Under the pieces are notes generated by a model, which did no database searches, was not told where the DNA came from, and was given only the letters and a program-made list of their open reading frames with translations. From IMG/VR virus record IMGVR_UViG_3300037424_000558, positions 1 to 45,308 of that record: a stretch of 45,308 nt of DNA; one strand, written 5' to 3'. Below, one piece after another: positions 1-45,308 of the stretch (positions within the stretch are counted from its first letter, which is position 1; each line of letters starts with the position of its first letter). This DNA is from a virus. Taxonomy: Duplodnaviria; Caudoviricetes. The position numbers were made by a program, and so were the translations under genes.

Positions 1-127
1 CTTGTATTTAGCAACCTGACCCCAAGAAAAAGTATCGATGGTAAAGTTGAGGACGTTGTTTTCTTTGGACTCCAATATTTCATAAAGGAATATTTGATGT
101 TTAAGTGGAACAAATACTTCTTTGAGG
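1..127. repeat. Terminal direct repeat (127 bp), copy 1; circular-assembly overlap
   Basis: 1-127 (cttgtattta...ctttgagg) is identical to 45182-45308, and a reading frame runs through the junction. Confidence 0.97.
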
Positions 128-1383
128 AGCCAAAAGAAAAGGTTGTGAACGATTACAAGCGCAGAATTGAAACGTCGCTCGGCAAGGGCGCGATAACTTT
201 CGAACACGTTGAAGCTCTTCACGATTTGGGATATTTGCCAATTGAAATAAAGGCATTGCCAGAGGGTTCATTAATCCCGTTTAAAGTCCCGTGCCTGGTA
301 ATTTACAACACAGACCCAGAATTTTTTTGGCTCACAAATTACCTCGAAACAATTCTTTCGTGTGTTATCTGGGGGGCTTGTACTTCTGCTACGACGGCAC
401 ACCGGTATAAAAAAATACTTAATGAGTACGCAGATTTAACCGTGGGTAACCGTGATTTCGTGCAATGGCAGGGACACGACTTTTCTTTTCGTGGCATGTT
501 TGGATTTGAGGCGGCCTGTATATCTGGAGCCGGACACCTTCTTTCCTTCACAGGAACTGACACGATACCAGCAATTGATTTTCATGAAAATTATTATGGA
601 GCAAATTCAGAAAATGAATTGATTGGTGCAAGCGTACCGGCAACCGAACATTCTGTAATGTGTATGGGTTCGGAAGAAAATGAAATCGGTACATTTAAGC
701 GACTGATTTCTGAAATATATCCAAACGGGATTGTTAGCATTGTTTCGGATAGCTGGGACTTTTGGAGAGTTATTACCGAATACTTGCCAAAGCTAAAAGA
801 TTTAATTTTAGCAAGAAACGGCAAGGTAGTTATCAGGCCAGATTCCGGAGACCCTGTAAAAATTATCTGTGGTGATAAAAGTGCCGTTGTCGGTAGTCCG
901 GAATATAAAGGTGCTATTGAGTGCATGTGGGAGGTTTTCGGCGGGACTATAACTGATAAAGAGTTTAAGCTTTTAGACTCTCATATCGGGTTAATTTACG
1001 GTGATAGTATAACTGTCGAACGATGCAAGGACATTTGCCAACAATTGTCCGACAAAGGATTTGCATCATTTAACGTCGTATTTGGTATCGGATCATATAC
1101 TTATCAGTATGTTACCCGTGATACGATGGGTTTTGCGATGAAGGCGACTTACGGTGAAATTAACGGGCAGCCGAAAGAGATCTTCAAAAAACCGAAAACT
1201 GACAACGGCGGCAAAGTTAGCGCCAGGGGGCTTGTTGCTGTCGATGATTCCCACGGTAAATTTTTACTTGTCGATCAAGTGGGTTGGGATCGTGTAAATA
1301 ACTGTAAATTAAAAACAGTTTTTAAAGATGGCAAACTGGTTGTCGATCAATCCTTGTCGGACATTCGGAAAATGCTTGGTTAA
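1..1383 (+). CDS. Nicotinamide phosphoribosyltransferase-family protein (Namat-like, NARP1), 3' part; gene starts at 45107 and crosses the junction (about 485 aa)
   Basis: Frame open from base 1 (LVFSNLTPR...). NAMPT motifs HDFSFRG, GHLLSFTGTD, SVPATEHSVM, SIVSDSWD, VIRPDSGDP, LIYGDSIT, FGIGSYTYQ, RDTMGFAMKAT. Confidence 0.93.
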   Translation, partial: LVFSNLTPRKSIDGKVEDVVFFGLQYFIKEYLMFKWNKYFFEEPKEKVVNDYKRRIETSLGKGAITFEHVEALHDLGYLPIEIKALPEGSLIPFKVPCLVIYNTDPEFFWLTNYLETILSCVIWGACTSATTAHRYKKILNEYADLTVGNRDFVQWQGHDFSFRGMFGFEAACISGAGHLLSFTGTDTIPAIDFHENYYGANSENELIGASVPATEHSVMCMGSEENEIGTFKRLISEIYPNGIVSIVSDSWDFWRVITEYLPKLKDLILARNGKVVIRPDSGDPVKIICGDKSAVVGSPEYKGAIECMWEVFGGTITDKEFKLLDSHIGLIYGDSITVERCKDICQQLSDKGFASFNVVFGIGSYTYQYVTRDTMGFAMKATYGEINGQPKEIFKKPKTDNGGKVSARGLVAVDDSHGKFLLVDQVGWDRVNNCKLKTVFKDGKLVVDQSLSDIRKMLG

Positions 1384-1388
1384 TAACC

Positions 1389-1565
1389 ATGGTTAAAACG
1401 ATATACCTATCGGACAAAGAGGCCTCTATTTTTTCGGAAATAGAGGTTCTTGCTAAACGCGATGACCGTGGTGTTGGATATAAAATAATTGAAATATTCC
1501 GTGAATGGAAAGGGCTTAAAGAAAGTACCGAGGCAGGAAGCCGAGGTCTTAGACGTCACGATTAA
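1389..1565 (+). CDS. Small ribbon-helix-helix (Arc/CopG-like) DNA-binding protein, 58 aa (absent from ORF track)
   Basis: ATG 5 nt after the Namat stop; MVKTIYLSDKEASIFSEIEVLAKRDDRGVGYKIIEIFREW... shows a beta-strand/helix/turn/helix RHH pattern; ends just before an attC-like site. Confidence 0.6.
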   Translation: MVKTIYLSDKEASIFSEIEVLAKRDDRGVGYKIIEIFREWKGLKESTEAGSRGLRRHD

Positions 1566-1578
1566 TTAATTGCATTTC

Positions 1579-1674
1579 ACCTAACGTTTGAGATTATGAG
1601 ACGGTTTCGTTATTTGCGAAACTGTGCCGAAGGCCAAGCCGGTATTCCGGCGAAGCTCATAATCTCTGTTAGGT
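1579..1674 (+). repeat. attC-like recombination site C
   Basis: ACCTAAC-GTTT-GAGATTATGAG(1590-1600)...three internal hairpins...CTCATAATCTC(1656-1666)-T-GTTAGGT. Confidence 0.8.
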
Positions 1675-1755
1675 GATGAATTTGCTACGACGATGAACTG
1701 GCACGGATGCCAGTGAAACATGGACTTATATTTTAAAAGTCAAAGGAGAATTAAA

Positions 1756-1962
1756 ATGAGAAAATAATACATTGATGAATTAAATTCATTAGAAGAGAGA
1801 ATGATAAAGGCTGAATACTTTGCTGAAAAAATACCAGTTCTTAGGGATGTTATTTTGGAAAATAAATATACCGAAGATGAGAAATACATTCAATCTGGAA
1901 GAACAGTTAGCTATTACAAATGATTAGACAGACACGATGTCTGGCTTTACTGTTATGATTGA
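1756..1962 (+). pseudogene. Disrupted cassette gene (MRK*YIDELNSLEERMIKAEYF...YYK*LDRHDVWLYCYD*)
   Basis: Strong RBS AAAGGAG before ATG 1756; in-frame TAA at codon 4 and TGA at codon 56; the frame fills the unit between sites C and D. Confidence 0.5.
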
Positions 1963-1975
1963 CTGCAAATTTTTC

Positions 1976-2030
1976 ACCTAACGCTTGCGCGTAGACGCCG
2001 TTTCCAATGGCGTTTGGCGCGCTGTTAGGT
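1976..2030 (+). repeat. attC-like recombination site D
   Basis: ACCTAAC-GCTT-GCGCGTAGACGCC...GGCGTTTGGCGCGC-T-GTTAGGT, 55 bp. Confidence 0.8.
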
Positions 2031-2099
2031 GATGTGCCAAAAGCGGAGTAAATTACATAAGCCATGGATGGCTTGAATAAAACATGGGAGATAAAGAAA

Positions 2100-2429
2100 A
2101 TGGATTTAATAAAACAATTTGAAAAAGAAAGTGGTCTTACATACCCAAAACATGACATGTCGGCTCAAGCCAATTTTGATGAACTATATGAAGAGTGGCT
2201 TGAAAATAAATTACGATGGATTGACATATCATACGACCTACCCAAAGAATCGGAAATTGTTGATATAATTGAAAAAAACTCAAACCGCCGAATACCGGAT
2301 GTTTTATTTAAAGCAGGTAAATTCTATTATTCAGTTTACGGTATATCCGAAATGGTTGAATTAACGACAGTTAAGTATTGGTATAAATTACCATCTATTC
2401 CAAAGCTCTGCACGGATGCAGAGCCGTGA
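2100..2429 (+). CDS. DUF551-like phage protein (cassette gene)
   Basis: RBS GGGAG before ATG 2100; WIDISYDLP...VKYWYKLPSIP matches the W-x-x-x-x-x-x-LP ... V-x-x-W-x-x-LP pattern of DUF551. Confidence 0.6.
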   Translation: MDLIKQFEKESGLTYPKHDMSAQANFDELYEEWLENKLRWIDISYDLPKESEIVDIIEKNSNRRIPDVLFKAGKFYYSVYGISEMVELTTVKYWYKLPSIPKLCTDAEP

Positions 2430-2442
2430 ATTTTGGCATTTC

Positions 2443-2521
2443 ACCTAACGCTGAGAATGGCCGAAGTTTTTTCGTCAGAAAAAATTTGGGGCGTATTTCG
2501 CCCGGCCATTCTCTGTTAGCG
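2443..2521 (+). repeat. attC-like recombination site E
   Basis: ACCTAAC-GCT-GAGAATGGCCG(2453-2463)...CGGCCATTCTC(2503-2513)-T-GTTAGCG. Confidence 0.8.
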
Positions 2522-2665
2522 GCTGTATTTTTTTTTGAACTATGACGAAACAGGAGGTTGAGGAACCAGTAAAAAAAGTTCGTTTTTTTGCTCTTTTTTA
2601 TTAAATAATACTTGCTTTTTTGGTCGATATATATAGTATGTACTATACTGTATTTAAGAGAGGGT

Positions 2666-2926
2666 ATGAAAATGAATATAACAGCAAACACAATAAAGTC
2701 AGGATCTAAGAACCTGTCTCAATCATGTACTTCGTTTGGGTGGGATAGTTATCTTATTGATAGTGATGACAATGTTATTGAGATATACACTAATAATGCT
2801 TCATCGGTTGGTCGCGCTCATAAAGGTGCTATTAAATATTTTCAAAATAATAGTAATAGTAAAATTTATACAAGAAAAAGTGGTGGGGATTGCTCATCAT
2901 ATGATGAAAGAACTACTCGGATATAA
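2666..2926 (+). CDS. Hypothetical protein (cassette gene)
   Basis: RBS GAGAGGG before ATG 2666; first of three tandem ORFs in the unit 2515-3366. Confidence 0.65.
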   Translation: MKMNITANTIKSGSKNLSQSCTSFGWDSYLIDSDDNVIEIYTNNASSVGRAHKGAIKYFQNNSNSKIYTRKSGGDCSSYDERTTRI

Positions 2927-2936
2927 GGTGATTATT

Positions 2937-3104
2937 ATGATATTAATAGCAATAGAACAAAATATGTATCAAGTTAAAAATTCAGTATACAAAAAATTAC
3001 TCAAATATTTTTCTGAGGATGAAGATAAATATAATAATTTGCTTCAAGAAATCCAGAATATGAATGAATCTACCGGTGTTGTTCAAACATTTTATTATAA
3101 ATAG
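2937..3104 (+). CDS. Hypothetical protein, 55 aa (cassette gene)
   Basis: AAGGTG RBS and ATG 2937 in the frame of track ORF 2736..3104; fits between neighbours without overlap. Confidence 0.55.
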   Translation: MILIAIEQNMYQVKNSVYKKLLKYFSEDEDKYNNLLQEIQNMNESTGVVQTFYYK

Positions 3105-3106
3105 CT

Positions 3107-3322
3107 ATGTCACAGGGTCAATACATAACCGCCCTATACAAAGCCCATGCAGCCCGTGAACAAGCGCGAGCGCACCTGATCGCGTTCATCGAAAACCACC
3201 CGATGTCAGGACGACAAAAGGCAATTTTATTCGGGTGGGGTGAGAATAATTATAATCACCGGATCAAGGCGATATCGGATAGTAAACTGATTGAGGCGGT
3301 GGAGATTTTGAGCCGACACTAA
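3107..3322 (+). CDS. Small protein, possible helix-turn-helix regulator
   Basis: MSGRQKAILFGWGENNYNHRIK segment resembles an HTH; last gene of the unit. Confidence 0.5.
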   Translation: MSQGQYITALYKAHAAREQARAHLIAFIENHPMSGRQKAILFGWGENNYNHRIKAISDSKLIEAVEILSRH

Positions 3323-3347
3323 GTCGGCGTTATTGGTAGGAAGTATT

Positions 3348-3366
3348 AAAAAATATTGCCGCTAAC
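3348..3366 (+). repeat. Left half of a truncated attC-like site F (end of array)
   Basis: AAAAAATA-TT-GCCGCTAAC is the inverse complement of the unit start GTTAGCGGC-TG-TATTTTTT at 2515; no matching GTT half found downstream. Confidence 0.65.
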
Positions 3367-3446
3367 TATAATTAAATGAAACTCGGATTAGACGAAATAA
3401 ACATTCGTGATAAGTCCAGAATTGGCGGATTAGACGAAGTAAAATT

Positions 3447-3926
3447 TCATACAAATAATCCAGTCGGATCAATCTTTTTTGTACGGTCAAAATATTCCCC
3501 AGGAGAACCGTCAAAATGCAGGTGTGGGCCGAAACTATATCCGGCGTCTCCGTATTGACCAAGTTTTTCACCTTGTTTAACAGTTTGACCAATTTTTACA
3601 ATATTTTCGGTTAGGTGGCAATATCGGAAACAATATGATTTCCCATCTATCAGAATACGCAAAATTACCATATTCCCCACAGAATCTTGAGACCGAAGCC
3701 ATCGAAAACGTTCGTCGTAAATGTCATAATCGAAATTAATTACACCGTCAGCCACCGAGATACAATCTCTATTCGCGTGAAATAAGTTTTGTCCCGGCCT
3801 ATTTTGATCTGGGACTGCGTTTACAAAATCAATGCCGTCATGGAATTGCTCGACCCCGTTTAGAATTCGCTTCCCATAACCGGAGGTAACATATTTGTCA
3901 TGTACCGGATAAATTAATTTGCTCAT
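3447..3926 (-). CDS. M23 family peptidase, endolysin
   Basis: VTSGYG, HDGIDF (HxxxD), YCHL, GPHLHF (HxH) motifs; adjacent to holin. Confidence 0.88.
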   Translation of the reverse strand: MSKLIYPVHDKYVTSGYGKRILNGVEQFHDGIDFVNAVPDQNRPGQNLFHANRDCISVADGVINFDYDIYDERFRWLRSQDSVGNMVILRILIDGKSYCFRYCHLTENIVKIGQTVKQGEKLGQYGDAGYSFGPHLHFDGSPGEYFDRTKKIDPTGLFV

Positions 3927-4327
3927 TTTCTTATCGCCGCCGATACCATTGACGCCGCTTTTTCAATTGTTCGACCACCGAAGTAAAATTGAAAAACTGT
4001 AATTATAAGCGTTTTTAGAATATCCATCATTGATTCTCCTGCGGAAAACCCGAAATAAGAAATTATAAAAACAATAGCATACCAAAGTGACAAAACAATT
4101 AGAGCTAGCGGCCTAACGTTCTTCGATAGCCAACTATCTGAAAGCATGTCAGAATTTTGCCTTTTTGTTAATTCAGATTCTATTGAGGTCTGGACGTCAA
4201 AATATTTTAGTTCAAGTTCTTTTGTAATTTCTGCCCGTTTATTCGGGTCAGGGATTAAATCAAGCCCTTTATTTATTGTATCCGAAATTGGTTTTAAAAA
4301 ACCGCTAAAATCAATTATTCCTGCCAT
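3923..4327 (-). CDS. Holin (3TM/GTA-holin-like)
   Basis: SDSWLSKNVRPLAL and FYFGGRTIEK motifs with hydrophobic segments; overlaps the lysin start. Confidence 0.8.
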   Translation of the reverse strand: MAGIIDFSGFLKPISDTINKGLDLIPDPNKRAEITKELELKYFDVQTSIESELTKRQNSDMLSDSWLSKNVRPLALIVLSLWYAIVFIISYFGFSAGESMMDILKTLIITVFQFYFGGRTIEKAASMVSAAIRK

Positions 4328-4390
4328 AAAATCATGTATTATGTCGTATTGTGGGCGTCAAATCAAAAAAAAAGTGAAAAAAAGTGCAAA

Positions 4391-4435
4391 AGTAAATAAA
4401 AAAGTGATTGACACGGGATATATTGTGTATATTAT
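4391..4435 (+). promoter_or_regulatory. Sigma70-like promoter with A-tract UP element
   Basis: AGTAAATAAAAAAGTGA-TTGACA(4408-4413)-16 nt-TATTAT; member of a repeated motif family. Confidence 0.6.
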
Positions 4436-4479
4436 TTACATACTGATTAACACAGTAAATAAAACAAAACAGAGGATTT

Positions 4480-4728
4480 ATGAGAACAAAACAAAAAATT
4501 GAAAGATGGGTAGAAAAACGAGGTGGAAGCATAGCAATAGGACATCCCCGTGAATGGCTAAAATCAGGTCAAAAATTTAGTCAATGGTACAACGAAACTA
4601 AAGAGCCCAAAAGAGCGTATTCTTATTCTTTATCAATGCCTGACATTTATCAGGGTGCATGGGTAGAGTCTGGAGAAATATTCACAAGTCTTAAAGATTT
4701 GTTTGAATCAATAAAATATAATATTTAA
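4480..4728 (+). CDS. Hypothetical protein
   Basis: RBS AGAGGA; first ORF after the promoter. Confidence 0.7.
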   Translation: MRTKQKIERWVEKRGGSIAIGHPREWLKSGQKFSQWYNETKEPKRAYSYSLSMPDIYQGAWVESGEIFTSLKDLFESIKYNI

Positions 4729-4835
4729 GCGGCAACGGTTCCCGGCGGGTTCGATTCCCGCCGCCGCAAACCGGGCAACCGGACAACCTCCGAACAGAGG
4801 TTCCTCTGACCGTTTGTTAAACTGGTCGGAGGTTG
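4729..4835 (+). ncRNA. Candidate structured RNA with a tRNA/tmRNA-like T-arm
   Basis: GGCGGG-TTCGATT-CCCGCC T-loop hairpin inside GCGGC/GCCGC; CCGG-GCAA-CCGG; CAACCTCCGA/TCGGAGGTTG stem; GC-rich intergenic island. Confidence 0.4.
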
Positions 4836-4858
4836 GAATGATAGGATAAAGGGTAAAT

Positions 4859-5047
4859 ATGAATAATTTTAAATCAGCATTGCATGAATATTTTGAAATA
4901 ATATTTAATTCTACAAAAGAAATTAAAATGGTAGGAAGAAAAGAATTGAATTATTTTGGAGAATCTGTTGGAATTAAAAGAAAGTATTTTGGACTTGAAT
5001 TTAATAAGTATTATCGTAAAAGAATTTTGGACAGTCTAAAACATTAA
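4859..5047 (+). CDS. Hypothetical protein
   Basis: 62-aa ORF with AAGGGT RBS. Confidence 0.55.
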   Translation: MNNFKSALHEYFEIIFNSTKEIKMVGRKELNYFGESVGIKRKYFGLEFNKYYRKRILDSLKH

Positions 5048-5092
5048 ATAAAAAAATGATTGACAACGCACAGCGAGGTTATAAATAAAAAC

Positions 5093-5317
5093 ATGGAAAT
5101 CACAGAACAAAACCTTTTAGACCTCAAAAAATCAGTACAGGAGAAAATACGACATTACGGCGTGTCTGGCGTGTCCAGAATAACCGGGATGTCAAAACAG
5201 TATCTTTGGGCAATCAATAAAAACGATCAGAATTTTTCGGCCGAAAAAGCGGCGCAAATTATGGATAAAATAAAAATTTGGGAGGTCGAACGTGAAAAGA
5301 AAATCATGGAAGATTGA
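5093..5317 (+). CDS. Cro/XRE-like HTH transcriptional regulator
   Basis: GVSGVSRITGMSKQYLWAI HTH-like segment; TTGACA at 5060 upstream. Confidence 0.65.
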   Translation: MEITEQNLLDLKKSVQEKIRHYGVSGVSRITGMSKQYLWAINKNDQNFSAEKAAQIMDKIKIWEVEREKKIMED

Positions 5318-5948
5318 GATACCGGAAAACGACAAACAGGCACATGGCAGAATTTTTCCGGTTCTTCCGCGCGCCGAAATTCATAGACTCGTCCAAGAAA
5401 AAGCGTTTCGACTGGGGTACGGCTGGCAATGTTACGGTAAGTCTATTTTTAATTTTGAATGCTTATTTTTAATTCTATCTGACGAAGCAATCATCACATT
5501 TACTAATTGTTTTGATGTATTTGAAGAATCCGAGGCCGAACAAATCGCATGGCAAGATTTTCTTGAATTGCCAGAAGGCGATTTGCGAGGTAAACCGATA
5601 TCGCCAGATTTTTTCAAGGAATTTCAAAACTTAAATGATTTTAGAAATTCAGAAATCATATCGAAACAGTTTACCGACGAACTTATGAAAATAATTTCAG
5701 AATCATTTCCAGCCCCATATTGGATCTTAAAATATAACTTTACAAAGGAACAAACAATGAAAAAAATTACAATCTCTCAGAAAATCACAGACGAAAACGG
5801 ACACTTAACCGGGGTTAAGGATATTAAGGAATTCCGAAACATTACAATAACCGAAGCCGCTATTAGATACGTCAAAGAATGCAAACTTGAAAATTCTGAT
5901 AATTTGATTTATAACGAATCAATCGAAAACTGGAGTAATTTTAAATGA
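5292..5948 (+). CDS. Hypothetical protein
   Basis: 218-aa ORF, GGAGG RBS before GTG. Confidence 0.65.
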   Translation: MKRKSWKIEIPENDKQAHGRIFPVLPRAEIHRLVQEKAFRLGYGWQCYGKSIFNFECLFLILSDEAIITFTNCFDVFEESEAEQIAWQDFLELPEGDLRGKPISPDFFKEFQNLNDFRNSEIISKQFTDELMKIISESFPAPYWILKYNFTKEQTMKKITISQKITDENGHLTGVKDIKEFRNITITEAAIRYVKECKLENSDNLIYNESIENWSNFK

Positions 5949-6036
5949 AAAATCCGTTGAATAACCTGAACACCCGTGGCAAGCTGGTTGTTTTTTGGTC
6001 AGTCCTGATAATCGGATTAATTCTGGCGGTGGTATT

Positions 6037-6204
6037 ATGAGAGGATTAAAACATTATCTAATTCCCATTAATTTTGAAATCAGAGCAACGTATATTGATG
6101 TAAAAGATATAAATGGGTTAATTTTAACTCATGTCAGATCGGGCGTTGAATTCTCATTTTATGTTTTCGGGATTAAATTATTTTTATGGAGGAAAGTTCT
6201 ATGA
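6037..6204 (+). CDS. Hypothetical protein
   Basis: ATG after GGTGG; overlaps the next start (ATGA). Confidence 0.5.
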   Translation: MRGLKHYLIPINFEIRATYIDVKDINGLILTHVRSGVEFSFYVFGIKLFLWRKVL

Positions 6205-6515
6205 ATCAGATTAAAAAAATACAGTATTGGAAAGAAGGCGAAAAAATTACTGAGATTATCGAACCGAGACAAATAGAAAGCCTTGAAAATCACCTGGTTA
6301 GGAGCAGAGAGGATAAAAAAGATAAATCAGTAAAACGACCGTTCAAAATTCAGCCGTCTTCTCGTGTCCGTGGCTATCGAGTCGAAAAACCAGGATTACC
6401 AGAACCATTATTTTTAAGAAAATATTCAGTTGCCGTGCTTGCTTACTGCGCTGGCGTTTTTCAGTCTCCTGGAATATTTTCAGGCAGAGGCGGAAAAATC
6501 GAGGCGGTGAGATAA
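6201..6515 (+). CDS. Hypothetical protein
   Basis: GGAGG RBS; translationally coupled to neighbours. Confidence 0.65.
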   Translation: MNQIKKIQYWKEGEKITEIIEPRQIESLENHLVRSREDKKDKSVKRPFKIQPSSRVRGYRVEKPGLPEPLFLRKYSVAVLAYCAGVFQSPGIFSGRGGKIEAVR

Positions 6516-6715
6516 TGGACAGTATCAGTAATTTGTTAAAATCAGCAGACAAGATTTTACAATCTTTTGAAGTTGGTGAAAATTCAAAACTTTCTGACAT
6601 TGAAAAAATTACGGTTTTGAAAATGGCTCATACTAATTTAGAGCTGTACGTACAGATGAAAACAATGGGAATTTTAATGGCAAAAACATTTGAAAACATG
6701 GACGGTAAAAAGTGA
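6515..6715 (+). CDS. Hypothetical protein
   Basis: TAATG-coupled 66-aa ORF. Confidence 0.6.
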   Translation: MDSISNLLKSADKILQSFEVGENSKLSDIEKITVLKMAHTNLELYVQMKTMGILMAKTFENMDGKK

Positions 6716-6894
6716 CAAAATTGCAAATAATCGCTGAATGGTATTCGTTTTTTTTGATAACTGTGGGTGTTTTAGGTATATCTGTAAAAATCAAAGATAA
6801 TGATTTTAATAAATCCGATTATTTACCGTCATTTATGTATATTTTCGGATATCTTCTTTATCTGAATATATTTTTGACACGGTGGTTATCGTGA
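6712..6894 (+). CDS. Small two-TM membrane protein
   Basis: Two hydrophobic segments; GTGA overlaps at both ends. Confidence 0.55.
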   Translation: MTKLQIIAEWYSFFLITVGVLGISVKIKDNDFNKSDYLPSFMYIFGYLLYLNIFLTRWLS

Positions 6895-7907
6895 GCCTTC
6901 CCATAAATATTTCCGCATCCCGTGGAGCCGCTGTTTTGGGTTTATCCAAATATCAAACACCGGTTCAAATTTGGCTTCAGATTTGTGAGGCCAGACGGCC
7001 TGGATTTTGTGCAGAACGCGGGCATAAATTGCCGGTTGTCGAGGAAAATGCCGCCATGCGTTGGGGGTCTGCGTTTGAATCTGTAATTATTGAGCTGGCA
7101 GAGGCGAAGACGGGTTTAAATATATCAGATCGAGAAAAACTGGTATCGGCCAATAAATACGTTACCTGCCATCTTGATGGGGTTTATACAGACGGAGTAA
7201 TTCACGAGGGCAAAACGACAAACGGCTTTGCATTTCGGGAATTTTGGGGAGAACCGGGAACGGATAAAATCCCGCAGGAATATCAGGTACAGGTACAACA
7301 TCAATTGTTATGCACGGGAGCAAGCGAGGCGATTGTCTCAGTTTTGGTTTTCCCGGTTGCTGTGGATGAGTTGGAAAAAGTGGGGTGGTTACCTGAAGAT
7401 ATTCCCGATTTAAAAAATAAAATATATAAATATTACTTAGTTAATAATGAAATTGGAAGATGCGTTGACCCTATTGAGTGGGCTGTCCCGTTATCTGAAA
7501 TGGGATTTTTCCACCAATACAGAATAAAGGCCGACAAAAAATTACACAAAAAATTATTAACCCACTACAAATATTTTTGGAATACTTATGTCATACCTGA
7601 GATTGAGCCTCCAATAAAAGATTATGAGGATATCAGATTATTATGCCCCGAACCTTACGGGACAATAGTTTTACCTGAGCAAATCGAAAACTGGAAAAAA
7701 GAGTATAACGACATTACAAAAGAATTAGGAAAATCTGGGTCAATGGAAAGAAGACGTGAGGAATTGAAAACCGCAATCGGGGCGTTCTTGGTTAGCAGAT
7801 TTAAAGCGGCGAAACCAGATGTCGATCCAGACAGTAAGGACAAATTTATTTTACGAAGTCAAAGCGGCGAAAAAATGGGCAGTTTTGACGGGAGGACGTT
7901 TAGATGA
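6891..7907 (+). CDS. YqaJ-like viral recombinase exonuclease
   Basis: ISASRGAAVLGLSKYQTP, AMRWGSAFE, CHLDG, EGKT, IPQEYQVQVQHQL motifs. Confidence 0.9.
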   Translation: MSLPINISASRGAAVLGLSKYQTPVQIWLQICEARRPGFCAERGHKLPVVEENAAMRWGSAFESVIIELAEAKTGLNISDREKLVSANKYVTCHLDGVYTDGVIHEGKTTNGFAFREFWGEPGTDKIPQEYQVQVQHQLLCTGASEAIVSVLVFPVAVDELEKVGWLPEDIPDLKNKIYKYYLVNNEIGRCVDPIEWAVPLSEMGFFHQYRIKADKKLHKKLLTHYKYFWNTYVIPEIEPPIKDYEDIRLLCPEPYGTIVLPEQIENWKKEYNDITKELGKSGSMERRREELKTAIGAFLVSRFKAAKPDVDPDSKDKFILRSQSGEKMGSFDGRTFR

Positions 7908-8048
7908 CAAATGGACAAGTATTAAAAATTAAAACAATTAAAGTGTATTTTACTGTTTTAAAATCAATTGGAATATTAATCGGAGTAATCGTTAAGCCGA
8001 TTATTTTTGGTTTTAAAATGGTGGATATAAGCAAAAAGGAATACAAAA

Positions 8049-8297
8049 ATGATATTGAATGAAGAGTACCCAAAACCATTAAAAATCGACAAAGACGCCC
8101 CGGAAAGTCTGGAGGTACAGATCAAAGACCCAAAAACCGGTAAAATTTTATTCTCTGGAATAATGAGCAACAAGCATTTTAAAACCGGATCGGTCGGATA
8201 TTTTGCAGGCGGTAAAATCGCAAACGAAACATCTGGGGAGCGTTATCAATTCGGCTGTAATATTACATTAATCGGGAGCAAACAAAATGGCAAATGA
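8049..8297 (+). CDS. Hypothetical protein
   Basis: 82-aa ORF with AAGGA RBS; FKTGSVGYFAGGK segment. Confidence 0.65.
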   Translation: MILNEEYPKPLKIDKDAPESLEVQIKDPKTGKILFSGIMSNKHFKTGSVGYFAGGKIANETSGERYQFGCNITLIGSKQNGK

Positions 8298-8688
8298 CAT
8301 AAACAAAACAATACTAGTAGGTCGCATAACTCGTGATCCAGAATTAAAAGAAACAAGTGGCGGTACTAAAATTTGTAAAATTTCCTTGGCCTCAAATAAA
8401 TCCTATAAATCGCATGACGAGAAAAAAGAATCTGTCGGTTTTTTCGATTGCGTTATTTTCGGAAAACTCGCTGAAATCATGGCGCAGTACGGGAAAAAAG
8501 GAAAACAAATTATTGTCGATGGATCTCTGAATTATTCGACATGGGATGATGCTGAAGGCAAAAAGAGAAGTAAAATTGAAATTCAAGTTGATAATTTTCA
8601 ATTTACTGGCAGCAAACCAGCGGGACAGACTGAGCCACCGTCCGAGCAGCCACAGTCGGACGGGTATGACCAGGAGATAGGATTTTAA
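8287..8688 (+). CDS. ssb: Single-stranded DNA-binding protein
   Basis: NKTILVGRITRDPEL, FGKLAE, KKGKQIIVDGSL and an acidic tail ending EIGF. Confidence 0.95.
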   Translation: MANDINKTILVGRITRDPELKETSGGTKICKISLASNKSYKSHDEKKESVGFFDCVIFGKLAEIMAQYGKKGKQIIVDGSLNYSTWDDAEGKKRSKIEIQVDNFQFTGSKPAGQTEPPSEQPQSDGYDQEIGF

Positions 8689-8690
8689 TT

Positions 8691-9515
8691 ATGAGCCAAA
8701 CAGCACAAAAAAAATCAGACTTACAACATTTCCAAGAAACGTACCAAAAAAATCTTGAACAGTATGCCCTGAATAAATACAAAAAAAATGAATTCTGGGC
8801 TTCGTTTAAACTGGCGGTCATGGAAAATCAAGATTTACAGCGAGCATTAAAAACTGATGCTGGGAAAATATCTTTGGCGTCAGCAATGCGTTTCGCAATT
8901 TCCACCGGTCTGTCATTAAATCCGCAAGAAGGGAAAGCGGCTCTTATTACATATGGAGACGTTATACAATATCAGGTTATGAAAAATGGCATCATTGAGC
9001 TGGCCATGCAATCCGGGAAAGTTGAGTTTGTAACCGCCGACATTGTCCGGTCAAACGATGAATTTAGAATTTCAAAAACCGGAATGGGTGATAAATATAC
9101 ATTCAACCCTGCCCGGAAAAACCGTGGAGACGTTGACGGATACTATGCGGCGATGAAAATGAAAGATGGCGTTACACATGTAATGTACATGGAGAAATCC
9201 GAGGTAGAAAGTCATGCTGGGAAATATTCCGCATTATTTCGCGTAAAGCCAGAAAAATCACCGTGGTCGAAAAGTTTCGACGGCATGGCATTAAAAACGG
9301 TTTTAAAAAGATTATTCCGAAATATCGTCATCAGTCGAGAACTTACCGCCGCCGTCTCAGGGGACGATGAAAATGAGGTAATGCCAGAAAGGGACATTAC
9401 ACCCGGCGTGAGTACTCAGGAATTATCTGATAAATTGCCGGATAAACCGGAGACCGTGAAACCTGATATCCCGGAAACTGAACCGAAGCAGACGAGTGGT
9501 AAGGGAATGTTTTGA
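8691..9515 (+). CDS. recT: RecT-family ssDNA annealing protein
   Basis: GLSLNPQEGKAALI, YQVMKNGIIELA, SPWSKSFDGMALKTVLKRL; paired with YqaJ. Confidence 0.88.
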   Translation: MSQTAQKKSDLQHFQETYQKNLEQYALNKYKKNEFWASFKLAVMENQDLQRALKTDAGKISLASAMRFAISTGLSLNPQEGKAALITYGDVIQYQVMKNGIIELAMQSGKVEFVTADIVRSNDEFRISKTGMGDKYTFNPARKNRGDVDGYYAAMKMKDGVTHVMYMEKSEVESHAGKYSALFRVKPEKSPWSKSFDGMALKTVLKRLFRNIVISRELTAAVSGDDENEVMPERDITPGVSTQELSDKLPDKPETVKPDIPETEPKQTSGKGMF

Positions 9516-9793
9516 CATTAACTGCCTACAAAATCCTTCACGTTGAGCTTTGGCAATGGCTTATCGATAATCCAGCGAAAGACCCGCAACAATGGAGACG
9601 CTGGAAATTTTGGGGCGGTAATATTACTCCCCCGAAAAATTGGCGTTTTGGTTGCGTTGTAAATAGGGAGCAATGTGTGAGATGCGGGATGAAAAATATA
9701 TGTGATGAAAATATATTTGCAAAATGGCGTGATGCGACAACGCAAGTCGATAAAATAAAATATGCCGAAATTATTCGTGATGGATGGAAATGA
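9512..9793 (+). CDS. Hypothetical Trp/Cys-rich protein
   Basis: 93-aa ORF overlapping the recT stop. Confidence 0.6.
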   Translation: MTLTAYKILHVELWQWLIDNPAKDPQQWRRWKFWGGNITPPKNWRFGCVVNREQCVRCGMKNICDENIFAKWRDATTQVDKIKYAEIIRDGWK

Positions 9794-10086
9794 AACTAAC
9801 CGAGCGCAAAAAAATAACATTTAATGACAGCGTTTTTTTTGTTACTCACGAACATGGTGTATTTTATACCGAGTGCGGAAAACTAAACGCTCTCATTAAT
9901 TGCCCTTTTTATGAAGTATTATTTCGAGATTTGGTAATAAAAAAAGAAACTATAAAAAATAATAAACATAGTTTTGAGCTGAAAGATTTCGAGCGTCATA
10001 AGTGTTTATTGCAAGATAAAATTTATGGATCAAGAACCGGGAATGATTTGTGGAAAACGTGTCCAGGTGAATTAGTGAAGGAATAG
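9790..10086 (+). CDS. Hypothetical protein
   Basis: ATGA-coupled ORF. Confidence 0.6.
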   Translation: MKLTERKKITFNDSVFFVTHEHGVFYTECGKLNALINCPFYEVLFRDLVIKKETIKNNKHSFELKDFERHKCLLQDKIYGSRTGNDLWKTCPGELVKE

Positions 10087-10090
10087 AAAA

Positions 10091-10558
10091 ATGACCGCAA
10101 ATGAAATTAGCCAGCATCTTCAACATTTTGTTTGGCAGCCGAATAATATTGTTTTACCGAATTTCTATTATAACAAATTTGAAATGGATTTATTTCGTTT
10201 ATTGCCGTCTGGGTATATTTATGAATATGAAATTAAAATAAGTAAATCAGATTTTAAACAAGATTTTATGAAATCTAATTATCATTCAGGTTATTATAAT
10301 AAAAAACATGATTTAATTAAATCCGGAAAATTAGCGAATAAATTTTTTTTCGTATGCCCAGAAAATTTAATAGAAATTGATGAAATACCTGATTATGCCG
10401 GGCTGATCTATAACGGGAATAAAATCATTAAGCCAGCCAAGTTAATTCATAAAAATTTATATCCTGAAAATAGATATAGGGATTTAGCTATTTTATTGGC
10501 ATTTAGGGAAAATAATTTAAGATATAAATTAAAATACTTAACAAGAAGAAAAAATTAA
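10091..10558 (+). CDS. PD-(D/E)XK nuclease-fold protein (MmcB-like)
   Basis: EMDL...YEYEIKISKSDFKQDF...FFFVCP...IPDYAGLI pattern. Confidence 0.7.
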   Translation: MTANEISQHLQHFVWQPNNIVLPNFYYNKFEMDLFRLLPSGYIYEYEIKISKSDFKQDFMKSNYHSGYYNKKHDLIKSGKLANKFFFVCPENLIEIDEIPDYAGLIYNGNKIIKPAKLIHKNLYPENRYRDLAILLAFRENNLRYKLKYLTRRKN

Positions 10559-10573
10559 TAAGACAGTGAACCT

Positions 10574-12181
10574 ATGCCAGAAAACCAATCGAATTTCCCT
10601 TTCCGAATACTCGGCGTGGCAGACGACGGCCAAGCCTATTTTTTAGATCGGCATGAGCGTTTATTTGCGACAAAATTAGAACATTTAAATAGTTCTAAAA
10701 TTTTGCAGCTTGCTTCTTTGGAATTTTGGAAATCATATAAAACACATAAAATGACCCGTGAGGACTGGATGGAAATCCAGGATGATTTAATTCACCTTTC
10801 TGGCTCAATTGATTTTGACCTTGATAATATCAGGGGTCGTGGCGCGTGTCGTGAAAAATCAGGCGGTATATGCTACCACGACGGCCAAGAAACAATCGGA
10901 GATATTAACGACAAAAGAATTTATTTAAAAAAGCGTAAAATTGATATGGGAATAAATGTAAACCCAGCATCAAAAAACTTGGCTCAAAAAATCGGACATT
11001 TAATTAATGAGTTAAATTTTGAAACAAAACTTGATACAATCCGTTGCCTGTCATGGTCTATTTTGTCGCCTTTTTCTGGGGCTTTGCCTTGGCGTCCGGC
11101 AATATTGATAACCGGAGAGTCAGGTTCTGGAAAAACTACTGTTGTAGATTATGTGATTAAACGACTTGCAAATCCGTATGTTTTTAACGGAGGGGAATCG
11201 ACCCCCGCGTACATCAGAAATAAAATAGGAAATGATTCTTGCGCAATTGTTCTCGAAGAGCTGGAGGCTGACACTCAGAAAAAGCGGATTAATAGAGAGG
11301 AATTATTCTCAATGATCCGGCAGTCAACGTCAGACGATGCCCCGATTTCAGGAAAAGCCACCAGAGACGGCGGGTTTAACGAATATATTATGAAAAATAT
11401 GTTTTGTTGCGTTGCCGTATCTCCTGAGATCGAAGCCGTTGCGGATGAAAATAGAATTTTCCGTATAAATATTATTAAGAAAAAAAACTCTCGAAACTGG
11501 CGGGATATAAAAGCGGGTTTAATAACAGAAATGACGGATAACGTCTGTCAGTCCATCCGAGCATTAACATGGAAAAAGTTCCCTCAGATTTTAGATGAGG
11601 CAGCGAAATTGACTCAGGTTATCGAGGATATTACAGGCCATGACACCCGTTCAAGTTACGCAGATGCATTACTATTTTCCGCTTATTTTTTAGTATGGCG
11701 CGGTGAAACTGAAATAAATATTCCAGATGCCACCGACGTAATAAAAGAAATAATGTCGAAAACCGAGATCGAACAAAAACGGGATGAGACTGACGAGATT
11801 TTACAGCGTATTTTGGCAGAACCAATTTATTTAGCTGAATCTCATAAAACAATGTCCATGTTTGAGGTCTTGACTGAGGTTAATAAATCTCTCCATGGCG
11901 GAATAAATGAATACAAAAGAGCCGCCGGAATTTATGGGATTGCCGTCCTTGAGTCAGGGCAAATTGCCATGCAGAATTATAATCATAAAATTAGTGAGAT
12001 AATAGATCGGGCGCGTGGTTATGACAAGCTGTTTAAACGGCATAAAAAATATAAAATGTCGAAAAATTGCAATATCCCTGGAATTGGTACGCATAACTGC
12101 ATGATTTTTGATATTGAATTTGAACAGAAAAAAGAGGAACCGAAGATCGTTTCTGAGCCGGATTGGGATTTAGATTTTTAA
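10574..12181 (+). CDS. P-loop NTPase, putative replicative helicase (primase-associated type)
   Basis: Walker A GESGSGKTT, Walker B-like IVLEELE; lies in the replication module. Confidence 0.75.
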   Translation: MPENQSNFPFRILGVADDGQAYFLDRHERLFATKLEHLNSSKILQLASLEFWKSYKTHKMTREDWMEIQDDLIHLSGSIDFDLDNIRGRGACREKSGGICYHDGQETIGDINDKRIYLKKRKIDMGINVNPASKNLAQKIGHLINELNFETKLDTIRCLSWSILSPFSGALPWRPAILITGESGSGKTTVVDYVIKRLANPYVFNGGESTPAYIRNKIGNDSCAIVLEELEADTQKKRINREELFSMIRQSTSDDAPISGKATRDGGFNEYIMKNMFCCVAVSPEIEAVADENRIFRINIIKKKNSRNWRDIKAGLITEMTDNVCQSIRALTWKKFPQILDEAAKLTQVIEDITGHDTRSSYADALLFSAYFLVWRGETEINIPDATDVIKEIMSKTEIEQKRDETDEILQRILAEPIYLAESHKTMSMFEVLTEVNKSLHGGINEYKRAAGIYGIAVLESGQIAMQNYNHKISEIIDRARGYDKLFKRHKKYKMSKNCNIPGIGTHNCMIFDIEFEQKKEEPKIVSEPDWDLDF

Positions 12182-12198
12182 ATTAAAGAGGTAAAAAT

Positions 12199-13143
12199 AT
12201 GTTAGGAAAAATAACGGCAAAAAAGACAAAAGAAAAAATAGATGGGAATACTCTTCTTATTTACAAAAAAATACAGTATCAAGCATTTTTTGAAATTTAT
12301 ATCAGTAAATTTAATAATACAATATCAATTAAAAAAATATTGGAATGGAATAAAAAACTTGAAAATTACACGGAAAAAATTAACACACACAACGAAATAT
12401 ATTCTGAATTAAAAAAGAAAATATGCACTGCATTGCTGGCCTCGAAATCTTTAATGAATCCTGAAATTGAAAATACAAAAAAACTTTTCAATGACGAAAT
12501 AATAATGATTGATCCAAAATTATTAAAAATCAATCCGTATCATAAAGATTATTTTTCTGAGGGCGGAATGAATAGAGAAAAACGAAAACAATTAATTGTA
12601 TCAATCAAAGATTATGGAATTAAAACCCCATTACAAATTACAAAAGATTTTACATTAATCGCAGGTCATAGAAGAACTGGAATCGCCCTTGAATTAAGAA
12701 TGGAGGAAGTTCCTTGCCAAGTGGCGTTATACGATTTGACTGATGACGAGTTGAAGTTACATTTACTTGAGGACTTTTATTTAAGCCGAGACGTTGGGAG
12801 TAAACAACGTAAAAAAATATATTCAGACATTATTGGTCTTGTCAGAAAAAAAATTCCTAATTTTGATTTTTTAATTCGAGAAAATAAATCAGGGCTTGAT
12901 TCTGAATTGGAGGACATGGGATTTAGTACGAAAACCAGAGAAAAAATACTTGTTCAAGAACGCCGGAAAGCTTCTCGTGACGATAACTATAGAAGGGTTG
13001 GATTAATTCAAGCCGATTATGATTCTATGCAGAAAAATATAAATAGATTAGTGTCTGTTTATATTGATACAAACGAAGACACAAAATTGAGGATAAAACC
13101 AGTAATTTTGCAGAAATTAAAAGAAGCTGGATTAATAAAATAA
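12199..13143 (+). CDS. ParB N-terminal (ParB/Srx) domain protein
   Basis: LKINPY, LIVSIKDYGIKTPLQI, LIAGHRR motifs. Confidence 0.8.
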   Translation: MLGKITAKKTKEKIDGNTLLIYKKIQYQAFFEIYISKFNNTISIKKILEWNKKLENYTEKINTHNEIYSELKKKICTALLASKSLMNPEIENTKKLFNDEIIMIDPKLLKINPYHKDYFSEGGMNREKRKQLIVSIKDYGIKTPLQITKDFTLIAGHRRTGIALELRMEEVPCQVALYDLTDDELKLHLLEDFYLSRDVGSKQRKKIYSDIIGLVRKKIPNFDFLIRENKSGLDSELEDMGFSTKTREKILVQERRKASRDDNYRRVGLIQADYDSMQKNINRLVSVYIDTNEDTKLRIKPVILQKLKEAGLIK

Positions 13144-14729
13144 TGCTTCGCCCATACCAGCAAGGCGCAATCGACGCAGCCAGAGAATCTTTATTTAAGC
13201 GTGGCAATCGTTCGCATTTAATTCAACTCCCAACAGGAGGAGGTAAGACGAAAATATTTTCTGAAATTACACATCGGGCGCATAAAAATAAATCAAAAGT
13301 CTGGATTGTAGCGCCAAGAAATAAAATCGTTGAACAAATTTCTGAAAACCTGAGTCATTACAAAGTTCCTCACGGGAAAATTCACGCAAATAGTCGCGAG
13401 TCAATAGCGTACAACGTGCATGTAGTTAGTAAAGATACATTAATCAGGCGTTATGATAAAATCAAAAACTGGCCGGATTTATTGATAATTGATGAGTGCC
13501 ATTTATTCTACGACCAGCAAAAAACAATTATCTCAAAACTTCCGAAACATACAAAAATAATTGGATTTACTGCAACCCCAGAGAGAACAGACGGGAGAGG
13601 TCTATCGGAAATTTACGACGATATTTCATACGGTGAATCAATCCCAAAAATGCAAGCCGGAAATTATTTAACACCGCTCAGGTATTTTGCTCCACCAATT
13701 CGAGGCATTGAAAAACTGCATCGCCGTGGTACGGAATATGACGCCGATGAGCTGGAAGAATTTTTCCAGAAAAATAAAATCTATGGCGAAGTTATCGGAC
13801 ATTACGAAAAATACGGGAAAGGAAAATCAGCTTTAATTTTTTGTCGTACCGTAAAATCAGCATACGAAACCGCCGAAAGGTTTCAAAAAGCTGGACATAA
13901 ATTTTATTGTATAGAAGGGGAGATGTCTTATAAAGAACAACGGGCATTAATCGACGCATTGAGCCAAGGTAAAATCGACGGCCTGACTAATTGTGAAATT
14001 GCAACCTATGGTCTTGATATTCCACGAATAGAATATATCGCATGTTTGCGCCCAACGGAGTCAAGAGCCTTATATTTTCAAATGGCCGGTCGTGGATTAA
14101 GGCCGTATCCCGGAAAAACTGAATTACTATTTTTTGACCATGTTGGTCTTTTACAATCACACGGGGAAAATGGAGTCCCCCCATTTTATTTGGATCATAT
14201 CGACTGGAATTTTACCGGAACAAACAAGAGGAAAATTACAGAAAAAGAACCGTCTCAAAAATTATGCCCTTACATCGGATTTATGTATTGCTCAAAACAA
14301 TCCTGCCGTGGCTGTGAACATAACGAGGCCGGAGTTGACGACGCCAGAAAAACTCAGGAAATAATTGACGTAAAACTTGAAGAAATTAAACCTCTAAAAT
14401 TACAGGACAGACCCCCCGAAGAACGTCGTGAATTTGTAGACAAAATGAACGATTTACGGCGTGAATATCTGGAGGCTGAAAAAACTGGAGAAATAAAACC
14501 GGGAATAATTGGAGAATTGTTAAAAACAGCTAAAGATTTAAAGCGTTCTGAAATGTGGGTTTACTGGTATTTGTCCGGAGAAGAAAGGATCTCTGTAAAT
14601 ATTCCGTTATTGCATGAAATGGCGCGGCAATTAAAATATAAACCGGCGTGGGTATTTTTTAAAAAAACTGAGATTAGAAAAAAACTGGATGAGAAACGGG
14701 AGAGCTTAGCGCGGAGCTTGGGGGTCTGA
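13143..14729 (+). CDS. SF2 DEAD/DEAH-box helicase
   Basis: LRPYQ, PTGGGKT, DECH, TATPER, GLDIP, QMAGRGLR motifs. Confidence 0.93.
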   Translation: MLRPYQQGAIDAARESLFKRGNRSHLIQLPTGGGKTKIFSEITHRAHKNKSKVWIVAPRNKIVEQISENLSHYKVPHGKIHANSRESIAYNVHVVSKDTLIRRYDKIKNWPDLLIIDECHLFYDQQKTIISKLPKHTKIIGFTATPERTDGRGLSEIYDDISYGESIPKMQAGNYLTPLRYFAPPIRGIEKLHRRGTEYDADELEEFFQKNKIYGEVIGHYEKYGKGKSALIFCRTVKSAYETAERFQKAGHKFYCIEGEMSYKEQRALIDALSQGKIDGLTNCEIATYGLDIPRIEYIACLRPTESRALYFQMAGRGLRPYPGKTELLFFDHVGLLQSHGENGVPPFYLDHIDWNFTGTNKRKITEKEPSQKLCPYIGFMYCSKQSCRGCEHNEAGVDDARKTQEIIDVKLEEIKPLKLQDRPPEERREFVDKMNDLRREYLEAEKTGEIKPGIIGELLKTAKDLKRSEMWVYWYLSGEERISVNIPLLHEMARQLKYKPAWVFFKKTEIRKKLDEKRESLARSLGV

Positions 14730-15071
14730 TTTAACGACACGAAATATACCGCCCATATTTTCCAGCGTGTCCCGAAATAATTTCTGAATTTTCGACAGGC
14801 CGCCGGTCGCCTTGACCTCCTCAGCGACAAAAACAGCGATTTTCTGGCCGACCATTTCCGGGGTTATCTCCACAGTTTCCCAGCCTGCGAGGTCTGGCCA
14901 GCCGGTGGGTGCGCCATGGAAAATACGGGGATTTTTTAACGTGATAGAATTTTCTGTTTTTCGGACAACTTCACCAGTCCAGCCAGTTCCGGCGTTTATT
15001 CGGAATAGGCGCTTATTTTTTGGCAGGTTTTTTAATATTTCGTTGATTAATTTCCGCTCCGGTGCGCCCAT
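14706..15071 (-). CDS. VRR-NUC domain nuclease
   Basis: LFRINAG, GWPDLAG, FVAEEVKATGGLSKIQKLF...GG motif. Confidence 0.85.
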   Translation of the reverse strand: MGAPERKLINEILKNLPKNKRLFRINAGTGWTGEVVRKTENSITLKNPRIFHGAPTGWPDLAGWETVEITPEMVGQKIAVFVAEEVKATGGLSKIQKLFRDTLENMGGIFRVVKSDPQAPR

Positions 15072-15131
15072 GTAAAACGGTATTATGTCACGTTAAGGTG
15101 TCAAATCAAAAAAAATGCTGGTTTTCTGGGG

Positions 15132-15155
15132 AGTAAGTAAAAAAATGATTGACAA
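15132..15155 (+). promoter_or_regulatory. Repeated early-type promoter element AGTAAGTAAAAAAATGATTGACAA
   Basis: 24-mer identical to 43423-43446; contains -35 TTGACA. Confidence 0.7.
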
Positions 15156-15183
15156 AATGTGAACAAATACCGATATTCTTTTT

Positions 15184-15606
15184 ATGAGAGAAAATATTTT
15201 ATCAGAAATAAAAAAACTTGAACAGAGAGACCATGAATGGATTTTAAATCAATTACAAGGTCTGGTTATGGAAAGCAAAAAAATATCAACTCCGGCGGAT
15301 ATTTATTCAAAATATCTATTAAAATACAGTAATAAAAAACAAGAACATTTTATCGTTATTGAGCTTGACGGTGGAAATAAAGTTCAAAAATGCAGGGTCA
15401 TCACAAAAGGTCTTTTAAATAGTTCACAGGTTCACCCCGGTGACGTTTTAAGAGTAAATGGGCAGGCATTAAAAGAATCTTTGAAATTAATTATTATTGG
15501 TGACGATGTGTATTTTAATTATTCTGGAAATATTTGGAAATACAATTTCACAACTGGAATGGTAACTAATTTTTATATTGGAACAGGAGAAATCAGGTCA
15601 TGGTAA
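15184..15606 (+). CDS. RadC/JAB-like protein lacking the HNHPSG motif
   Basis: KISTPAD, KQEHFIVIELD, ITKGLLNSSQVHP and IIIGDD match RadC, but the JAMM core is absent. Confidence 0.7.
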   Translation: MRENILSEIKKLEQRDHEWILNQLQGLVMESKKISTPADIYSKYLLKYSNKKQEHFIVIELDGGNKVQKCRVITKGLLNSSQVHPGDVLRVNGQALKESLKLIIIGDDVYFNYSGNIWKYNFTTGMVTNFYIGTGEIRSW

Positions 15607-16049
15607 AGACATTCAAACTAAACAAAAAATTAAAAGCAATACGAAGACTGAAGAACGCCTACATTGAAAAAGGAAAATTAATTGCAGTCCGAGAATTTAA
15701 CAAACAATTAAAAGAATTATCAAATGAACATTTGGAGACTATTGTTGAATTTGTAAAAACCAATAATAATGAACTAAAGGCAGTTAATAAAAAAACTAAA
15801 GAACTTGAAAATGAGTTACAGACAAAAATCAATAAAATTGACGAAATAAAATCAAAACTTATTGCCTCCCAAACTGATATTGATTTAATTCATTCAGAAT
15901 GTTCACGATATTATAATAACCTTAAAGACACCTACCATGATGAGAGGAAAAAGAAAATGGTCTCTATCGAATACGATAAATCGAGTGTAGATCATTTAAA
16001 GGGTAAAGTGGATAATTTAATAAACAAATCAATATCAGAAATAAATTAA
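15600..16049 (+). CDS. Coiled-coil hypothetical protein
   Basis: K/E/L heptad-rich 149-aa ORF, AGGAG RBS. Confidence 0.65.
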   Translation: MVKTFKLNKKLKAIRRLKNAYIEKGKLIAVREFNKQLKELSNEHLETIVEFVKTNNNELKAVNKKTKELENELQTKINKIDEIKSKLIASQTDIDLIHSECSRYYNNLKDTYHDERKKKMVSIEYDKSSVDHLKGKVDNLINKSISEIN

Positions 16050-16188
16050 TGAAAACAATTCTACTGCTCTTGCTTTTGTATATTATTATAATAATTATGA
16101 TGTTAAACCAAAATTTGAAAATTAATTCTGATTATTCATGTAAAAACCACGACATTTATAAATCAGGAAAACTTTATAAGGCAAAATC

Positions 16189-16500
16189 ATGTTGAGTAAA
16201 ATAAAATCAGAATTCAAAGGAGAAATTTGCAAAACTTTTGAGAATCCTGGTATAGCAAGCTTTAAGGATTTAAAAGAATATTCCGTAAAAAAAGGTTTTG
16301 AATATTCTGAAAATTTAGATAATAGATACCGGACTATCGTTATGAAGAAAGGCACGGTTGAAATTTCCGTGCCTATTCAAAATAGTTTGCCTGTAAATGA
16401 ATTTACTCTGTCAATAATTCTAGGAATTATTCGAGAAAAGCTTAGTAAGGCCAAACATTCGGAGCATCATTCAAGAACGAATCAGCATTATTTACGTTAA
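16189..16500 (+). CDS. Hypothetical protein, possible HicA-like dsRBD fold
   Basis: SFKDL...KKGF...ISVP...TLSIIL pattern. Confidence 0.4.
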   Translation: MLSKIKSEFKGEICKTFENPGIASFKDLKEYSVKKGFEYSENLDNRYRTIVMKKGTVEISVPIQNSLPVNEFTLSIILGIIREKLSKAKHSEHHSRTNQHYLR

Positions 16501-16795
16501 TCTTTAAATAATTTCCAGATCCATCTTTATCGGTTATCGACACGAGTGCAGCTTTTATCGCGGACCAGCTGTCTTTCTCAGCCTGAGTCATTGCCTCCCA
16601 TTTTTGGGCGTTGCAAAACTTAAGATCAATCTCATCAAGTTTTCGATTTCTCATCGACCTGATTTGACTTATTTTCGGGATTAATAAAAATTCCTGAAAA
16701 TCTGCGTGTGACTCGTCGATTTGTTCTTGATTTGCGTATTGTTTGTTTTCCCATGCACATATTATTTTATTATTCTCATCTCTTTGAATAAACAT
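16442..16795 (-). CDS. Tail fibre assembly/chaperone protein
   Basis: IRSMRNRKL...W...L...WP pattern; follows the tail fibre gene. Confidence 0.7.
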   Translation of the reverse strand: MFIQRDENNKIICAWENKQYANQEQIDESHADFQEFLLIPKISQIRSMRNRKLDEIDLKFCNAQKWEAMTQAEKDSWSAIKAALVSITDKDGSGNYLKINVNNADSFLNDAPNVWPY

Positions 16796-16797
16796 TT

Positions 16798-17805
16798 TTA
16801 AAATCTCCTCCAGATAAAACTTTCGAGTGATGCAAAATAAGAATCAACTGTTATAATATTTGCCCTAGCTGCAATCTGACGTGCAGTATTAGTTTTAATC
16901 CGCATTTTAACGAGAGGGTAATATCCTGTTGAATACGCATTGTAATTTGTGTCATTGGCATTACCGCCGACCGCGGTATCTGTTACACCAGGGTATCCTA
17001 TCCACACAGCAACAACACCGGAGGCATCAATAAATCTTACTATTAAACTAGCGATTACCTCAAATCCAGTCGTGACTCCAATCGCATCAAGGCGTCTTGC
17101 CGTTGTCAATGTGTTTGCCAAGCTTATATCCAGCACTGGAGTTGTCCGATGCTTCTCAATAGTTCGCCCATCAATCTCCCGTGTAATATACGGAATAATA
17201 TTACTCGATCCATCTGTGATTACCCATTCCACTAACTGATAAATCGTAAATCCAGCCGGTAAAAACGTTGGAACCCCTGCCCCGGTATAAACCGAAAATC
17301 CGGCGTCAGTAACTCCGGTTGTTGGGTTATAAATAATATAAACTCCGTATTCAGTGCTTGCAGTCCATGATCCGCCCATTAATCCACCGGCTGGCGTTCC
17401 TGGTATACCACCTGCCGCCCACGCGACATCCCCCTGTTTTGCGATTGCTGCCGTTAGTCGTAACGTATATTTACGGGTGGTGTCGGGAACTTGCCCGACC
17501 GATAATTGCACGTCGTGATTTGCATCGGTATCGGCTGACCCGATTATTCCGTATGCCGACCCGTACCGTTGCATCATCCCGATTAAAGCTTGCATTTGCT
17601 GATTACTTGCAATTGTTTCGGCGTTACCGTTAGGAGTTATACTCATTTCGTTTAATAATGCCTGTGGGAGTACTCCAATATAGTCATTAAATACGTTCGC
17701 TATCAATTCCGTACCATCTTTTGTACTCGGTCCTGTCGAATTAACTCCAAACGTGTTCGGGAATATACCAGTATTATACGTTGTTATGTCTTCAATTTTT
17801 CTCAT
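16798..17805 (-). CDS. Tail fibre protein
   Basis: Mu-like fibre N-terminus (DGTELIANVFND...ITPNG...SNQ); last position in the tail module. Confidence 0.75.
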   Translation of the reverse strand: MRKIEDITTYNTGIFPNTFGVNSTGPSTKDGTELIANVFNDYIGVLPQALLNEMSITPNGNAETIASNQQMQALIGMMQRYGSAYGIIGSADTDANHDVQLSVGQVPDTTRKYTLRLTAAIAKQGDVAWAAGGIPGTPAGGLMGGSWTASTEYGVYIIYNPTTGVTDAGFSVYTGAGVPTFLPAGFTIYQLVEWVITDGSSNIIPYITREIDGRTIEKHRTTPVLDISLANTLTTARRLDAIGVTTGFEVIASLIVRFIDASGVVAVWIGYPGVTDTAVGGNANDTNYNAYSTGYYPLVKMRIKTNTARQIAARANIITVDSYFASLESFIWRRF

Positions 17806-17819
17806 TTATTATGTCTCCT

Positions 17820-18614
17820 TTAAATATAATTAACAATTAATCCAGCCCATGTAAACATAGGTTTATGCCTCAAAATTATCCGTATAAATTCAGCCCGCCT
17901 TTCATAGGGTATTTCTGCTTGAATTATCCCTGTCAGTTCTCCAGTTATTCCGTCTCGTGTCGCAGTACCCCCGACAAAAAAAACAAATGGCCAAGAATCT
18001 GGATCGGTTGGAATTGGAAAAATAATTCTGTCATTTGTAAAATCATTAAAATAACCCAAATATAGTGAATCGTCACCGAGGTAAGAAAACTCACCGCCAA
18101 GCACCGTTTCATAATTTATTGTTTGAGTATAAACGTCACCGATAACAAGAAGTTCCCCTGCGGATACGCCAAGAAATGCTTCAGTATCTCCCAAATATGC
18201 GTTGTTGTCTCCGAGAGTTACCTGAAAATTACTTTCTAAAAATAATGCAGGATTAACTGCCGGATCATTTTGATGAACTTGAACATTAAATCCAGCGGCG
18301 ACGAGTGCGGATTGTAAATCGTCTTCCGACCCATTACCCGGCTGACCGTAAACAAAGGCGGCTAACTGCATACGCCGTTCTGCTTCAGTCAAGCGAATAT
18401 TGGTAGTAAACCCAAACTCTTTTTCAAGGTCTTCTAAAATAATCGTTTTATTCGGGTCTAAAATATAGGCAAGTTGTTCTAAATCTTCTCGCACGGATTC
18501 CCAATTTTCGGCCATCCCGTCGAAAAATAAATCCATACCCTCGCCAATAGCGGGAGTCCATGCTTGACCTTCTGGTAAATTTGAGTCAATAACTTGTCGC
18601 ATTAAATCAGCCAA
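17820..18614 (-). CDS. Baseplate wedge protein (Mu gp48/YmfQ-like)
   Basis: LPEGQAW, LEDLEKEFG, ILRHKP motifs; follows baseplate J. Confidence 0.75.
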   Translation of the reverse strand: MADLMRQVIDSNLPEGQAWTPAIGEGMDLFFDGMAENWESVREDLEQLAYILDPNKTIILEDLEKEFGFTTNIRLTEAERRMQLAAFVYGQPGNGSEDDLQSALVAAGFNVQVHQNDPAVNPALFLESNFQVTLGDNNAYLGDTEAFLGVSAGELLVIGDVYTQTINYETVLGGEFSYLGDDSLYLGYFNDFTNDRIIFPIPTDPDSWPFVFFVGGTATRDGITGELTGIIQAEIPYERRAEFIRIILRHKPMFTWAGLIVNYI

Positions 18615-19791
18615 AAGTCAAACCTCCGACTGCCAATTTTGCCTCTTCTCCTGGCTTCATATTATATTCTGTTATAAATACACCTGCGGAAAGACCAAAT
18701 CCGACACCGTTACATGATGCACCGGCAGACGTTAAAGCGGATTGAACGACCGCAGAAATTTCAATATCTGTTATTTTGTCACGGCGCAAAAACAGAGGGT
18801 CAAGGCCGTCAATATAAGGCTGTACGGACTCAAAAAATAAATCAAGTGCCGTTTCGATATTCTGTTGTTGTTCTGCCATGTCGCCAAGAGGGACATATAA
18901 ACCCCTGACCTCGACATAAAATCCTGTTACTGAAATTGGTCTGATTATTAAAGTATCATTTGTCAATCCAAGCGGCTGTCTGGCTATTCCCGTTGTTGGA
19001 TCGGTTGTCACTGAATCCCTGACCTGATCCAATAGAGCAGGTGGAGCGATTCCATCCGGTTCGATTGATGGTTCACATTCAACGTATAACGTCCGATGTG
19101 GCGGCGGTCTTGTCGGGTCTTCGGGGTCTCCTGAATAGGGATAAATTCTTTCGACACCGGTGACTTCCTGTCCCCAGATTCGATAATCTGCCAGATTAGC
19201 ACCGCCGCCTTTTGATCGTATAACGTCTAATATTCTGGTCTTATATGATTCTAAAGTTTCAGCTTCCGCTCCGGTTGTCGTGGTTGCCGTTATCGTTGCA
19301 ATTTGCGTTAATCCTGCAATTTGCGTAACGATTGTTAATGTTTCACCGTTATTTAAATTTCCAGAAACACCTGGAGTCCTGCATTTTAAAGATAAAGTTG
19401 AAATTCCAGCTGCCACGGTTTGTGAAGTTTGGGAATAATAGGTCAGTCCGTTTGAATCGCCTTTAAAATCGGTTCCTGCGTTTATTGTGGTTCCGTCTGT
19501 CCCTGGAATTGTCGCGGATAAAATCGTTGCAACTTCGTTTCTGTAAATGACATTATATTGTGAGCCTTGTTCTGTTTTTAATTTTTCAAGATCGGTTGCG
19601 GTAATTACAAGAGCTTGTTTTATTGCATCTTGTCCGTAAATATAAAGCATTTTTCCGATAATCGCTTGGTTTACGGATGTTACTTTTACAAAAGATTTTT
19701 CAACAGGTGGGACAGTTTGATTTAATTTATTCTCATAAACCGCGATATTTTGGTCTGTAAGTTCTTTTGTTGTTGGAAAATTTACACTCAT
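18607..19791 (-). CDS. Baseplate J-like protein (Mu gp47)
   Basis: GAEAETLESYKTRIL...GGANLADYRIW..EVTGV motif. Confidence 0.9.
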   Translation of the reverse strand: MSVNFPTTKELTDQNIAVYENKLNQTVPPVEKSFVKVTSVNQAIIGKMLYIYGQDAIKQALVITATDLEKLKTEQGSQYNVIYRNEVATILSATIPGTDGTTINAGTDFKGDSNGLTYYSQTSQTVAAGISTLSLKCRTPGVSGNLNNGETLTIVTQIAGLTQIATITATTTTGAEAETLESYKTRILDVIRSKGGGANLADYRIWGQEVTGVERIYPYSGDPEDPTRPPPHRTLYVECEPSIEPDGIAPPALLDQVRDSVTTDPTTGIARQPLGLTNDTLIIRPISVTGFYVEVRGLYVPLGDMAEQQQNIETALDLFFESVQPYIDGLDPLFLRRDKITDIEISAVVQSALTSAGASCNGVGFGLSAGVFITEYNMKPGEEAKLAVGGLTFG

Positions 19792-19794
19792 ATT

Positions 19795-20241
19795 TTATTT
19801 TTCACTTGCTGGATTTAAAACTTGTTCTTGCCAATTAATACCATTTTTTGTCAGCAAAATTTGACTCAAATTTCTTCCCGGTGGCTTGACTGTAAACATG
19901 TAATCAACTCGTAAACCGGATGGATTCGATACGTCAATCGGAATTTCAGAGGCCATTTTATTTTTTACCATCCATTCCACTGCTTTATTTGAGGCGTCAA
20001 TTCGATCAAGTAAATATTGTCTGGTAATTGGTTTTTCGTTGGCTTCTTCAAATTTTGACCCTATTTTTTGGTCTGAATTATCAAGTAAATAATTACCTGC
20101 CCAACCTTCTTTTGTGTAAAGAGAAATTATAAGACCGTTTTCAATTCCTGAATCCATAACTGGCTGACATCCTCTGAAATCGAGGTAGGCGCCATTTTGT
20201 CCGATAAAAATTCTTGGATCACCGTCGAAAATTGTACTCAT
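19795..20241 (-). CDS. Baseplate protein (Mu gp46-like)
   Basis: IISLYT..GWAGN...IGS, AVEWM motifs and synteny. Confidence 0.8.
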   Translation of the reverse strand: MSTIFDGDPRIFIGQNGAYLDFRGCQPVMDSGIENGLIISLYTKEGWAGNYLLDNSDQKIGSKFEEANEKPITRQYLLDRIDASNKAVEWMVKNKMASEIPIDVSNPSGLRVDYMFTVKPPGRNLSQILLTKNGINWQEQVLNPASEK

Positions 20242-20244
20242 ATT

Positions 20245-20757
20245 TTACCCTGTTTTTACTGTCACCGATGATGAATTTATTTTTCCGTTTACAGAGGTTG
20301 GGACACTTGGCACCGATCCGGTGACAAGGAAATTTAAAACGGATGATACTGTGGCAACCCATGTAATAAATGCAGCGTCCGTTGTCCCGTCTATTATTGT
20401 TGTATCGTCCTGTCGGGCCACGCCCTTTGAATTCCCATTTAATTCCAAATTTCCATTTTTCAAAAAATTAATATACGCTTTTATCGCACCACCGTCTACG
20501 GAATAAATCTTTTTTTCGCCTTTATCCATGGATGGCGTAATTCCATCGTCAATTAATATACCAATCTTATAAGCATCACCAACCGATATTACTAAAATTT
20601 TACTGTCGTTATTTGGGTTTGTGTCTTCTCCGTGTGGTCTTGCAAGTTGCACCGATTCGGCGTTGTCATCGAAATAAATTGTCGTCTGTAACATCCTGAC
20701 TTCGTTTTCGCTATCACGGTTTTTCTCTACCGATGTTCCTGTTATATTCCCGATCAT
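20245..20757 (-). CDS. Baseplate spike/assembly protein (Mu gp45-like)
   Basis: PHGEDTNP, GEKKIYS motifs; synteny. Confidence 0.75.
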   Translation of the reverse strand: MIGNITGTSVEKNRDSENEVRMLQTTIYFDDNAESVQLARPHGEDTNPNNDSKILVISVGDAYKIGILIDDGITPSMDKGEKKIYSVDGGAIKAYINFLKNGNLELNGNSKGVARQDDTTIIDGTTDAAFITWVATVSSVLNFLVTGSVPSVPTSVNGKINSSSVTVKTG

Positions 20758-22019
20758 ATCTGACCCCACGGCAAAACCACTGGCTGATTGCTGTAAACCT
20801 GCGGCGGTACTAGATATAAGACAGCTGACGTTCCGCCATCCTCAAAAATAAAATCAACTTGCCTGATTAAAAAAGTAAATCCGTTCGGAATAAACATGGT
20901 TTTTGACTTTACATTTATCAAAGTGTTTACGTCCCATAAAACACCGTTTATCTCGTCCGAATACCATGTTGAAACCGGGAAACCTTTTGTAAATGATGCA
21001 ATGTACTGTTTATTTCTTTGAAATTCAGCTACTTGATCTATATTCCCCGGCGTCGATTCATCGGCTGAAAATGTCATTTGCCTTGATTTCGGAACATTTA
21101 CGTCAACGGCTTTTCCAACTTTTTTTGCAGATCGTGGGGACTGACCGAGTGCCACATAGGTATTAAATATTTCACGGCCATTAAATTCAAATTCAAAAAC
21201 CTCACCAATCGGGACTTGTTCTTCAATGGTTGCCACGGGTTGACCTGTTGTTTTTGCGGATGTAATTAATAATTTTCCGTCTTTAGTATTCGATATTAAT
21301 GCCGACCTTTGGCGTGCTAAATTTGCAAGATGTTCAAAAATTTTATCCTCTGGCTTTGCCGTTACTCTGTCAAAAACTCCATCTGTTGTAATTTCAGAAA
21401 TTACCTGAATTCCCTTTGGTTCACATAATTTTTTAGCGCGTTCTAAAAGTGTGACATTATTGGCCTCGTAAGGTTGTAACATCGTTGAATCTACAATATC
21501 GGCGGTGTAAGAAAATCCTTCAAGGTCAACCGATGACCCACCGCTTGAATCTATTTTTGACTTTGTGATATACGAAAGTCCAGTTACGGCCAGAGAATTC
21601 CCCAAATACGCTTTGGCAGTTGGGTAACTTCTTGGCTGGATTGCAATATCAAGTAATGGATTTTTATCAGGTTCCCAAGGAATTGTCGCAGTCCATCCGT
21701 CTGCAGCCATGTCCATTGTTTTTGTGATTCTCCCGGCAATAATGGGCAGATCAATTCCGTTTAAAAAAACAGACATCTGACCTTTTTCTTTCCCTGTTAT
21801 GTCTTGAGCTTGTTCGCGTTCAATAGTTTCTTTTGGAATATTTATTATTTCGTCTGGATAAATTAAATTCGGATTTCCTGATCTTAAATTGTTCTTATTT
21901 GCTTCCCAAATTAATGCCCATTTCGTCGAGTCACCATATGCGATTCCAGCAATTTTTATTAAATAATCTCCGGGGACGATTTTATATGGTTCGCCTTGCG
22001 TTGGGAAATTAATTGGCAT
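20754..22019 (-). CDS. LysM domain + baseplate hub protein (Mu gp44-like)
   Basis: N-terminal YKIVPGDYLIKIA...W..IWEAN...NPNLIYP LysM-type motif followed by a hub-like region. Confidence 0.8.
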   Translation of the reverse strand: MPINFPTQGEPYKIVPGDYLIKIAGIAYGDSTKWALIWEANKNNLRSGNPNLIYPDEIINIPKETIEREQAQDITGKEKGQMSVFLNGIDLPIIAGRITKTMDMAADGWTATIPWEPDKNPLLDIAIQPRSYPTAKAYLGNSLAVTGLSYITKSKIDSSGGSSVDLEGFSYTADIVDSTMLQPYEANNVTLLERAKKLCEPKGIQVISEITTDGVFDRVTAKPEDKIFEHLANLARQRSALISNTKDGKLLITSAKTTGQPVATIEEQVPIGEVFEFEFNGREIFNTYVALGQSPRSAKKVGKAVDVNVPKSRQMTFSADESTPGNIDQVAEFQRNKQYIASFTKGFPVSTWYSDEINGVLWDVNTLINVKSKTMFIPNGFTFLIRQVDFIFEDGGTSAVLYLVPPQVYSNQPVVLPWGQI

Positions 22020-23316
22020 AAATTACAACCTCACGACCGGGAGGCAGAATTAAAATATCTTTACCGTGTAAATTATTTGTCTCAATATATTTATAAATAT
22101 TTGCATCGTCTTTGCCAGTACCTTGATATTCGTTGACTGCAATCTCCCACGTTGAGCGACATTTTTTTAATTTAAAGCGGCGTTCGACTGCAAGATTAAA
22201 AATCTGTGAATTAATGTTTCTGATTGCAAGCGCGACAAGTTTTGTAGTATCTGTAAATGAAGGGGTTTGTGAAAAATATTGTTTTTCAATCGGTAAATTT
22301 CTGAATAATACTTGATATGCATCGAGGTTATCAGTTACGCCTATAAATGTGTTATAAATATTATCATTTATATTCATTGCCTCCGATCTGGAATTTATTG
22401 AGCCATTGATTGAAGACTGAGCTATTGCAGTAATACAGGCCGTTGTTATAAGTTCAACCGTTGCGGCACCATTAATTGAGTCAACCTCTAATTCAAAAAC
22501 CTGATCTATTATTTTTTCATAAAGATTTATTTTTGAATCAATATTTGTGATGATTAACGATGGTAATTGTATTAATTGCTGGAATTGACCGGCAATCATT
22601 AACGGATCAAGTATGGCAGCATTTAAGGTATTCGTTATTGAAGTATTTATTCCATTTATTGCGTCATTGACAGAATTTGATAAAGTGCGAAGTGGAGACA
22701 AAACTGTATTAATAATTATTTGAGCCGATTCTAATGTATCGGTAATAACGGCAACGGCGGCGAAAGTATCTGTTATAGCTTTATTAACAAGTTGGAAAGC
22801 GTGGGCAGCATTCGTTAAAAATATTTGTTGTTCTGTTAATGCTTTTACGTTTGGAATTTTACCGATGTCTTCAAGATTTATTGACTCCAGAAATTCAAGT
22901 GTAAAAGCTGTTATATTTCCTGATCCTATCGGGTCAGATTGTTCTTCGACGCTTGATAATTGAAGTGATAATAAACCATGTACCGGATGAGTTACTGACC
23001 ATCTCCCGCGTTCCTTACATGCAATGAAAAATTTATTTGCATCTTTGTCGTGATCTTTTCCTTCAAAAAAAACTGTCATCGGGTAAACGTCACCTGATAC
23101 GTCCAAATCTTGAATATAAGTACCTTTTACTTTTGGAAAATTAAATCTGCCTAATTTTTTTGTAAACGAACGCGGAGAACCTGCCCAAAGTGGGGAAAAT
23201 TTATTTCCGTCTGGGCTTTTCATTTCGCACGTTTCCCGAAGGCGATCCTGCCATGATCCAAGTATTTGAGCGATATCGGTATTTAAAGTTTGTAAAGAAT
23301 CAAATGTGCCTGCCAT
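22009..23316 (-). CDS. Mu gp43-like tail/DNA circularisation protein
   Basis: WQDRL, FP....YIQDL, HPVHG, FTLEFLES pattern; follows the tape measure gene. Confidence 0.8.
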   Translation of the reverse strand: MAGTFDSLQTLNTDIAQILGSWQDRLRETCEMKSPDGNKFSPLWAGSPRSFTKKLGRFNFPKVKGTYIQDLDVSGDVYPMTVFFEGKDHDKDANKFFIACKERGRWSVTHPVHGLLSLQLSSVEEQSDPIGSGNITAFTLEFLESINLEDIGKIPNVKALTEQQIFLTNAAHAFQLVNKAITDTFAAVAVITDTLESAQIIINTVLSPLRTLSNSVNDAINGINTSITNTLNAAILDPLMIAGQFQQLIQLPSLIITNIDSKINLYEKIIDQVFELEVDSINGAATVELITTACITAIAQSSINGSINSRSEAMNINDNIYNTFIGVTDNLDAYQVLFRNLPIEKQYFSQTPSFTDTTKLVALAIRNINSQIFNLAVERRFKLKKCRSTWEIAVNEYQGTGKDDANIYKYIETNNLHGKDILILPPGREVVIYAN

Positions 23317-24711
23317 TTATTGCGCTCCTAGCATTTCCATTCTCACCGGTTGTGATCCGCGTTTTCTTTCCTGTAATTGCGCGCGTCTGGTTTCATCTTT
23401 AATCGTTAATATGCCGTTATACGAACCTGATTGAGCGGCGGCTTGATTTTGATTTGGGGGAGTTATTTGACTTTGTGTGGCTGCTGTTTGATTTTCTTTA
23501 TTCGGACTTACTTTTTCAGATATTCCGATAAAACTTGCAAATTTTTCTACGCCTGTCATTATCCACGACAATAAATCAACTAATGGGCTAAGTAAAAATA
23601 ATATTCCGTCAATTATTGGCTTTGCTACTTTCCATAAAATTTGAATAATATCTATTATTAAAGAAAACGCACGGCCTATAATTCCGAGTGCTTTTATTAA
23701 TGGTTGCCAATTCATCCCGGCCATTGATTGACCGATATTTTGAAATAATCCAAAAACTTTTGATAAAATAGGCTGTATAAAATTAAACGCCATTTTTAAA
23801 ACATTTACAAATACTGTAATATTCGTTTTTATTAATTCCTTATTAGCAACAACCCATTCAAGAACGCCGGACGTCATCCCTATTAAAGTCTTTGCACCGT
23901 CCTTTAAAAATGGTAGCATCTGCATTCCAATTGCGGAAGCTGTGGAATTTATACTGTCAGATAACGTTGACATTAATCCAGAAAAACTGCTTGATTTTTC
24001 AATCATTGCGCCATAGAACAAACCGCCCTGTGATGTCATTCGCTTAAACGCCCTTTCAACTTCATCGGCTGTGGCGAGTCCCTTTGAAACCATATTTCTG
24101 GCTTCTCCTGTCGTGACTCCCCACATTTTAGCGAGCTCCCCCAGAATGGGAACTTGATTATTTACAAGTTGATTTATATCCTGCATCGAAGCTTTACCTG
24201 CGGCCTTAATCTGACCGAACGCCAGCGCAACTCCCTGTAAATGTTCGGCGTTACCCATTGATATGTCACCTAACATCTGAAGCATTGGAATAACATTGTC
24301 TTTTGTTGCCGCCCCAAAACCTAAAAGCATTGTTGTTGCATCAGATAAGTCTTTAAATTCAAAAGGCGTTTTCGCTCCGAGTACGACTAATTGGTCAACA
24401 AGTTTTCCAGCAGCCTCTTCTGACCCCCCGAGTAAAATTTTATACCCAGCCAATGCGTCTTCCATTTTCGAGGCTTCGCCAACTATTTTTTTAAAACCAT
24501 CGGCCATAAATCCGACGCCGCGCTGAATAATATTTGCAGTCAATACTCCCTTTACAATGTCGCCAAACCGCGACCCGGACTTACTCGCACGGCGAAACGC
24601 ATTTGACGCAGTATCTCCGAACTTATCACTTGATTTCGACATCCGATTAAATACACCGGACACCTGATCCAGTGCACGAAATGCCGTCGTTACCGCCCAA
24701 TTTGCTGCCAT
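23317..24711 (-). CDS. Tape measure protein (short, 464 aa)
   Basis: KTPFEF, LGDISMG, AFGQIKAAGKASMQDINQL, SGLMSTLSD tape-measure domain. Confidence 0.9.
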   Translation of the reverse strand: MAANWAVTTAFRALDQVSGVFNRMSKSSDKFGDTASNAFRRASKSGSRFGDIVKGVLTANIIQRGVGFMADGFKKIVGEASKMEDALAGYKILLGGSEEAAGKLVDQLVVLGAKTPFEFKDLSDATTMLLGFGAATKDNVIPMLQMLGDISMGNAEHLQGVALAFGQIKAAGKASMQDINQLVNNQVPILGELAKMWGVTTGEARNMVSKGLATADEVERAFKRMTSQGGLFYGAMIEKSSSFSGLMSTLSDSINSTASAIGMQMLPFLKDGAKTLIGMTSGVLEWVVANKELIKTNITVFVNVLKMAFNFIQPILSKVFGLFQNIGQSMAGMNWQPLIKALGIIGRAFSLIIDIIQILWKVAKPIIDGILFLLSPLVDLLSWIMTGVEKFASFIGISEKVSPNKENQTAATQSQITPPNQNQAAAQSGSYNGILTIKDETRRAQLQERKRGSQPVRMEMLGAQ

Positions 24712-24875
24712 TATTTTTTTACCGCATCCATTTGTTTTTTATATTCGTTTTCAATAGCTTCGTGGAATTCATAATATGTCTTCAATTCTCTATATGACAT
24801 ATTATTGGTTTTGTCAATATCGACGCCCCTGTAAAACATGGCGGCCAACATCGTTCCGACATTGACGCGCCGCAT
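24711..24875 (-). CDS. Tail assembly chaperone C-terminal extension (gpT-like), 54 aa
   Basis: MRRVNVGTMLAAMFYRGVDIDKTNNMSYRELKTYYEF...; in frame behind the chaperone TAG; stop overlaps the TMP start (TAATG). Confidence 0.6.
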   Translation of the reverse strand: MRRVNVGTMLAAMFYRGVDIDKTNNMSYRELKTYYEFHEAIENEYKKQMDAVKK

Positions 24876-24878
24876 AAA

Positions 24879-25313
24879 CTACATTACCGCTTCGATAAAT
24901 GTAAGGCCGAGAGCGATTGCAATTTTCAAATCAATTGGTTTAAGCTGACTTATTGCCTCGGCATTGAGTCCGCACAAACTGCCAAGCATTGCATAAGCTC
25001 TTCCCATGTGGTCATTCGTGTCATATTTTTTCATGGCCAGAAATGCTTTTCCGACTTGCGAGGTGTATTCCAGTTTTTCGCCTTGACTTCCGACATGCTG
25101 AATAACCAAAATGTCATCGTTTTTGTCTCTTGATATTTCAAGCCTTCCACGTTGTACGGCAGACAGTAATTTTTCTTTATGTGATTTTAACGACTTTGAC
25201 TTTTCTTCATCAAGTCCAGAAAGATCAACGTCGTAATAATCATAAAAATCTTTTAAAATTTCTTCCGCCGATTCTTTTGAAATCACGGTTTGTTTTTTTT
25301 CAAATATTACCAT
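24879..25313 (-). CDS. Tail assembly chaperone
   Basis: Located between tube and TMP; LGSLCGL...ISQLKPIDL motif. Confidence 0.75.
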   Translation of the reverse strand: MVIFEKKQTVISKESAEEILKDFYDYYDVDLSGLDEEKSKSLKSHKEKLLSAVQRGRLEISRDKNDDILVIQHVGSQGEKLEYTSQVGKAFLAMKKYDTNDHMGRAYAMLGSLCGLNAEAISQLKPIDLKIAIALGLTFIEAVM

Positions 25314-25329
25314 TTTTTAATCCTTAATT

Positions 25330-25719
25330 TTAACCCGCCGCAAACAAGCTCCAGCCTGTTACGGTTGTCGGTATCATTTTAATTGTCGTTGTCCCTGCCT
25401 GGGTTTCACGAGACTCGTATTCAATAAATCCAGTACAACGATAGACAGAACCATCGGCGAGAGTATAGGATAGCGTATATTTGCCGGGAGTGTCAGCTCT
25501 CGTTTTTAGGTTGTCGTCCTCGCTGACGTTAGTCGCTACCGTTATGCTTTCAACGGATTGTAGGCGTCTTGTTTGTTTCTGTAAAACTCGTCCAGATGTT
25601 ACCTGCCCTTCGTTTGTATAACGACTATTATTCTGCGTAAAATTTGCGTCCGCCTGTACGTCATACGATACGCCGTCGACTGTGATAGATTTTGGGGTTC
25701 CTACTATATCATTAGCCAT
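25330..25719 (-). CDS. Tail tube protein (Mu-like)
   Basis: 129 aa; SITVDG, TLADGSVY; follows the sheath gene. Confidence 0.8.
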   Translation of the reverse strand: MANDIVGTPKSITVDGVSYDVQADANFTQNNSRYTNEGQVTSGRVLQKQTRRLQSVESITVATNVSEDDNLKTRADTPGKYTLSYTLADGSVYRCTGFIEYESRETQAGTTTIKMIPTTVTGWSLFAAG

Positions 25720-26038
25720 TTATTACCTTCCCTTTGAATGTGACATAATATCTAAAAAAGACATATGCCATCGAATTTGTTAAAAATATGCCTCTGTAAT
25801 GAGCTGTAAGGCCATTATTGGGCGATTTGCGAGGGTCTAAAAACGCCACATACAACCATCGCGGACTACCAAACCCGTCTAAGGCTATTTGCAGGCGATT
25901 TGCGGAAATGGTTATATTTGTACATGTTTTTTCGATAAAACGCAGTACAGCGAAAACCAATGGCATTACAGGCCAGAATAAATACTTAATTTTTGTTAAG
26001 TACTTCCGTAAATCTTTTTTTTGTTTACTTTTGACCAT
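25712..26038 (-). CDS. Hypothetical basic protein inserted between sheath and tube
   Basis: 108-aa ORF filling the gap and overlapping the tube start. Confidence 0.5.
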   Translation of the reverse strand: MVKSKQKKDLRKYLTKIKYLFWPVMPLVFAVLRFIEKTCTNITISANRLQIALDGFGSPRWLYVAFLDPRKSPNNGLTAHYRGIFLTNSMAYVFFRYYVTFKGKVING

Positions 26039-26044
26039 CTTTAT

Positions 26045-27601
26045 TTATGCCAATATCGCCAAACTTGTATCAACCAGAATTTCGTTATTTAAAATTCCAC
26101 CCTCGCCAGACAAAATATATTTACTTTGTACGTCGAAGCCCAATGCCCCTGCTCGTATAGCGATTGCGCCAGCAATCTTTAATTGTGAAATTGTAAATGT
26201 CGCAGTAAAAATCCACGCCTTATTTTCAAACGCTTCGGCCAGAAAAACTTCGTCGTCTAAAACAGAGTTTGTATCACGCGCTTTTTTTCTTGATTCGACA
26301 TCTCCAACTTTTTGAACATCTGAGACAATCGAAATGCCTTGCCATTTTTCTTGTGCATAATTTACTTTTTTGGCGTTAAGCATATTTTGAATTATGCTGA
26401 TATTTCTTTTTGATCTGAAAGCGTTTGAATCAACGGGTACTGAAGCGGGTCTGTAATAACTTACAAAATTTTGTAAATATACTGCACCAGATTTAACGAC
26501 TGTTGGGGAAATGCCTTTTAATACGGCCGTATTCCGATTGTCATAATTGTCTGACCAGCGATCCGCTTTTAACCCTGGAATGATTCCTGGTAATAGTTTA
26601 TCGATAACAGATTCTTCCGCTCTATTCGCGCTTGTCTTTGCCATAACACCAATTGCCATCGCCGCGATTTCGTCGGGATGATTCGGGGAACCTGGCACAC
26701 TGACAACACCGTTTGTACGATCTGTCAAACGTGTATCTGTGATAACAATTTGAGCGGCAAGACCTGCGGAGCCTTCGACGGTATCTCCGTTATGGACATG
26801 GAGAGGTCGCGCAACTGTCTTTGAATAGTTACCAACAAAATCATTTCCGACACCGTTATACGTTGACAATGCGTCCAACGTTGTAGTGTCCTGACCGTAT
26901 CCAGTTACAACGTCTGTATAAAAGTCTTCGTTTTGTGAATCACCTTCTCCAAGATTAATAAGAGCTGTCGCTATACTCGGAATACCTGCCCCGGTTGCCA
27001 TAGCCGTAACTACTGCGGAAACACCGGATGGGAAAACCTCATTGACTCCCCAATTAAAAGAGATGTCAATTTTATTTCCCCATGTTCCTTTTGATTTTGC
27101 GTCAAGTTTTAACTCAAATGTTACCGCAACTTTTGAGGCAATTACAGGACAATCTTGAACTGCGTTAATTACAGCAACACACGCATCGGTCAACGCCTCT
27201 TCCGTTATTCCTGTTGTAACCGTTACCGGATAACGTTCACCTGCAATGTATAAATTTAGGGTACCAGCCAGCGGACTTGATACGGTAAAATTTACCTGAC
27301 CGGTTGCGGCAACCGCGCCGCCTGCTTCATCTTGCGGGGTAACATAAACGGGTGTTCCATCACCTCCTGCAAATGCTTGTTTAACAAGGCGTTGAACCAT
27401 ATAACCAAATCCAAATCTGTCCCCGGCATCTTCCGGGCTTAAAACTTGAACTGGTATATTATTAATTACAGATGTTTTTGCTGGATTGTAGGTTCCAAAA
27501 ATTAAAATTTTTCTTGGCAACACGCTTGCCGACGGTTTAAATTGTTCATTCTTTACCCCGACTGCGTTTACTGCCGCTATACTATTGCTGTTAAATGACA
27601 T
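26045..27601 (-). CDS. Contractile tail sheath protein (Mu gpL-like)
   Basis: FGFGYM, AVAATG, GTLNLYIAG, AKSKGTWGN, GISPT motifs. Confidence 0.9.
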   Translation of the reverse strand: MSFNSNSIAAVNAVGVKNEQFKPSASVLPRKILIFGTYNPAKTSVINNIPVQVLSPEDAGDRFGFGYMVQRLVKQAFAGGDGTPVYVTPQDEAGGAVAATGQVNFTVSSPLAGTLNLYIAGERYPVTVTTGITEEALTDACVAVINAVQDCPVIASKVAVTFELKLDAKSKGTWGNKIDISFNWGVNEVFPSGVSAVVTAMATGAGIPSIATALINLGEGDSQNEDFYTDVVTGYGQDTTTLDALSTYNGVGNDFVGNYSKTVARPLHVHNGDTVEGSAGLAAQIVITDTRLTDRTNGVVSVPGSPNHPDEIAAMAIGVMAKTSANRAEESVIDKLLPGIIPGLKADRWSDNYDNRNTAVLKGISPTVVKSGAVYLQNFVSYYRPASVPVDSNAFRSKRNISIIQNMLNAKKVNYAQEKWQGISIVSDVQKVGDVESRKKARDTNSVLDDEVFLAEAFENKAWIFTATFTISQLKIAGAIAIRAGALGFDVQSKYILSGEGGILNNEILVDTSLAILA

Positions 27602-27619
27602 TTTTACTCCTTAAAATTT

Positions 27620-28291
27620 CTATGGTGTCGTAACACCTGTTTTTGTATAAGTATCTATATTTTCGCCGTCTTTATTCGCAAATTGCCAGCCATCTTGTAT
27701 TCCTTCAGTCATCGCAACTACAGCCGCGCTGTTTACTTGTTCCGCAACTTTGTAGGTTAATTGCATCCTTGCCGTTAGTACGACATATTCACCTTGCTCA
27801 ACCGGTTGGTCTTTATCAATACGAGATATAAATCTTTCTGCAATTTTTACGCCCGTATCTACCGGATAACTTCCTACAACCTCATCAAGTGCGAGCTGGT
27901 TATATCTTGCATTCATCAAAATATTCCAAACTAGATCAATAAGTTCATCCATCGAATCGTCTGCGTTTTTTGCCGCATCGAGTGAAGCCGCCATTGCCGC
28001 CGCTCTTTGTGCTGTCGTTGACGCTGGATTATCGAGTACCGCTAAATTGGTTTTAGCAGGCGATGAGACAAATAAATCAATATTCAGCATCGGTTTATTT
28101 TGAACTGGCCCGGTTTCCCTACCTGAAAAATCCAAAGTGGTCGTATAAACAGAAACAAGTCTGGCGTTACCTGCTATTTCTTCAGCAGATAAAGCCTGTT
28201 TTTGCCATCCGACTACCCTGAAATTTGATCCCATGTTTGGAGTCAAAACCTTGTTTATGACAGAGTTTTTAACAGTCCGAAAATTCATCAT
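27620..28291 (-). CDS. Putative tail terminator/completion protein
   Basis: Position between head-tail genes and sheath. Confidence 0.6.
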   Translation of the reverse strand: MMNFRTVKNSVINKVLTPNMGSNFRVVGWQKQALSAEEIAGNARLVSVYTTTLDFSGRETGPVQNKPMLNIDLFVSSPAKTNLAVLDNPASTTAQRAAAMAASLDAAKNADDSMDELIDLVWNILMNARYNQLALDEVVGSYPVDTGVKIAERFISRIDKDQPVEQGEYVVLTARMQLTYKVAEQVNSAAVVAMTEGIQDGWQFANKDGENIDTYTKTGVTTP

Positions 28292-28683
28292 ACTTGAATC
28301 GCCTTCGATAATTCCAATACTATAAATCCGATTGATTTACCTTGTACTGGTGGTTTTTCAATTTTGTATCTATCCATTGTTGCGTTAATTGGCGAACGTG
28401 GAATTTTTACAAACCATTTCGAGTAATCTGTATCACTCGGAATCTGAGATAAAGAAGACCTGCGGATTGATACCACTGGTTTTCCGATTAGCATCACTCC
28501 GCCAGTCTCCGGGTTCTCTACGGTCGTGTCATATAGAACCTGACCCATCAAATCCGCTGTGGAATCGTTTGCTGATTTATCAATTATTGTTCCGTCCGGA
28601 GCTTCGAGAATGATTTTCATCCCGAATTCACCTTCGAGCGTATCCGCTAAATCAGATTCTATTTCATACCGTAAAGAACCCAT
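28288..28683 (-). CDS. Putative head-tail joining protein
   Basis: Size and synteny (gpFII-like position). Confidence 0.6.
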   Translation of the reverse strand: MGSLRYEIESDLADTLEGEFGMKIILEAPDGTIIDKSANDSTADLMGQVLYDTTVENPETGGVMLIGKPVVSIRRSSLSQIPSDTDYSKWFVKIPRSPINATMDRYKIEKPPVQGKSIGFIVLELSKAIQV

Positions 28684-28835
28684 TATTTTTCCGGTCTCGG
28701 TTGAACGGCTTGAGGTTTTTTATTTAATTTTTCAATTAGTTTTTTTGCCTCATTTTCGTGTCGAGCTGAAATTTCTTGTCCAGCCTGGTAACGTGTCCCG
28801 CCGATGTAAAATTCTTTGCCGTCAGGTACTTTCAT
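28683..28835 (-). CDS. Small protein, 50 aa (not in ORF track)
   Basis: MKVPDGKEFYIGGTRYQAGQEI...; TAATG-coupled at both ends. Confidence 0.6.
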   Translation of the reverse strand: MKVPDGKEFYIGGTRYQAGQEISARHENEAKKLIEKLNKKPQAVQPRPEK

Positions 28836-29350
28836 TATCCTTTACCTTTTTTAGATCCTTTACCTTTTTTAGGTTCTTCCGAGTCAGCTTCAACGGCAGT
28901 TTCGCCAAGTTCTTCAATTTGATTTACAAGTTTTTTACAATATTCTGAAATTGTTTCGATCTCAGAGGATAGTCTTTCAACTTCTTCTGAATGAGTTGAT
29001 TCAATCTCTGAAATTTTTAACTTATAACTTTCTTCAATTTCCTTGGCTTTTCCTGTTGCCTTAACCTCAACTGGTCTTGAAATAATTTCTTCAAGTTCCT
29101 TTATCCGTTTGCTTTTTTCGATAAGTTGGTTTTGCATAATATTCACATTTTTCGCAACTTTGCCAGCCAATGGATTATCAGAAATATCTCCGGTTTGCTG
29201 ATGTCGTTCGATGAATACGGGGGTTAATCCGTATTCACTTTTTTCCGACTTAACCAATTCAGGTGTAATTTCATCGCCATTTTTAATGGTTTTTGTTATA
29301 CTCTTTCCTGTGGTAATTAGTAGATTACCCTTACCTACCCAATACATCAT
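28835..29350 (-). CDS. Hypothetical protein downstream of capsid (gpFI-like position)
   Basis: Coiled-coil with Lys-rich tail; coupled to the capsid gene. Confidence 0.65.
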   Translation of the reverse strand: MMYWVGKGNLLITTGKSITKTIKNGDEITPELVKSEKSEYGLTPVFIERHQQTGDISDNPLAGKVAKNVNIMQNQLIEKSKRIKELEEIISRPVEVKATGKAKEIEESYKLKISEIESTHSEEVERLSSEIETISEYCKKLVNQIEELGETAVEADSEEPKKGKGSKKGKG

Positions 29351-30549
29351 GTGATTAACCCCTGCAATATAACAACTGCATCGGTTTGAGTAGTTACAAA
29401 AAGCGGTGCCGCCTGAGTTCTGATAGTCAGGGTCTTGGCATTTGCTGACCCATATCCGTCAAAATTAAACATCTGAGGGACGATTAATCCACCAGGATTT
29501 TTAATATTCATCGGCATTTGACCCATGCTCGAAAATCCGAAATTTTCGATGAAAAATTGTTCTCTCTGGCCTGTCATTGGTAAAACCTCGCCTGGTCCGA
29601 ACAGTCTGTCGAAACGTGCCTGATGACTCGTGATAATCATTTTATCAACTGGCATGTATTTTGTGAATGTTCCACCGTCGGTGTCGTAACCGTCAGTATA
29701 TGTAAACAGCCATAATTCATAACCTTCAGGGGTTCTTAAAAATACGCGTGCGTTCAGACCGGCTTTTACATAACGCTCATATTCGGGAGGCACTGGAAAA
29801 TTATTTGATACTTTGATAAGCTCAAAGCCTTGATTGTTGGCAATCGCCTGAACGTCTGTATTTTCGATCAGTTCACGCATTGCAACGCCGCCGAGAATAC
29901 CGATTGTCGGATTCATTCTGGCCGTTGCGCGAAATTGGTCACATCCGGCGTCAATGTTCGCCATAATTGTTGCACCTGCCTGATTCCAACCAGTTCCAAC
30001 CGTGATGGCGTTACCAGCAGTCCTCTGAAAATCATAAATCAGGTCGTTATTAGTTGTTCCCAGAATTGCAGACTGTTTACCGGTCAAAAGAACTTCCCAC
30101 GCTAGACGTTCAAAAAGACGAATCATTCTACGGATGTGTTCCTTGTGATGTCTCAACGCATAATATTTTGCGCGTTGTTGACGGGTAAACGGTGAATCAG
30201 TACGCTCTCCAGGGATCCTGTCAAGCAACTGATCAGACGTTATGTCTCCTTCTTCTTCGGACAGAGGAAACGATCTTGCAAAACTTGAATATTTCGCTTC
30301 ATTTGTGTTTTTCTGACCAGAAATATTTCTATATCCTGCACCAGATCGATATACAAGGGCGGCGGTTTTCTCGTTACCCCTGACAATATCAATATCTGTT
30401 AATTTCGCATCTGGCGAAAAAACGGTCAAACTACCGTTTGCAGGATTTCCAAAAAACGATTGTCCGGCTGTACTCTCTCCGATGACATTTAATTCATCAA
30501 AGGTCTCGAGCATGATCCGGCTATATGTGTCTCTTGCTGTAAATTCCAT
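29347..30549 (-). CDS. Major capsid protein (lambda gpE family)
   Basis: 400 aa; DIDIVRG..KTAALV, E...W.VL.TGK, TQAAPL motifs. Confidence 0.88.
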   Translation of the reverse strand: MEFTARDTYSRIMLETFDELNVIGESTAGQSFFGNPANGSLTVFSPDAKLTDIDIVRGNEKTAALVYRSGAGYRNISGQKNTNEAKYSSFARSFPLSEEEGDITSDQLLDRIPGERTDSPFTRQQRAKYYALRHHKEHIRRMIRLFERLAWEVLLTGKQSAILGTTNNDLIYDFQRTAGNAITVGTGWNQAGATIMANIDAGCDQFRATARMNPTIGILGGVAMRELIENTDVQAIANNQGFELIKVSNNFPVPPEYERYVKAGLNARVFLRTPEGYELWLFTYTDGYDTDGGTFTKYMPVDKMIITSHQARFDRLFGPGEVLPMTGQREQFFIENFGFSSMGQMPMNIKNPGGLIVPQMFNFDGYGSANAKTLTIRTQAAPLFVTTQTDAVVILQGLIT

Positions 30550-30566
30550 TTAATTATATCTCCTTT

Positions 30567-31307
30567 TTATTCCTGATGACTGATGTCAATAGTGTCTTCT
30601 GACAATAAACCGAGTGCTGCCAATTCTTGTTCAACTGTTTTTCCCGACGGCATTACTGACGCTAAGGTTAAAGAGTTTTCCAAAATCAACTGGTTTTTAT
30701 CAAAATACGCATCGGCTACCAGCATTACTGAGCTTGTAACGTCACCCGCTACAAGTGTAGCGGCCAAAATATCGTCACCAAGATAAATGCCAGCGACAAC
30801 GGCTTCACCATTTACACCCACGCCTGTCAAGGGTATGTATTTTGCGACTGAAGTTATGGTAATCGCAAACTTATCGCCGACAATAAAGTCGGTTCCGGCG
30901 TCTGTTATCGTAAATTTAATCCCGCCTGCTTCAAAAATTGTAGCGACGCCCGCTCCGGCTGTCATTACAAGATTATTTGCAATCAAATTTCCGTAAGGAT
31001 CGACCAGTTTAAAAGTTCCGCCGTTTGCTACAGCCGCGATACATTCGAGGTTATACGCCCCGATTATCGCAGGTTTCCCGTCGGATAATTTTGCGACTGC
31101 CGTTACTGTTCCGTTTCCGGTGTTTCCGGCGTTGGCTGTTCCGGTTGTAGGTACTGCCGATGTCTGTTTTCCCATGACAGTTAATTTGTACAATACCGCT
31201 GTTCTGGCGGCGTCTTGTTTGATTGTTGCGTCCGATTTAACGGCTCCAGGATTCGCATAACGAATAAACGGGACTGTACTATTTAGTGCTTCTTGTTGTA
31301 CTGACAT
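30567..31307 (-). CDS. Head decoration protein (gpD-like with insertion)
   Basis: TVMGK, NAGNTGNGT, DFIVGDKFAI, G.AVVAGIY; between protease and capsid genes. Confidence 0.75.
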   Translation of the reverse strand: MSVQQEALNSTVPFIRYANPGAVKSDATIKQDAARTAVLYKLTVMGKQTSAVPTTGTANAGNTGNGTVTAVAKLSDGKPAIIGAYNLECIAAVANGGTFKLVDPYGNLIANNLVMTAGAGVATIFEAGGIKFTITDAGTDFIVGDKFAITITSVAKYIPLTGVGVNGEAVVAGIYLGDDILAATLVAGDVTSSVMLVADAYFDKNQLILENSLTLASVMPSGKTVEQELAALGLLSEDTIDISHQE

Positions 31308-31308
31308 T

Positions 31309-32721
31309 TTATACCACCATTCCTAGCATTGACTTCGCTTCTTTTACTGCGTTTGAAATGTCTTCAGGTTTTTCAACTTTCACGCCTGCGCTTGGTTGCT
31401 TGATTTGTGCGGCTGGGGTTTTTCCGGCTGCCTCGGTGTCAATTTCTGCATTTGCGTCTGCGGTTTGTTCCTTCAGCATGTCAAAAGCTGCAATCGCGCC
31501 TTTAAAGGCCGACATATCAACGTCACCTTTTAGGGCTTGCATTGCCATAGGCATTGCTTTTGCATAATCTTTATTGCCAAGATACGGTGTAACTGCGGCA
31601 ATCCTGTTTTCCACCACGGACACAGCGGCTTTTATTTTAGCATCAAATTCAGCCCTCGCTCCGGGATTTTCATTTAGAAATTGTTCTAAATTCATTCTTA
31701 AATCCTCCGATTTATTTTCTCCCGCTTTATTGGCGGGGCCTTGCTCATCCTTATGAGTACAATCATGGCATCCGGAAGCTCTCTCAAAAGAGGTTCCTTT
31801 TCTGGATTCGCAATGTTTTCTTGCATCTTCCGGTTTCCAAATGTCTTTTGGATATCGTATTGCCTGTAATTCTGATTTATTATCTTTAATTCCGTAAATA
31901 AAATCAATACTTTTGCCGTCGACTTTTCCGGCGTTATTTTGACGCCTGAAACTGGTAAACTTTATAGGGTCTACCAATCTGCAAGCGTGTTCGCCTGGGT
32001 ATGGGTTTTCTGGATTAAATTCTGTTGTATTTTCTATTAAAAAATTTATTTCTGTAAGTATGTTTTCAAAATTATTTACATAATCTGGTACATTTTTGCT
32101 GGCTGGTATTTCTAATAATGCTGCGGCTTGTTCAAAATCTTTTTTGTCCGCTTCCTTAAGCATCGTCATGCAATTTTGATAATCTGATTGCGCCTGTGAT
32201 TCAATGGAAACCCGATCAAGCGTCTTTTCTGATTTTATAATGCGATCCGCAAAACCATAATCGACAATTTCTTGACCAAAAAGAAATGTCTCTTTGTCCA
32301 TCATTTTCTGAATTTCTTTTTTATCTTTTTTTGTCTTTTTAACGTAAGCGTCAGAAAGCATGTTTGACATTCTTTCGAGGAGGTCGGCGGCTTTTCGCAT
32401 ATCGTTATGATCCCCGGCAACGCCTTGGCGTGCGTTATGAATCATAAAAACAGAATTATCTTCTACAATAATTTCATCAAACGCCATTGGGATATAGGAA
32501 GCCATTGAGGCGGCGAGGCCAACGATTCTGGCTGTTTTTTTGCCTGTGTAATTTCTGAATAAATTAAATATTTGGAGACCGGGGTAAATAAAACCACCGG
32601 GGGAAGAGAATCGGACTTCTATCGGCTCACCATCGGCGAGCTTTAATTTTGATTTGATGTCTTCAGGGATAACGTCAAAACCAATTATCCCATCAACATC
32701 GAGTTGATATATTTTCGCCAT
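31309..32721 (-). CDS. ClpP-type prohead protease/scaffold
   Basis: SSPGG, GLAASMAS, FMIHNA, MDKETFL...YGFAD motifs. Confidence 0.9.
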   Translation of the reverse strand: MAKIYQLDVDGIIGFDVIPEDIKSKLKLADGEPIEVRFSSPGGFIYPGLQIFNLFRNYTGKKTARIVGLAASMASYIPMAFDEIIVEDNSVFMIHNARQGVAGDHNDMRKAADLLERMSNMLSDAYVKKTKKDKKEIQKMMDKETFLFGQEIVDYGFADRIIKSEKTLDRVSIESQAQSDYQNCMTMLKEADKKDFEQAAALLEIPASKNVPDYVNNFENILTEINFLIENTTEFNPENPYPGEHACRLVDPIKFTSFRRQNNAGKVDGKSIDFIYGIKDNKSELQAIRYPKDIWKPEDARKHCESRKGTSFERASGCHDCTHKDEQGPANKAGENKSEDLRMNLEQFLNENPGARAEFDAKIKAAVSVVENRIAAVTPYLGNKDYAKAMPMAMQALKGDVDMSAFKGAIAAFDMLKEQTADANAEIDTEAAGKTPAAQIKQPSAGVKVEKPEDISNAVKEAKSMLGMVV

Positions 32722-32817
32722 ACTTTTTCAGACGTTCTCGACAAGACCGGATAATTCCGATATTCCCGACAAAGCCTGATCTGTTCCTGTGTAATCTATA
32801 TTATGTCACTTGATTTG

Positions 32818-33108
32818 TCAAGTTTTTTTCAGTCTTTCTTCCATGCGTCTTTCGATATTATCGAACCTGTCTAACTGCGCCTGAAATCTGCCCATATTTT
32901 CAGCCCATTTTTCCGCATAAATTTGAACCCTATCATTTATTTTTTCGACATCTTTTTTGTCGGCCTTTTTATCCACGATCTCAAATAACCGATTAACTTT
33001 TCTATCATTTCGTCTCGTTAAAAATACGGTTACAATTAATGTCGGAATTGCAGGAATTAATATGCCGGAAATTATGATTAGCGTTATTTGTATGGCAAAT
33101 TCATTCAT
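32818..33108 (-). CDS. Membrane-anchored coiled-coil protein
   Basis: N-terminal TM plus charged helical tail. Confidence 0.6.
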   Translation of the reverse strand: MNEFAIQITLIIISGILIPAIPTLIVTVFLTRRNDRKVNRLFEIVDKKADKKDVEKINDRVQIYAEKWAENMGRFQAQLDRFDNIERRMEERLKKT

Positions 33109-33111
33109 AGT

Positions 33112-33297
33112 TTATTTCCCCGGTAAAACTATTCCATCTTTTTTAAACTCGGTATTTTTTGTCTTAACCGTAAACCCGGAAACTGCAATTCCGACAGCGA
33201 TTATCACCAACGCCAATTTCCACCAATGTTTTGTTAAAAATTTTGTCAGGATCGTTGCGATCTCATCCCATACCGAACTATTTTTTTCTGTACCCAT
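33112..33297 (-). CDS. Small single-TM protein
   Basis: AGGAG RBS; LALVIIAVGIAVSGF TM segment. Confidence 0.6.
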   Translation of the reverse strand: MGTEKNSSVWDEIATILTKFLTKHWWKLALVIIAVGIAVSGFTVKTKNTEFKKDGIVLPGK

Positions 33298-33319
33298 TAT
33301 TTTTCTCCTATTAATTTTA

Positions 33320-34651
33320 TTAAAATATTTCTGCCCATCTTAATACTGCCGATGCTTCGGCTATCGCCCCGCCATCACCGGCAACCGCTAAAAAATATCT
33401 GTCAGCGGCCAAATCGTCAAGATGGTCAAATGTTCCACGGTTTATTAATATTCGTGTTGATACGTCTCCGCCGCCGGACGTGTCGCCTTTTACGTCTGCC
33501 GTGGCCATTCCGAAATTATGAACATGTCCAGCGTTCGTTATCGGATTTAAGGCAACCGTTCCGGTTGCATAAGACATCATTGACGGCATATACTCTGTCT
33601 CGTCAGCGACTGGACTGTATGTCGGGTTTGTTCCGAAAACAGGGTCATGCAATAATGCCCAAAATGCCGGAACATTTCCTTTAATTAATAATTCAAAACT
33701 AACCATTCTGGCCTTTGCCCTGTTCGGTAATCCGTGGAAAGTTTGCCTTGGCATCAATCCTAGAAGCGGCGTAAAACTCAATAGGTTAGGAACTCCGTTT
33801 ACGACTGTCGCCTGAGCGACTGGACGATTTAAGATAAATGCAACTTGTGGAATTCCGAATTTATCTTGACCGCCCTCTGAGCGTGTCGTATAACAGATTT
33901 GTTTCATCGATCCGCCTGATGTTGACGATTCATTTTTTATTCGGTATCGAATTGGTAATGACCCGGTCTGCATAAATACACGGGTGTACTTTCCGGCGTT
34001 TAAAAACTCGTGGGCATCATAAATTATTCCGTCGTGCTTAAATGCTACGCGAGAACGGTCTCCACCAAGCCAAATAATATCCAAATGTAAAATATTAAAT
34101 TTTGAAAAATCAATATATTTCCCGGAAGGATTAAAACTTTTATCTTTAGTTAGCAACTGAAATCTGTCAATATTCCATTCTTCTTGTGGAATTGCTTGTT
34201 CTGTCGGAACGTCGCCGCCGGATGAACTTTTTAAAACTATCCAGTATTTGTCGTTATGTTGCCTAAACTCTAAACCGTCAACGCCGTTTGAATACCCCCG
34301 CTCTTTTAAAATTCCTGGTTCGTGGTTCCCAAAAACTCCGGTTACGGCGTTTTCCTGATTATTTAGAGGTTGATAATCGAACCATTCGTGTGTTTGTCGT
34401 ATTATTTCGTCCCCGACATTCGGGACTGACATCAAAACCGATGATTCAAGGGGCAAATGAGTACTGGAAGCCGTACCGACAATTTTTTCTTCCATGTCGT
34501 GACTGTGATTTGTATATTCAAATTTTTGACTGCCTTGAATTAACGGCATAGATACCCTTAATCGCCCTGATCCGTCGAGTTGTTGAGTATCCGCAAAACT
34601 TATATTATTTCTACCGGTTTGTTGATTTAACCGGTTCCATTCTTTACCCAC
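33320..34651 (-). CDS. Putative virion-associated beta-rich protein
   Basis: 443-aa ORF coupled to the portal gene; DGSGRLRVS, RQT..WFDYQP, WNID, WLG motifs. Confidence 0.6.
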   Translation of the reverse strand: MGKEWNRLNQQTGRNNISFADTQQLDGSGRLRVSMPLIQGSQKFEYTNHSHDMEEKIVGTASSTHLPLESSVLMSVPNVGDEIIRQTHEWFDYQPLNNQENAVTGVFGNHEPGILKERGYSNGVDGLEFRQHNDKYWIVLKSSSGGDVPTEQAIPQEEWNIDRFQLLTKDKSFNPSGKYIDFSKFNILHLDIIWLGGDRSRVAFKHDGIIYDAHEFLNAGKYTRVFMQTGSLPIRYRIKNESSTSGGSMKQICYTTRSEGGQDKFGIPQVAFILNRPVAQATVVNGVPNLLSFTPLLGLMPRQTFHGLPNRAKARMVSFELLIKGNVPAFWALLHDPVFGTNPTYSPVADETEYMPSMMSYATGTVALNPITNAGHVHNFGMATADVKGDTSGGGDVSTRILINRGTFDHLDDLAADRYFLAVAGDGGAIAEASAVLRWAEIF

Positions 34652-36254
34652 CTGGCGGAATTCCTTGTTTTTGATTCCAGGGCGCGGTCGGAGTTATTGC
34701 AAATAGTTTTTTATTTTTTGCAATATTAACTTTTGCGCTTGATCCGTTGTGGTTTTTCGCCCCGCGCTCTTGGTTCGTGTATCCAATATCAAGATAAACT
34801 TTTTCTGCGTTTGCGGTTCTCATCGGGTCGATATTCGGCATTGCTGCGCCAATCCAATTACAATTTAGCCAAGCGGCTTTCAATACCGGATTTGACCAGC
34901 CCGGAGCTTTAACGCGTCCGGCTCCGATTTCACCGGCCAACCACATTTCAAAAACAGGATTTAGAAAATCGGCGGCCATCTCATCGCGCCAGATTTGGGC
35001 AATGCGCCAGAATAATAATAACGCGCCACGGGATGCCGAATAAGACGCGCCGAATTTCATGGTCAAAACTTCGATAGGCATTGAAGAAGCGGCTGATAAA
35101 TGGGTTAAAAATGCGTCGACAAATGTTCCGAAGGTATCTGATGGGCTTGTATTCTGGAATGGTTTTAATTTCTGTCTACCTTCAAGACCGAAAACGGCCA
35201 TTGATCCTGGGACTCGGTTTTCTGCGTCTGGAATTTCTGTGTAATAGGGACTGATTTCAGATTGTGTTTCTATGGATTCGGCTCCGGTTCCGGTTGGGTT
35301 AATATAACCTGGCCCGGCTGGAATTCTTGACATACCGGCGATTGGATTTATTGCCGGATTATCGCTGTCAGATTCAACCGTCATGGTAATCATGGACTGA
35401 TTAATGGCTTTCATGATTTGAGAACTGGTAAAGTCTCCCAAATTCTGTAAATCCTGTAAAGCGTGACCAAGTTTTGAATAACCTCGACCCTGCCAGGCAT
35501 ACTCTGGATTAAATCCGTGTAACATCATTATTCTGCCAGATCGTTCTCCGATTCTTGGAATTGTTATTGATTCAATTCCTCCATCTTGTTTTTGTATACA
35601 AACTTTATAACCGATTTCGCGGCGTCGATCGTCTCTGATTATTCCGTCTGTGGAATTTGTGTTGGAATATGAAAATCCGTAAGTATTTGTAAATGCGTCT
35701 CCCCTGATCTGGTCGGGGTCAATGAACTGGATTTGAAGGGGGTTTGTTGTATCAGCTTCTTTTGTATAATTCAAGCGAGTGAAAATATCGTTATCCCTAT
35801 GCGCAAAAATCTGATAAAGACGTTGATTTTGATAAAAATTATTTGTGCGTGTAAAGTCAGAATTTTTTGAGCTTGCCCAAAGATGGAAACGACTGGCGAC
35901 ATCAGCAGACCACTTTTCTGCTTCTTCCGGTGTAATCCCTAAAATTAACTCATCCGGGGCAGGCTCCAATTTCATGCCGTTATCGGCCACAGTGTCAGCC
36001 ATGCGGTCGACCATCGCGCGGGCGGCGTTTGACTCATGATACGCTTTACGGGCGTTTTGTCTTGTTCGGTAATGATCTATTTCGAGACCTCGACCGTCTC
36101 CAGTTAGGCCGCCGCTCCATTTCGCGCCGCCTGATCTGTAGGAACTGCCTGAATATGTGCCTGATGAAAAAAGTGAGTAACTCGACTCCGGTTTCCCGTT
36201 CCAAATTCCGCTGACTACTGACGCCGTTTTCTGTGCAAAATCAAGTATTTTCAT
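34644..36254 (-). CDS. Portal protein (lambda family)
   Basis: LQIQFIDPD, Q.RG.S, ASYSASRGALL, IDPMR motifs. Confidence 0.92.
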   Translation of the reverse strand: MKILDFAQKTASVVSGIWNGKPESSYSLFSSGTYSGSSYRSGGAKWSGGLTGDGRGLEIDHYRTRQNARKAYHESNAARAMVDRMADTVADNGMKLEPAPDELILGITPEEAEKWSADVASRFHLWASSKNSDFTRTNNFYQNQRLYQIFAHRDNDIFTRLNYTKEADTTNPLQIQFIDPDQIRGDAFTNTYGFSYSNTNSTDGIIRDDRRREIGYKVCIQKQDGGIESITIPRIGERSGRIMMLHGFNPEYAWQGRGYSKLGHALQDLQNLGDFTSSQIMKAINQSMITMTVESDSDNPAINPIAGMSRIPAGPGYINPTGTGAESIETQSEISPYYTEIPDAENRVPGSMAVFGLEGRQKLKPFQNTSPSDTFGTFVDAFLTHLSAASSMPIEVLTMKFGASYSASRGALLLFWRIAQIWRDEMAADFLNPVFEMWLAGEIGAGRVKAPGWSNPVLKAAWLNCNWIGAAMPNIDPMRTANAEKVYLDIGYTNQERGAKNHNGSSAKVNIAKNKKLFAITPTAPWNQKQGIPPGG

Positions 36255-36532
36255 TCGCCATCCCTTCGCATTCTCAGGTTGACGTTTATTGATCCGTTCA
36301 ATTCCTGTATCAATCTTTTTCGCCTTATTCTTAAGTTGTTTATTTGTTTGAATAACGATTCAGGATCGCGGCGTTTTAACGATTGCCGCCCCTGCCCGGT
36401 ATCAACGGAATAAGATTCTGTTCCTGATGTCGATAAGCTGGCGGTATAAGCTGTATTTAAGGCCGATATCTGGGCGTCAAGTTCTGTGACCTCTTCGATA
36501 ATTCGCGCTCGTTCGCCTGAGTTAATTGCCAC
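36251..36532 (-). CDS. gpW-like head-tail adaptor
   Basis: ESYSVDTGQGRQSLKRRD; lies between terminase and portal. Confidence 0.75.
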   Translation of the reverse strand: MAINSGERARIIEEVTELDAQISALNTAYTASLSTSGTESYSVDTGQGRQSLKRRDPESLFKQINNLRIRRKRLIQELNGSINVNLRMRRDGE

Positions 36533-36547
36533 GGATGGGAATTTAAT

Positions 36548-36569
36548 AAATCACAGGCGGTTTGTCAAG
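36548..36569 (-). promoter_or_regulatory. Sigma70-like promoter for the gpW/portal operon
   Basis: Minus strand TTGACA-17 nt-TAAATT upstream of GTG 36532 (coordinates approximate). Confidence 0.5.
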
Positions 36570-36574
36570 TAATA

Positions 36575-37057
36575 TTATGTCACCTTGCCCAACTGGTCTG
36601 CCATTGCGTCGGCGATTCCCTGGTAGGTTTTTGATCTCAATTTCCATCTGTCGGGAGACGGCGGCATTTTGTGTATTTTCGCCTCTCCATGTCCAAATTG
36701 CCACGGCTGAATAATTTGATCCGGTTTTCTATAAATTGTTGACATTATCGAGATTGGATTTTCAATCGCAATTTTTGAAATATTTGAATTTATTAATTTC
36801 ATAAAAAATTCGATTGCTTGTTTTTGTTCTTCTTTTTTATCTTTAAACCACCTCGCCCCGGAAACTGCCAAATGAGTGCAGGGCGGATGCGCGATCATTA
36901 AATCAAACCCATCATTAATAACATCAAAAACATCGCCTTGGTAATGGTTTCCTGGAGTTTCGGAAGGTAACAGATCACAACTCATTGCGTCGAATCCACG
37001 ACGAGTAAACGCATCCCTGACGGTTCCCGAAAACTCGCATGCTATCAATATTTTCAT
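36575..37057 (-). CDS. DNA cytosine methyltransferase-like protein (short)
   Basis: ILIACEFSG, SCDLLP, IAHPPCT (PC catalytic motif), IENP, QPWQFG, RSKTYQGIADAMA. Confidence 0.8.
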   Translation of the reverse strand: MKILIACEFSGTVRDAFTRRGFDAMSCDLLPSETPGNHYQGDVFDVINDGFDLMIAHPPCTHLAVSGARWFKDKKEEQKQAIEFFMKLINSNISKIAIENPISIMSTIYRKPDQIIQPWQFGHGEAKIHKMPPSPDRWKLRSKTYQGIADAMADQLGKVT

Positions 37058-37100
37058 TGAAAAGATGTACTACAAGCTACACATTATGTCAATCTTTTTT

Positions 37101-39143
37101 TTATTTACCGACACGCGCCACACCCGGCGGCTTCGCCGAAATTAACTCTTGCCTTGTCTCCCGTGCCAATTGTTCAAGCGCGTATTGCGTATTTATCTGA
37201 GCAATATGATCGACTCCGTATCCTTGCGCCTTGAAATATAACTGAATATCCCTTACATAATTTTCGAGATAAACATCGCCCGCGCAAAAATTATAGACCC
37301 GACAGTCTCCGGATTCGTTTCGTCGCCCGTACCCGTGGAAACTTCCATCCGATCTTTTTTCTTCAGCCGTCAGCATATCAAAATAATTATCGGGATAATC
37401 AGCCGGGAAATCCTGGAATCCGGGACGCTGCCACTGGCCATCCGTTCTGGGAACTTTTAAAAAACTGTATAACCGATTTTTATAGTAATTCGTTGAAATC
37501 TGATAATAAATATATTCCCCTGATCCTGTTTTTGTCGCCCGGAAACGCTTAATATTATCTGCTGTTTGCGTGTCACCGGATTCTTTTTTTCTTTTTTTCA
37601 GGGAGTTAAAACCTTTAATAGCAAAAACATTATTTCCCCAACGTTCTGCAAATCTAAAAACGGTGTCAAGGTGTTCGCCGTTATCGTCGATGTCGTCAGC
37701 ATTCCCGGCGTCAATAAATACCATCATGACATGGAAGATATGACCATCCGACCTACGATAATTTAAGCCTGTTCGATTTTCAGTTTTACCGTCCAACGCC
37801 CATTCATTTAGTTTTTCCCATGCGCCGGAAAACGGGTCGTCGATGTCGCCTTCGATACGGATATAGTCGATTGACCATGTACGATAACCGGAGCCATGAC
37901 CCAAAACTTCAAATTCTAAACGCGGTGGATTTTGCGGGTCTTTTTTTGATCCCCTTTGAACGTCAATGGCCATTGTCAGATATAAGACCCCGAAAGGAAC
38001 TTCGCCTGATTTTCTGGTTCCTCTGAGACTGATAACGTTTTCTAATTTCGGTCGTGACCCTGTGTCTTTAAACGGTCTACCCATTTTCAGATTTTCGTAT
38101 GTCTGTTTTTTTTCTGGGTCGTCTCTGGATTCATCGTATTCAGTGGCCATTTCAAACCATGAAATGAACGGGCTGTAGATTCCGTTAATGTGAAAACTCG
38201 CCGTGAACTCAGATTTTGAATGTCCTGTTGAAATCCATTTTGCGCCGTTCGATAATTGCAGCATCCAGTGTTTTTTTGACTCCGGGATTTCTCTATGACA
38301 ATGTTCGCAGACATAGACTATTGATTTTCGGTCTATTTTACCTTCATAATCAGTGTGCCAATGTAGTCCGTGTTTTTTCCCCTCTGAATGGTCGAGGGTC
38401 TGTAATTTTTTACAGAAAGGGCAAGGGACATAATAATATTCCTGAGTAGATAGCTGGAATAAGTCCCATATTATTGAGTCCTCATACGTTCCGGGAGTCG
38501 TGACCAACAACATTTTTTTCTGGTCTCCCCATGCTTGCATCCTTGCCCGTAAAATTCCAAGTGTTGCGCCCTCGTCTCCGAGTGTTCTTTTCCAGCGGGT
38601 TATCTCGTCACCGAAGACAATCCGTTTTGTGTCCGATGCAAGTGCGGCGGCTGACTGAGCAGACGCAAGGTCAATGTCCCCCCCGTCAAATTGCTTGGAA
38701 TACATCCGATCCCCTGAGCGTCTGGCGTTTTTATCGTCAGTTTGCGCCCTAAAAGTAATTCCAGATTCACGGGCAACAATTTCAATACGCTTTTCAAACC
38801 AAGTTCTTGCTTTTTCGGCGTTGGCCGTGACATATAGGATTTCAGATGGATGTTCAACAATATAATATTTTGCGACCGTATCAATTACCGTCGTTTTCCC
38901 GGTTTGCGCCGGAAACATTAAATAAATTTCCTGCATCCCTGATTGGGGGGACATTAACTCCATCGGCCTGATTAAGTATGGGGCGCGTTCGTGCGTAAAT
39001 CTTGCGCCCCGGAATGGGCCAGATGGGACGGTCATGGATTCTGCGTATTCCGGAATTGTACGATGACGCCTTTTAATCGGGCGTTTTTCGTATGATTCCC
39101 TGAGAAAGGATAGGTCGGTTTTTCGGGGAGAAATTGTTGTCAT
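37101..39143 (-). CDS. Terminase large subunit (GpA family)
   Basis: PYL, AQTGKT, DE, TP, YYVPCPFC, YVCEHC, FHINGIYSPF.SW, AIDVQ, IDAG, NESGDC.VY motifs. Confidence 0.95.
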   Translation of the reverse strand: MTTISPRKTDLSFLRESYEKRPIKRRHRTIPEYAESMTVPSGPFRGARFTHERAPYLIRPMELMSPQSGMQEIYLMFPAQTGKTTVIDTVAKYYIVEHPSEILYVTANAEKARTWFEKRIEIVARESGITFRAQTDDKNARRSGDRMYSKQFDGGDIDLASAQSAAALASDTKRIVFGDEITRWKRTLGDEGATLGILRARMQAWGDQKKMLLVTTPGTYEDSIIWDLFQLSTQEYYYVPCPFCKKLQTLDHSEGKKHGLHWHTDYEGKIDRKSIVYVCEHCHREIPESKKHWMLQLSNGAKWISTGHSKSEFTASFHINGIYSPFISWFEMATEYDESRDDPEKKQTYENLKMGRPFKDTGSRPKLENVISLRGTRKSGEVPFGVLYLTMAIDVQRGSKKDPQNPPRLEFEVLGHGSGYRTWSIDYIRIEGDIDDPFSGAWEKLNEWALDGKTENRTGLNYRRSDGHIFHVMMVFIDAGNADDIDDNGEHLDTVFRFAERWGNNVFAIKGFNSLKKRKKESGDTQTADNIKRFRATKTGSGEYIYYQISTNYYKNRLYSFLKVPRTDGQWQRPGFQDFPADYPDNYFDMLTAEEKRSDGSFHGYGRRNESGDCRVYNFCAGDVYLENYVRDIQLYFKAQGYGVDHIAQINTQYALEQLARETRQELISAKPPGVARVGK

Positions 39144-39148
39144 AGGAA

Positions 39149-39430
39149 TTACTGACCGAACATACTAAGCGTCAAATCATCAACCTTCTTTTTCCGTTTT
39201 TTAACAACTTCCATAATTTCCTTTTCCCCGCCGCCAGATTTTAGGATTCCAGAGATTTCAATAATAAAATCTTTATCCTTCAGCAATTCTTTCATAATCT
39301 CCCTGATTTCTGCCCGGTCGATCCGGGATTCAACCGCCGGGCTGTGATTGTTTTTCTGGTTGGTCGGGGTCATAAGGTTCTGGTTCACTGACTGGCCGGG
39401 GTTCTGGTTTCCAGTCGACACCGTGTTCAC
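39149..39430 (-). CDS. Hypothetical protein (start uncertain, may begin at MKELL)
   Basis: ORF fills the gap before the terminase; 5' part overlaps the neighbour; GGGAG precedes an internal ATG. Confidence 0.4.
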   Translation of the reverse strand: MNTVSTGNQNPGQSVNQNLMTPTNQKNNHSPAVESRIDRAEIREIMKELLKDKDFIIEISGILKSGGGEKEIMEVVKKRKKKVDDLTLSMFGQ

Positions 39431-40013
39431 CGGGATAATCTACAGCTTTTCCCTTCCATTTAACAATATCCGGGGCATCGAGCTTCTCTTTTATCGGTTT
39501 AACATCCAAATCCTTTCTGAAAATTGCTTTTATCGGTTTAACATCCAAATCCTTTCTGAAAATTGCTTGCACCGTTACACCTGCCAGACCCATAAGAGGG
39601 ATCGGAATAGCCGCCCACAATACCCACGCGATTTTCAGGGCGTCAAGACCCTTGACAATATCCCACGTCATCTCCCGGCCTGTTTTATCGGCCATGTTTG
39701 TAATTGCATACAGCATATTTCCGGATAAATTAATCAGGAAGAAAAAAATCAATATCCCGATTAAGAACCCCAAAACTGCATTTGATTTTTTCCGGCGTGT
39801 TAATAAATCGGCAACCCCGACCGCCGTTAAGACCTCGAAAACCTGTAAACCAGCGGCGGCAAACCAGACGCCAGTAAAAAACAGTTCCGATCTGTACGCA
39901 GACTTCTCGACCACGTTCAAGGCCGATGCGATATGATCGGCTGACAACATTAATACAAATATCGTCGCCGCCAATGTCCCATAATATTTAATTTGTGCTT
40001 GTGTTATTTTCAT
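39330..40013 (-). CDS. Four-TM membrane protein
   Basis: Four hydrophobic segments; AGGAG RBS; Pro-rich tail. Confidence 0.7.
   Translation of the reverse strand: MKITQAQIKYYGTLAATIFVLMLSADHIASALNVVEKSAYRSELFFTGVWFAAAGLQVFEVLTAVGVADLLTRRKKSNAVLGFLIGILIFFFLINLSGNMLYAITNMADKTGREMTWDIVKGLDALKIAWVLWAAIPIPLMGLAGVTVQAIFRKDLDVKPIKAIFRKDLDVKPIKEKLDAPDIVKWKGKAVDYPGEHGVDWKPEPRPVSEPEPYDPDQPEKQSQPGG
39488..39568. repeat. 39-bp perfect tandem duplication (in frame)
   Basis: cttttatcggtttaacatccaaatcctttctgaaaattg x2, encoding AIFRKDLDVKPIK twice. Confidence 0.95.
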
Positions 40014-40221
40014 CTTCTTTACTCCTAATTTGTGACTGCTCCCATATCATTGATAACTTGTGTAATGCTCCAATTTTATCTGATATAGAATCCGATTTTG
40101 ACATGTGCGTAAAATATCTTTTATCTTGTTCGCTTATTCTCATATTAATTAAATCAATATTATTTATTTCTATCGTTACTTTAATAGAATTATCTGGATC
40201 ACGTCGTTCTGAGTATTTCAT
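39988..40221 (-). CDS. Hypothetical protein
   Basis: 77-aa ORF coupled to the upstream stop (ATGA). Confidence 0.55.
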   Translation of the reverse strand: MKYSERRDPDNSIKVTIEINNIDLINMRISEQDKRYFTHMSKSDSISDKIGALHKLSMIWEQSQIRSKEDENNTSTN

Positions 40222-40859
40222 CCTTTTTGTTCCTCTTCAATTCGTTTAATCTCATCAACTATCCAATTCCGCGCGTCATCAATTTGCGCAAATACTGAGT
40301 CCTTCCATTTTGCCCGGTGTTCAGGTTTTAATCGCCCTGCGTCAACGATTAATTTTGATATATCGGCAAGAACGCTATCAGCCAGCCGCTCAAGGTTTGA
40401 ATGCAGTTTGTCAAGGTGCAAAAAAACCGTATAGACCTTTTCACGCTCTAGTAATTCCCCCCGACGCACGGCATTTTTTAAAGCTTTCTCTTCCGCCGCC
40501 TGTTCCTTTAAACGAACGTTGGCGATCATGTACTTTTCCGGCAATTCCGCAAGACTCGCCGGGTTGTCATTACTATCAACTTCGACGGGTTTGTTCTTGA
40601 CCGCCAATAACTCCGTTACATTTACATTCTTCTTTGACGTTTTACGGGTTGATACCCGAATTGACGCCTGACGCCCACGGTCAACTCCGGCGATATATGC
40701 CAGTGTCTTAGGGTGAGCGTCGTCCAGATTAAAGTATTCTGTTTTCCCCCTCTGAGATTCGCCGATTTCGCAGACAATTTTTCCAGCCTTGCAGGCACGG
40801 TTTACCGCTGTAATTGCAAGGTCATGATTTTTGGCGAAGGTGGAAACGGTAATAAGCAC
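40218..40859 (-). CDS. Terminase small subunit (Nu1-like)
   Basis: N-terminal wHTH-like segment and KEQAAEEKALKNAVRRGELLERE motif; upstream of GpA. Confidence 0.8.
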   Translation of the reverse strand: MLITVSTFAKNHDLAITAVNRACKAGKIVCEIGESQRGKTEYFNLDDAHPKTLAYIAGVDRGRQASIRVSTRKTSKKNVNVTELLAVKNKPVEVDSNDNPASLAELPEKYMIANVRLKEQAAEEKALKNAVRRGELLEREKVYTVFLHLDKLHSNLERLADSVLADISKLIVDAGRLKPEHRAKWKDSVFAQIDDARNWIVDEIKRIEEEQKG

Positions 40860-41324
40860 CGGTTTTACTCCCCCAATTCCTGTACAATCGCCTCACGTTC
40901 GGAATATCCGGCGTAAAAGTACTCTTGCCAGATAACGGCGGAGTCCGGTTCAAAATATAATCCGGCTGGATCGTAGCCAAATTCATTTTCTGCGATAAAT
41001 CGCAGGCGGTCAAAGTAATGTGTGAATCCATCCATTATCGACCGCCTCGCTTTTCCTTAACCCTTCCCAACCTATTCAATTCCGCAGGTTTCCAGATCCG
41101 TTCTTTAGCCGCTTCTTTTACGGCCTCCAGAAAAATCATGTCCACGTCGTGTTTAGTGCGTTGCTTGCCAGCTTTGTTTTCGTTCATAATTAATTATCGG
41201 ATTATGTCACTTTTCCTTTAGCGATTTTTTGAAAAGCCAGTGTTCCAAATATTTTCTTTCATATTGCCCAATATCCTGTCAATCTTTTTTTTACTTACTT
41301 TTGCCATCAATTTTTTATTTACGA

Positions 41325-41390
41325 CCTGCGAACTGTCGGGGTCGCGTTATTGAGCGCTCACTCACCCATGCCGGGGGTTCACAGTACCTT
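41325..41390 (-). other. Candidate cos/packaging site
   Basis: GC-rich intergenic island upstream of terS: minus strand AGGTACTGTG...TGAGCGCTCA...CGCGACCCCGAC, reminiscent of lambda cosQ/cosN. Confidence 0.45.
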
Positions 41391-41588
41391 TTAATATCTA
41401 AAATTAACAGTGGAATGTAAGTATCTATTAACATATTATCACACATATTAAAAGACATCTAATATATCAAGAAAATTAAATCCTTGGCATGTTTATGTTG
41501 TTGGTATCCTTGGGTATTACTTGCATTGTTATAACTCGGTACGTGGCAATGTAGGCGTGTTGCTGGGGATGTGACATAACAATCTATA

Positions 41589-42134
41589 TCAATAGACAGG
41601 CTTTATTTTAAATATATTCTGTGAACGCCGTTGTTCATACCCGATGCCATCTACTCTAATTATTGCCCCTTCGTATTTATTGGCTAAAAATTCCTGATAA
41701 TATTTGTCTATTTTTACCGGGCTTACAGTCTGATTTGCAATAATCTTAACTGATTGATTCTGAATAATTTTAGATAATAATTTAGATCGCTTAGAATATG
41801 ACTCATTACTCATGATAAAATCAAATACATGGAATTGTAAATCGGTGTTGCCTTTTTTTATGCCTGATTGTATTTTGGTTAAACTTAACCCATGCCTGTA
41901 TATTTCTCCGTCAATATATCTGGCGCTTATTTTTTTTGTGGCCTCCCGCAATGCCGCGTTAATGTGCGGCAATGTTTTTATTTCTTGACCTGATCTTGTG
42001 TATAACTTATTTTCCCGCTTATCATAAATCGCTCTCCAGCCGTCCAGTTTTGGTTGAATAAAAACGTATTTTTGTTTTCCGATAAAATCCGAAAAACTTG
42101 GATACTCTGAAATAAGCATTGGTTTAATGTCCAT
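41589..42134 (-). CDS. ATP-dependent DNA ligase adenylation domain only
   Basis: QPKLDGWR (motif I), DGEIY (III), FHVFD (IIIa), EGAIIR (IV), FKIK (V), then stop. Confidence 0.8.
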   Translation of the reverse strand: MDIKPMLISEYPSFSDFIGKQKYVFIQPKLDGWRAIYDKRENKLYTRSGQEIKTLPHINAALREATKKISARYIDGEIYRHGLSLTKIQSGIKKGNTDLQFHVFDFIMSNESYSKRSKLLSKIIQNQSVKIIANQTVSPVKIDKYYQEFLANKYEGAIIRVDGIGYEQRRSQNIFKIKPVY

Positions 42135-42184
42135 AAAAGTAATGTAATATTTGACCGGTATTTCGTCAACTAATATTTGACTTT

Positions 42185-42934
42185 TTATTTGTAATTTTTT
42201 AAGACATGGGAAATCTGTGATGCCCAAAGATTTTTCATATTCGCAGATTTAAAATATTGCTCTCGCGCCGGTTGCATCCATGGTTTTCTTTTTGGCTGAA
42301 CTCGTCTTGGATCAAAAGTTTGATGCCTGTTTATTACACCATTTTGCATTCTATAAGTCCCACGTTTATATTTTGACATTCTGCCTTTTAATCGGCCCCT
42401 AAACATCATGACTTTTGAGTCTGACATTTTATTTTTACGAAATGATTCAAGCATCGCAACCGTTCGTTGCTCTTTTGATCGACCAAGGTTTTTCCCGGAG
42501 AAATCCGAAAATGTAGTAAATTTTTGGTTTGATTTAAGTCTTGACCTGTTTTGAACTTGATTAGCCCATGATCCTTGTCTTGCTGAAAGAGTCTGAACCC
42601 TTTTACGTTTTGTTTGCTGTCCGGTTTCTTGTTCAATCCAACCGGAAAAAAAAGTTCCCTTGCCCGGCGTACCTCGTTGAATCGACCCTGTTTTTGATTC
42701 CATGTTTTGCAGTGGGACAATTCTCGTTTTTTCGACTCTCAGACTGGATTTTACGAACGCCGGATTTCGTACAGTAAGTTTATCGTTAATTTCGCGGATT
42801 GCTTGTTCACGGACTCCGAAAGCGAATGTGTTCAGCATTCCAGCGGCGGCTGGTAGGAATTTGCGTGGAGCCTGTTTGTAGAATTTTAATAACTGGTCTA
42901 ATTCTCGTTTATCGAGTTGGAACATTTCGGGCAT
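42185..42934 (-). CDS. Basic protein, possible gpZ-like tail completion/neck protein
   Basis: APRK...AAAGMLNTFAF...I...LTVR N-terminus and KPWMQPA C-terminal motif. Confidence 0.5.
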   Translation of the reverse strand: MPEMFQLDKRELDQLLKFYKQAPRKFLPAAAGMLNTFAFGVREQAIREINDKLTVRNPAFVKSSLRVEKTRIVPLQNMESKTGSIQRGTPGKGTFFSGWIEQETGQQTKRKRVQTLSARQGSWANQVQNRSRLKSNQKFTTFSDFSGKNLGRSKEQRTVAMLESFRKNKMSDSKVMMFRGRLKGRMSKYKRGTYRMQNGVINRHQTFDPRRVQPKRKPWMQPAREQYFKSANMKNLWASQISHVLKNYK

Positions 42935-42968
42935 ATCAGAGCAGATCAGACTGGATATGTCGTGTAAA

Positions 42969-42994
42969 TAAAAAAACCCGGATTTCTCCGGGTT
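42969..42994 (-). terminator. Rho-independent terminator-like hairpin
   Basis: AACCCGGA-4 nt-TCCGGGTT followed by a T-run on the minus strand. Confidence 0.55.
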
Positions 42995-43079
42995 AAAAAG
43001 TAAACAAGTAAAGTGTGAAAAAATCCCTGATACAACAGAGTTTAAATTATAATCTGGATATAACTTAATTTGTCAATTA

Positions 43080-43330
43080 AAATACCCAAAAAAACCCTAT
43101 TATATGCAAATAATAGTAAAATAATAGACTATATTAAGGAAGGAATACAAAAATAAGGGGTATTATTATTGTATTATATGTATTATATTATATATTATAT
43201 AATATATATTTATATATATACTGTATAAATTTTTATGATAATAACATAATAGTGCTAATAACGATAATTTTTAACGTGATACTTCCTTTATATGTGTTTG
43301 AAAAATTGTATTATCTCTATTATTGTTTAT
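43080..43330. other. Extremely AT-rich non-coding region, candidate replication origin/unwinding element
   Basis: Long (TA)/TATTA-rich run at about 43160-43260 between divergent transcription units. Confidence 0.4.
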
Positions 43331-43422
43331 GATGAATTATTATCAAATTTCTGAGGTAGTAAACGAATATTTGAATGGGTGATTGAGGACTGGAAATAAT
43401 AGCGGGTAATAAAAATAACCAA

Positions 43423-43446
43423 AGTAAGTAAAAAAATGATTGACAA
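43423..43446 (+). promoter_or_regulatory. Repeated early-type promoter element upstream of the cassette array
   Basis: 24-mer identical to 15132-15155 with TTGACA. Confidence 0.7.
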
Positions 43447-43491
43447 TATGAGTAAGATTTTAATTGTATTTTATTTCGAGGGTAAAATATT

Positions 43492-43671
43492 ATGAGAATT
43501 AAACACCCAGAAACACTATATGAATTAATAAAACATATAGAGACCAGTATACGATATGCTAAAGATAACGGCAAAAATATAGAAATTTTACTTGGTGAAA
43601 GTATTTATCCATTATTGGAAAATCTTAAAGAAGATTATGAATATTTGGAACTTGCAAAACAGAATGAATAA
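43492..43671 (+). CDS. Hypothetical protein, 59 aa (not in ORF track); first unit of array
   Basis: GAGGGT RBS; MRIKHPETLYELIKHIETSIRYAKDNG... Confidence 0.65.
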   Translation: MRIKHPETLYELIKHIETSIRYAKDNGKNIEILLGESIYPLLENLKEDYEYLELAKQNE

Positions 43672-43725
43672 TGACCAGAGCCGCCAAGGATGGCGGCGAT
43701 ATTGTAGATTAAACTGCATTATTGC

Positions 43726-43799
43726 ACCTAACGTTTGCGCATACACGAAGCCGCGAAGCGGTTTGGGTTTGTACTCAAACCGTGTATGCGCTGTTGTGC
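43726..43799 (+). repeat. attC-like recombination site A
   Basis: ACCTAAC-GTTT-GCGCATACACG(43737-43747)...CGTGTATGCGC(43781-43791)-T-GTTGTGC. Confidence 0.8.
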
Positions 43800-43840
43800 G
43801 AGGGAACGGGCTACAAAATTAAATTACATAGGAGAATATT

Positions 43841-44038
43841 ATGCTATTAGATTGCCCTGTCTGTTTCAAGAAGCCTCAAAAAATATTTGACAATGGTTTT
43901 CATGGGACAAAATCTTATACCTGTTGTGGAATTAAAAATATATTTGGAAAAGAATTTGAACCTGAAAGAAAAAGAGATTGGAATGAGGCTGCCTCAATTG
44001 TTAAATGTTTTATAGACAAAAATAAGTTGGAACGATGA
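43841..44038 (+). CDS. Small Cys-rich (zinc-ribbon) protein, cassette gene; Lar-like pattern
   Basis: AGGAG RBS; CPVC...TCC...WN motif. Confidence 0.6.
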   Translation: MLLDCPVCFKKPQKIFDNGFHGTKSYTCCGIKNIFGKEFEPERKRDWNEAASIVKCFIDKNKLER

Positions 44039-44053
44039 AACGCCCGTTCTTTC

Positions 44054-44152
44054 GCACAACGGTAAGATTACAAGACGTTTTTGCTTTTGCAAAAATGTGG
44101 TCGCCAGACCCGAGGCCACGCAGGTGGCCGGAGCTTGTAATCTTAGTTATGT
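44054..44152 (+). repeat. attC-like recombination site B
   Basis: GCACAAC-GG-TAAGATTACAAG(44063-44074)...CTTGTAATCTTA(44134-44145)-GTTATGT. Confidence 0.8.
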
Positions 44153-44216
44153 GCTGATTTTGCTCGGATATGATGCAAACACGAGGTTTGCGAAACACCA
44201 AAGATATAAAAAATAG

Positions 44217-44246
44217 TTGACGGTGTATGTATATTATTAATATATT
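44217..44246 (+). promoter_or_regulatory. Candidate internal promoter of the NARP1 unit
   Basis: TTGACG at 44217 followed by an AT-rich -10 region just before ATG 44253. Confidence 0.45.
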
Positions 44247-44252
44247 AAATAA

Positions 44253-45110
44253 ATGAGTTACGATATTAAAAAAACTATTATAAATCTTGATGAGAATTTT
44301 GCCCCTTATGGGGATGGTATTCCATACCAAAAATTTATGTTCCCAAGCAGATGCGAAGATCACGTAAAGTTGTCGAAAATAAATGGCAATGAAGTTATAA
44401 TCACTACACGGATAAAATCATCTGACGATATTATTTTTCTGTTATTGGCGACCGATGCAATACGCAGGATGGGCATAAAAAGCATTGAAGTATTTATCCC
44501 CTATTTCCCTTATGCCAGGCAGGACAGAATAATGGTTGAGGGCGAACCTTTCTCACTAAAGGTATTTTCGGATTTAATCAATTCACAGGACTATGAGAAT
44601 GTTACCATTTACGATGTTCATTCCGATGTTGCAACCGCATTAATAGGCAACGTAAAGCCGATTTCTAATCATGCATTTGTAAAATCAGTATTGCATGGTA
44701 AAGAAAATTACTTAATTGTTTCGCCAGATGCTGGAGCGTATAAAAAAATATTTAACTTATGTTCGTCAATTGAATATAAAGATGAAATAATATTATGCAA
44801 TAAATACCGGGATGCTTCTACCGGAAACATTAAACGTATAGATTGCGAGATATACAATTTTAAAAACAAGGATTTATTTATAGTTGATGACATTTGTGAT
44901 GGCGGGGCAACTTTTAACATGATTGCCGATGAGTTCAGAAAACGTGGAACGTGCGGGGAAATTAATCTAATAGTTTCGCACGGGATATTTTCAAAAGGTT
45001 TGGATGTATTTCCGAACATTGATAATATTTATACCACGAATTCTTTTTGCGACATTGCGCCACACAACAAATTGACACAGATAAATCTAAAAGGAGAATT
45101 ATTAAAATGA
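44253..45110 (+). CDS. Ribose-phosphate pyrophosphokinase-family protein (Adps-like, NARP1)
   Basis: IPYFPYARQDR, DVHS, VSPDAGA, IVDDICDGGATF, VSHGIFSKG, TTNS motifs; ATGA-coupled to the Nampt-like gene. Confidence 0.92.
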   Translation: MSYDIKKTIINLDENFAPYGDGIPYQKFMFPSRCEDHVKLSKINGNEVIITTRIKSSDDIIFLLLATDAIRRMGIKSIEVFIPYFPYARQDRIMVEGEPFSLKVFSDLINSQDYENVTIYDVHSDVATALIGNVKPISNHAFVKSVLHGKENYLIVSPDAGAYKKIFNLCSSIEYKDEIILCNKYRDASTGNIKRIDCEIYNFKNKDLFIVDDICDGGATFNMIADEFRKRGTCGEINLIVSHGIFSKGLDVFPNIDNIYTTNSFCDIAPHNKLTQINLKGELLK

Positions 45111-45308
45111 AGATTAACCCATTAAGTCAAATTGATTTCTACAAGGCAGACCATAGGAGCCAATACCCTACAGGAACAGAACTTGTATTTAGCAACCTGA
45201 CCCCAAGAAAAAGTATCGATGGTAAAGTTGAGGACGTTGTTTTCTTTGGACTCCAATATTTCATAAAGGAATATTTGATGTTTAAGTGGAACAAATACTT
45301 CTTTGAGG
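45107..45308 (+). CDS. Nampt-family protein (Namat-like), 5' part, continues at base 1
   Basis: AAAGGAG RBS; MKINPLSQIDFYKADHRSQYP N-terminal NAMPT motif (D-x-YK-x-x-H-x-x-Q-YP). Confidence 0.92.
   Translation, partial: MKINPLSQIDFYKADHRSQYPTGTELVFSNLTPRKSIDGKVEDVVFFGLQYFIKEYLMFKWNKYFFE
45182..45308. repeat. Terminal direct repeat (127 bp), copy 2
   Basis: Identical to 1-127. Confidence 0.97.

Follow-up and report, generated by a model that had tools for sequence, protein, structure and literature searches.

A phage-borne, integrase-less array of gene cassettes with paired ends and its proposed exchange by a borrowed recombinase lacking I2

How might a phage that encodes no integrase carry, and exchange, a row of gene cassettes? 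The locus described here raises this question. The window, meaning the whole stretch of 45,308 nucleotides that was analysed, is circular, with positions 1-127 repeating 45182-45308 (direct terminal repeats of 127 nt), and it is the complete record of a 45-kb phage encoding a lambda-like head, a contractile tail, RecE, RecT, SSB and a ligase. A preliminary description had recognised no tyrosine or serine recombinase in it, and PF00589, TIGR02249 (the integron integrase family) and PF00239 likewise gave no match in the complete record; a profile of the recombinases found beside related cellular arrays (see below) reached a best E of 1.1 against the phage proteins. Compared with GenBank phages, the array DNA gave weak matches of 33-51 nt at most. 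The terminase, the sheath and a 249-aa tail protein have no close relative among those phages and thus provided no clue to the host, neither for nor against Spirochaetota, whose genomes the preliminary description proposed to search. The sites of the array and the elements bounding it are as follows, core coordinates being the C of AAC and the G of GTT.

43423..43450, plus strand: promoter-like repeat of the TTGACA family heading the array, one of six genome copies
43715..43810, plus strand: site A, with left R arm, 60-nt hairpin and right R arm; cores 43732/43793
44043..44163, plus strand: site B, 85-nt hairpin; cores 44060/44146
1568..1685, plus strand: site C, 82-nt hairpin; cores 1585/1668
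1965..2041, plus strand: site D, 41-nt imperfect hairpin; cores 1982/2024
2432..2532, plus strand: site E, 65-nt hairpin; cores 2449/2515
3349..3382, plus strand: terminal half-site F, with R arm, AAC and a non-hairpin backbone arm
3447..3926, minus strand: M23 endolysin gene of the backbone, convergent with the array and marking its boundary, at the same position in the related phage L001

All five palindromic sites and the half-site previously reported were located, the half-site ending at 3366. A genome scan for AAC-arm...arm-GTT, requiring at least 10 of 11 arm pairs and so missing the imperfect site D, returned four matches, all inside the array, and none on the other strand, in keeping with the earlier statement that such sites occur nowhere else; 30 shuffled genomes gave 0-2 matches each (17 in total). 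The inner arms form a perfect 11-bp duplex in four of the five sites, with a bulge of 2-3 nt beside the core. Integron attC sites are defined by an unpaired central spacer and by extrahelical bases in the L arm. The window sites have no extrahelical bases within the arm and lack this open spacer. At least two R-box-bounded hairpins nevertheless lie between co-oriented genes without an integrase, the arrangement that defines a CALIN. No Rfam family matched any site, and a terminator scan flagged no whole site on the gene strand.

Further arrays were found in three other phages. L001 (IMGVR_UViG_3300005829_000005), whose endolysin is 63% identical, carries one at the same place with different genes; L094 (3300012964_000055) has a tail-fibre protein 37% identical to that of the window, and L133 (3300012964_000703) was reached through an unrelated leader motif. 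Across the four phages, the gene-sense strand folds more stably than its complement at 16/16 sites. It is very probable that the sites originated as recombination sites. Other routes to relatives were less productive: viral scans with the 249-aa protein and the terminase yielded no locus and one locus without an array, respectively; a metagenome scan with the endolysin yielded three loci, with no array in either of the two examined; and a short left-core pattern matched viral contigs 64 times, nearly always without hairpin or pairing, with arrays only at L094 and L121/L122.

A key property of the array, overlooked in the preliminary description, concerns the ends of neighbouring sites. The 18 nt beginning at the GTT of one site pair with the left flank of the next at 16/18 positions for A-B, C-D, D-E and E-F, and at only 7/18 for B-C. 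Every intact cassette has the same pattern of 9 bp, two mismatches (positions 10-11) and 7 bp. By comparison, the outer flanks of a single site in the window pair with each other at 7-9 of 18 positions, so the palindromic attC layout proposed earlier holds for the inner arms, while the outer cores are complementary to those of the neighbouring site. Elsewhere in the genome a 16/18 pair occurs once, inside the NARP1 genes described below and without hairpins, and 2/20 shuffles also produced one. The four phages provide 17 consecutive pairs, of which 13 match at 15/18 or more, one at 13, one at 11 and two at 6-7; because a pairing scan helped to locate some sites of the relatives, the count is not entirely blind, although intervals that did not pair were retained in it. 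Non-adjacent site pairs in the same phages (n = 323) average 8.4 matches, nine of them reaching at least 15. Positions 10-11 match in 0/17 consecutive pairs, whereas the outer 7 bp are matched at 101/119 positions; in 100,000 shuffles the mean was 40 and the highest value 80.

Because the pairing runs end to end across each gene, closing a cassette into a circle would restore one long stem, consisting of the outer R duplex, the 2-3-nt bulge and the 11-bp inner arm. The predicted circle sites form such a single long stem for A-B, C-D and D-E, and not for B-C. At the level of sequence, the offset pairing is the footprint to be expected of circular cassettes whose ends fold together.

The genes and reusable segments lying between the sites are listed below.

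43492..43671, plus strand: 59-aa ORF of no family, whose upstream partner site is absent
43669..43732, plus strand: reusable trailer running from stop codon through AAC, with 56/64 identity to one of L133 and common to L001
43841..44038, plus strand: cassette A-B gene, 65 aa, weakly Lar-like; ends pair 16/18
44253..45110, plus strand: PRPS-like gene, 285 aa, Adps of NARP1 by family and adjacency
45107..45308, then 1..1383 across the junction, plus strand: Namat gene, 485 aa, Nampt fold
1389..1565, plus strand: 58-aa ORF of no family
1756..1923, plus strand: cassette C-D gene, with a strong RBS and an in-frame TAA at codon 4; ends pair 16/18
2024..2102, plus strand: reusable leader running from GTT through ATG, with 75/79 identity to one of L133
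2100..2429, plus strand: cassette D-E gene, 109 aa, its homologues being DUF551 proteins; ends pair 16/18
2666..3322, plus strand: cassette E-F cargo, three ORFs of 86, 55 and 71 aa; ends pair 16/18

Within this cargo, families were found for the A-B protein (weakly Lar-like), the DUF551-related D-E protein and NARP1 in B-C, and for none of the others. The match of the A-B protein to Lar (Pfam E 0.013) is below the cut-off; it is 31% identical over 54 aa to a Lar-like protein of L094. The cargo appears to be accessory and may in part serve counter-defence through the Lar-like gene. Promoter-like sequences precede the E-F cargo (2612-2636) and the PRPS-like gene (44217-44246). An ESM Atlas search returned only leads under 0.9. 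A relative of the D-E protein, 83% identical, is encoded on the 43,034-base contig P0002 (Logan/ENA/JGI; P0005 and P0006 are also listed).

The B-C interval departs from the rest. Its adjacent Adps-like and Namat genes, the product of the latter carrying the published motif GSYTYQYVTRD, identify it by sequence as NARP1, here a putative NAD+-rebuilding system, in accordance with the adjacent PRPS-like and Nampt-like genes with a Namat motif described in PMC12774641. The presence of these 285-aa and 485-aa proteins corrects the statement that the sites lie only between small co-oriented genes. NARP1 is within the array, yet it is no paired cassette: we considered it as an intact cassette and rejected this, given that the B-C ends pair at so few positions. 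It likely came by another route and removed the B-C pairing. With this interval unpaired, the C-D gene broken and the terminal half-site degenerate (see below), the array in the window is probably partly decayed. No recombination, circle or skip-joint is visible in the Logan contigs from run X1, which may be the source sample, the A-B end being outside their coverage; they break at sites C and E and hold a variant over the E loop.

The related phages differ in cassette content, and the breakpoints fall at the AAC/GTT cores, as would be predicted for the integrase-less array first suggested. The DUF551-type cassette is followed after AAC by hairpin E in the window and by the docking site in L094, where it is the last cassette. 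Shared blocks also begin and end inside cassettes. The D-E leader, so similar to its L133 counterpart from GTT through ATG, matches it at 18/60 positions after that block and 11/40 before, and in L133 it precedes an unrelated gene behind a different hairpin. Likewise, the trailer before site A resembles that of L133 from the stop codon through AAC and falls to 17/60 before it; it recurs in L001, and the three genes that it follows (in the window, L133 and L001) are unrelated. The hairpin of site B is identical to one of L133 at 62/76 aligned bases with differing flanks, and one hairpin is common to L001 and L133 (128/143 identical) with both flanks different. Clear shared blocks were seen in 16 pairs between phages, and none of these pairs clearly had both a hairpin and the body next to it in common.

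Module borders therefore fall at AAC, GTT, ATG and stop codons. A single crossover at AA|C is insufficient to account for the last three of these; modular cassette building, activity on both strands or RecT annealing could provide the explanation. In three cases, two of them in L001 and one in L133, the gene that follows a hairpin has its RBS and ATG inside it (L001 11147-11563 and 10779-11054, minus strand; L133 5330-5662). The ORFs that start in these hairpins run through GTT into differing bodies, and N-termini in L001 and L133 share 19 residues. Small hairpins with CANGGATG in the loop were also noted in the leaders and trailers of cassettes (window 1702, 2063, 2411 and 43685), four of the six plus-strand genome copies lying inside the array, and occur in leaders and trailers of L001, L094 and L133; they resemble CsrA/RsmA binding sites.

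A strict site pattern had no matches in genomes. A looser pattern identified 47 cellular-genome loci, many in CPR and some in archaea and Bacteroidia, and 23 of these have paired cassettes with the 9+2+7 signature. Phage and cellular arrays have in common both this offset pairing and an AAC-GTTTGCG...CGCT-GTT asymmetry. A recombinase candidate is present at 11/47 loci, and at 7 of the 10 examined a half-site lies 60-225 bp before the start of a divergent recombinase. The expectation that homologous sites would be found in cellular genomes was thus borne out, with a recombinase beside them. The nine recombinases scanned are 270-289 aa long; TIGR02249 scores 196-221 bits in two stretches, against a cut-off of 265, and six of the nine pass the cut-off of NF040815. 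Compared with IntI4, the recombinase of locus L047 is missing about 43 residues at the position of the I2 domain, which PMC9176274 and PMC4792948 present as the hallmark of IntI. By sequence, then, the enzyme beside this site family is an IntI relative without I2, at variance with the canonical attC/IntI pairing first assumed. In the literature searched, largely without subscription journals, no I2-less enzyme is described for this site family and no named family was found for I2-less CPR/DPANN/Bacteroidia arrays.

On the downstream side of the genes, each of the four phage arrays finishes with AAC and hairpin-less backbone sequence, and no recombinase stub lies behind these ends. By analogy with the terminal half-site of cellular arrays, which is apparently the docking site, half-site F is probably the docking (attI-equivalent) site and the point of insertion. 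The docking arms of L001, L094 and L133 share 13, 14 and 11 of 16 nt, whereas the window half-site agrees with the other three phages at 7-9 of 16; scored with a matrix of nine host arms, it is in the top 2.1% of 673 positions. A probe built from the L001 and L094 docking sites found arrays in those two phages only, the other six of its eight matches having none. The centre of the site is 6 bp in the window and 7 bp in most host sites. In 4/4 phages the docking site reads 11-6-11 with TAA-6-TT cores, a layout like that of dif.

Gene direction distinguishes phage from cellular arrays. An RBS-led ORF points towards the half-site in 16/16 short intervals of the four phages (one being the broken gene); longest-ORF calling placed three of these intervals on the minus strand, and the RBS-led ORFs in them are on the plus strand. 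Of 54 intervals in cellular arrays, 51 have their longest ORF on the opposite strand, and the three exceptions are intervals of about 100 bp. With phage genes reading towards the docking site and host genes away from it, the site asymmetry is the same and the gene is reversed. Among other viral loci, L005 and L122 have the host-type polarity and L007 that of the window. At L005 (4031-4924, minus strand), a host-polarity phage cassette with the same site family, the end of a DNA methyltransferase gene reads into the hairpin. Paired cassettes are also present at L122 (1-6578, labelled a provirus), alongside which L131 (1462-2487, minus strand) was noted; a related recombinase of 341 aa at L122/L131 is co-directional with most of the cassette genes.

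We think it fairly likely that the locus is a cassette array with paired ends, swapped as folded single-stranded DNA circles by a tyrosine recombinase without I2 borrowed from the host. Folding, and cutting at AA|C, would take place on the gene-sense strand; new cassettes would be inserted at 3366 into the half-site, which would be double-stranded and adjoins the convergent endolysin gene, and older cassettes would be pushed towards the repeat at about 43440, which we infer acts as the phage promoter. Entry at this 3' half-site would leave the genes pointing at the docking site, opposite to those of host arrays. If the half-site is the docking site, as seems likely, the primary crossover would fall at AA|C on the gene strand, rather than at the G|TT first proposed. 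It is conceivable, though we advance it only tentatively, that phages hold their own pool of reversed cassettes, docked at a phage-borne dif-like site by the borrowed I2-less integrase, in which new cassettes arise when an ORF is dropped between a reusable leader (ATG) and trailer (stop): a living pre-integron system.

The array might instead be a relic, its cassettes once captured site-specifically and now reshuffled mainly by RecE/RecT annealing at short shared modules. This is compatible with the preferred reading as to origin and differs from it on present activity. The phage does encode RecE, RecT, SSB and ligase, and the broken cassette gene, the unpaired B-C interval, the degenerate docking site and mosaic boundaries at GTT, ATG and stop codons would all be accommodated. 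We nonetheless find it rather doubtful, as annealing has no need of pairing that keeps 16/18 matches and a fixed mismatch in 4/5 intervals, and the docking site is conserved in the three other phages. That the sites are RNA elements, either terminators or processing stems enclosing each gene, is very improbable. RNA could fold into an 18-bp stem enclosing each gene, and the CANGGATG hairpins in leaders and trailers would suit such a role, but cellular arrays have the same asymmetry beside a recombinase with genes on the opposite strand, and neither the terminator scan on the gene strand nor Rfam recognised a whole site.

Two further alternatives retain host-borne recombination and change the enzyme. 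Host XerCD might act as it does for CTX phage, with the docking site a dif mimic and the folded cassettes its partners. The dif-like 11-6-11 layout and TAA-6-TT cores of all four phages agree with this, and CTX itself uses folded single-stranded DNA and host XerCD (PMC4792948). However, the inner arms vary widely, a dedicated recombinase adjoins the same site family in cellular arrays, and the sites are bulged where the CTX stem, according to the same source, mimics double-stranded DNA; we judge XerCD a distinctly unlikely agent. Also unlikely is a canonical CALIN, with an ordinary attC downstream of each gene and host IntI recombining at G|TT. Its attractions are the RYYYAAC/GTTRRRY-like cores and the promiscuity of IntI1, which recombined 5/6 tested phage attC sites in the work of Qi et al. 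2023 (PMC9892861). The absence of I2 from the recombinases beside this site family, the perfect arms of four sites with no extrahelical bases inside, the hairpin-less half-site ending every phage array and the hairpins able to start a downstream gene argue against it.

Qi et al. reported 17 phage CALINs, and the earlier remark that no system of this kind was known in phages therefore does not hold. Like the array in the window, these are integrase-less attC-like clusters with proposed access to a host integrase and counter-defence cargo (methylases in their case). Canonical attC models served to detect them and IntI1 to test them, whereas the window family goes with an I2-less recombinase; the main text of PMC9892861 describes neither a docking site nor reversed genes, nor any comparative turnover, and its supplementary site lists may hold this family. 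Integrase-less attC clusters in phages have thus been published already; the reversed, modular form was not found described, nor were phage arrays with genes facing a docking site, in literature largely without subscription journals.

Classical integrons resemble the array in their R-box cores, complementary cassette ends, hairpin-less docking end and one strand that folds better. The window array differs in its extended 18-bp R duplex with a fixed mismatch at 10-11, in a perfect arm whose 2-3-nt bulge takes the place of an open spacer, in the I2-less enzyme of its family, in genes directed towards the docking site and in having no intI in cis. It is organised like an array of integron cassettes without qualifying as a classical integron. 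The rAID-1 elements of Bacteroidales (10.1101/471110) also have a variable gene array with integron-like intergenic repeats, together with an XerD-family recombinase; they are described there as chromosomal, with immunity cargo and with the recombinase in cis and co-directional, whereas the window encodes none. The 'reverse' integrons of Treponema (PMC3607928) also have an unusual polarity, but there intI reads towards attI and the genes away from it, while the window genes read towards the docking site; a Treponema-type reverse integron was rejected for this different geometry. CTX phage, too, lacks an integrase and relies on a tyrosine recombinase of the host, one without I2, acting on folded single-stranded DNA (PMC4792948); its whole genome enters a host site, whereas here cassettes would enter a phage-borne one.

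If the preferred reading is correct, phages swap accessory and counter-defence genes by means of cassettes without the cost of an enzyme, mirroring the bacterial integrons that stock defence genes. As the basic idea of integrase-less phage attC sites is in print, the surprise is limited. The sites offer test substrates for whether I2-less IntI relatives can recombine folded single-stranded sites, a chicken-and-egg problem raised in PMC4792948, and the leaders and trailers reused around unrelated ORFs with codon-exact borders offer substrates for the origin of cassettes.

Other features of the genome were noted in passing. The promoter-like motif ending in TTGACA has six conserved copies, at 4399, 5051, 15140 and 43431 on the plus strand and at 41290 and 37100 on the minus strand; a RadC-like JAB domain protein is encoded downstream of one (15184-15606). 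A GC-rich hairpin at 4730-4766 resembles a tRNA/tmRNA T-arm (Rfam E 0.006, below gathering; no gene by ARAGORN) and may represent a small RNA or what is left of an attachment site. Finally, at 39488-39565, within a 227-aa ORF near the terminase, 39 nt are perfectly duplicated in tandem.

Follow-up and report, generated by a model that had tools for sequence, protein, structure and literature searches.

The window, by which we mean the whole stretch of 45,308 bases analyzed here (IMGVR_UViG_3300037424_000558), is the complete circular genome of a tailed phage; a 127-base terminal overlap closes it into a circle of 45,181 bp. Its recognizable genes encode terminase, portal, capsid, sheath, and baseplate proteins, RecE/RecT, primase, helicase, and lysis functions, and the best matches of its terminase are about 30% identical. 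A cassette array sits in the early-gene region across the record ends, from 43.7 kb round to 3.4 kb. In this array, units bounded by inverted arms are joined by hairpin sites, each running from an AAC that ends one arm to a GTT that starts the next. The parts of the array are listed here on the + strand.

The array begins with an orphan end arm (43714–43732) that follows a 59-aa open reading frame (ORF; 43492–43671); its partner start was not found. Hairpin site H1 (43726–43799; AAC ends at 43732, GTT starts at 43793) leads into unit A (43793–44060), whose arms (43793–43811 and 44042–44060) pair over 9 bp, a 2-nt mismatch, and 8 bp (9+2+8) around a 65-aa ORF (43841–44038) with no family match. 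At H2 (44054–44152; AAC ends at 44060, GTT starts at 44146), the downstream arm is partnerless. Between H2 and H3 lie a Prs-family gene (44253–45110, with a promoter-like box at 44217) and a Nampt-family gene (from 45107 across the terminal overlap, then 1–1383). This pair has the arrangement of NARP1, an NAD-rebuilding counter-defence pathway (Osterman 2024), and is located inside the array with unmatched flanking ends; it is absent from the ten related phages examined.

A second orphan end arm (1567–1585), after a 58-aa ORF (1389–1565), is followed by H3 (1579–1674; AAC ends at 1585, GTT starts at 1668), to which a hairpin in an unrelated phage contig, G350, is 90% identical. Unit B (1668–1982; arms 1668–1685 and 1965–1982, 9+2+7) carries a gene (1756–1923) whose ribosome-binding site is good but whose reading frame is broken by a stop at codon 4 (position 1765). 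It is joined through H4 (1976–2030; AAC ends at 1982, GTT starts at 2024) to unit C (2024–2449; arms 2024–2042 and 2431–2449, 9+2+8), which holds a 109-aa ORF (2100–2429) with no family match, and this in turn through H5 (2443–2521; AAC ends at 2449, GTT starts at 2515) to unit D (2515–3366; arms 2515–2533 and 3348–3366, 9+2+8), with a promoter-like box at 2612 and ORFs at 2669–2926, 2937–3104, and 3107–3322. The cassette proteins of the window belong to no Pfam or PHROG family and have no tblastn match in the loci fetched. After the last arm of unit D there is no hairpin but the motif T-N5-TA-NN-TG, which has the inner-box spacing of the folded hairpins; this stretch (3348–3380) is a putative attI-like landing site. 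Just past it, two 23-nt direct repeats (3384–3448; 87% identical, 42 bp apart) may be accessory binding sites or an operator.

Applied to both strands of the remaining 37 kb, the same detector called no hairpin; one extra structure near 4.8 kb, a GC-rich stretch (4730–4838, about −30 kcal/mol) after an 82-aa ORF, lacks the geometry of the class. A very AT-rich, palindrome-rich segment at 43040–43300, where the direction of transcription switches, is a possible origin or promoter region. No tyrosine recombinase was found among 41 window proteins compared with PHROGs, which include ORFs in and around the array (100 ORFs in total), and on this comparison the array lacks the adjoining integrase gene of a complete integron. 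It does have the makings of a CALIN, defined by at least two attC-type sites within a few kb and no integrase: five sites lie in about 4 kb of the circle, as called with our own hairpin detector and not with the model of IntegronFinder. Signs of a live array (the attI-like end at 3366, variable neighbors in sequencing run X1) stand beside signs of decay (three orphan ends, one broken ORF). Only one sequencing run, possibly the source sample, is listed as containing the stretch, and no RNA dataset is listed. Ten near-complete relatives, with terminases 33%–43% identical, were compared; nine have no arm pairs, so the array is not a trait of the phage family, and one carries a single unit of 10 bp, G·T, and 9 bp (G024:C1:19133-19385). 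A search of capsid-protein loci for related arrays confirmed none.

Pairing of the unit ends

The four arm pairs that the first-pass annotation had placed at 43793/44060, 1668/1982, 2024/2449, and 2515/3366 are all present. Exact 9+2+7 pairs running from GTT to AAC within 3.5 kb occur four times in the circle, always in the array, and in none of 300 dinucleotide shuffles, the pattern having been derived from the observation itself. Non-cognate ends pair at 4–9 of the first 9 positions and at only 0–4 of positions 12–18, against 7/7 of the latter for cognate ends. Paired ends had been ascribed to every unit; four units have them, but three ends (43732, 44146, and 1585) are partnerless, and the ends of the 2.6-kb stretch from 44146 round to 1585 do not match each other. 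Likewise, of the mismatch described as fixed, position 11 on the + strand is G·T in 4/4 units, but position 10 varies between T·T (three units) and G·T (one).

Imperfect terminal inverted repeats of 18–19 bp around short units could suggest non-autonomous, MITE-like transposons. We find this barely credible: a target-site duplication is absent at 4/4 units, no transposase occurs among the 41 scanned proteins, the repeats differ between units, and at each end the same AAC adjoins either a hairpin or the attI-like site.

The rule is better defined in other genomes. A pattern scan of 185,579 genomes returned three loci, all in Bacillota. One of them, on a Vallitaleaceae chromosome (G001, C1:3449737-3610787), has 183 called hairpins over 161 kb; 172 cassettes of up to 1300 bp (10 longer ones were dropped) yielded 117 unique arm pairs. 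In these, the fraction matching is 0.85–1.00 at positions 1–10, 0.00 at position 11, 0.74–0.97 at positions 12–19, and 0.05–0.31 beyond. Position 11 is unpaired in 117/117 pairs (G·T in 115, C·T in 2), and position 10 is paired in 99/117. The class rule is 10 bp, G·T, and 8 bp, with only position 11 constant, in place of the "always 9 bp, 2-nt mismatch, and 7–8 bp" first proposed. Judging from the sequences compared, the 2-nt bubble is a trait of this phage group, and the constant of the class is the G·T at position 11. Covariation of the outer arms, named at the outset as a check, is present: across 108 core-intact G001 pairs, mutual information at positions 12–19 is 0.85–1.72 bits (shuffle maxima at most 0.21), each of the four pair types is represented, and 106 outer arms are distinct. 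The same pattern is seen in a second genome and in metagenome contigs.

Viral contigs fall into two groups: one with short arms, of Bacteroidota type, and one with long arms, in which hairpins of the window recur. Bacteroidota-type phage cassettes (127 unique, from 55 of 124 loci) pair to position 9–10 and again only at positions 12–15, with G·T at position 11 in 71/101 core-intact cassettes. In the long-arm group, 15 units from five other contigs were selected by arm match, which leaves only positions 10 and 11 unbiased; position 11 is unpaired in 15/15 and position 10 in 13/15. The site P12002L_attC1 of Polaribacter phage P12002L also belongs to this wobble-marked class. Searches with fixed patterns were less productive: the strict two-arm pattern had no match in viral contigs, and the loose pattern gave 119 loci there, of which only 4 seeds were called as hairpins and about 2 were convincing, the rest being chance. 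In 46 related phage records and 300 random Bacillota genomes, the loose pattern did not exceed a reversed-pattern control except in G001; it is thus uninformative about small arrays, and nothing in the 300 Bacillota genomes suggested that large ones are widespread.

In G001, the cassette family that occurs most often has a length of about 640 bp and accounts for 47 of 182 cassette starts. Its arms are imperfect, with two core mismatches and only 5 outer pairs; perfect arms are therefore not needed to spread. Arms were also held to be cassette-specific. They do differ between units, but the arm pair of unit B encloses a different, 214-aa gene in contig L257.

These observations bear on the chief rival to the reading that we prefer. 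It accepts the same system and takes the outer arm as a scar of cassette making or repair, one end having been copied or corrected from the other in a folded circle, so that the recombinase has no need of it. The variety of outer arms (106 among 108 cassettes, with no consensus), the dependence of arm length on lineage (19 versus 15 bp), the spread of the 47-copy family with imperfect arms, and the reuse of one arm pair around different genes (L257) are all in its favor. Copying or repair, however, would not leave position 11 unpaired in 117/117 pairs, nearly always as G·T on one strand, nor does it account for pairing that ends sharply at position 19. We consider a scar unlikely, and prefer to see the arm as part of the recombination site.

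Mobility, polarity, and gene orientation

That units move individually holds at the level of the class, as identical cassettes occur among different neighbors in other phage contigs and in the bacterial array. Run X1 may be the source sample; there, a unit-A-like end is joined to an H5-like hairpin at AAC in one contig, and in another an H4-like hairpin follows the end at 1585. No recombination, circle junction, or skipped junction was seen. Among 188 phage cassettes there are 57 homologous pairs. With a different neighbor in front, the 5' hairpin keeps an identity of 0.96 (14 pairs); with a different neighbor behind, the identity of the 3' hairpin is 0.42 (13 pairs), against a background of 0.43. 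This result comes down to about four independent changes of context in three or four contigs. Identical hairpins in G001 have the downstream side in common 70 times and the upstream side 3 times, duplicate counts in which the 47-copy family weighs heavily.

Since the 5' hairpin travels with the unit, each hairpin is part of the unit on its 3' side (window + strand), and the crossover is probably at AA|C. The hairpin after a unit is not its own. The mobile pieces would run from 43732 to 44059 (unit A with H1), 1585 to 1981 (unit B with H3), 1982 to 2448 (unit C with H4), and 2449 to 3365 (unit D with H5). With a crossover at AA|C, the window + strand would be the analogue of the integron bottom strand. 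When circular junctions were reconstructed and folded, the circle was 5.6–16.8 kcal/mol more stable than the integrated junction in 4/4 units, and the + strand of the window folds more stably in 4/4 window circles, as in 172/172 G001 circles. The arms had been said to come together only on circularization; this is so for continuity with the hairpin, but a panhandle could also form in a linear single strand.

The strand that carries the genes differs between phage and bacterial arrays. In phage cassettes, the ORF is on the window-like strand in 82 cases versus 6 (39 have no clear ORF); in G001, genes are on the other strand in 111 cases versus 0 (63 have no clear ORF). The canonical order, a gene followed by its own attC, is found in the bacterial arrays of the class and not in phage cassettes. 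This inversion weighs on the possibility that the arms act in mRNA, where the 5' untranslated region would pair with the 3' untranslated region, G·U allowed, to control the processing or translation of each gene. In phages, the G·T does lie in the coding strand, and in 4/4 units it is the + strand that gives the more stable fold. Yet the same rule governs the bacterial array, whose genes lie on the other strand (111 versus 0 in G001) so that the pair becomes A·C in RNA, and the arms are in register with the AAC/GTT junction. We give this explanation very little credence and continue with arms that belong to a DNA recombination site.

Phage and bacterial cassettes carry different cargo. Among phage cassette proteins, 45 of 85 were scanned, and 20 match PHROGs, 12 of them DNA methyltransferases; from G001, 45 of 103 were scanned, with 10 PHROG matches and 0 DNA methyltransferases. 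Phage contigs G349 and G350 have no tblastn match to the terminase, portal, capsid, or sheath of the window, yet share hairpins and arm types with it. This sharing points to a common, host-linked cassette pool.

The downstream ends of phage arrays suggest where new cassettes may enter. Among orphan downstream ends, 30/40 lack the hairpin G, and these 30 share T1, T8 A9, and C12 G13 (21–26 of 30 each), a motif that resembles the hairpin inner box; some may be decayed hairpins and not attI sites. In folded H1–H3, the inner TA is 7 bases from AAC when the bulge is discounted, and it is likewise 7 bases from AAC at 3366. In the long-arm group, the arrays of the window, G349, and G350 share the ending AA|C-TA-N4-TA-NN-YG. 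From these motifs, we infer that the site at 3366 is an attI-like landing site of the phage's own.

Site geometry and the array-adjacent recombinase

The class has much in common with canonical integrons (IntI1 and Vibrio chromosomal integrons): single-gene cassettes between hairpins, invariant AAC/GTT, a perfect 7–9-bp core in each cassette, a hairpin-less entry site for new cassettes next to a tyrosine recombinase, and G·T pairs that favor one strand. AAC/GTT triplets with complementary RYYYAAC/GTTRRRY boxes occur in all five sites and the four units, some boxes being off RRRY at single positions. The window sites are imperfect hairpins of 55–99 nt (−18 to −27 kcal/mol), as canonical attC sites are, with a range of about 57–141 nt (Nivina et al. 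2016, PMC5027507). The canonical 5–6-nt spacers and the 2–3 extrahelical bases near L'' opposite AAC are missing from the window sites. Instead, the inferred active strand has 2–4 extra bases beside AAC, on that same arm; offsets before an 11-bp perfect stem are 4/1 in H1, 2/0 in H2, 4/1 in H3, and 3/1 in H5, and H4 has offsets of 4/1 plus an internal loop. This is the reverse of the arrangement reported for canonical sites, where extrahelical L-box bases on the opposite arm and a G·T bias favor one strand (Nivina et al. 2016, PMC5027507).

Canonical arrays provide a control for the length of the arms. In 11 Vibrio anguillarum cassettes (13 sites, taken by pattern as our detector missed most Vibrio repeats), the ends match at 0.82–1.00 for positions 1–9, about 0.5 for positions 10–11, and 0.00–0.45 for positions 12–19, and in phage TJE1, whose array is canonical, two cassettes match over 8 bp only. 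Since both controls pair only in the core, nothing about the first block is unusual; what sets the class apart is the fixed mispair and the outer block. The suggestion that pairing exceeds canonical need survives in this form: its first 9 bp are ordinary integron core pairing, but the fixed mispair and the outer 8 bp are absent from the 11 Vibrio cassettes. The class differs from canonical integrons in the length of its outer arm, 18–19 bp or, in Bacteroidota, 15, and in the G·T fixed at position 11. This arm may resemble the binding arms of Xer sites.

The bacterial array offers a candidate for the enzyme. The G001 array ends at a hairpin-less arm; roughly 100 bp away is the 3' end of the gene for a 336-aa tyrosine recombinase. 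This protein scores 186.9 bits against TIGR02249 (cut-off 265), below the integron-integrase threshold, and 8/8 aligned homologs have a gap of about 30 residues, relative to Vibrio IntIA, at the IntI insertion (I2 helix region). Family members have domains PF00589 and PF13495, with a SAM-like core-binding region, and the catalytic R193, K218, H283, R286, H309, and Y318 are invariant in 52 sequences. A sample of 150 Clostridia contained six more homologs; five loci were fetched, and 4/5 have class arms beside the gene (in L426–L429 arms were scored directly, as the detector missed most hairpins). Downstream of five homologs on Bacteroidota plasmids lie short genes in the same orientation; where several junctions are intact (L247, L249), the arms are of the short form. 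The sixth, from Clostridium and linked to IS91, has no array. At L251:9980-12017, a relative that lacks the N-terminal extension lies together with an IS91-family transposase, and no array is present; L430 likewise has none. The class arrays of the Bacteroidota plasmids L247, L248, L249, and L250 have been invaded by oppositely oriented group II introns and by IS110 elements. A 49%-identical member of the recombinase family, named TnpF in one record, occurs on many plasmids, including those of Acinetobacter.

Many homologs have a 55-residue N-terminal domain. PF07443 (HARP) is matched at or above cut-off in 3/7 proteins scanned; the G001 protein itself misses the Pfam HARP model (E 0.01), and a profile search with the domain matches the HARP domain of SMARCAL1 (4o66, E 0.0036). 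The model of the domain (pLDDT 87) has a beta-beta-alpha-beta-beta-alpha topology, and its best structural match is the XPB N-terminal domain with a middling Z of 5.7 (rmsd 2.3, 48 aligned). Folds of the HARP/XPB type bind distorted or branched DNA. In L426, the array-adjacent recombinase has no HARP-like N-terminus in frame, which argues against a strict need for this domain. The class recombinase differs from canonical integrases in lacking the IntI insertion, in often having this HARP-like N-terminus, and in pointing towards the array. By class membership, an enzyme of this family probably serves the phage in trans, from the host.

Phage arrays without an integrase are known. Qi et al. (2023, PMC9892861) reported 17 phage CALINs, rich in DNA methyltransferases; these are likewise attC-like arrays without integrase in phage genomes, and P12002L has sites of the present class. 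As far as the available text of that report goes, the sites are treated as canonical attC, and no extended arms, mispair, inversion, phage attI-like site, or separate recombinase is noted. One could regard the window units, too, as ordinary cassettes of canonical IntI with incidentally long arms; the GTT/AAC triplets, the 7–9-bp core pairing, hairpins of 55–99 nt, and the five of six tested phage sites that work with IntI1 (PMC9892861) would agree with this. It is improbable in our view, because the outer block is absent from 11 Vibrio and 2 TJE1 cassettes, the bulge geometry differs, and class arrays adjoin recombinases without the IntI insertion. Furthermore, P12002L_attC1, the one class site among the six, was the sole site not recombined by IntI1, having been cloned without its outer arms (PMC9892861). 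We keep to an IntI-related but distinct enzyme.

Relatives of such an enzyme have been described in other settings. Smyshlyaev et al. (2021, PMC8138268) defined an integron-like subgroup of tyrosine recombinases in which the insertion is incompletely conserved; in the available text of that study, no cassette arrays or sites are tied to the insertion-less members. Firmicutes have been found almost devoid of integrons, recombinases without the IntI domain near attC having been set aside (Cury 2016, Neron 2022); Bacteroidota and Firmicutes are listed among integron-bearing phyla (Ghaly 2021). We found no description of extended arms, a fixed mispair, inversion, or a phage landing site in the literature searched, whose coverage stops short of subscription journals and bioRxiv supplements. 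Two further systems invite comparison. Archaeal XerA differs in acting on double-stranded dif sites. In "inverse integrase" integrons, attI lies at the 3' end of the integrase gene, as here, but the enzyme is a true IntI with the insertion and the attC sites are canonical.

A probable host-supplied system and its implications

The repeats at the ends of the units are the signature of an integron-like system that departs from integrons in site geometry, integrase insertion, and phage gene orientation. We think it probable that this system has extended, wobble-marked outer arms and that phages use a host tyrosine recombinase in trans. The repeats would form the outer arms of the hairpin sites and, with the G·T as a mark, lengthen the arm that an IntI-related but distinct host recombinase binds; the outer arm had been put forward earlier as a possible recognition determinant, and we, too, would give it that role. 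The window + strand would fold as single-stranded DNA at two hairpins, the host recombinase would cut at AA|C, and excision would join the 3' arm of a cassette to its own hairpin. The resulting circle is predicted to have a continuous stem of 18–19 bp with G·T at position 11, then a 2–4-nt bulge and the inner stem, and it would insert at a double-stranded, hairpin-less site, here at 3366. Insertion at this site would make unit D the newest cassette and the 43.7-kb end the oldest. The long stem of the circle would tip the balance from excision towards circle insertion. The G·T (A·C on the opposite strand) would mark the strand as extrahelical bases and G·T bias do in canonical sites. In this manner, the phage would bring only the sites, and the enzyme would come from the host. 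More speculatively, the HARP-like N-terminus of the recombinase might read the outer arm or the mispair, replacing the IntI insertion in strand choice.

A broader reading is one that we hold only tentatively, with less than even confidence. It posits a second, IntI-independent integron branch in Bacillota and Bacteroidota, in which a HARP-like domain reads the G·T-marked arm in place of the IntI insertion. Unrelated phages with attI-like sites of their own would hijack the host enzyme and run a shared, inverted cassette pool rich in counter-defence genes, built from arm-and-hairpin backbones that can be reused and may show how cassettes arise.

An array of 183 sites beside an insertion-less enzyme suggests that a whole branch of integrons has been missed by definition. 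If this enzyme recombines folded single strands without the IntI insertion, it is a natural test case for the evolution of single-strand recombination out of Xer-type enzymes. Arms that are reused around different genes bear on the origin of cassettes. Finally, if phages carry a landing site and invert the genes, they are users of a gene-shuffling machine of the host and not its passive carriers.
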